From: Fastidiosibacter lacustris
GTDB taxonomy: Bacteria; Pseudomonadota; Gammaproteobacteria; Francisellales; Francisellaceae
NCBI RefSeq assembly: GCF_003428155.1
Contig: NZ_QLIR01000005.1
Span: 60,001 to 92,000 of the forward strand
Length of the DNA: 32,000 bases
Direction: 5' to 3'
The position numbers and the translations under genes are program-made. The notes under the pieces were generated by a model, which worked only from the letters and a program-made list of their open reading frames with translations, was not told the DNA's origin and made no database searches. This document shows, piece after piece, positions 1 through 32,000 of this stretch (positions are counted from its first letter, which is position 1; each line of letters begins with the position of its first letter).

Positions 1-338
1 TTTCACGCGCCTTAAAATCACTTGCTAAAGAGCTGCATGTGCCAGTAGTTGCGTTATCTCAACTTAATCGTGGGGTAGATGATCGTGCGGATAAGCGTCC
101 AATGATGTCAGATTTACGTGACTCTGGAGCAATTGAGCAAGATGCTGATGTGATTATGTTTGTGTATCGCGATGAAGTCTATCACAAGGATAAAGAGGAT
201 AATAAAGGATTAGGAGAAATAATTATTGGTAAACAGCGTAATGGTCCTATTGGCAGCATCAAAGTTCACTTTGAGGGTCGTTTTTGTCGCTTTGCTGACC
301 TTACATTTGAGCAAGCCGTGCCAATAGGAATTTATTAA
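1..338 (+). CDS. dnaB: Replicative DNA helicase DnaB, C-terminal fragment (5' end lies outside the window)
   Basis: The frame is open from nt 3 ([60 protein letters not shown]...GKQRNGPIG). These are the typical DnaB RecA-like C-terminal motifs (SQLNR, RDSGxIEQDAD, KxRNGP). Stop TAA at 336-338. Confidence 0.92.
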
Positions 339-432
339 CCTATTGTATCTGTTTTCAAGATGAAGCTGCTTATAAAGGCACTCTAACTTATATTCTTTAA
401 GGGTGCTTTAAAACTATATCTAACGTAGTCGC

Positions 433-1797
433 TTAAGCAAACCACAATAAAACGGTGTCTTTCAATCGTTGCCATAATGAACCGGTTGAATCGCCTTTTA
501 ATGTTAAAACTGGGAAGGTTTGAATTACTTTCCCTTTATATGTCATATCAACACTACCTGCTGGTGTGCCAGCTTGGATGGGTGCTACCAAACCTTTAGG
601 GTTTTTGTGTAATACAAATTGAATATCCTTGGCATTCACATCATGTGGGAAGCTGACCGTAATTGGTTGTTGTACTCCAATGTCAACCATGCCTTCAGCA
701 CCTTTATAGACACGAATATCACCAAGTACATAATAGGCAGGATAAAAAGTTTTTGTTTGAAAATTAGAGAAACCATACTCTAATAGCGTTTGGCTATCAC
801 GTGCGCTTTGCAGTAGACTGGTTGAACCCATAACAACAGCAATCAAACGATCATGATCTGGTTTAACTGCAGAAGATACCAAGGAATCGCCAGCAGAATC
901 GGTTGATCCTGTTTTAATACCATCAGCATAAGGGTAAATTTCTAATAATTTATTATAATTTCGCGTGACAAAACCATTCATGCTAACGCTATCCATTTTG
1001 TAATAGTGGTAGTATTGTGGGTAGTCATAGATGATATGTTGAGCCAATACAGCAATGTCACGCGCTGAGGTGTATAAGTTGGGTGCAGGTAAACCCATGA
1101 CATTGCTAAAATGAGTGTTGTTCATTCCAAGTTTATTAGCAGTGAAGTTCATAATGTTAACAAAACCTTCCTGCGTGCCTGCAATGACCATTGCAAGCGT
1201 TACCGCAGCATCATTTCCTGAGGCAACAATTGTGCCTTCAAGCAGGTCTTGAATGGTGACTTTTTGTCCTGCTTTTAAGTGCATGCTAGAGCCTGCAGTG
1301 TGCCATGCTACAGCAGGGACTTTAACCTCTTGATTGAGTTTTAAATTGCCAGAAGCAAGGCGTTGCTCAGCGATGTACAACAACATCATTTTGGTTAAAG
1401 AAGCAGGAGCTACACGCAAATTAGCATTTTTTTCGGCTAATACGTTCCCTGTTTTAGCATCGATAAGAAGATAACCTTTAACGTTTAGCATTGGTGGAGT
1501 GACTACTTGATTTTTCCAAATTTCGGTGGCAGGTGTGACATCAGGTAGTTTGAGATCACTTGGTATAGGTGGAACCTGCACTTCAAATGGTACATTCGCA
1601 CTGGAAGAAACAGCACCATAAGCATTGAGTGGAACACCCATATAATTAACTGAAGCTGCACCATAGGTATTAGGTTGAGTTGTTATTTCACCAGAGGTAG
1701 GTGGTGTATTAGTTTGATTTGCAAGTGCAGGTTTAAGCTGAACCATAAATGAAGCAGAAAGCAGAAATACGGAGACTTTTTTAATATTAAACATCAT
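433..1797 (-). CDS. D-alanyl-D-alanine carboxypeptidase (low-MW PBP5/6 family, peptidase S11) with signal peptide and an extended N-terminal linker
   Basis: Hydrophobic N-terminal signal (VFLLSASFMVQLKPALA). SxxK (SLTK), SGN and KTG active-site triad motifs occur in the correct order, followed by a C-terminal PBP5_C-like beta domain. Confidence 0.88.
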   Translation of the reverse strand: MMFNIKKVSVFLLSASFMVQLKPALANQTNTPPTSGEITTQPNTYGAASVNYMGVPLNAYGAVSSSANVPFEVQVPPIPSDLKLPDVTPATEIWKNQVVTPPMLNVKGYLLIDAKTGNVLAEKNANLRVAPASLTKMMLLYIAEQRLASGNLKLNQEVKVPAVAWHTAGSSMHLKAGQKVTIQDLLEGTIVASGNDAAVTLAMVIAGTQEGFVNIMNFTANKLGMNNTHFSNVMGLPAPNLYTSARDIAVLAQHIIYDYPQYYHYYKMDSVSMNGFVTRNYNKLLEIYPYADGIKTGSTDSAGDSLVSSAVKPDHDRLIAVVMGSTSLLQSARDSQTLLEYGFSNFQTKTFYPAYYVLGDIRVYKGAEGMVDIGVQQPITVSFPHDVNAKDIQFVLHKNPKGLVAPIQAGTPAGSVDMTYKGKVIQTFPVLTLKGDSTGSLWQRLKDTVLLWFA

Positions 1798-2235
1798 TAT
1801 TACCTATAGGAAATTGACATGCAGTGATTTTTGAAGGCATTATATACCACTCACAACCCATTTTACAGATTTTCTTGCTTTGCATTTTATGTGTTTTTAT
1901 ATGGGATATACCCTAAAAATTCCCCAAAAATTCAAACAATTTTAGAAATTTGAGATGTGTTTTTTGTAAGAAATTTTAGAGTTAAAATAACTAATAATTA
2001 ATCAATTTATGCTTTATCAAAGCATTTTACTTTACAATTACACAAAAATAGAAGACAAAGCGCCGTTTACAAAGTGTAGGTTTTTACTATTTATTTTTTT
2101 ATTGCGGCTTTTGGTGTTCTACTTTTTTCTTGCCTATATTGGTGATAGAATGCCATCCACAGTAACAATCTGTGCTGTATAACCATTTTAAAAATAAAAC
2201 TATTAAACAATTAAAAAAATAAAGAGGATAATACT

Positions 2236-2613
2236 ATGTCTAGAATCCCGTCCTTGCAGGATCCGTTCTTAAATGCACTCAGAAGAGAAAAAATTTCAGT
2301 GTCAATTTATCTAGTCAATGGGATCAAATTGCAAGGCATCATAGAAGCATTTGACCAATTTGCTATTGTGTTACGCAATAGCGTTAATCAGATGGTTTAT
2401 AAGCATGCGATTTCAACTGTTGTACCTGCTAAAGCTGTGCGCTTAGTTTATAGTAACTATAATCCAAACCATAGCCACCAGCATAATAACACTGATCAAG
2501 AAGAAGACTTTGATGGAATCGAAGAAAATGTATATGAAGAATCTTATGATACAGATGTTGAAGAAATACAAGAGCACAACAAACATCCAATACAACAAAA
2601 TACTCAAATTTAA
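2236..2613 (+). CDS. hfq: RNA chaperone Hfq with a long acidic C-terminal tail
   Basis: Sm core [67 protein letters not shown] lies 7-8 nt upstream of the ATG. Followed by hflX-hflK-hflC as in many gamma-proteobacteria. Confidence 0.95.
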
Positions 2614-2642
2614 CCCTTTTAATCACTAAGGAGCTCTTTTCT

Positions 2643-3941
2643 TTGGAGATCTTTCATGACTATGAGGTAGGTGAGAACTGCCTACTAATTGATATTAATT
2701 TTTCATCTAAACCTGAGTTGAACGCAGAGCTTTCTGAGCTAAATGGTCTTGTTCATGCTGCAAATTGGCAAATTTCTGCAACGGTCTGTGCTAAACGAAG
2801 CTTACCAGATCCTAAGTATTTTTGTGGTAGTGGTAAACTCGATGAAATCAAAAAAATCATTGATAATAATCAGATTGATCTTGTGGTTTTTAACCATGCG
2901 ATCACACCTTCTCAAGAGCGTAATATCGAAAAAGCATTAAATTGTAAAGTCATTGATCGTACGCGTTTGATTTTGGAGATATTCTCACAACGTGCTCAAA
3001 CTCATGAAGGAAAGCTACAAGTTGAACTTGCACAATTAAACTACGTTGCTACACGTTTGGTGCGTGGTTGGACACACTTGGAGCGTCAAAAAGGTGGAAT
3101 TGGTATGCGTGGAGGACCTGGCGAAACCCAATTAGAGCTAGATCGACGAATGTTGCGTCAAAAAATTGCCCAAATTGAGAAGCGTTTAGAAAAAGTCAAA
3201 AAGCAACGCGCTTTAAGTCGTACTGCTCGACAAAAAAATGCCGTTCCAACAATTGCCTTTGTCGGTTATACCAATGCTGGAAAATCGACGCTATTTAATA
3301 AATTAAGTGGTGCACAAGTACTAGCAAAAGATCAACTCTTTGCAACATTGGATCCCACACTTCGCAAAGTAATAATTCCAAAATTAGGTGAGGTAGTATT
3401 ATCGGATACGGTAGGTTTTATTCGTAATTTACCGCATAATCTTGTCGAAGCATTTCATGCAACCTTAGAAGAAGCAATTGAAGCAGATTTACTCGTTCAT
3501 GTAATTGATTATGCTGATGAACATCATCGCGCTTATATTGAGCAGGTACATTTGGTGTTGGAACAAATTCATGCTGCTGATAAACCAATTATACAAGTCT
3601 ATAACAAAATAGATCGTTTAGAGGATGTTAAAGCACATATCATTTATCATAAAGATAAGCCGGCAGATGTCTATTTATCCGCGCAAACAGGACAAGGTAT
3701 TCAATTTCTATATGAAGCAGTTGCCAAATATTTTAATCAACAATGGTTAAAAGGCGTGTTGGTATTGTCCACCAAGCACGCCAAAGTAAGAGCAGAACTA
3801 TATCAGCTAGGGGCTGTTGAAAAAGAGACAATAAGTGACAGTGGAGAGTATCAATTAGCTTTACACATTGCAAAAAGCGATTTTGATGAAATTTGCGCAC
3901 ACAATAAACTTGAGTTAATAGCAAAATTTAGTCACCATTAG
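2643..3941 (+). CDS. hflX: GTPase HflX (TTG start)
   Basis: G1 GYTNAGKST, G3 DTVGF, G4 NKID. The N-terminal HflX domain contains ERQKGGIGMRGGPGETQLELDRR. AAGGAG lies 9 nt upstream of TTG 2643, and the N-terminus aligns with the E. coli HflX start (MF-RYD-GE). Confidence 0.93.
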   Translation: MEIFHDYEVGENCLLIDINFSSKPELNAELSELNGLVHAANWQISATVCAKRSLPDPKYFCGSGKLDEIKKIIDNNQIDLVVFNHAITPSQERNIEKALNCKVIDRTRLILEIFSQRAQTHEGKLQVELAQLNYVATRLVRGWTHLERQKGGIGMRGGPGETQLELDRRMLRQKIAQIEKRLEKVKKQRALSRTARQKNAVPTIAFVGYTNAGKSTLFNKLSGAQVLAKDQLFATLDPTLRKVIIPKLGEVVLSDTVGFIRNLPHNLVEAFHATLEEAIEADLLVHVIDYADEHHRAYIEQVHLVLEQIHAADKPIIQVYNKIDRLEDVKAHIIYHKDKPADVYLSAQTGQGIQFLYEAVAKYFNQQWLKGVLVLSTKHAKVRAELYQLGAVEKETISDSGEYQLALHIAKSDFDEICAHNKLELIAKFSHH

Positions 3942-3972
3942 CGCACTGAAAGAGAAACCTAAAGTAGTATCG

Positions 3973-5100
3973 ATGGCATTTAAGTTTTTATCACTTAATA
4001 AAGTTTTCAACCAAGGACCACCTGATCTGGAGGAAGCGATTCGCCGATTTTTAGGCAAGGGTCGTAAATCAAACCAAGGGAATGATTCCAATCATTCATC
4101 TAATGACTCACCTAGTCCAAATATTGGTGGGAACGGTCAAGGGTCAGAGCCGCCTAAAAAAGATAACAATCGTAGCATTTACTCACGAAACGTAAGTCAG
4201 CAAAAACCCTTGCCAGTTAAGAGAATTATAGTTGGTGTAGCAGTGACTATTATTGTTGTATGGGCTGCAATGGGAATTTATGTTGTACAACCAGCACAAC
4301 AAGCAGCAGTGTTGGCCTTTGGTAAATTTTCATCTGTCGAAGGGTCAGGCATGCACTGGCATCCACCTGGTTTTGTTAGTGTGATCAAGAAAGACGTTGA
4401 GGTATTAAATACAATAAAATTGGATAAGCAGATGCTGACTTCTGAAGAGAATATTGTTCATGTATCGTTTTCAGTTCAATACCGCATTGCAAATTTAGAA
4501 AAATATTTATTTGCAACAAATAATCCTGAGCTTATCTTAAGACAATCGCTTGAGAGCGCTGTTCGTCAAGTAGTTGGTGAAAATAAACTTGAGAAAATCT
4601 TAACAACTTCTAGAACTCAGATTACCTTAGAAGTACAAAAAGAGTTAGAAAAATTACTTCAAAAATATCAAACAGGTATTTTAGTTAGTGAGGTGATTAT
4701 GCAGCCTGCACAAGCTCCATCGGAGGTCAAAAGTGCATTTGATGATGTGATCAAAGCGCGTGAAGATCGTGAACGCATTCAAAACGAGGCACAAAGCTAT
4801 GCTAATAAAGTTGTCCCCGTTGCTAAAGGTAAAGCACAACGTATTTTGGATGAAGCGCGTGCATATCAAGAAAAAGTAGTGTTAGAAGCGCAAGGTAATG
4901 TGGCAAACTTTAGCCAATTATTGCCAGTATATCAGCAAAACCCAAATATTATCGAAAGCCAGCTATATTATCAGACGATGGAAAATATATTTAAAAATAA
5001 CAAACTGTATATTGTTGATGGCGATGGTGCTAAGAATATCTTTTATGGTGATAAATTATCGCCTGTGGCCTTATCCTCAACTGTCCAAGGAGGTCGCTAA
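3973..5100 (+). CDS. hflK: HflK, SPFH/band-7 modulator of FtsH protease
   Basis: QGPPDLEE motif at the N-terminus, a single TM, an SPFH domain, and the conserved block PSEVKSAFDDVIKAREDRERIQNEAQSYANKVVPVAKGKAQRILDEARAY. Confidence 0.93.
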   Translation: MAFKFLSLNKVFNQGPPDLEEAIRRFLGKGRKSNQGNDSNHSSNDSPSPNIGGNGQGSEPPKKDNNRSIYSRNVSQQKPLPVKRIIVGVAVTIIVVWAAMGIYVVQPAQQAAVLAFGKFSSVEGSGMHWHPPGFVSVIKKDVEVLNTIKLDKQMLTSEENIVHVSFSVQYRIANLEKYLFATNNPELILRQSLESAVRQVVGENKLEKILTTSRTQITLEVQKELEKLLQKYQTGILVSEVIMQPAQAPSEVKSAFDDVIKAREDRERIQNEAQSYANKVVPVAKGKAQRILDEARAYQEKVVLEAQGNVANFSQLLPVYQQNPNIIESQLYYQTMENIFKNNKLYIVDGDGAKNIFYGDKLSPVALSSTVQGGR

Positions 5101-5996
5101 TGAGCAATAAATTAATGAGTTTGATCGTCGTTATTATTGTAGTATTGTTGTTGTTATTTAGTTTGCTTTTTCGTGTTAATCAAGGAAATGAAGCAGTGAT
5201 TTTAAGACTTGGGGAGCTCAATCAAACAAAAGATGGTCAAGTCAAAGTCTATACGCCTGGGTTAAACTTTAAAATCCCACTGATTGAACAGATAAAGACC
5301 TATGATATGCGTTTGCGCACATTAATAGTAGATTCATCACGCGTGGTAACCAATGAGCAAAAAGATGTAATTATTGATGCGTATTTGGAGTGGAAGATTA
5401 TTAATATTTCCCAGTTTTACCGTAGTGTATCTGGTAACGATTCACGTGCTGAATTATTGTTAAAACAGTTTCTAGAAGCATCCCTGCGTGCAGAGGTCGG
5501 TAAAATTGATATTCAAGGTTTGATTAATAATGAACGTGATCAGCTTATGCAAACTTTAACTAGGAGTGTTCAAGATCAAGCAAAGAAAATTGGTATTGAT
5601 GTCGTTGATGTGAGAATTAAACAGATTGACCTACCTGAAACAGTTACTGATTCAATCTATCAAAGAATGCGTTCTGAGCGTCAAAAAGTAGCAGCTTCTA
5701 TTCGTGCTCAAGGGGAACAATTATCTGAATCGATTCGCGCTGATGCAGATGCAACAGTTACCATTACTCTTGCTAAAGCTGATCGTGATGCAAAAGAGAT
5801 AAAAGCAAAGGCAGATGCTAAAGCAGCTCAAATCTATGCAGAGACATATGGGCAGTCTAAGAAGTTTTATGATTTTTGGCGTACTATGCAGGCTTATCAA
5901 ATAAGCTTTAGTGGTAAAAAAGACGATGTCTTTATCCTCAAACCACAAGGTGAATTCTTTAAGTACTTTAATAGTGGAGCTTTGACTTCAGCTTAA
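5100..5996 (+). CDS. hflC: HflC, SPFH/band-7 modulator of FtsH protease
   Basis: The start overlaps the hflK stop (TAATG). N-terminal TM and SPFH domain (VVDVRIKQIDLPETVTDSIYQRMRSERQ). Confidence 0.93.
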   Translation: MSNKLMSLIVVIIVVLLLLFSLLFRVNQGNEAVILRLGELNQTKDGQVKVYTPGLNFKIPLIEQIKTYDMRLRTLIVDSSRVVTNEQKDVIIDAYLEWKIINISQFYRSVSGNDSRAELLLKQFLEASLRAEVGKIDIQGLINNERDQLMQTLTRSVQDQAKKIGIDVVDVRIKQIDLPETVTDSIYQRMRSERQKVAASIRAQGEQLSESIRADADATVTITLAKADRDAKEIKAKADAKAAQIYAETYGQSKKFYDFWRTMQAYQISFSGKKDDVFILKPQGEFFKYFNSGALTSA

Positions 5997-6012
5997 AAAT
6001 AAAGGAATACTT

Positions 6013-6672
6013 GTGCTTTATAACAACGTTATCTTTGACTTTGATTCAACCTTAATTCGTTTTGAATCACTTGAGCTTATTATGAAGAATTTACTAAATG
6101 GTGATGAAAATAAAATTAAGGCAATTGAAGGTTTAACTGAAGCAGGTATGAATGGTGAGATTAGCTTTAGAGAAAGTTTGGATCGACGATTACAGATAGC
6201 CAAGCCAACAAAAGCCGCATTAAACTGGTTTGCAGCTCAATATTGTCCGAGTGCGTTTACTTTTGGTATAGAGGCGCTTATTATCGATTTGCAGCGCATG
6301 GGTGTGGAAGTTTTTATTATTAGTGGCGGTTTTAAAGAGTTCATACTTCCTTTTTCTCAGACTTTACATATCAATCAAAACTATGTTTTTGCTGTTGAAC
6401 TCAATTGGGATGAACAAGGTGTTTTTAAGAGCCTTAATAACGATAACGGTTTTTGTGATTCTAAATTAGTTGGCGCACAAAAAATTAAGCATAAACTCAA
6501 AGGAAAAACAGTAGTTATAGGTGACGGATTTACGGATTTTGAACTCTATCGAGCAAGAATTGCAGATGACTTTATTGTCTATACTGAACACGTCAAACGC
6601 CGTAAAGTGATTAACTTGGCACCATATTATGCTAATTCAACTGAAGAATTAAGAGTCCTACTTCAACTTTAA
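6013..6672 (+). CDS. HAD-IB family hydrolase, phosphoserine-phosphatase-like (GTG start)
   Basis: HAD motif I FDFDSTL, motif II ISGG and motif IV GDGFTD, with a cap-domain insertion typical of the SerB/HAD-IB subfamily. SD AAGGA is upstream of the GTG. Substrate is not determinable from sequence. Confidence 0.7.
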   Translation: MLYNNVIFDFDSTLIRFESLELIMKNLLNGDENKIKAIEGLTEAGMNGEISFRESLDRRLQIAKPTKAALNWFAAQYCPSAFTFGIEALIIDLQRMGVEVFIISGGFKEFILPFSQTLHINQNYVFAVELNWDEQGVFKSLNNDNGFCDSKLVGAQKIKHKLKGKTVVIGDGFTDFELYRARIADDFIVYTEHVKRRKVINLAPYYANSTEELRVLLQL

Positions 6673-6762
6673 AGAAGTATTTTGACTCAAAAGAAGCCCA
6701 ATTTCATCATGTTCTAAGAAATCCATTTGAACTTAATTAGTTTTTTCACTACAATCTGAAGT

Positions 6763-6852
6763 TGCAACAGGGGTGCAAGCTTAACGTTTGCTGAGAAGGT
6801 CATTCCTAACCCTTTGTACCTGAACTAGTTAATACTAGCGTAGGAAGTTGTA
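6763..6852 (+). promoter_or_regulatory. TPP (thiamine pyrophosphate, THI-box) riboswitch aptamer
   Basis: Near-consensus core: caGGGGTGC...GCTGAGA...ACCCTTTGtACCTGAaCTaGTTAATaCTaGCGTAGGAAg. The P1 helix can form between 6763-6768 and 6847-6852. Located about 50 nt upstream of the next ORF on the same strand. Confidence 0.9.
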
Positions 6853-6873
6853 CCCTTTTCGTTATGGTTTGCA

Positions 6874-6900
6874 GCTTTCTATACTTAAATTATAGGAGGC
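6874..6900 (+). promoter_or_regulatory. Probable riboswitch expression platform: hairpin sequestering the Shine-Dalgarno sequence of the downstream ORF
   Basis: gctttctata (6874-6883) can pair with tataggaggc (6891-6900). This gives 10 bp including 2 G-U pairs and a 7-nt loop. The 3' arm contains the AGGAGG SD of the ORF starting at 6901/6904. Confidence 0.5.
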
Positions 6901-7524
6901 ATGATGGAATACATTGGTTATATTAGCATTAATATATCATTCGTTATTTATTGTACTTATTTCTTACCACAAATTATTTATAACCAGATTAAATGCCAAG
7001 CAGGATATATTAGTCATAGTAATCAAACACTTATGATTGTTGCAAATACGCTTGATCTTATATACGGTTTTGGTTTTAATTTGCAATGGCAATATCGTAC
7101 TGTCACGATGTCTATTTTGTTATGTTTACTATTTCAACAATGGCAGATATATAGAGATAGTCAGCAGAAAATATATCGATTTCATATTGTCATTTTAACA
7201 ATTGTTATTTTAGGTATAATATTTGCAATTTTCAATATATTAGGTCCTAAAGTATTACAAAAAATAGGATTTATAAGTATGTTTTGCTACGCAGTGCACT
7301 GGTTGCCACAAATCGTTAAAAATATAAAAGAAAAAAATGCCAGTGCTTTTAGTGTATGGTTTTTATTACTAAATATTATTGCTTTGCTTTGTGATGAAAT
7401 ATCAGCACTTAGTTTTGGATGGCCATTACCTAGTTTATTGAGTCCAATTTTAATTTTAAGTTTATTATTCATTGTGGTTGGTCAATATTACTACTACCAA
7501 CGCTTGAGAATGATTATTGATTAG
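6901..7524 (+). CDS. 7-TM membrane protein with two PQ-loop repeats (3+1+3 topology); candidate thiamine or thiamine-precursor transporter
   Basis: Seven hydrophobic segments. 'LPQI' motifs follow TM1 (YFLPQIIYNQIK) and TM5 (HWLPQIVKNIKEK), each then followed by the characteristic short loop and second helix of a PQ-loop/SWEET-type triple-helix bundle. Directly downstream of the TPP riboswitch. ATG 6904 has the better SD spacing. Confidence 0.75.
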   Translation: MMEYIGYISINISFVIYCTYFLPQIIYNQIKCQAGYISHSNQTLMIVANTLDLIYGFGFNLQWQYRTVTMSILLCLLFQQWQIYRDSQQKIYRFHIVILTIVILGIIFAIFNILGPKVLQKIGFISMFCYAVHWLPQIVKNIKEKNASAFSVWFLLLNIIALLCDEISALSFGWPLPSLLSPILILSLLFIVVGQYYYYQRLRMIID

Positions 7525-7618
7525 TACCAGTTCAGTGCTATATGTTGGATTTTAGTATACAAATGAATGAAAAACAGTATGCTGGCAACTAATCCTATTA
7601 AAATGGAAACGCAATAAT

Positions 7619-8773
7619 ATGGTTATTTCTGAAATAGAGCGTTATCGAGCAAGCAAAAAGGTTACCATCACTAGTATGTTTGTTAATACTTTATTAGCGG
7701 CATTAAAAATGGTCATTGGTTTGATTGGTCGATCACCCGCTTTGTTTGCAGATGGTATACATTCATTCTCAGATTTATTAAGTGACATCATGGTATTATT
7801 TGCCACCAAGCATGCCAATAAAGGGGCCGATTACAATCATCCTTATGGGCATGAACGTATAGAAACATTAGCGACAGTGGTGTTGTCAATTATGTTGATT
7901 ATGATTGCACTTCTTATTAGTTATCACTCTATACAAAATTGGTTTATAGGTGAGTTAATCATCCCTGATCAGTGGACCATTTACGCCGCTATTTTTTCAA
8001 TTGTGGCAAATGAAGGATTGTTTCGTTATATTATGGTGACAGCAAATCGGATTGGTTCAGATTTACTGCGTGCAAATGCGTGGCATAGCCGATCAGATAT
8101 GTGGTCATCTGTTGTGGTATTGATTGGATTAATTGGTACGACGTTAGGTGTTACGTGGATGGATTCACTGGCAGCAATTATTGTATCGATTATGATTGGG
8201 AAAATGGGTGTTGAATGGTGTTATAAAGCGTTATCTGAATTAGTCGATACTGGAGTTAATGAAGAGATATTACATAAAATTGAGGAAACAATTGCTAAAG
8301 TTGATGGTGTTAAAAGGTTTCACTGTTTGCGCACACGTAAGATGGCAGGACAGATCATTTTGGATGTACATGTTTTAGTTGATTCACACATAACAGCATC
8401 AGAAGGACACTATGTAGCAGAACATGTGCGTGGTGCATTAGCACTTAAAATTGAAAATATAAAAGATATCACGGTGCATGTGGATGTAGCAGAGCATCCA
8501 GAACAAATCGTTGATCCAAAAGACATGCCACCTAATCGCACGGAAATTATGCGCCAACTCGAAGTCTACCTAGTACAAAATCATCAAAATGTTAATTTAC
8601 ATCAAATTGAATTGTTTGTTTATTACTACTCTAAGAAGATTGAGTTATACTTATTGGCGCCAGCAGCTTGTAAGCGAGCGTTAGTGGATGCGAATCTTGA
8701 AAGCTTTAAGATTGAGGGTATGACAACAATTATTAAGCTTTTCATGTTGCATTCTGTGCAAGAAGAAAAATAA
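7619..8773 (+). CDS. Cation diffusion facilitator (CDF) family divalent metal efflux transporter with a ~90-aa C-terminal extension
   Basis: Six TMs with metal-site motifs HSFSDLLSD (TM2) and HSRSDMWSS (TM5), plus a cytoplasmic ZT_dimer-like domain (VDGVKRFHCLRTRKMAGQIILDVHVLVD). About 90 extra residues follow. Confidence 0.85.
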   Translation: MVISEIERYRASKKVTITSMFVNTLLAALKMVIGLIGRSPALFADGIHSFSDLLSDIMVLFATKHANKGADYNHPYGHERIETLATVVLSIMLIMIALLISYHSIQNWFIGELIIPDQWTIYAAIFSIVANEGLFRYIMVTANRIGSDLLRANAWHSRSDMWSSVVVLIGLIGTTLGVTWMDSLAAIIVSIMIGKMGVEWCYKALSELVDTGVNEEILHKIEETIAKVDGVKRFHCLRTRKMAGQIILDVHVLVDSHITASEGHYVAEHVRGALALKIENIKDITVHVDVAEHPEQIVDPKDMPPNRTEIMRQLEVYLVQNHQNVNLHQIELFVYYYSKKIELYLLAPAACKRALVDANLESFKIEGMTTIIKLFMLHSVQEEK

Positions 8774-8999
8774 GCTACCCAGCTTTACAAACCGATTTTA
8801 GCTACGCACGGGGCTTATGAGGTTCAAAGCTAAACAAACAAAAACTCATACGTTTCTTATCTTTGTAGGTGAATAGATGGGAAGTTAGGGTTTAGCAAGA
8901 TGGTTTTTTTAAATGCAAGCGGGTAAATAAATTTGTGTTCAGAGAAGACAATGGTGATAAATTGTAAAACTTAAGGTTATAGTAGGGATAAAAATAGCG

Positions 9000-10166
9000 A
9001 TGCATAATTTAATATTTGTATTTTTTTTGGTTTTTTTTGGTGCATCAGTTTTTGCAACTTTAGCACTTTATACACGTCAAGCAATCATTGTTGCCTATAT
9101 CGTTTTGGGTATAGTTGTTGGTCCTCATTGCTTAGGACTTATTAGTGACACAACAACTATTCAAGAGACCTCAGATATTGGTATTATGTTTTTGTTATTT
9201 TTGCTTGGTCTTAACCTTGAAATTAAAAGTATGATCAAAATGCTAGGTAAGGCGCTTTTTGTGTCTATTACCAGTAGCATTGTTTTTATTGTTGCAACAG
9301 TTGTGATTTGTCACGCTTTTGGTATTGGTGCTCAAGGCTTTATTATTGGAGCGGCTTTGATCTTCTCAAGCACAATTATCTGTTTGAAATTATTACCAAC
9401 GACGGCTTTACATCATAAACGATTGGGCGAACTGGTGATTGCAATTTTATTGGTTCAAGACTTAATAGCAATTTTGATGTTAACCTTTATTAGTCTTTGG
9501 TCATCACAAACAGAAAGCTTTAATTTATTCTCGCTTATAAAGCTTTTACTTGCATTGCCAGTATTGGGTGGAGTGGGGTATCTTGCTCAAAAGTACTTTT
9601 TGTTTAGTTTGTTTAGACGCTTTAGCCGCTTTCAGGAATATATTTTCTTATTATCGATTGGCTGGTGTATTGGAATGGCGCAACTTGCGATCGTATTTGG
9701 GCTATCTAATGAAATTGGTGCTTTTATTGCTGGTGTGATTGTTGCAAGTTCTCCGATTGCTAAATATATTTATGAGAACTTAAAGCCGCTTCGAGATTTC
9801 TTTTTAATTTTGTTTTTCTTCTCAGTGGGTGCTGGGTTTCAGATTGGGTTGTTAACATCTGTTTGGGGTGTGGTATTGGCATTGACTGTACTGATTTTAG
9901 TATTAAAACCCATCCTACATTTCGTCACATTATGGTTAGTACGTGAAACGCCAAAGGAATCGTTTGAAATTGGCATGCGGCTTGGTCAGGGCAGTGAGTT
10001 CTCATTGATGTTAATTTCATTAGCAACTACAGCAGGGGTTGCTACTAATAGCTCCGAAATTATTGTTGAGGCAGTAGCAATATTAAGCTTTATTGTATCG
10101 TCTTATATTGTTGTATTGACTTATCCAAGCCCAATTGCTGTTTCAGATCGATTACGACGTGATTAA
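9000..10166 (+). CDS. Monovalent cation:proton antiporter (CPA2/Kef-type membrane domain, no RCK domain)
   Basis: 388 aa, roughly 11-12 TMs, Na_H_exchanger-like pattern (GIMFLLFLLGLNLE, LLVQDLIAI, IGAFIAGV). Ends right after the membrane domain. Confidence 0.8.
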   Translation: MHNLIFVFFLVFFGASVFATLALYTRQAIIVAYIVLGIVVGPHCLGLISDTTTIQETSDIGIMFLLFLLGLNLEIKSMIKMLGKALFVSITSSIVFIVATVVICHAFGIGAQGFIIGAALIFSSTIICLKLLPTTALHHKRLGELVIAILLVQDLIAILMLTFISLWSSQTESFNLFSLIKLLLALPVLGGVGYLAQKYFLFSLFRRFSRFQEYIFLLSIGWCIGMAQLAIVFGLSNEIGAFIAGVIVASSPIAKYIYENLKPLRDFFLILFFFSVGAGFQIGLLTSVWGVVLALTVLILVLKPILHFVTLWLVRETPKESFEIGMRLGQGSEFSLMLISLATTAGVATNSSEIIVEAVAILSFIVSSYIVVLTYPSPIAVSDRLRRD

Positions 10167-10338
10167 TATTTTTGTCATTGTTATGTCTAAGTTTATTTGA
10201 ATTCCAATTCTTTAGTTTTATTTTAGGGGTTTCCTAAAGAGAGCTTCATTTTTCCCTGAATAAATTCAAATTAAATAGGATAATAAGGACTAAAGATAGA
10301 ATTGAATTATATTTTTGATATAAACTCATAGACTCAAG

Positions 10339-11616
10339 TTATTTTTGAGACATGACAGTACGATTAAGTGCAATTTCCATGATATTGCAAGCTTTTTCTA
10401 ATTGTGCATCGGTTGTATTTAAAGGTGGAAGTAAACGTAAAACTTCTTTTTGTCTACCTGAGCTTAGCAAAATTAACCCCTCATCTAGTAAATTTTTAAT
10501 ATATACTTTTAACAAGTCTGGGTTCGGTGTGTTTTTATCGTTGATAAACTCAATACCAATCATTGCTCCAAGTCCACGAATATCACCAATAAAGTGATGC
10601 TTGAAGCGTTGAGCAATAAAAAACTCTCGTAAAGTTTGACCTATTGCTTGCGCTTTTTGGGCAAGGTTTTCTTCTTCAAATACTTCAAGTGAGGCAAGTG
10701 CTGCAGCGCAAGCAATAGGATTGCCTGAGTTCGTACCACCTAGCGATGCAGTAGGCAGTTTGTCAAATAATGATTTTCTAGCTGTTAACGCGCTAAGTGG
10801 TAAACCAGATGCTAATGATTTGCCCATCACTAAAATATCAGGAGCTACATGATAATGCTCCATAGCAAACATTTTACCAGTACGACAAAAGCCACTTTGG
10901 ATTTCATCGGCAATAAAAACAATACCATGTTGATCACATAATGTGCGTAGATATTGCATTGCTTCAATGCTTGCTGGAATAAAGCCACCTTCACCTAGCT
11001 GTGGTTCAATAATAATGGCTGCAATATTTTCAGCAGCCACCTGATTAGTAATTAAGTCTTGCCATTGAGATTTTAATTTCTCAATAGAAGTATGCACATT
11101 AGGATAAGCTAAGCGATAAATATTATTAAACAATTCACCAAAGCCGTATTTATATGGTTTAACTTTGGCTGTTAAACTCATACTCATAAATGTGCGCCCA
11201 TGAAAGGCGCCATCAAAGCAAATAATAGCAGAGCGCCCTGTTGAGAAGCGCGCAACTTTTATCGCATTTTCAACGGCTTCTGCACCGCTATTGCATAGCA
11301 TGGTTTGCTTGGGAAACTCCCCGGGTGTTATGCTGTTTAGCTTTTTTGCTAATTGAAGGTACGGTTCATGAACCATGATATGAAAACAAGGTTGAATGTA
11401 GTTTTGTGTTTGTTCAATGATGGCTTTAACTACTTTTGGATGGTTGTGACCAATATTCATTGAACCAATGCCTGCGGCAAAGTCGATATATTGTTTATCA
11501 TTTATATCGATGAGCACACTTCCTTGAGCTTTTTTAACGCAAAGGTGGGTGTTGTTGGCAAGTGCAAGTGGCACTTCACTTTGACGAATGTGCCATAGAC
11601 TATTATGACTATTCAT
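10339..11616 (-). CDS. Class-III PLP-dependent aminotransferase (GabT-like); by context a candidate 2-aminoadipate (or omega-amino acid) aminotransferase
   Basis: Motifs SGAEAVENAIKVAR, DEIQSGFCRTG and the PLP-lysine motif VMGKSLASG. Last gene of the four-gene minus-strand operon. Substrate specificity is inferred from context only. Confidence 0.85.
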   Translation of the reverse strand: MNSHNSLWHIRQSEVPLALANNTHLCVKKAQGSVLIDINDKQYIDFAAGIGSMNIGHNHPKVVKAIIEQTQNYIQPCFHIMVHEPYLQLAKKLNSITPGEFPKQTMLCNSGAEAVENAIKVARFSTGRSAIICFDGAFHGRTFMSMSLTAKVKPYKYGFGELFNNIYRLAYPNVHTSIEKLKSQWQDLITNQVAAENIAAIIIEPQLGEGGFIPASIEAMQYLRTLCDQHGIVFIADEIQSGFCRTGKMFAMEHYHVAPDILVMGKSLASGLPLSALTARKSLFDKLPTASLGGTNSGNPIACAAALASLEVFEEENLAQKAQAIGQTLREFFIAQRFKHHFIGDIRGLGAMIGIEFINDKNTPNPDLLKVYIKNLLDEGLILLSSGRQKEVLRLLPPLNTTDAQLEKACNIMEIALNRTVMSQK

Positions 11617-11625
11617 AAGTTTCCC

Positions 11626-12429
11626 TTAAGGATTGACGTTGGTACTTTCAAAGATTTTATCGGCAGAGGCAGCAACAAATCCTTGATAGAGTCTACCAGT
11701 ATGATCAGGATAACGTTTAGCGAACTCATAATAACAGCAAGGAATTTCTTTTTTGCCTTCAACAAAGTCAACTATGACCATTCCTGATTTTGTGCTGGAT
11801 TGCTCTAGTAACTCACCTGGTGTGCCTTTGATCTCACCACCCGAAGTATTAAGTGCAAAACCATGTTTCTTCAAGAAGTTATTGACCTCATATATTTCAT
11901 TAAACTGGTTCAAAGCGTTAATAAACACTGTAAAATGATTGGCTCTAAAGCCAAATACATAAAACCATGCAGCATATTCTGATTCAGCTAATAGCTTTTC
12001 ATAAGTTGGGTGACTTGGTTGACCCCAGCAATTACCAGCTGAAACAAGTTTTTCTCGATTTACTAAGAGTTTCGAGTCAATTTTATCAATGCAGGCTTTA
12101 ATAGTTTGTTGGGTAAATGGAGTAAATGATTCTAAAAGTAATTGACTAATAAAGATTTTTGGCTGCGTTGGATCTTTATGCTCATAGTGTTTTGCATAAA
12201 GCTTTTTAGTTTTAAAATGGTACTCTCCATTTTCAAAATACCCTTCCGCGATGAATGGTTTAGCTAATACTTCAATATCAATGCGTGGATCATTAATAGT
12301 GCGCAGTGCAATATGATCGTTAATCACTGAAGTGTTGTGATCGTAAAAAAGATTATAGATCTCTTGTACGTGTGGGTTTGCATCAACATATTGTTGCCAT
12401 AACCTTTCTAAAATTGCGATTTGAGACAT
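11626..12429 (-). CDS. DUF1338 family (VOC-fold, HglS/YdcJ-like) protein; candidate 2-oxoadipate dioxygenase/decarboxylase (2-hydroxyglutarate synthase)
   Basis: N-terminal DHIALRT (H-x3-R) motif, later NHFTV and YYEF elements, matching my recollection of DUF1338. Length fits the short (~270 aa) DUF1338 subgroup. Lies 3 nt downstream of an AmaB-type ALDH, the same neighbourhood as amaB/hglS in Pseudomonas putida. Confidence 0.65.
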   Translation of the reverse strand: MSQIAILERLWQQYVDANPHVQEIYNLFYDHNTSVINDHIALRTINDPRIDIEVLAKPFIAEGYFENGEYHFKTKKLYAKHYEHKDPTQPKIFISQLLLESFTPFTQQTIKACIDKIDSKLLVNREKLVSAGNCWGQPSHPTYEKLLAESEYAAWFYVFGFRANHFTVFINALNQFNEIYEVNNFLKKHGFALNTSGGEIKGTPGELLEQSSTKSGMVIVDFVEGKKEIPCCYYEFAKRYPDHTGRLYQGFVAASADKIFESTNVNP

Positions 12430-12432
12430 AAC

Positions 12433-13935
12433 TTAATCCTCGAGTGAAAATTTAATACCTTGAGCAAGTGGTAAGGAGTTGCTCCAATTGATGGTTACGG
12501 TTTGCCGACGCATATAGGTTTTCCAAGCATCAGATCCAGCCTCACGACCACCACCTGTATGTTTTTCCCCACCAAATGCGCCACCAATTTCAGCGCCTGA
12601 AGTGCCAATATTTATGTTGGCAATGCCGCAATCACTGCCAGCGCAAGACAAGAATTTTTCAGAGTGATCGATGCGTTGAGTAAAGATTGCCGAAGACAAA
12701 CCATGGTCAACTTGATTGTTGATAGAAATGGCTTCGTCAATGTTCTCAAATGGCATGATAAACAAAATTGGACAAAAATTTTCTTGGTTAACGATATCCC
12801 AATCAGGTTTCACTTCGATAATGGTTGGTTCAACGTAATTACCAGGTTTATTAATCACATTACCACCAAATAAAATGTTTCCACCTAGAGTTTTAGCACA
12901 CGCAACTGCTTTTTTATATACTTCAACTAAGTTTTGGTCGATTAATGGCCCCATTAAATTTTTGGTGTCAAGTGGGTCGCCTACCGTGATTTGTTTATAG
13001 GCGTTTTGTAAGCGCTTAATAACATCTTGATAGATGTTTTTATGCACTAGTAATCTCCGTAATGAGGTGCAACGCTGACCCGCTGTGCCAACTGCACCAA
13101 ATACTACAGCAGGAATGGCAAGCTTAAGGTCAGCTGATTCATCAATAATAGCTGCATTGTTGCCGCCTAGTTCAAGTAAAGATTTGCCAAAGCGTTTTGC
13201 CACTTGTGCGCCAATTTCACGCCCAACTTTGGTTGAACCTGTAAACGATAAAAGCGCAATACGCGTATCATTAACAAGTGCTTTAGAAACATCAATGCTT
13301 TTCGATACGACAGAACTAAACACATTTGGGAAGTTATATGCTTGAGTCACACGATCACAAATCTCTTGAACAGCTAAAGCACATAAAGGTGTTTTAGGTG
13401 ATGGATTCCAAACAACAGTGTTACCACAGATGGCAGCGATAAAAGCGTTCCATGACCAAACAGCAACTGGGAAATTGTAGGCTGATATTACACCAACAAC
13501 ACCTAGTGGATGCCATTGTTCAAACATTCTGTGATCAGGACGCTCTGAGTGCATTGTTTTGCCATAAAGCATGCGAGCTTGACCTACGGCAAGGTCTGCC
13601 ATATCTATCATTTCCTGCACTTCACCATCACCTTCTTGTTTAGATTTACCCATTTCAAGTGATATGAGACTGCCTAATTGATCTTTATTTTTTCTTAATT
13701 CTTCACCGATTAAGCGTACAAGTTCAGCACGCTTAGGTGCTGGAGTTTTACGCCATTTTAAAAATGCAGCATGAGCTTCTTGGATGGTTTGGTTTAGGTG
13801 GTTGAGTCCTAAGCTTGGCACCTTGGCTAAAATCTCATTATTGGCAGGATTATAGCTTTCAATATACTCACTTGTTTGATATTTGGAGGCATATTGTGTC
13901 AGTTTTTCAGTATAGCTGGTCATACAAGTTGTCAT
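12433..13935 (-). CDS. amaB: ALDH7 (antiquitin)-type aldehyde dehydrogenase: alpha-aminoadipic semialdehyde / piperideine-6-carboxylate dehydrogenase
   Basis: Catalytic blocks LELGGNNA and GTAGQRCTS. Long ALDH7-specific blocks: [31 protein letters not shown], and the C-terminus [64 protein letters not shown], which closely resembles the antiquitin C-terminus as I recall it. SD AGGAG lies 6 nt upstream. Confidence 0.88.
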
Positions 13936-13954
13936 TCATTTCTCCTACTTAGAT

Positions 13955-15115
13955 TTAAATCACTTCAAGTTTATTGTTTGCTGTACTTTTTGTGATTAAC
14001 TTTGGGCTTTTAATTCCATCAAGAAAGTTATAGCGGTAGTAGTGACCAAATCGGTTATCCATCATTTGGGTTAAGTTAATGTCTTCTTGTTTGGCAAATC
14101 CAGGTGCGAAGTACTTATGTTTGATAGCAAGGTCAATAGTAACACATATTCCACAAGCAGTGGTTAACTGAAGTGCACTCCATTTTTGACCAAAGGCTTC
14201 TTGAGAATGATACTTCTTAGCAAAATGGCGTTCATGGTATACACCATTAATCTTGCCTTCAACAGAAACATACACCAAAACAACGTCATCTTCAACGCGC
14301 GGGATGGAATTATTAAAAATCTCACATAGAAGCTCTTGTTTGTCTCTTAGTTTTAAGTCATTGATCAAAAAGCGTAATTTCTCACAATGTCCTGGATAGC
14401 GTACACTCTTATAATTAATATTGCGAACTTTTGCTTTGTATGTGTCTTTTAACGAGCCAATGCCACCAGATGTGTTAAAAGCTTCATAAGTCAAACCATC
14501 GATTTTAATGGTTTCCAAATCATCAAGTGGTTCAATAGTCACGTTTTTATAATCACGAATAGCTTCACATGGTTTAACATATTCATTGATTAGACCTTCA
14601 GTTGACCACGTAAGTGCGTATTGGAGAGGATGACTAATATTAACAGGTAGAGCACCAACACGCATTTTTACGGTTTCAGCTTCATCAAATTGTTTCACTA
14701 AATCATTGGTGACAACACTTATAAAGCCAGGCGCAAGTCCACATTGAGGTGCAAATACTTTATCGGTATTTTTCGCTAGTGTTTCAACATATTTAGTGGT
14801 TTCAACGTCTTCCGTTAAATCAAAGTAATGTGTATTACAAACTTTGGCAATTTCAGCGACTTTTTTAGTAAGGAAGTATGGAAGAGCTGCGGTAAGTGCA
14901 TGAATATCATGTTCTTGAACATAGCTTTTGACGTTTTCAGTGTTATTGATATCCAAAATACAGTGTTTGAGATTGTGAGCATTTTCACCAAGGTGTAGCT
15001 GCTTTCTATCTGCCTGAACATCGGCAATATGAATATGATAATCTTTGCTAGAAGCCAGAATTGCTCCTGTTAAAAGACCTACTCTGCCACTGCCAAAAAT
15101 TAATATATTGATCAT
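13955..15115 (-). CDS. Saccharopine-dehydrogenase-family NAD(P) oxidoreductase; probable L-lysine 6-dehydrogenase (LysDH) or saccharopine dehydrogenase
   Basis: N-terminal Rossmann IFGSGRVGLL. Central CGLAPGF and C-terminal EAFNTSGG...YKSVRYPGHCEK blocks are characteristic of the Sacchrp_dh_NADP/Sacchrp_dh_C family. Its size (386 aa) and pairing with amaB match bacterial lysDH-amaB pairs. SD AAGGAG is upstream. Confidence 0.7.
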   Translation of the reverse strand: MINILIFGSGRVGLLTGAILASSKDYHIHIADVQADRKQLHLGENAHNLKHCILDINNTENVKSYVQEHDIHALTAALPYFLTKKVAEIAKVCNTHYFDLTEDVETTKYVETLAKNTDKVFAPQCGLAPGFISVVTNDLVKQFDEAETVKMRVGALPVNISHPLQYALTWSTEGLINEYVKPCEAIRDYKNVTIEPLDDLETIKIDGLTYEAFNTSGGIGSLKDTYKAKVRNINYKSVRYPGHCEKLRFLINDLKLRDKQELLCEIFNNSIPRVEDDVVLVYVSVEGKINGVYHERHFAKKYHSQEAFGQKWSALQLTTACGICVTIDLAIKHKYFAPGFAKQEDINLTQMMDNRFGHYYRYNFLDGIKSPKLITKSTANNKLEVI

Positions 15116-15381
15116 TATAGTTCTCCTTTATCATTAGATTAATGCTTTGCATCGTGCACTTTTATCCCCTTTTAATAATGGTGTGAAGTGATGATATTAA
15201 AAATCATAAATATTTGGGTTTAAATCCATTTTGCTATATTTTATAACTAGGTGTGAAGATATTTTATATAACTATATTATTGTTGCAATAAAATCACAGC
15301 TCATTACTTTAAAAAACGCTTATATGCAAAAAATATCAACTATGCTTTTTATATAACAAAGTCTTTAGTTGTGGTTCAATT

Positions 15382-17475
15382 GTGCGCACTCGTTGGATAA
15401 ATGTGGGAATTATTGGTTTACTTATCATTATTACCTTACATGGTATGTGGGTGCTTTATGATTATGAGCAAGTGTATCCTGAAGATAAAGTTGATAAAAA
15501 AATAATACTAGTAGGAACCGTTGCAAGCTTAATTGACCAAGATAAATCAGTGAGTAAGTTTTTGTTTGCAACGAACGATGGTTTAGTACAGCTAAGTGTT
15601 TATCCAAATAAAAACTTAAAAAGTTGGCGATTAACGCCGGGCACAAGATGGCGTTTTACCGTTAAATTACAATACCCAGAAGGTTATAGTAATCCAGGAG
15701 TGTTTAGTTATGTCACTTGGCTTAAGCATCAGGGTATTAAAGCCGTGGGTTATGTTGTAACAACAGAAAACGTGCAATTTCACGGTATGGATTACAATTA
15801 TCTTATTGAACGTTTGCGTTATAACATTCAAAAAACGTTGAATCATCATATTAAAGATATTTCGATTCGAGCATTAGCCAGTGCACTTTTAATTGGTAAT
15901 CGAAATGAACTCACTACAGAGGATAAACGGGTATTTCAACAAACAGGTACATCACATTTAATTGCAATCTCTGGTTTACACATCGGAATGATTGCTCTAT
16001 TTGCATTTGTGTTTGTTCGTGTTTTATGGTCGTTATCTATTGTATTGTGTCAATGGCTGCCTGCACAAAAGGTGGCGTTAGTTGCTGCGGTTGTTAGTGC
16101 ATTCTTATATAGTCTATTAGCAGGGTTTGCAATTCCAACACAGCGTGCTTTTATTATGGTGCTTATTTTTTCTTTAGCACTTATGACAAATCGTAAGATA
16201 AATGGTTTTAATGTGCTCATTATTGCAGCAATTATCATTGTTTTATGGAATCCTTTATCAATTTTAGCGCCTGGTTTTTGGCTATCTTTTATGGCGGTTT
16301 TCTTTTTAATCATAATTAATCGATTGCTGCTTTATATGCCTAAATTCAAGCGTTATGTTTTGATTCAGTTTTTACTGATGTTGCTGCTAATTCCATTGAC
16401 AGTATATTGGTTTCAGGGTTTTACCTTGATTGGTGTAGTGGCAAACTTAGTAGCTATTCCATTGGTGAGTTTTTTGATTGTGCCGAGTTTGTTTCTCAAT
16501 TTAATGCTCTCATTCTTTGGTATTACGTTATGGTCCATAAGTGCATACTTGATAAAAGCGCTAATTGTCTGGCTAGATGTGTTACCGACTTATATGTTGT
16601 TTTTTTCCTGGCATAGCATTTCACTTTTGGCGGTTTTAGCTGCAATTATGGGAATGTTAATTTTGTTTTTACCGCTTTCTTGGTACTTTCGTGTGCTTGG
16701 GCTGACTTTGTTTTTAGCATTGTGGCAGAAAAATACTTTACCGTTTGACGTTGGTGCGAAGGTGACCGTGTTGGATGTTGGTCATGGTTTAGCTGTGGTC
16801 ATCCAGACAAAAAATGCAGTTGTTGTATATGATACAGCAGGTGCTGGTGGGCACAAATTTGTGCTTGCAAATCATACTCTTATTCCTTATCTGAAAAACC
16901 AAGGGGTACATACAATTAACGCATTAATTATTAGCCACTTAGGTAAAGATCATAGCGGTGGAATAGAAAATGTGTTGGCAAGTTTTAATGTCGATCAAGT
17001 GATCGCCAATGAAAAACTTTCTGAAATCAACAATAGTATTTGTACAGCAGGCAAGAGGTGGTTGCAAGATGGTGTGGTCTTTGAGTTTTTAACTGCCAAT
17101 CACTTAACAGGCAATAACGGATCCTGTGTGCTTAAAATAAGTTTTGATGATAAAAGCATGCTGTTGACAGGAGACATTTATAAAACGGCGGAGCGTTATA
17201 TATTAAAGCAATATCATAACCAATTAAAATCTATAGTGCTTGTTGCTCCTCATCATGGCAGTGGTAGCTCATCTTCAAAGGCGTTTATTGAAGCTGTGGG
17301 TCCAAAATATGTTATTTTTAGCAGCTCAGGTCATGACGGATTTAAGCATCCTCATAATGAAGTTGTCCAGGCTTACCTTAACATTGGTGCGAAAATTTTA
17401 AATACAGCACAAAATGGTGCAATAACAGCGATATTCAAAGATAATGGAGAGCTTGAAATTGAAACAGAAAAATAA
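15382..17475 (+). CDS. comEC: DNA internalisation-related competence protein ComEC/Rec2 (competence membrane domain + metallo-beta-lactamase domain)
   Basis: FQQTGTSHLIAISGLHIG motif, a polytopic membrane core, and a C-terminal MBL-fold domain (VLDVGHGLAVVIQT ... ISHLGKDHSGG ... APHHGS). GTG start. Confidence 0.9.
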   Translation: MRTRWINVGIIGLLIIITLHGMWVLYDYEQVYPEDKVDKKIILVGTVASLIDQDKSVSKFLFATNDGLVQLSVYPNKNLKSWRLTPGTRWRFTVKLQYPEGYSNPGVFSYVTWLKHQGIKAVGYVVTTENVQFHGMDYNYLIERLRYNIQKTLNHHIKDISIRALASALLIGNRNELTTEDKRVFQQTGTSHLIAISGLHIGMIALFAFVFVRVLWSLSIVLCQWLPAQKVALVAAVVSAFLYSLLAGFAIPTQRAFIMVLIFSLALMTNRKINGFNVLIIAAIIIVLWNPLSILAPGFWLSFMAVFFLIIINRLLLYMPKFKRYVLIQFLLMLLLIPLTVYWFQGFTLIGVVANLVAIPLVSFLIVPSLFLNLMLSFFGITLWSISAYLIKALIVWLDVLPTYMLFFSWHSISLLAVLAAIMGMLILFLPLSWYFRVLGLTLFLALWQKNTLPFDVGAKVTVLDVGHGLAVVIQTKNAVVVYDTAGAGGHKFVLANHTLIPYLKNQGVHTINALIISHLGKDHSGGIENVLASFNVDQVIANEKLSEINNSICTAGKRWLQDGVVFEFLTANHLTGNNGSCVLKISFDDKSMLLTGDIYKTAERYILKQYHNQLKSIVLVAPHHGSGSSSSKAFIEAVGPKYVIFSSSGHDGFKHPHNEVVQAYLNIGAKILNTAQNGAITAIFKDNGELEIETEK

Positions 17476-17486
17476 CGAGAGTCAGC

Positions 17487-18383
17487 ATGAGGAAAGTTAA
17501 ACATATTGTAATTGGTGTTATGCTATTAATTTTGTTGGTAATCAACACACTTGTAATGGCTGTGCCAGTTATACTATGTTCCATTTTGAAGCTAATTCCA
17601 ATTAGTTACTGGCAAAATACAATTGGTAAAATATTAGTAGCTTTAGCTACAATGTGGATGGGTGTTAATAACAAAGTCAGTCGTATATTGCTGCCAACGA
17701 AGTATCACCTTAGTGGTTATCAAAGTTTTACAATCTATAGCTCTTATTTAATCTTAAGTAATCACCGTAGCTGGTTAGATATTGTTGTATTGCAGCAGAT
17801 ATTTTTAGGCAAAATTCCATTTGCTAAATTTTTTATGAAAAAGGAATTAATATATGTACCAATCATTGGTTTAGCTTGCTGGGCACTTGACTTTCCACTG
17901 ATGAAACGCTATTCAAAACATTATTTGACGAAGCATCCTGAGAAAAAAGGACAAGATTTGCGAGAGACTAAACATGCATGTGAGCGCTTTAAAAATCGAC
18001 ATGTCTCGGTGGTAAACTTTGTTGAAGGAACACGTTTTACACAACATAAACGTGATAAGCAACAAGCAATATTTAAGTATCTCCTTAATCCTAAAGCAGG
18101 TGGTGTTGCCTTAGCATTGGATGTTTTGGGTGATAAAATAAGAGGAATCTTAAATGTAACAATTGTTTATCCGTATGAAAATTGTAGTTTTTGGGATTTT
18201 TTGTGTGGTGTGATTCCAGAGGTTGATATTCATGTTGAGTTGATTGATCCTAAAACAATTCCCTATCAAAACTATTATGACAATGAGCAGGCAAAGTATG
18301 CTTTTCAAGTGTGGTTAAATACACTTTGGCAAGATAAGGATGTGCTTATTGAAAGTATTATGGCACAAAAAATGAGTGATTAA
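17487..18383 (+). CDS. Lysophospholipid/1-acyl-sn-glycerol-3-phosphate acyltransferase family protein (YihG-like)
   Basis: N-terminal TM, HX4D motif (NHRSWLD), FVEGTR motif, and a size and C-terminal region similar to E. coli YihG-type acyltransferases. Confidence 0.8.
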   Translation: MRKVKHIVIGVMLLILLVINTLVMAVPVILCSILKLIPISYWQNTIGKILVALATMWMGVNNKVSRILLPTKYHLSGYQSFTIYSSYLILSNHRSWLDIVVLQQIFLGKIPFAKFFMKKELIYVPIIGLACWALDFPLMKRYSKHYLTKHPEKKGQDLRETKHACERFKNRHVSVVNFVEGTRFTQHKRDKQQAIFKYLLNPKAGGVALALDVLGDKIRGILNVTIVYPYENCSFWDFLCGVIPEVDIHVELIDPKTIPYQNYYDNEQAKYAFQVWLNTLWQDKDVLIESIMAQKMSD

Positions 18384-18488
18384 ATGACTTAACATTGTGA
18401 GTTCAAAGCAGTAAGATGTGCGGCAGAATTCAAGAACCCAGTTAAGTGAATACAAGCTACGTTGGTAAGTGGTATGAAGAGTAAGGAT

Positions 18489-18668
18489 ATGTCAGAGCTA
18501 GAATACAAAAAATATATGTGTGTTGTTTGTGGCTGGATTTATGATGAGGCAGAAGGCTGGCCAGAAGATGGTATTCATCCAGGTACTAAGTGGGAAGATG
18601 TGCCTGATGATTTTCAATGTCCCGATTGTGGTGTAGGTAAAGAAGATTTTGAAATGATGGAGATATAG
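18489..18668 (+). CDS. Rubredoxin
   Basis: Two CxxCG iron-binding knuckles ([10 protein letters not shown] ... [12 protein letters not shown]) within a typical ~55-aa rubredoxin core. The ORF is open from TTG 18462. ATG 18489 gives a conventional length, but the start is uncertain. Confidence 0.88.
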
Positions 18669-18704
18669 CTCATTTTTGTTTTTAGTACCCCCCTATTTCA
18701 AGAA

Positions 18705-19586
18705 GTGATTGTTGATGGCTTAAGCGTAATAGTTAAGCGTGATGATGTAATTCATCGATTATTTTCAGGGAATAAGGCATATAAACTCTATTGGTTGATT
18801 GACCATCTTAAATATCATCCAAGTCTAACTAAGATAGTCTCATTTGGTGGGGCACAGTCAAATTATATGTTAGCAGTGGCACAGTTTTGTCGGTTGAATC
18901 AACTGCAATTTGATTATTGGCTTAAGCCATTACCAAGAGCATTGAAAGACAACCCAAACGGAAATCTACGTGTAGCATGTAATTTGGGAATGAAAGTTTA
19001 TGAAATGGACTATTTAAATAAAGATAAGTTGATGGAAAATTATCGAAATAACTCTCAAGTACTGTTGCTTACCCAAGGGGGAGCGCAGCAAGAAGCTGAA
19101 GTTGGACTTAAAATTTGTGCGGATCACATCAATAATTATTTTGAAAATATCGCTGCAAGTAAGGGCAGTATTTTTATTGCCTCAGGTACGGGAGTAAGTG
19201 CGTTTTATTTGCGTAAACACCTAAAGAAATCTTATTTGCTTTACACCACACCATGTGTTGGAGATAAAGAATATTTATTAGCTCAAATGAAGTCACTTGC
19301 AAAGAATACTGGTGAGATGCCAATAATATTAGATGCAAAACGGAAATATCATTTCGGTCAATGTTATAAAGAGCATTTAGCAATGTATAATCACCTTAAA
19401 GTGCAAACTGGAATTGAGTTTGATTTATTGTATGACCCTTTGGGATGGCAAGTGCTTTTTGATCATTACCAACAGTTGCAAAAACCTATTATTTATGTTC
19501 ATTGTGGTGGTGTTACAGGTAATATAAGCATGTTAAAGCGGTATCAATATTTTTTAAAAAACAAAATAAGTCAAGGCTTTAACTAA
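18705..19586 (+). CDS. PLP-dependent enzyme of the D-cysteine desulfhydrase / ACC deaminase family (short ~300-aa subgroup)
   Basis: VKRDDVIHRLFSGNKAYKL (PLP-lysine motif KRDDL..SGNK.RKL), later GGAQSN and HCGG blocks. The first canonical start is GTG 18705, but family-like N-terminal residues (STPLFQE) are encoded in frame upstream of it (see findings). Confidence 0.75.
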   Translation: MIVDGLSVIVKRDDVIHRLFSGNKAYKLYWLIDHLKYHPSLTKIVSFGGAQSNYMLAVAQFCRLNQLQFDYWLKPLPRALKDNPNGNLRVACNLGMKVYEMDYLNKDKLMENYRNNSQVLLLTQGGAQQEAEVGLKICADHINNYFENIAASKGSIFIASGTGVSAFYLRKHLKKSYLLYTTPCVGDKEYLLAQMKSLAKNTGEMPIILDAKRKYHFGQCYKEHLAMYNHLKVQTGIEFDLLYDPLGWQVLFDHYQQLQKPIIYVHCGGVTGNISMLKRYQYFLKNKISQGFN

Positions 19587-19915
19587 AGGATAGTGGTGAT
19601 CTGAATTTAAAAAGTATATACTACTACCCATTTACATAGATAAATGCCCAGAAGAATAGGACTTTTATATTAATTTGTGCAAGAAAAAGCAAAAAGGAGT
19701 GGGGGAGAGTATTTTGGTTGTGTATTTTTTTGATCGTTTACATGGTAAAAGTCTTAATTGTTAATATGTTTTTTCGATCTTTACTAAAGCACCATCGAGA
19801 TTTCTATTTTTAACAATATCTTGCTTGCATAAAGTAAAGTGCTTGTCTACATTTGCCAATACAAGTAAGTAATAATGTAATTATGTGCCACGGAAAATTA
19901 ATAGGAGAATGAAAG

Positions 19916-20350
19916 ATGAAAGTAAATAGGAAAAAGAACCAAAAAGGTTTTTCGCTAATTGAGTTATTAATTGTAATAGCAATTATTGCGATTTTAACCG
20001 CGATTGCGATACCGATGTATACGAGTTATACAGAACGTGCTCGATTATCGGAAGCCTATTCTTTTCTAGGTTCTGACAAAGTATTCGTCGCAGAACAAAT
20101 TAACACCAATGCAGGGCTTCCTGCAACTTTTACGACCGATGGAAGTGCTAAAACTGGTCAATATGGTGCAGTTGCTGTTAACTCTGGTACTGGTGCGATT
20201 ACCTATACCTATAGTGCAGCTGGTAATGGTGCAAACTTGAATAACCAAACAGTTACTTTAACGCCAGCCTTTGCAAATAACGGTGTAACATGGGGCTGTA
20301 CAACAACTATCAATAGTGCTGCTGTTGCAGATGTATGTGCTGAGTTCTAA
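19916..20350 (+). CDS. pilA: Type IV (IVa) major pilin
   Basis: Prepilin leader [11 protein letters not shown] followed by [24 protein letters not shown] (G-1/F+1/E+5 class III signal). C-terminal Cys pair ([14 protein letters not shown]) forms the disulfide loop. SD AGGAG is upstream. Confidence 0.92.
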
Positions 20351-20356
20351 TTTTAA

Positions 20357-21718
20357 TTAGAACGTCACATTTGTAAAGAAAGGGACAATAATAAGAATAG
20401 CAAGGATGGTAATGATTAAAGGTGCCACAAAGAACATGTGGCATTTTTTTTGGCTATTTTGTTCTAATACTTGAGGCATAAAAGACAATAGCAATCCCAT
20501 TGCAAATATCATGCTAAATTGGCTAAGTTGTAATTTAAATAAATTGCTAAGCATAGCATGTGTCATTCCAGCAAGTACACTAGCAAAAGCAACAAAATAT
20601 AAGGCTGAGTGTTTATAGCTTCTCATATATTCGCATGCACGGCGAAAGCTCCTTAAGCCAACTAATAGAAAGCAAGTAAGACCAATAATTCCCCACTGTG
20701 CGGCGACAGTTAAAACAATATTGTGTGGATAATCACGCAGATAATATAAAGCGTTCAGTTCTCCGACGCCAAGCAAAGGATAATGCGCTGCAAGTGCTAG
20801 AGATTTTGCCCATAAATCCCAGCGATCTTGATTGGCAAAAAAAGCTCGATCTAATATCGAGCTGCCGCCAACGATTTGATGAACGATATAGAATAAAATA
20901 GCTCCAACAATAGCAGCTAATATTTGCCAACTAATGAATTTAAGCATGAGTTTATAATTTAAAATACCAAGTACAATAAAAATAACGATATACTCAAGGA
21001 TAAGGGCACGTGAGCTATGCGCAATTACAACAAACCATAAAGATGACATAGCGATAAAGCTTAAAGCCTTAAATAATTTTGTATCATCCTTCCTTAATAA
21101 CGCTAGACATAAAATAGGTAAAAACCAAGTGGCGAAATGGTCAAAAAAACGAGGATTGGCAAAATTAAATTGGAGCAAGATCATTCCTTGAAATTTGGTT
21201 TGGGTGGCAGAGGTTGGAAGGTACGTATGCACTAAATAGAGCTTAAATAATAAGACAAAAACATAGCTGATAGCACAAACAATCACAACAGCGATCAGCC
21301 AGCGGATATTATTAGGAAATCGCTTAAAGTAATTTGCCAAAAATAACACAGCAAGGAGCATTGAAATGTCGATTGAAACACCTTTAAAAGCAGTCGCTGC
21401 TTTTAAAGCAAAACTTGCAGAGAGTATTCCAATAAAAAAAAAGGTTACAATGAGGGATCTGGTCCATAAAGATAATGATAAAAAACTGGAAATAATATTG
21501 TGGTGTGAAGCACTAGTAATTAAAAATGTTGACAACACGATGATCCAGCAAAATAATGATGTAAAACCTCGAAAAACATATGTATCAAGTGCATTGTGGG
21601 AAACATTGTAGTAAAGGTTTGCAGGATTCCAAAATATAAGTAAAAGTCCTGCTAGTATCACACCATAAATAATATGTTCTGTTTTTGGCGAATTTAAATG
21701 ATTTTTTAAATATTCCAT
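20357..21718 (-). CDS. Wzy_C / O-antigen-ligase-like polytopic membrane protein; candidate protein (pilin) O-oligosaccharyltransferase (TfpO/PglL-like) or WaaL
   Basis: 453 aa, about 12 TMs. A large loop is followed by YPHNIVLTVAAQWGIIGL (the HN..L....E/Q.G..G signature of the Wzy_C domain). The stop lies 6 nt from the stop of the pilin gene. Confidence 0.7.
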   Translation of the reverse strand: MEYLKNHLNSPKTEHIIYGVILAGLLLIFWNPANLYYNVSHNALDTYVFRGFTSLFCWIIVLSTFLITSASHHNIISSFLSLSLWTRSLIVTFFFIGILSASFALKAATAFKGVSIDISMLLAVLFLANYFKRFPNNIRWLIAVVIVCAISYVFVLLFKLYLVHTYLPTSATQTKFQGMILLQFNFANPRFFDHFATWFLPILCLALLRKDDTKLFKALSFIAMSSLWFVVIAHSSRALILEYIVIFIVLGILNYKLMLKFISWQILAAIVGAILFYIVHQIVGGSSILDRAFFANQDRWDLWAKSLALAAHYPLLGVGELNALYYLRDYPHNIVLTVAAQWGIIGLTCFLLVGLRSFRRACEYMRSYKHSALYFVAFASVLAGMTHAMLSNLFKLQLSQFSMIFAMGLLLSFMPQVLEQNSQKKCHMFFVAPLIITILAILIIVPFFTNVTF

Positions 21719-21761
21719 TTTATTTTTTCCTGTTAATTGTTGTGGTGATGAGAATGTGCTT

Positions 21762-22280
21762 TTAATGGTTTTTGAATTTTCGCCAAAGATTGAAGCTTAA
21801 CCAAACAATGCTTGAGAGTAATAATCCAAATGCTAATCCAATAATGATGCAGCCAAGGATCAATGGTACGAAAATCGCATGGATATTAGTGATTATATGA
21901 TGCCAAGCAAAATTATCCTCATAAAACAAGGCTGTCTGACCCATCATAAAGCAACCAAATAAATATGCTCCATACATCATCGGTAGCATGGTAATTGGAT
22001 TACTGATCCACACCAAAGCAATAGTGATGATTAAATTTGCACGTAATGTAAGTGCTAAAATCGCAGCTGGCACCATTTGAAAAGGTATTGGCATCATGCA
22101 CATAAAGCCACCAACAATGCACGCCTTAGTTACACTATTGCGATCAAAATGCCATAGAAAATTATGGTGCATATACTTGTGCAGGAAACCCAACCATTTA
22201 TGTTGTTTAAGCTCTTCTTTTGTCGGTAGAAATTTTCGCCTCATGAAGTAACTGACCGTGATTAGCATAATGCCAATCAT
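21762..22280 (-). CDS. DUF2062 family membrane protein
   Basis: Pattern FLWHFDRNSVTKACIVGGFMCMMPIPFQMVPAAILALTLRANLIITIALVWISNPITMLP matches the DUF2062 core (R.s.a.G...G.f....P..g.q......l....r.N......v.sNP.T). The real start may be ATG 22244 (MRRKFLP...). Lies 43 nt upstream of, and co-oriented with, the Wzy_C gene. Confidence 0.7.
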   Translation of the reverse strand: MIGIMLITVSYFMRRKFLPTKEELKQHKWLGFLHKYMHHNFLWHFDRNSVTKACIVGGFMCMMPIPFQMVPAAILALTLRANLIITIALVWISNPITMLPMMYGAYLFGCFMMGQTALFYEDNFAWHHIITNIHAIFVPLILGCIIIGLAFGLLLSSIVWLSFNLWRKFKNH

Positions 22281-22478
22281 AGCAAAATCTAAGCTGAAAA
22301 GCCGTTATAATTACTGGTAAAATGATGCTTTTTTGAGTGATGATTGTTGCGAAAATTCTTGCGAATAACATCTTTTTTGTGTATTTTGTCATGGTTTACA
22401 AAATCGAGGGTCATGGTATGTTCTATGACTATGTTGTGGGTCTATGTGTTAAACATAAAAATATTAATGTAGAGAAAG

Positions 22479-23003
22479 ATGATTATCACACAAAACGTTT
22501 TCTTGATTGGTCCAGTAGGTGCTGGCAAAAGTACAATAGGTCGTCAATTAGCAAATGAGCTAAAATTGGAGTTTGTTGACTCAGACCGTGAGATTGAGCA
22601 ACGCTGTGGTGTTGATATTGATTGGATTTTTGATATAGAAGGTGAAGAGGGCTTTCGAAATAGAGAGCAAGAAATTCTAAGTGAATTGGCAAATCGGCAA
22701 GGTATTGTGTTGGCAACTGGAGGAGGTGCAATTATTCGTCCAGAAAATAGAACTTTATTATCATCACGTGGAAAGGTTGTTTATCTTCAAGCATCAATTG
22801 AACAACAGTTGGAACGTACAGCTAAAGATAAAAAACGTCCTTTACTGCAAGTAGAAAATAAAGAAGCACAATTAAGAAAATTAATGGAAGAACGAGAGCC
22901 ACTTTACCGTGAAATTGCTGACATTACGATTGAAACAAGTGAAACAACTGTTCGTAATGTAGTGCAGAAAATTACCAATCTGCTAATGGAAGAAGCTGTG
23001 TGA
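22479..23003 (+). CDS. aroK: Shikimate kinase
   Basis: Walker [19 protein letters not shown] motif, ATGGG, and a lid region. Followed by aroB with a 4-nt GTGTGA overlap. Confidence 0.93.
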
Positions 23004-24091
23004 TAACAGAAGTACGGGTTTCGCCACAAGGCAAACCAAGTTACTCCGTAATCATTTCCGAAACAGCTGATTTTTCTTATCTTATACCTTTTGTTAGAAA
23101 CAAGCAGATACTTGTTGTAAGTAACAAAACGATTGCCAATTTGTATTTACTGCTGCTTGAAAATGTATTGAAAGAACATTGTCACCAATGGCAATTATGC
23201 TTACTTCAAGATGGAGAAACCTATAAGAATAGTGTTTCTTTAGATTATATTTATGAAACCTTACTTAGGCAAAATTATACGAGGGATTGTGAACTTATTG
23301 CATTAGGTGGTGGTGTGATCGGTGACATAACAGGCTTTGCTGCTGCGACTTATCAACGTGGAGTATCGGTTATCCAAATTCCAACCACTTTATTGTCTCA
23401 AGTTGATTCATCCGTTGGTGGAAAGACTGCAATTAATCATTCATTAGGCAAGAATATGATTGGTGCATTTTTCCAGCCTAGACTTGTTTATACTGCAATA
23501 ACGTTTTTGAAAACATTACCAGCGCGTGAATTTTCAGCAGGAATGGCAGAAGTTGTAAAATACGGCTGCATTGTTGACTATAATTTTTTCGTTTGGCTAG
23601 AAAAAAATATTGATTTAATCAATGCGCATGATCCAAATGTTCTTTGTTATGCGATTGCCAAAGCTTGTGAGTTAAAAGCACAAATTGTATCTCTTGATGA
23701 ACAAGAAAAAACGGGCGTGCGAGCATTATTAAACTTAGGGCATACTTTTGGTCATGCAATTGAGTGTTGCCAGAATTATGTTGGTCTAAAGCATGGTGAG
23801 GCGGTTGCTGTAGGTATGGTAATGGCAACTCAATTATCTCATACTCTAGGTAATCTTGATGGAAAAGATGTCAGTAGAATAAAAGACTTATTAAAAGCAT
23901 TTCACTTACCAATTGAAATACCAGCACTGATTCAAAAACCAGACTTTATAGCAGCTATGCTACGCGATAAGAAAAATACTACAAAAGGCATAACACTCAT
24001 TTTATTAGATAGAGTTGGACAGGCGTATATTGAAAATAACTTTTCACAGCAGGTATTAGAAGTATTTCTTGACTGCTATTTTGGACTATAA
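23000..24091 (+). CDS. aroB: 3-dehydroquinate synthase
   Basis: [31 protein letters not shown], and metal ligands in [12 protein letters not shown]...HGEAVAVG. Conserved aroK-aroB pair. GTG start. Confidence 0.93.
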
Positions 24092-24399
24092 TCATGCTAA
24101 ATTAAGCATAGCTTGAGCTGCCATTACAAGTGGTGAGATTACTTTGGTTGCTCCCAGCATTTTTGCTTTCTGGAGACTATTTTCTTGGTTGATACGAATG
24201 GTGATTTTGATATTTGAATGACTATTTTGCAGAAACTCATTGATGCTAAGTAGGGTAATGATATTATCGGCATCCTGTGTTCATAAGCGATGATAATCGC
24301 ATCTGCATTTTTAACACTTGCTTTTTCAAGTGTATCAGGGTTATTAGCATTTCCATGAGGTGTATAAGGTTTAAGCTCTGCCGTACTTAACCATTGCAT
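24092..24399 (-). pseudogene. Frameshifted relic of an RCK/TrkA-N (K+ transport NAD-binding) domain gene
   Basis: Frame 1 (the 86-aa ORF) reads ...HGNANNPDTLEKASVKNADAIIIA, then becomes non-homologous. Shifting one nt near 24283-24287 gives TQDADNIITLLSINEFLQNSHSNIKITIRINQENSLQKAKMLGATKVISPLVMAAQAMLNLA*, the canonical second half of a TrkA-N/RCK domain. No intact GxGxxG N-terminus is found upstream, where all frames carry stops. Confidence 0.5.
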
Positions 24400-24651
24400 A
24401 GTGATTCCTTTGGCATTTCATTGAGCAAATAATTAAGTTAAATAATTGCTTATAACGATAGCTTATAAAATTGGAATATCTAAAGATCTTTAGCACAAAT
24501 CATGCTGCCTCAAGGTCTAGATGATGAATTAGTTATGAAACTAAATGGGAGATTTTTGATTATATTGGGGCTAAAGTAAGATTAAGAATAAGCAGTATAT
24601 TAATTGTATTAGTCTGGATATAATTGGTTTATGAATAATCTGAAAAGATGT

Positions 24652-26706
24652 TCAAGCTTTGATATATTCATCAGTTTTGTTTAACCAACGATGAATGATT
24701 TTCTCTGCGTGCTTAGGATATTGTTTGATAATTGCTTCAGCAATATTAGTCACATCATCAAAAAGTGCTTGGTGTTGGCTTAAATCAGCAACTTTAAATT
24801 GAATTCCCCCTGTTTGATTAGTTCCAAATATATCACCAGGACCTCTTAATTTTAAGTCTTCTTCGGCAATTACGAAGCCATTTTGCGTTTTACGCATAAG
24901 TTCTAAGCGTTTTTTGGCAGTATTGGATAAAGGGGAGTGATATAGTAATATACAATTACTTTCTTTGTTACCGCGCCCAACACGTCCACGTAATTGATGT
25001 AATTGCGATAATCCAAGACGTTCGGCATTATCAATAATCATAATATTGGCATTGGGTACATCTACTCCAACTTCAATAACTGTTGTTGCAACCAATATAT
25101 CTAACTCATGGGATTTGAATGCCTGCATGATATCTTCTTTGTGCTGAGCTTTTAGTTTACCATGTATAAGCCCTATGCGAGCGCAAGGTAGCATGTTGCT
25201 TAGCATTTCAAAAAGAGATTGGGCATCTTGTAAAGTAATTAGAACCTCTGAACTTTCAATTAAAGGACACACCCAATAAGCTTGACCATTATTGGCAATA
25301 TGTTGTTCAAGTCGTGTAATTAGAATTTGCTTTTTAGTTTGGTTTAAAACACTGGTTGTAATCGGTTTACGATTAGGAGGAAGTTCATCAATAATGGAAA
25401 GATCTAAATCACCATAGACAGTCATTGCTAGTGTGCGTGGGATAGGGGTAGCAGTCATTACAATCTGATGTGGCTGCCAATTTTTAGTTTTAGCTTTTTC
25501 AATTAAACTCAACCGCTGCTCTACACCAAATCGATGTTGCTCATCAATTATGACTAATCCTAAATTCGGATAGTCAATGTTGTTTTGGAAAACGGCGTGT
25601 GTGCCGATAATAACACAATTATCTTGATTCTCTATCGTTTTTAAGGCCTCTTTACGCGCCTTAGTCGTAAGCTGTTGAGCAATAAATACTACAGGAATAT
25701 TAAATATGTTTAACCAGTTTGTAAGGTTATGATAGTGCTGTTTGGCTAAAATTTCAGTTGGTGCCATCATGACAGATTGTAGTTTATTGTGTGCAGCTTG
25801 AATGACTATGGCGCCAGCAACAACGGTTTTACCTGAACCAACATCACCTTGAACAAGACGTGATGCTGGTTTATTAAGCGTGAAATCATACAAAATCTCA
25901 TTGATAACGCGTATTTGAGCTGGGGTAGGTTGAAAGCTTAAAGTTTCTAAAAAAGTTTTTAAAAGCGTATGATTAACGGCAATTCGAGCAGATGAGGTTA
26001 TTTGATTGTGCAACCTTGCTTTTTTAGCATTTAAGTTGTGTGCTAACAATTCTTCTAATGCTAAGCGATAGCGTGCGCGAGCACTAAGGTTATATAGGTT
26101 ATCAAAGTTATCGTTTTTTGGGAAATGGAGAGTATGTAATGCTTGATTTATATTTTCTAGTTGATGTTTTTGTAAAAGTGAAAGTGGCATATATTCATCA
26201 AGCTTGATTTGATCTTTGAGTTGTAAAATTAATTTATAAAAAACGGCAGAGCTTATTCCTTCAATAGTTGGATAAATAGGAATAATATTACCTAATTTTT
26301 TACCTTTATCTTCATCGGTTAAAATTTGCCATTCAGGGTGAGTGATCTCAACAGCATGATGATTATGAACAATCTCACCAAAGCAGCGAATGATTTTACC
26401 TTTTTGCAAGAGTCGTGTTTGATTTGAGTAAAACTTAAATAAGTGCATTTTACAAACGCCACTGCTATCAAAAAAGTAGCAAGTTAAATGTTTTTTACCA
26501 ATATCATTAATATTGACTTGGCGAATTACACCTTCAATTTGTTGTTTTTCACCAGCTGTAGTATGAGCAATGGGTATAATTGTACGGCGATCTTGATAGT
26601 ATCTAGGCAGGTGGAGTAAAAGATCAGTGACTGTATTGATACCAGCTTTATTGAGTTTATTTAAAATAGATTGACCAATACCTTTTAGCGATTTTAACTC
26701 TAGCAT
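24652..26706 (-). CDS. recG: ATP-dependent DNA helicase RecG
   Basis: N-terminal wedge/OB domain, Walker A GDVGSGKT, DEQH box IIDEQHRFGV, and motif VI QLHQLRGRVGRG. Confidence 0.95.
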   Translation of the reverse strand: MLELKSLKGIGQSILNKLNKAGINTVTDLLLHLPRYYQDRRTIIPIAHTTAGEKQQIEGVIRQVNINDIGKKHLTCYFFDSSGVCKMHLFKFYSNQTRLLQKGKIIRCFGEIVHNHHAVEITHPEWQILTDEDKGKKLGNIIPIYPTIEGISSAVFYKLILQLKDQIKLDEYMPLSLLQKHQLENINQALHTLHFPKNDNFDNLYNLSARARYRLALEELLAHNLNAKKARLHNQITSSARIAVNHTLLKTFLETLSFQPTPAQIRVINEILYDFTLNKPASRLVQGDVGSGKTVVAGAIVIQAAHNKLQSVMMAPTEILAKQHYHNLTNWLNIFNIPVVFIAQQLTTKARKEALKTIENQDNCVIIGTHAVFQNNIDYPNLGLVIIDEQHRFGVEQRLSLIEKAKTKNWQPHQIVMTATPIPRTLAMTVYGDLDLSIIDELPPNRKPITTSVLNQTKKQILITRLEQHIANNGQAYWVCPLIESSEVLITLQDAQSLFEMLSNMLPCARIGLIHGKLKAQHKEDIMQAFKSHELDILVATTVIEVGVDVPNANIMIIDNAERLGLSQLHQLRGRVGRGNKESNCILLYHSPLSNTAKKRLELMRKTQNGFVIAEEDLKLRGPGDIFGTNQTGGIQFKVADLSQHQALFDDVTNIAEAIIKQYPKHAEKIIHRWLNKTDEYIKA

Positions 26707-26709
26707 GTC

Positions 26710-28008
26710 CTATCTAAACCATGATTTTAGTTTGTTATTAAGTGCATTATTTAGTGCTTTTTCAATAATAGGTTGTAAGTTTTGTTGTAATTTCTGTTGG
26801 TTGATTTTAGCACTGAAATTTCCATTTTGGTAATTAAGGATATAGGGAATGTGTAAGCTAGGTTCGACTTGAACATTTAATAACAATGGATAATTAAAAT
26901 ATTCCTTGGACACATCAAACTTCCCTGTACCTGTTATGCTAAATTTAGGTGCAAGCCAACTGAGTCTCGTCGTTGTAATCATTGAGTCAACAAATTGACT
27001 CTGTACATTTAAAGTATTTAGCTGGGTATGTTGATTTGGATCTGCATTAAATTTATCGCTGTTTAAGATTGGCAATATTTGGTTTTTTAAGCTCTGAAAG
27101 GCGGTTTCAATTTCATCACCACTATTTAGTGCAGTGAGTAGTTTGTGAGTTGAGTCAGCAATACTATTTAAATTGATTCCGTTAAGCTTAGCACTATTGG
27201 CGTGGATATTGATATTACCTTGTAGTTTTTGAAGGTTATCTTGTTGAAGGTCGAAATTAATGTTGAATTGATTAAGTGTGAGTAAAAAACCTTTCATGTC
27301 AATAATTTTTTCAACAGCAATTTTTGGGGCTGAAAATTTACCTTCAGCAGAAAAATGAGGTTTTAGTTTTATTTGCTTGAGTGTACCTATTAGTTCTTCG
27401 CCATTAATATCAAGTGTAATGTTCTCAATATCAGTAACTTTATCGTTATCAGTGATATAAATTCTAGGAACTTTGAGAGACGTAGAGTGATTATTAATAG
27501 TAGTTTGTAATGTAATATCATCAAACTGAATTGTGTTTGAATATGGATTGAGCGCCATTTGGAAGTTAAAATCATTAAATTCATTGACAAAGCTCCCTTT
27601 AATATTATATTTCTGGTTTTTCTCGAGGACGTTAAGTGTAGGAATTAAAAATTTTATTTTAGTACCAAGTTTAACTTGTCCTTGTTCAAGATCAAGTGAC
27701 TTAATTGAGTTATTGGGATTTATAATAAGGTCAATAAAATTAACTTTAATGGTACCTTGTTGCCAATGACTGGTGAGGATGTTGTTGTTAGTGTTAATTG
27801 TAATATTTTGCCCATCAAGTTGCATTAACCATAAGTTAAATGAAAGCCTGCCATCAATAAGGATATGAACATTGTTGTTCTGACTAAGTTTATTATTAAC
27901 CCAGTTTTTGTAATCATTGGGATTAAAAATAAATTTCAACCAGATGAAAAATAGCAACAGAAGAAGCGTAATTGTAAGAAGGAGACTTAATATAAGTTTT
28001 TTAACCAT
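26710..28008 (-). CDS. AsmA family protein (short form)
   Basis: N-terminal TM followed by FNPNDYKNWVNNKLSQNNNVHILIDGRLSFNLW, which parallels the E. coli AsmA N-terminus (VNPNDFRDYM...L.LDG.L....WP). Asn-rich beta-taco-like repeats follow. ATG 28008 has an AAGGA SD. The ORF is open to 28038. Confidence 0.7.
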   Translation of the reverse strand: MVKKLILSLLLTITLLLLLFFIWLKFIFNPNDYKNWVNNKLSQNNNVHILIDGRLSFNLWLMQLDGQNITINTNNNILTSHWQQGTIKVNFIDLIINPNNSIKSLDLEQGQVKLGTKIKFLIPTLNVLEKNQKYNIKGSFVNEFNDFNFQMALNPYSNTIQFDDITLQTTINNHSTSLKVPRIYITDNDKVTDIENITLDINGEELIGTLKQIKLKPHFSAEGKFSAPKIAVEKIIDMKGFLLTLNQFNINFDLQQDNLQKLQGNINIHANSAKLNGINLNSIADSTHKLLTALNSGDEIETAFQSLKNQILPILNSDKFNADPNQHTQLNTLNVQSQFVDSMITTTRLSWLAPKFSITGTGKFDVSKEYFNYPLLLNVQVEPSLHIPYILNYQNGNFSAKINQQKLQQNLQPIIEKALNNALNNKLKSWFR

Positions 28009-28128
28009 GGTTATTCCTTTATCGTCAACTTTCAGCATGAAATTAACAGAATATGTTTGGCATCATGCACTATGTTTTTTATGATAGTCTGAATTATTGA
28101 CGAATATTGAGTTTACGCCAAGTTGATT

Positions 28129-28323
28129 ATGACAAAAAAATACCTCAAATATGGAATTCCTTTATTATTAAACATTTGTATAATAGGTTGTGGGCAGATG
28201 GGACCATTATATTTGCCTTCTAGCGAAAAAAATGAACCTCAAACAAAATCACAGCCAGTGACAAAAACACCACAAGATGTAGGAAAGTGGCAAAATAGCG
28301 ATGAAATAGAGTTTTCAAAATGA
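28129..28323 (+). CDS. lptM: Small lipoprotein LptM (YifL family)
   Basis: Lipobox IIGC followed by the GCGQMGPLYLP signature (E. coli YifL: GCGLKGPLYFP) and a Pro/Thr/Gln-rich tail. The ORF is open from TTG 28123. Confidence 0.75.
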   Translation: MTKKYLKYGIPLLLNICIIGCGQMGPLYLPSSEKNEPQTKSQPVTKTPQDVGKWQNSDEIEFSK

Positions 28324-29465
28324 AAATGCAGCTATTAATTATTACAGTAATAGGGATGATTAATCTATCAACTGCTTATGCAGTAAGTCCTGAAAACGCC
28401 AAAATTATGGCAGAAAAATACCGCGCGTTAGCGGAAAGCTATAACAAATTAGCACAAGAATATGAAATGGTAGTAAAGAATGAAGATATGTTAAATAAGA
28501 CCCCAGCGCTGACTATCAAACAAAAAGCAACGGATGATGCAAAAAAAATACAAACTAAGGAATTGAAAGTACAACAACAAAACAAAGATATTCAATCACA
28601 GGCAAACGATAGTACGCCACTAAATCCCTGGTCTGTTGAATTGGAAACACAAAAAGAGATAAATAATGTAACAAAGTCACCAGTTCACACTGTAAGTGAA
28701 AATCAAAGTAAAAGGCTAATAGGTTTAAGTGAACTTATTCTCCCCGAAGGTATTATGGATGATAATATTGAAGTGCAAAAAATACCTAATATTACAGTAG
28801 TAGTACCTTGGAAAGGCACAAGTTTTGGTCTTGGAGGAAGTATCGTTACAGGTAATTCAGCAGCAACAAACTATAATGCCAATGCCAATATTAGTTATAA
28901 CCCAATTATTCCTTGGGAAAACACTTTGGTAATGAGTTATTTGTATAATCGTGATGATATGTCAGGTGGAAAAGGAGTTAAAACAAATAAATTTCAAGCA
29001 TTAGGTACCACTTCATGGAATTTTGATAAAAATAATGGTCTTTATGCAAGTTTAAACTACTTAAATGATCAGCTAGATACTTATACCTATCTTCTTACTG
29101 AATCGTTTGGCTATAAGCGACAACTTTACTCAAGGCATAATATGTCACTCAATACAACTTTAGGTCCGAGTTTAACTCAGTCAAAAATAAAAGAATCAGG
29201 AGAGTTTGCAAATGCGCTGGGTGCACAGAATACAATTAATTATGTTTGGAATTTTACTGACGCATCAAGTTTTAAACAAAACTTTTTAGTGAACTGGACA
29301 GCAAGTGACGCAACAACTTATCAAACAAATAGTACTCTCTCAACAGAGCTATATGAAAACCTGATCTTGCAATTAGGATTTCAAGTAAACGGTAGCAGTT
29401 GGGCAAGCAGTGGTAAAAAACGTATCAATACGGTTACTTCAACAACAATCGCTTATACTTTTTAA
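28320..29465 (+). CDS. Outer-membrane beta-barrel protein, DUF481 (YdiY)-like C-terminal domain with a ~150-aa charged N-terminal extension
   Basis: Signal peptide MKMQLLIITVIGMINLSTAYA. C-terminal ~230 aa show alternating beta-strand patterns (WKGTSFGLGGSIVTGNSAATNY..., FGYKRQL, LGPSL), and the terminal residues YTF end in an aromatic, as is typical of OMPs. ATGA overlap with lptM. Confidence 0.6.
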   Translation: MKMQLLIITVIGMINLSTAYAVSPENAKIMAEKYRALAESYNKLAQEYEMVVKNEDMLNKTPALTIKQKATDDAKKIQTKELKVQQQNKDIQSQANDSTPLNPWSVELETQKEINNVTKSPVHTVSENQSKRLIGLSELILPEGIMDDNIEVQKIPNITVVVPWKGTSFGLGGSIVTGNSAATNYNANANISYNPIIPWENTLVMSYLYNRDDMSGGKGVKTNKFQALGTTSWNFDKNNGLYASLNYLNDQLDTYTYLLTESFGYKRQLYSRHNMSLNTTLGPSLTQSKIKESGEFANALGAQNTINYVWNFTDASSFKQNFLVNWTASDATTYQTNSTLSTELYENLILQLGFQVNGSSWASSGKKRINTVTSTTIAYTF

Positions 29466-29538
29466 GGTTGTAAATGCTGCAAAAAACTTTGTTAGTGGTA
29501 TATAATGTTATGTTATCTCTACAGGTAGTAAAATAATT

Positions 29539-29988
29539 ATGTCTAAGAAAAAAATCACTTTATCGAACAGGAAGCGTTTAAGTGAGTTACAGACTAAAGC
29601 GGTAAAAACAAACGCAGATGTTCGTCGTGAACAGATTCAGTCTATGCGTGAAATGCATGTTATGCCTGAAGGGAAGCTTGAGCTTGCAATTGAGCAGATG
29701 GTTGCGGATGTTGTATTTGAGTTGAATAACTTATATCGCCAGTGGAGTCAGCCGCTTGATTATAATCGTTATCGGTATAGCCCAAATGAACGTAATAGAA
29801 AGCTATTGAATGAGTTAAAGGTATTTTTAAATGAGATAGCGGATTGGCTTATGAGTAAAGGTATTCGTGGTGAGGAGTGCAGGGAAAGGTGTCAGGAAAT
29901 TGTTGATCGGATTTCTCAAGGTTTACGCATAGAAGGGATACCCGTTGGTCATTTACAGTTACATTCTGAAAAGAGACAGGAATTTTAA
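29539..29988 (+). CDS. Hypothetical protein (149 aa, predicted helical, highly charged); no family recognised
   Basis: Intact ORF in a gap between well-supported genes, ending 2 nt before the rlmB start. Composition is like neighbouring genes. No motif I can assign. Confidence 0.55.
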   Translation: MSKKKITLSNRKRLSELQTKAVKTNADVRREQIQSMREMHVMPEGKLELAIEQMVADVVFELNNLYRQWSQPLDYNRYRYSPNERNRKLLNELKVFLNEIADWLMSKGIRGEECRERCQEIVDRISQGLRIEGIPVGHLQLHSEKRQEF

Positions 29989-29990
29989 TT

Positions 29991-30755
29991 ATGCATAATC
30001 TCATAATGATGTATGGTATACACGCGATCAAATCGCGCATAAAAGTTCATGCTGATGCAATTCAAACGATCTATTGTATTAAAGGTAAAGAAACTGCGCC
30101 TAAGCTTGGTGAGTTAAAGGCTTTGATGTTTAAAAAAAATCTAGAATTTAGCTTGGTCAACAAAGAGGTCTTTAATCAATTATTACAACAAAACAGTTTA
30201 AATGATGTAGTGCATCAAAATATATTGGCATTGTGCCAATCGAATATCAATTTATATCACGAAAGTGACCTTTTATTATTACTTAGACAATCTAAAAAAC
30301 CAGTCTTTATTTTGATATTAGATGGTGTTCAAGATCCACATAATCTTGGTGCATGTATACGCAGTGCTGATGCAGCAGGTGTTGACTTTATCGTTTTTCC
30401 TAAGGATAAAAATGCAACGATCAATGCCACTGTTGAAAAAGTAGCAAGTGGTGCGGTAAGTAGTGCCAAGCTTGTTGCAGTGACAAATTTAGCGCGAGCC
30501 ATTGGTGTTATAAAAGATGCAGGTATTTGGGTAACAGGGCTTGCAGGTGAGGCAAAAAACCTCATTTACGATATTGATTTAACAGTTCCTTGTGCATTAG
30601 TGATGGGTGCCGAAGGTAGTGGACTTCGTTTCGGGACACGTAAAATGTGTGATTATTTAGCAAAACTTCCAATGTACGGTCAAGTATCGAGTTTAAACGT
30701 TTCAGTTGCAACAGGGATTGCTTTGTACGAAGTCATAAGACAAAGATTAGAGTGA
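29991..30755 (+). CDS. rlmB: 23S rRNA (guanosine2251-2'-O)-methyltransferase RlmB (SpoU/TrmH family)
   Basis: MYGIHAI N-terminus and SpoU motifs LDGVQDPHNLGACIRSADAAGV, LVMGAEGSGLR and SLNVSVATGIALYE. Collinear with E. coli RlmB. Confidence 0.92.
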   Translation: MHNLIMMYGIHAIKSRIKVHADAIQTIYCIKGKETAPKLGELKALMFKKNLEFSLVNKEVFNQLLQQNSLNDVVHQNILALCQSNINLYHESDLLLLLRQSKKPVFILILDGVQDPHNLGACIRSADAAGVDFIVFPKDKNATINATVEKVASGAVSSAKLVAVTNLARAIGVIKDAGIWVTGLAGEAKNLIYDIDLTVPCALVMGAEGSGLRFGTRKMCDYLAKLPMYGQVSSLNVSVATGIALYEVIRQRLE

Positions 30756-30788
30756 TCTTATGTTTAAAGAGGTATATGGTGCTTAACA

Positions 30789-31316
30789 TTGACGATAGGT
30801 TTAAGGGAAAAGGCTGTGAAGTTTAGAAAATCTAGACCTATGCAATGGGTTGTTTTGATTCTTCTACTATTTATCTTTGTTGGCATTATGATTGAGAATC
30901 TGCATACCAACCATGAAAGTCAGTTTACACTTAATACCTCTCAACGTCAGGTTCAATTAGATTTAAATGCCTTGTTAGCATCCATTCAAATAAATAGTCA
31001 ACACAGTGAAAATTATCAAGTGGGCTATCATAATTTTGAACAAGGAAACTGTGAATTGGCATATAAACAGGTTCTGCCTTTTGCCAGAAGTGGTGAAACT
31101 AATGCTACTCTAGTGATTGGATTTATGTATGAGTTTGGTTGTGGTGTTAAAGATAGTGCTAAAAAAGCGGCACTTTGGTATTACAGTGGTATCAAACGTA
31201 ATACTTATAATAAGGTTCTAATTTTGCGTGGACTTCATGCTTATAACAACGGTGATTATAATATGGCGGCAGAATGGTTTAGAATGGCTAGTGAGTTAAG
31301 TGTTATAAAGGCGTAA
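30789..31316 (+). CDS. Membrane-anchored Sel1-like (SLR/TPR-like) repeat protein
   Basis: N-terminal TM ([16 protein letters not shown]). Sel1-type repeats are present: [43 protein letters not shown], then [15 protein letters not shown]. Start uncertain (TTG 30789, GTG 30816 or ATG 30840). Confidence 0.65.
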
Positions 31317-31987
31317 TGAAGATGGATAGGCAACAAGCTTGGCGCGATGTGTTGGCAGAATATAAAAATAGCGAGCGCTTTCAAGATACGTTGGCATTTG
31401 TTGCAAATGAACGTAAAAAAGGCAAAATAATTTTTCCACAACAACAAGATGTTTTTAATGCGTTTAAGCTGTGTTCATTAGAGAACTTAAAAGTTGTTAT
31501 TTTAGGTCAGGATCCCTATCACAACGTTGGACAGGCACATGGTTTGGCATTTTCAGTGCAAAAAAACGTGATCCCGCCACCCTCATTAGTTAATATTTAT
31601 AAAGAGCTCAGTGCAGATATCAATATCAGCGTACCTCAACATGGAAACTTAAGTAATTGGGCAGCACAAGGTGTTTTTTTACTTAATACTGTTCTAACTG
31701 TAGAAGCGCATAAAGCGCATTCACATGCCAATATCGGTTGGGAGGATTTTACCGATAATGTCATACATATTATTAATAAATATAAAGAGCATGTCGTTTT
31801 CATGCTGTGGGGAGCTCCTGCTCAAAGGAAATCAAGTTTAATTGATGGGAATAAACATCTGATACTAAAAGCGCCTCACCCATCACCATTATCGGCACAT
31901 CGTGGTTTTTTTGGTTGTAAGCACTTTTCTCAAGCCAACCAATATTTAAAATTTCATGGAGTAGAACCAATAGATTGGCAGTTGTAG
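31316..31987 (+). CDS. ung: Uracil-DNA glycosylase (family 1)
   Basis: Water-activating loop [15 protein letters not shown], and the Leu-intercalation loop HPSPLSA. The length and order of motifs are typical of Ung. The start overlaps the upstream stop (TAATG). Confidence 0.93.
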
Positions 31988-32000
31988 GTACTTTTTGATT

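What the first reader, a model, noticed from the sequence alone, without database searches (positions are those of the whole stretch)
6763..7524. TPP riboswitch controlling a 7-TM double PQ-loop protein: candidate thiamine transporter from an unassigned family
Seen directly: a near-consensus THI-box aptamer (GGGGTGC / GCTGAGA / ACCCTTTG-ACCTGA-...-GCGTAGGAA) lies about 50 nt upstream of a 207-aa ORF. The ORF has seven hydrophobic helices in a 3+1+3 layout, with 'LPQI..N.K' motifs after TM1 and TM5, the hallmark of the PQ-loop/SWEET triple-helix-bundle fold. Established: TPP riboswitches in bacteria control thiamine biosynthesis or salvage/uptake genes. The transporter families usually listed are ThiBPQ, ThiT/YuaJ, PnuT, CytX, ThiV, ThiW, YkoEDC and ThiXYZ. 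I am not aware of a PQ-loop protein with a demonstrated thiamine role, and full-length 7-TM PQ-loop proteins are mostly eukaryotic (cystinosin, PQLC2), whereas bacteria usually carry 3-TM SemiSWEETs. Inference: this is a thiamine, HMP or thiazole importer. It may be distantly related to PnuT, since Pnu transporters share the SWEET-like fold.
Basis: partly seen in the sequence, partly recalled or inferred. Interest (0 to 1): 0.7.

Follow-up and report, generated by a model that had tools for sequence, protein, structure and literature searches.

The report
Riboswitch-controlled PQ-loop candidate thiamine importer
A vitamin-B1-sensing RNA switch sits in front of a seven-helix membrane protein from a family never linked to vitamin B1, and the same link recurs in distant relatives, so this is probably the missing thiamine uptake system of a bacterium that cannot make the vitamin.

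Summary
Window 6759-6863 (+) is a full-length TPP riboswitch (RF00059, 70.1 bits against a gathering score of 54.3) and the only Rfam hit in the window. It lies 40 nt upstream of a 206/207-aa ORF with two PQ-loop repeats (PF04193). A confident AlphaFold model shows a 3+1+3 seven-helix fold that matches SWEET, cystinosin and the KDEL receptor, not PnuC.

The leader has two nearly isoenergetic folds. In one the aptamer forms and the SD and AUG are sequestered. In the other the aptamer's 3' strand pairs with the anti-SD. This is a translational OFF switch.

The thiamine link recurs in the family:
- THI-boxes precede relatives in both deep clades (about 30% identical) and in four unrelated gene neighbourhoods.
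- In two divergent lineages the gene is translationally coupled to TenA, the thiamine-pyrimidine salvage enzyme.

The host is Fastidiosibacter lacustris / 'Ca. Nebulobacter yamunensis'. It is reported to lack the thiamine pathway and to have no annotated thiamine transporter. I found no earlier report of this link.

Verdict: a well-supported, untested candidate for a new family of importers of thiamine or its pyrimidine moiety. Here the substrate is most likely intact thiamine. The suggested relationship to PnuT is not supported.

The parts
6727..6755 (+). Sigma-70-like promoter candidate (TTGAAC, 17 nt, TACAAT) ending 4 nt before the aptamer.
   Evidence: Consensus scan, 9 of 12 matches. The number of such sites in the region is no higher than in shuffles, so this rests on position only. 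TACAAT/TATAAT-like boxes sit in the same place in L004 and L010.
6759..6863 (+). TPP riboswitch aptamer (THI-box).
   Evidence: RF00059, 70.1 bits against a gathering score of 54.3, E 4.8e-12, full model. Conserved upstream of orthologues. Compensatory changes in the P5 stem.
6840..6852 (+). 3' strand of the aptamer (GUAGGAAGUUGUA). It is the switching segment and pairs with the anti-SD when TPP is not bound.
   Evidence: Constrained fold: 13 bp between 6840-6852 and 6870-6882, total -39.8 kcal/mol. GTAGGAAGT is invariant in the aligned leaders.
6870..6883 (+). Anti-SD / sequestor strand (UGCAGCUUUCUAUA).
   Evidence: In the MFE fold it pairs with 6891-6900. A CUUUCU/CUUCCU element is conserved in orthologous leaders. 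Analogous CCUCCGC element in L043.
6894..6899 (+). Shine-Dalgarno sequence AGGAGG.
   Evidence: Read from the sequence. Probability of being unpaired is 0.06-0.25 in the ensemble where the aptamer forms.
6857..6865 (+). Leader segment that pairs with both candidate start codons (6901-6909) in the OFF fold.
   Evidence: MFE structure.
6904..7524 (+). Gene for the 206-aa seven-helix double PQ-loop membrane protein (207 aa if translation starts at 6901). Candidate importer of thiamine or its pyrimidine moiety.
   Evidence: ORF. PF04193 in two stretches. AlphaFold2 pLDDT 89. Foldseek matches to SWEET, cystinosin and KDEL receptor. Identical to WP_116963695.1 of Fastidiosibacter lacustris.
6964..6993 (+). 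First PQ-loop motif, LPQIIYNQIK (residues 22-31).
   Evidence: Translation. P23, Q24 and N28 are at least 96% conserved in 219 family members.
7303..7335 (+). Second PQ-loop motif, LPQIVKNIKEK (residues 135-145).
   Evidence: Translation. P136 and Q137 are 99% and N141 91% conserved.

Best explanation
The locus is a single-gene thiamine-acquisition unit.

Regulation. A leader RNA that probably starts just downstream of a promoter-like site at 6727-6755 folds into a TPP-binding aptamer. When TPP is plentiful, the bound aptamer holds its 3' strand (6840-6852). The downstream anti-SD strand (6870-6883) is then free to pair with the Shine-Dalgarno sequence (6894-6899), and a second helix covers the start codons. 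The ribosome cannot bind and translation is OFF. When TPP is scarce, the aptamer's 3' strand pairs with the anti-SD instead. The SD is exposed and the protein is made.

The protein. It is an inner-membrane seven-helix PQ-loop (SWEET-fold) carrier. It imports a thiamine-family compound by alternating access. In this host, which is reported to lack the thiamine pathway, the substrate is most likely intact thiamine. Thiamine would then be trapped by phosphorylation to TPP.

Shown here by computation: the aptamer, the two-state leader, the fold, and the recurrent THI-box and TenA associations across the family.

Inferred: the direction of transport, the substrate, the trapping step and the cation-binding role of the two conserved aspartates.

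Split of confidence: about 0.85 that the substrate belongs to the thiamine family. Within that, about 0.55 intact thiamine, 0.25 pyrimidine moiety and 0.05 phosphorylated forms.
For: 1. A genuine, full-length TPP aptamer lies directly upstream.

2. The leader has two nearly isoenergetic folds. One has the aptamer formed with SD and AUG sequestered (-40.2 kcal/mol). The other has the aptamer 3' strand paired with the anti-SD and the SD free (-39.8 kcal/mol). No intrinsic terminator is found. The same logic is visible in L043, L010 and L001.

3. A THI-box at or above the gathering score precedes the orthologue in nine loci of the Fastidiosibacteraceae-like clade: the window, L001, L002, L003, L005, L006, L010, L011 and L004 (the same Caedibacter locus as L022). 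L031 scores 53.6 bits, 0.7 below the threshold. L007 and L033 carry recognisable decayed remnants.

4. THI-boxes also precede divergent members in unrelated neighbourhoods. These are L037 (41% identity, 71.7 bits, between rimI-like and prs), L041 (59.8 bits) and L043 (62.7 bits, gene overlapping a transketolase gene). The neighbour-joining tree places THI-box-positive members in both deep clades.

5. A TenA gene (TIGR04306: 138.7 and 131.1 bits against a cut-off of 130) abuts or overlaps the PQ-loop gene in L038 and L040. A TenA-family gene (114 bits) overlaps it by 4 nt in L044. L044's protein is only 44% identical to those of L038 and L040 and lies in a different synteny.

6. The host is F. 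lacustris / 'Ca. Nebulobacter yamunensis'. Its thiamine pathway is reported as 'likely absent' and 'no corresponding transporter was annotated' (PMC9837558).

7. The protein is a transporter-fold protein. Foldseek matches OsSWEET2b and cystinosin with TMq 0.65-0.72. The family profile hits cystinosin at E 2.8e-5.

8. Residues conserved across the family include two pseudo-symmetric aspartates (D52 in TM2, D165 in TM6), several aromatic residues (Y17, Y55, W63, Y65, W174) and Gln/Asn. This fits a cationic aromatic ligand, but that is inference.
Against: - No transport, binding or expression measurement exists.
- Most sampled members of the Legionellaceae-like clade (about 17 loci) have neither a THI-box nor a thiamine gene nearby. 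Their neighbours are M23 peptidase, BatD, urocanase, SSB and ispA.
- Characterised PQ-loop and SWEET proteins carry amino acids or sugars, not vitamins.
- TenA coupling points to the pyrimidine moiety rather than intact thiamine.
- The claim that the pathway is absent comes from a coarse KAAS pathway call in a paper. I could not check individual thi genes.
- No kinase gene (TPK, ThiK or ThiL) was seen next to the gene in any locus.
- No terminator separates the gene from the downstream CDF and Na+/H+ exchanger genes, so their regulation is unknown.
- The energy difference between the two folds is a model calculation.
Confidence: 0.8

Rival explanations
1. The protein imports the pyrimidine moiety of thiamine or its breakdown products (HMP, 4-amino-5-aminomethyl-2-methylpyrimidine, the N-formyl form), not intact thiamine. 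The cell then rebuilds thiamine by salvage through TenA, ThiD and ThiE.
For: The PQ-loop gene is translationally coupled to TenA (thiaminase II / aminopyrimidine aminohydrolase) in L038, L040 and L044. In L040 it lies between two TenA-family paralogues. From established comparative genomics, clustering with TenA is how the pyrimidine transporters ThiXYZ, CytX and YkoEDC were predicted. The putative pocket residues are conserved across the family, which suggests one substrate class for the whole family.
Against: For this host the thiamine pathway is reported as likely absent, and a pyrimidine would be useless without ThiD, ThiE and a thiazole source. The window holds no TenA or thi gene, and none was seen in any Fastidiosibacteraceae-like locus. 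The TenA-linked members are only 31-35% identical to the window protein, so specificity may differ.
Confidence: 0.25
2. The protein takes up phosphorylated thiamine (TMP or TPP) from a eukaryotic host cytosol. This would suit the intracellular lifestyle of this group.
For: The family is confined to Fastidiosibacteraceae-like and Legionellaceae-like bacteria, many of them endosymbionts or intracellular. From general knowledge, most thiamine in host cytosol is TPP. No kinase gene is adjacent in any locus.
Against: The conserved intramembrane charged residues are acidic (D52, D165), which is unfavourable for a diphosphate anion. F. lacustris also grows free-living in culture. The compact SWEET-fold cavity is small for TPP, though this is inference.
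Confidence: 0.05
3. The protein is not thiamine-related. It would be an amino-acid or sugar carrier like other PQ-loop and SWEET proteins, or an exporter, and the riboswitch association would be incidental or would serve the downstream genes.
For: Characterised relatives carry cystine, basic amino acids or sugars. Most members of the Legionellaceae-like clade have no thiamine context. In the window there is no terminator before the CDF and Na+/H+ exchanger genes.
Against: The THI-box recurs in four unrelated neighbourhoods, and the PQ-loop gene is the only shared gene. TenA coupling is independent evidence. The leader is built to shut off translation of this gene at high TPP, which is the opposite of what an exporter would need.
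Confidence: 0.06
4. The protein is a divergent member of the PnuC/PnuT family, which would make it a known kind of thiamine transporter.
For: Only the published view that Pnu, SWEET and PQ-loop proteins share a fold (Feng and Frommer 2016, cited in PMC5972207).
Against: There is no NMN_transporter (PF04973) hit even at E<=10. No PnuC chain appears among the PDB sequence matches at E<=10 or in the 50 listed rows of the Foldseek PDB search, where matches with probability above 0.9 are only SWEET, cystinosin and KDEL receptor. Both PQ motifs are present, and these define the PQ-loop family.
Confidence: 0.02

Closest known systems
TPP riboswitch (THI-box, Rfam RF00059) with an SD-sequestering expression platform, as in E. 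coli thiM
   Same: Full-length aptamer with all conserved motifs. There is an anti-SD element complementary both to the aptamer's 3' strand and to the SD. No terminator is present. The predicted effect is translation OFF at high TPP.
   Different: Nothing unusual in the RNA itself. What differs is the regulated gene, a PQ-loop protein instead of a thi enzyme or a known transporter. In L041 the SD and ATG directly abut the aptamer.
Cystinosin / PQLC2 / Ypq1 (PQ-loop or LCT family, Pfam PF04193, TC 2.A.43)
   Same: Two PQ-loop repeats and a seven-helix 3+1+3 fold. These are the best sequence-profile matches in the PDB (cystinosin, E 2.8e-5) and have Foldseek TMq up to 0.72.
   Different: About 14-17% identity. 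They are eukaryotic lysosomal or vacuolar exporters of cystine or basic amino acids. This protein is bacterial, lacks the luminal domain, and its genomic context points to a vitamin-B1-related substrate and to uptake.
SWEET / SemiSWEET sugar uniporters (MtN3_slv)
   Same: Same triple-helix-bundle fold. The top Foldseek hit is OsSWEET2b, 5ctg. There are weak SemiSWEET sequence hits.
   Different: No MtN3_slv Pfam hit. The context is thiamine, not sugar. A 2018 survey noted in passing a 3-TM SemiSWEET next to a thiamin pyrophosphokinase gene in Legionella cherrii (PMC5972207). That is a different protein, and no riboswitch was mentioned.
PnuT (thiamine facilitator of the PnuC family)
   Same: Probably a functional analogue. 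It is a small vitamin carrier with a related fold that is often under a THI-box, with the substrate trapped by phosphorylation. This comparison rests on my own knowledge of the family.
   Different: No detectable sequence or top-ranking structural similarity. PnuT lacks PQ motifs.
Pyrimidine-moiety transporters predicted from THI-box or TenA context (ThiXYZ, CytX, YkoEDC, ThiV)
   Same: The same kind of comparative-genomic evidence: THI-box upstream and/or clustering with tenA.
   Different: Unrelated protein families (ABC, NCS1, ECF-like, SSS). None is matched by this protein.

Membership tests
TPP riboswitch, Rfam RF00059 | Covariance-model score at or above the curated gathering score, over the whole model. 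| tested here: met
   70.1 bits against 54.3, model positions 1-105 of 105.
TPP riboswitch, Rfam RF00059 | Conserved ligand-contacting motifs (CUGAGA in the pyrimidine-sensor arm; ACCUGA ... GCG in the pyrophosphate-sensor arm). | tested here: met
   All present at 6792-6797, 6820-6825 and 6839-6841. They are invariant among intact orthologous aptamers and mutated in the decayed copies L007 and L033.
TPP riboswitch, Rfam RF00059 | Helices supported by covariation. | tested here: met
   Three P5 pairs show compensatory changes among 8 aptamers upstream of this gene family. The other pairs are invariant.
TPP riboswitch, Rfam RF00059 | Binds TPP and changes gene expression. | not testable with these tools
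   Only a two-state energy model is available.
PQ-loop family (Pfam PF04193; LCT family TC 2.A.43) | Two PQ-loop repeats, each with the Pro-Gln motif after the first helix of a three-helix bundle. | tested here: met
   PF04193 scores 51.7 bits against 22, in 2 stretches. P23-Q24 and P136-Q137 are 99-100% conserved in 219 members.
PQ-loop family (Pfam PF04193; LCT family TC 2.A.43) | Seven transmembrane helices in a 3+1+3 arrangement, with a fold like cystinosin or SWEET. | tested here: met
   AlphaFold2 pLDDT 89. Foldseek matches 5ctg, 8dyp and 7zk1 at probability 1.00 with TMq 0.55-0.72.
PQ-loop family (Pfam PF04193; LCT family TC 2.A.43) | Transport of cystine or basic amino acids, the function of the characterised members. 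| not testable with these tools
   The context argues for a different substrate.
SWEET / MtN3_slv (PF03083) | Match to the MtN3_slv profile. | tested here: not met
   No PF03083 hit at E<=10. Only a sub-threshold NCBIfam SemiSWEET_2 hit, 25 bits against a cut-off of 80.
PnuC/PnuT (PF04973 NMN_transporter) | Match to the NMN_transporter profile or to the PnuC structure. | tested here: not met
Known thiamine or precursor transporters (ThiT, ThiW, ThiBPQ, ThiXYZ, YkoEDC, CytX, ThiV) | Match to the corresponding Pfam or NCBIfam models. | tested here: not met
   The only above-threshold hit is PQ-loop.
TPP-regulon uptake transporter (functional class) | THI-box upstream, conserved across divergent relatives and contexts. 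| tested here: met
   12 distinct loci at or above the gathering score and one 0.7 bit below it, in both deep clades and four different neighbourhoods.
TPP-regulon uptake transporter (functional class) | Clustering with thiamine metabolism genes. | tested here: met
   TenA is coupled in L038, L040 and L044. Transketolase, which depends on TPP, is coupled in L043. There is none in the window itself.
TPP-regulon uptake transporter (functional class) | The host needs exogenous thiamine and lacks another transporter. | tested here: inconclusive
   This rests on the literature only: pathway 'likely absent', no transporter annotated. Individual thi genes could not be checked.
TPP-regulon uptake transporter (functional class) | Demonstrated uptake of thiamine or a precursor. 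| not testable with these tools
   Needs experiments.

The most novel reading that the evidence does not exclude
This is the founding example of a new family of bacterial vitamin-B1 importers (thiamine and/or its aminopyrimidine moiety) built on the seven-helix PQ-loop/SWEET fold. The family is restricted to Fastidiosibacteraceae-like and Legionellaceae-like gammaproteobacteria. It would be the first prokaryotic PQ-loop protein with a physiological substrate assigned, the first vitamin substrate for the PQ-loop branch, and the answer to the 'no thiamine transporter annotated' gap in Fastidiosibacter / 'Ca. Nebulobacter'.
Probability: 0.75. Interest if true: 0.7.

Novelty: new variant of a known kind. 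Interest (0 to 1): 0.66.

Why it matters
The list of thiamine uptake systems is thought to be incomplete, and many B1 auxotrophs have no recognisable transporter.

- **A new candidate family.** The finding assigns a candidate function to a family of at least about 100 sequence clusters that databases label only 'PQ-loop repeat-containing protein'.
- **A published gap.** It fills an explicit gap for a model pair of free-living and endosymbiotic bacteria.
- **A wider substrate range.** It would extend the known substrates of the PQ-loop/SWEET fold from sugars and amino acids to a vitamin.
- **Parallel evolution.** It would parallel PnuT, which has a related fold, as a second, independent use of this architecture for B1.
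- **Practical uses.** The family occurs in intracellular and emerging pathogens (Cysteiniphilum, Legionellaceae). It therefore bears on predicting auxotrophy in metagenomes and on designing culture media.
- **Testability.** Standard E. coli complementation and reporter assays can test it directly.

Tried and rejected
- **PnuT kinship:** rejected. There are no sequence or structure matches.
- **Transcription-termination mechanism:** rejected. No terminator-like site lies in 6600-7700.
- **Upstream HAD/SerB-like gene (6013-6672) as a thiamine-phosphate phosphatase partner:** not pursued. It lies upstream of the promoter and riboswitch, and it is not conserved next to the orthologues.
- **Downstream CDF and Na+/H+ exchanger genes as the real target of the switch:** rejected. 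They are absent from the other THI-box contexts L037, L041 and L043.
- **Legionellaceae-clade neighbours (M23 peptidase, BatD, urocanase, SSB):** no thiamine link.
- **Literature:** ten full-text searches found no paper linking PQ-loop or SemiSWEET proteins with TPP riboswitches. The only trace was a passing remark about a SemiSWEET next to TPK in Legionella cherrii.
- **Exact look-up of P0001's contig:** failed.
- **Census of thi genes in the host genome:** not possible.
Full report
**1.

A scan of the whole 32 kb window against Rfam gives one hit above threshold. It is RF00059 (TPP riboswitch) at 6759-6863 on the + strand, at 70.1 bits against a gathering score of 54.3 (E 4.8e-12), and it covers the whole model.

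An ORF runs from 6901 to 7524 (207 aa). AGGAGG lies at 6894-6899. This makes the second ATG at 6904 the more plausible start, and the identical database protein is 206 aa.

Pfam scores the protein as PQ-loop (PF04193, 51.7 bits against 22) in two stretches, and nothing else passes threshold. NCBIfam gives only sub-threshold SemiSWEET and cystine-transporter hits.

An AlphaFold2 model built on 14 homologues is confident (pLDDT 89, pTM 0.83). It shows seven long helices in a 3+1+3 layout, with two short helices carrying LPQIIYNQIK and LPQIVKNIKEK. Foldseek against the PDB returns OsSWEET2b, cystinosin and the KDEL receptor at probability 1.00 (TMq 0.55-0.72) and nothing else of note. A family profile against all PDB sequences finds cystinosin first (E 2.8e-5), then SemiSWEETs, and no PnuC.

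**2. Source organism and surroundings**

The protein is identical to WP_116963695.1 of Fastidiosibacter lacustris, which is annotated only as 'PQ-loop repeat-containing protein'.

The neighbours are:
- upstream: hfq, hflX, hflK, hflC and a SerB-like HAD phosphatase;
- downstream: a CDF cation-efflux gene and a Na+/H+ exchanger.

The window contains no thiamine enzyme.

**3. How the switch is built**

A promoter-like TTGAAC-17-TACAAT ends 4 nt before the aptamer, and no terminator-like site exists between 6600 and 7700.

The minimum-free-energy fold of 6759-6920 (-40.2 kcal/mol) contains the complete aptamer. It also has a helix pairing 6874-6883 with 6891-6900, which buries the SD, and a helix pairing 6857-6865 with 6901-6909, which buries both ATGs.

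Forcing the aptamer's AGGAAG to pair with the downstream CUUUCU gives an alternative fold at -39.8 kcal/mol. In it, 6840-6852 pairs with 6870-6882 over 13 bp and the SD is free. Two nearly isoenergetic, mutually exclusive folds that share the aptamer's 3' strand are the classic design of a translational OFF switch of the E. coli thiM type.

The GTAGGAAGT strand, a CUUUCU/CUUCCU element and a purine-rich SD are conserved in orthologous leaders. L043 uses CCUCCGC against GCGGAGG and GGAGGAG. In L041 the SD and ATG directly abut the aptamer.

**4. The association recurs across the family**

This is the main evidence. The direct search found only 18 homologues. A profile search found 296. An exhaustive search of cluster representatives found 99 clusters at E<=1e-30. 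Nearly all are 200-230 aa, and they come from Fastidiosibacteraceae-like or Legionellaceae-like bacteria. I fetched 45 loci in all.

*Fastidiosibacteraceae-like clade (55-71% identity, conserved PQ-loop / CDF / Na+/H+ exchanger synteny)*
- A THI-box above threshold lies directly upstream in the window, four Cysteiniphilum species, two MAGs, Caedibacter taeniospiralis and Facilibium.
- A further locus, L031, scores 53.6 bits.
- L007 (C. halobium) and L033 keep recognisable remnants that are mutated in both ligand-sensing arms, while the ORF stays intact.
- L008, L009 (Fangia), L035 and L039 have none.

*Beyond that synteny*
- L037 (41% identity, between a rimI-like gene and prs) has a 71.7-bit THI-box.
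- In the Legionellaceae-like clade, about 30% identical to the window protein, L041 has one at 59.8 bits.
- L043 has one at 62.7 bits, and there the PQ-loop gene overlaps a transketolase gene.

A neighbour-joining tree puts THI-box-positive members in both deep clades. Covariation in P5 supports the aptamers. The PQ-loop gene is the only gene shared by these contexts.

**5. A second, independent link: TenA**

In L038 and L040 a TenA gene passing the curated thiaminase II equivalog threshold (138.7 and 131.1 bits against 130) abuts or overlaps the start of the PQ-loop gene. In L040 a second, divergent TenA-family gene follows it.

In L044 the PQ-loop protein is only 44% identical to those two, and the flanking genes differ. 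There a TenA-family gene (114 bits) overlaps the PQ-loop gene by 4 nt.

**6. The host's need**

[quoted passage not shown] The organism nevertheless keeps a TPP sensor, and in this window the sensor controls this membrane protein. That fits uptake of intact thiamine followed by phosphorylation.

I could not check the individual thi genes.

**7. Substrate and mechanism**

Across 219 family members the most conserved residues are:
- the two PQ motifs;
- two pseudo-symmetric aspartates (D52 in TM2, D165 in TM6);
- aromatic residues Y17, Y55, W63, Y65 and W174;
- several Gln/Asn residues.

An acidic, aromatic-rich site suits a cationic heteroaromatic ligand such as thiamine or the aminomethylpyrimidine. 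This is inference only.

An OFF switch implies that the protein is wanted when TPP is low, which points to an importer rather than an exporter.

TenA coupling favours a pyrimidine substrate in those lineages. The reported absence of the pathway favours intact thiamine in this host. A carrier that recognises the shared 4-amino-2-methylpyrimidine moiety would reconcile both.

My estimates are about 0.85 for a thiamine-family substrate overall. Of that, about 0.55 is intact thiamine, 0.25 the pyrimidine moiety and 0.05 phosphorylated forms.

**8. Comparison with what is known**

The RNA is an ordinary member of RF00059.

The protein is a member of the PQ-loop family by its defining features. It is not a member of PnuC/PnuT, MtN3_slv or any established thiamine-transporter family.

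Ten full-text searches found no paper connecting PQ-loop or SemiSWEET proteins with TPP riboswitches. The only related remark is that a 3-TM SemiSWEET lies next to a thiamin pyrophosphokinase gene in Legionella cherrii (PMC5972207).

The finding is therefore a new variant of a known kind: a new protein family recruited to the TPP regulon as a probable B1 importer.

**9. Caveats**

- Everything is computational.
- About 17 of the sampled Legionellaceae-clade loci show no thiamine context.
- The promoter call rests on position only.
- Co-transcription with the downstream CDF and Na+/H+ exchanger genes is not excluded.

Noticed in passing
L007:2836-2920 (Cysteiniphilum halobium) and L033:3868-3935: Decayed THI-box remnants sit in front of intact PQ-loop genes. 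The core motifs are mutated (GCUUGAGA, CUUUGA; GCUAAUGAGA, CCCUGA, GCGUGGAAAG), while sister species keep the aptamer unchanged. This suggests repeated loss of regulation with the transporter retained, and possibly constitutive expression.
   Followed up: partly
L043:3840-6665: A THI-box is followed by the PQ-loop gene, which overlaps the start of a transketolase gene. A TPP-dependent enzyme apparently sharing an operon with a TPP-riboswitch-controlled gene is unusual.
   Followed up: partly
L040:2017-5127 and L038:2347-4702: Both loci carry the cluster unknown 314-319 aa protein (no Pfam or NCBIfam hit) - TenA - PQ-loop. In L040 alone a second, divergent TENA_THI-4 paralogue (43.7 bits to TIGR04306) follows. 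The paralogue could be a formylaminopyrimidine-type TenA, and the unknown protein may belong to the same salvage module.
   Followed up: partly
L045:2886-4657: The gene order is xseB - ispA - PQ-loop. From my own knowledge, the operon in E. coli is xseB-ispA-dxs, so here the PQ-loop gene occupies the place of the TPP-dependent DXP synthase gene. No THI-box was found in this locus.
   Followed up: no
L041:3905-4013: A very compact expression platform. The SD-like GGAAG is part of the aptamer's 3' strand and the ATG follows 5 nt later, so ligand binding would occlude the ribosome site directly.
   Followed up: no
window:7524-10166: The synteny PQ-loop - CDF cation-efflux - Na+/H+ exchanger is conserved across the Fastidiosibacteraceae-like clade. 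No terminator was detected between the PQ-loop and CDF genes. Whether the switch affects the downstream genes is unknown.
   Followed up: partly
window:10339-15115 (- strand): A cluster of class-III aminotransferase, HGLS-family 2-oxoadipate dioxygenase/decarboxylase, aldehyde dehydrogenase and saccharopine dehydrogenase. It looks like a lysine-catabolism operon.
   Followed up: no
window:18705-19586, 26710-28038, 29539-29988, 30789-31316: Four ORFs of 149-442 aa have no Pfam hit at E<=1e-5.
   Followed up: no
window:2236-2613: The Hfq protein is 125 aa but the Hfq domain covers only residues 7-68, so there is a long C-terminal extension.
   Followed up: no
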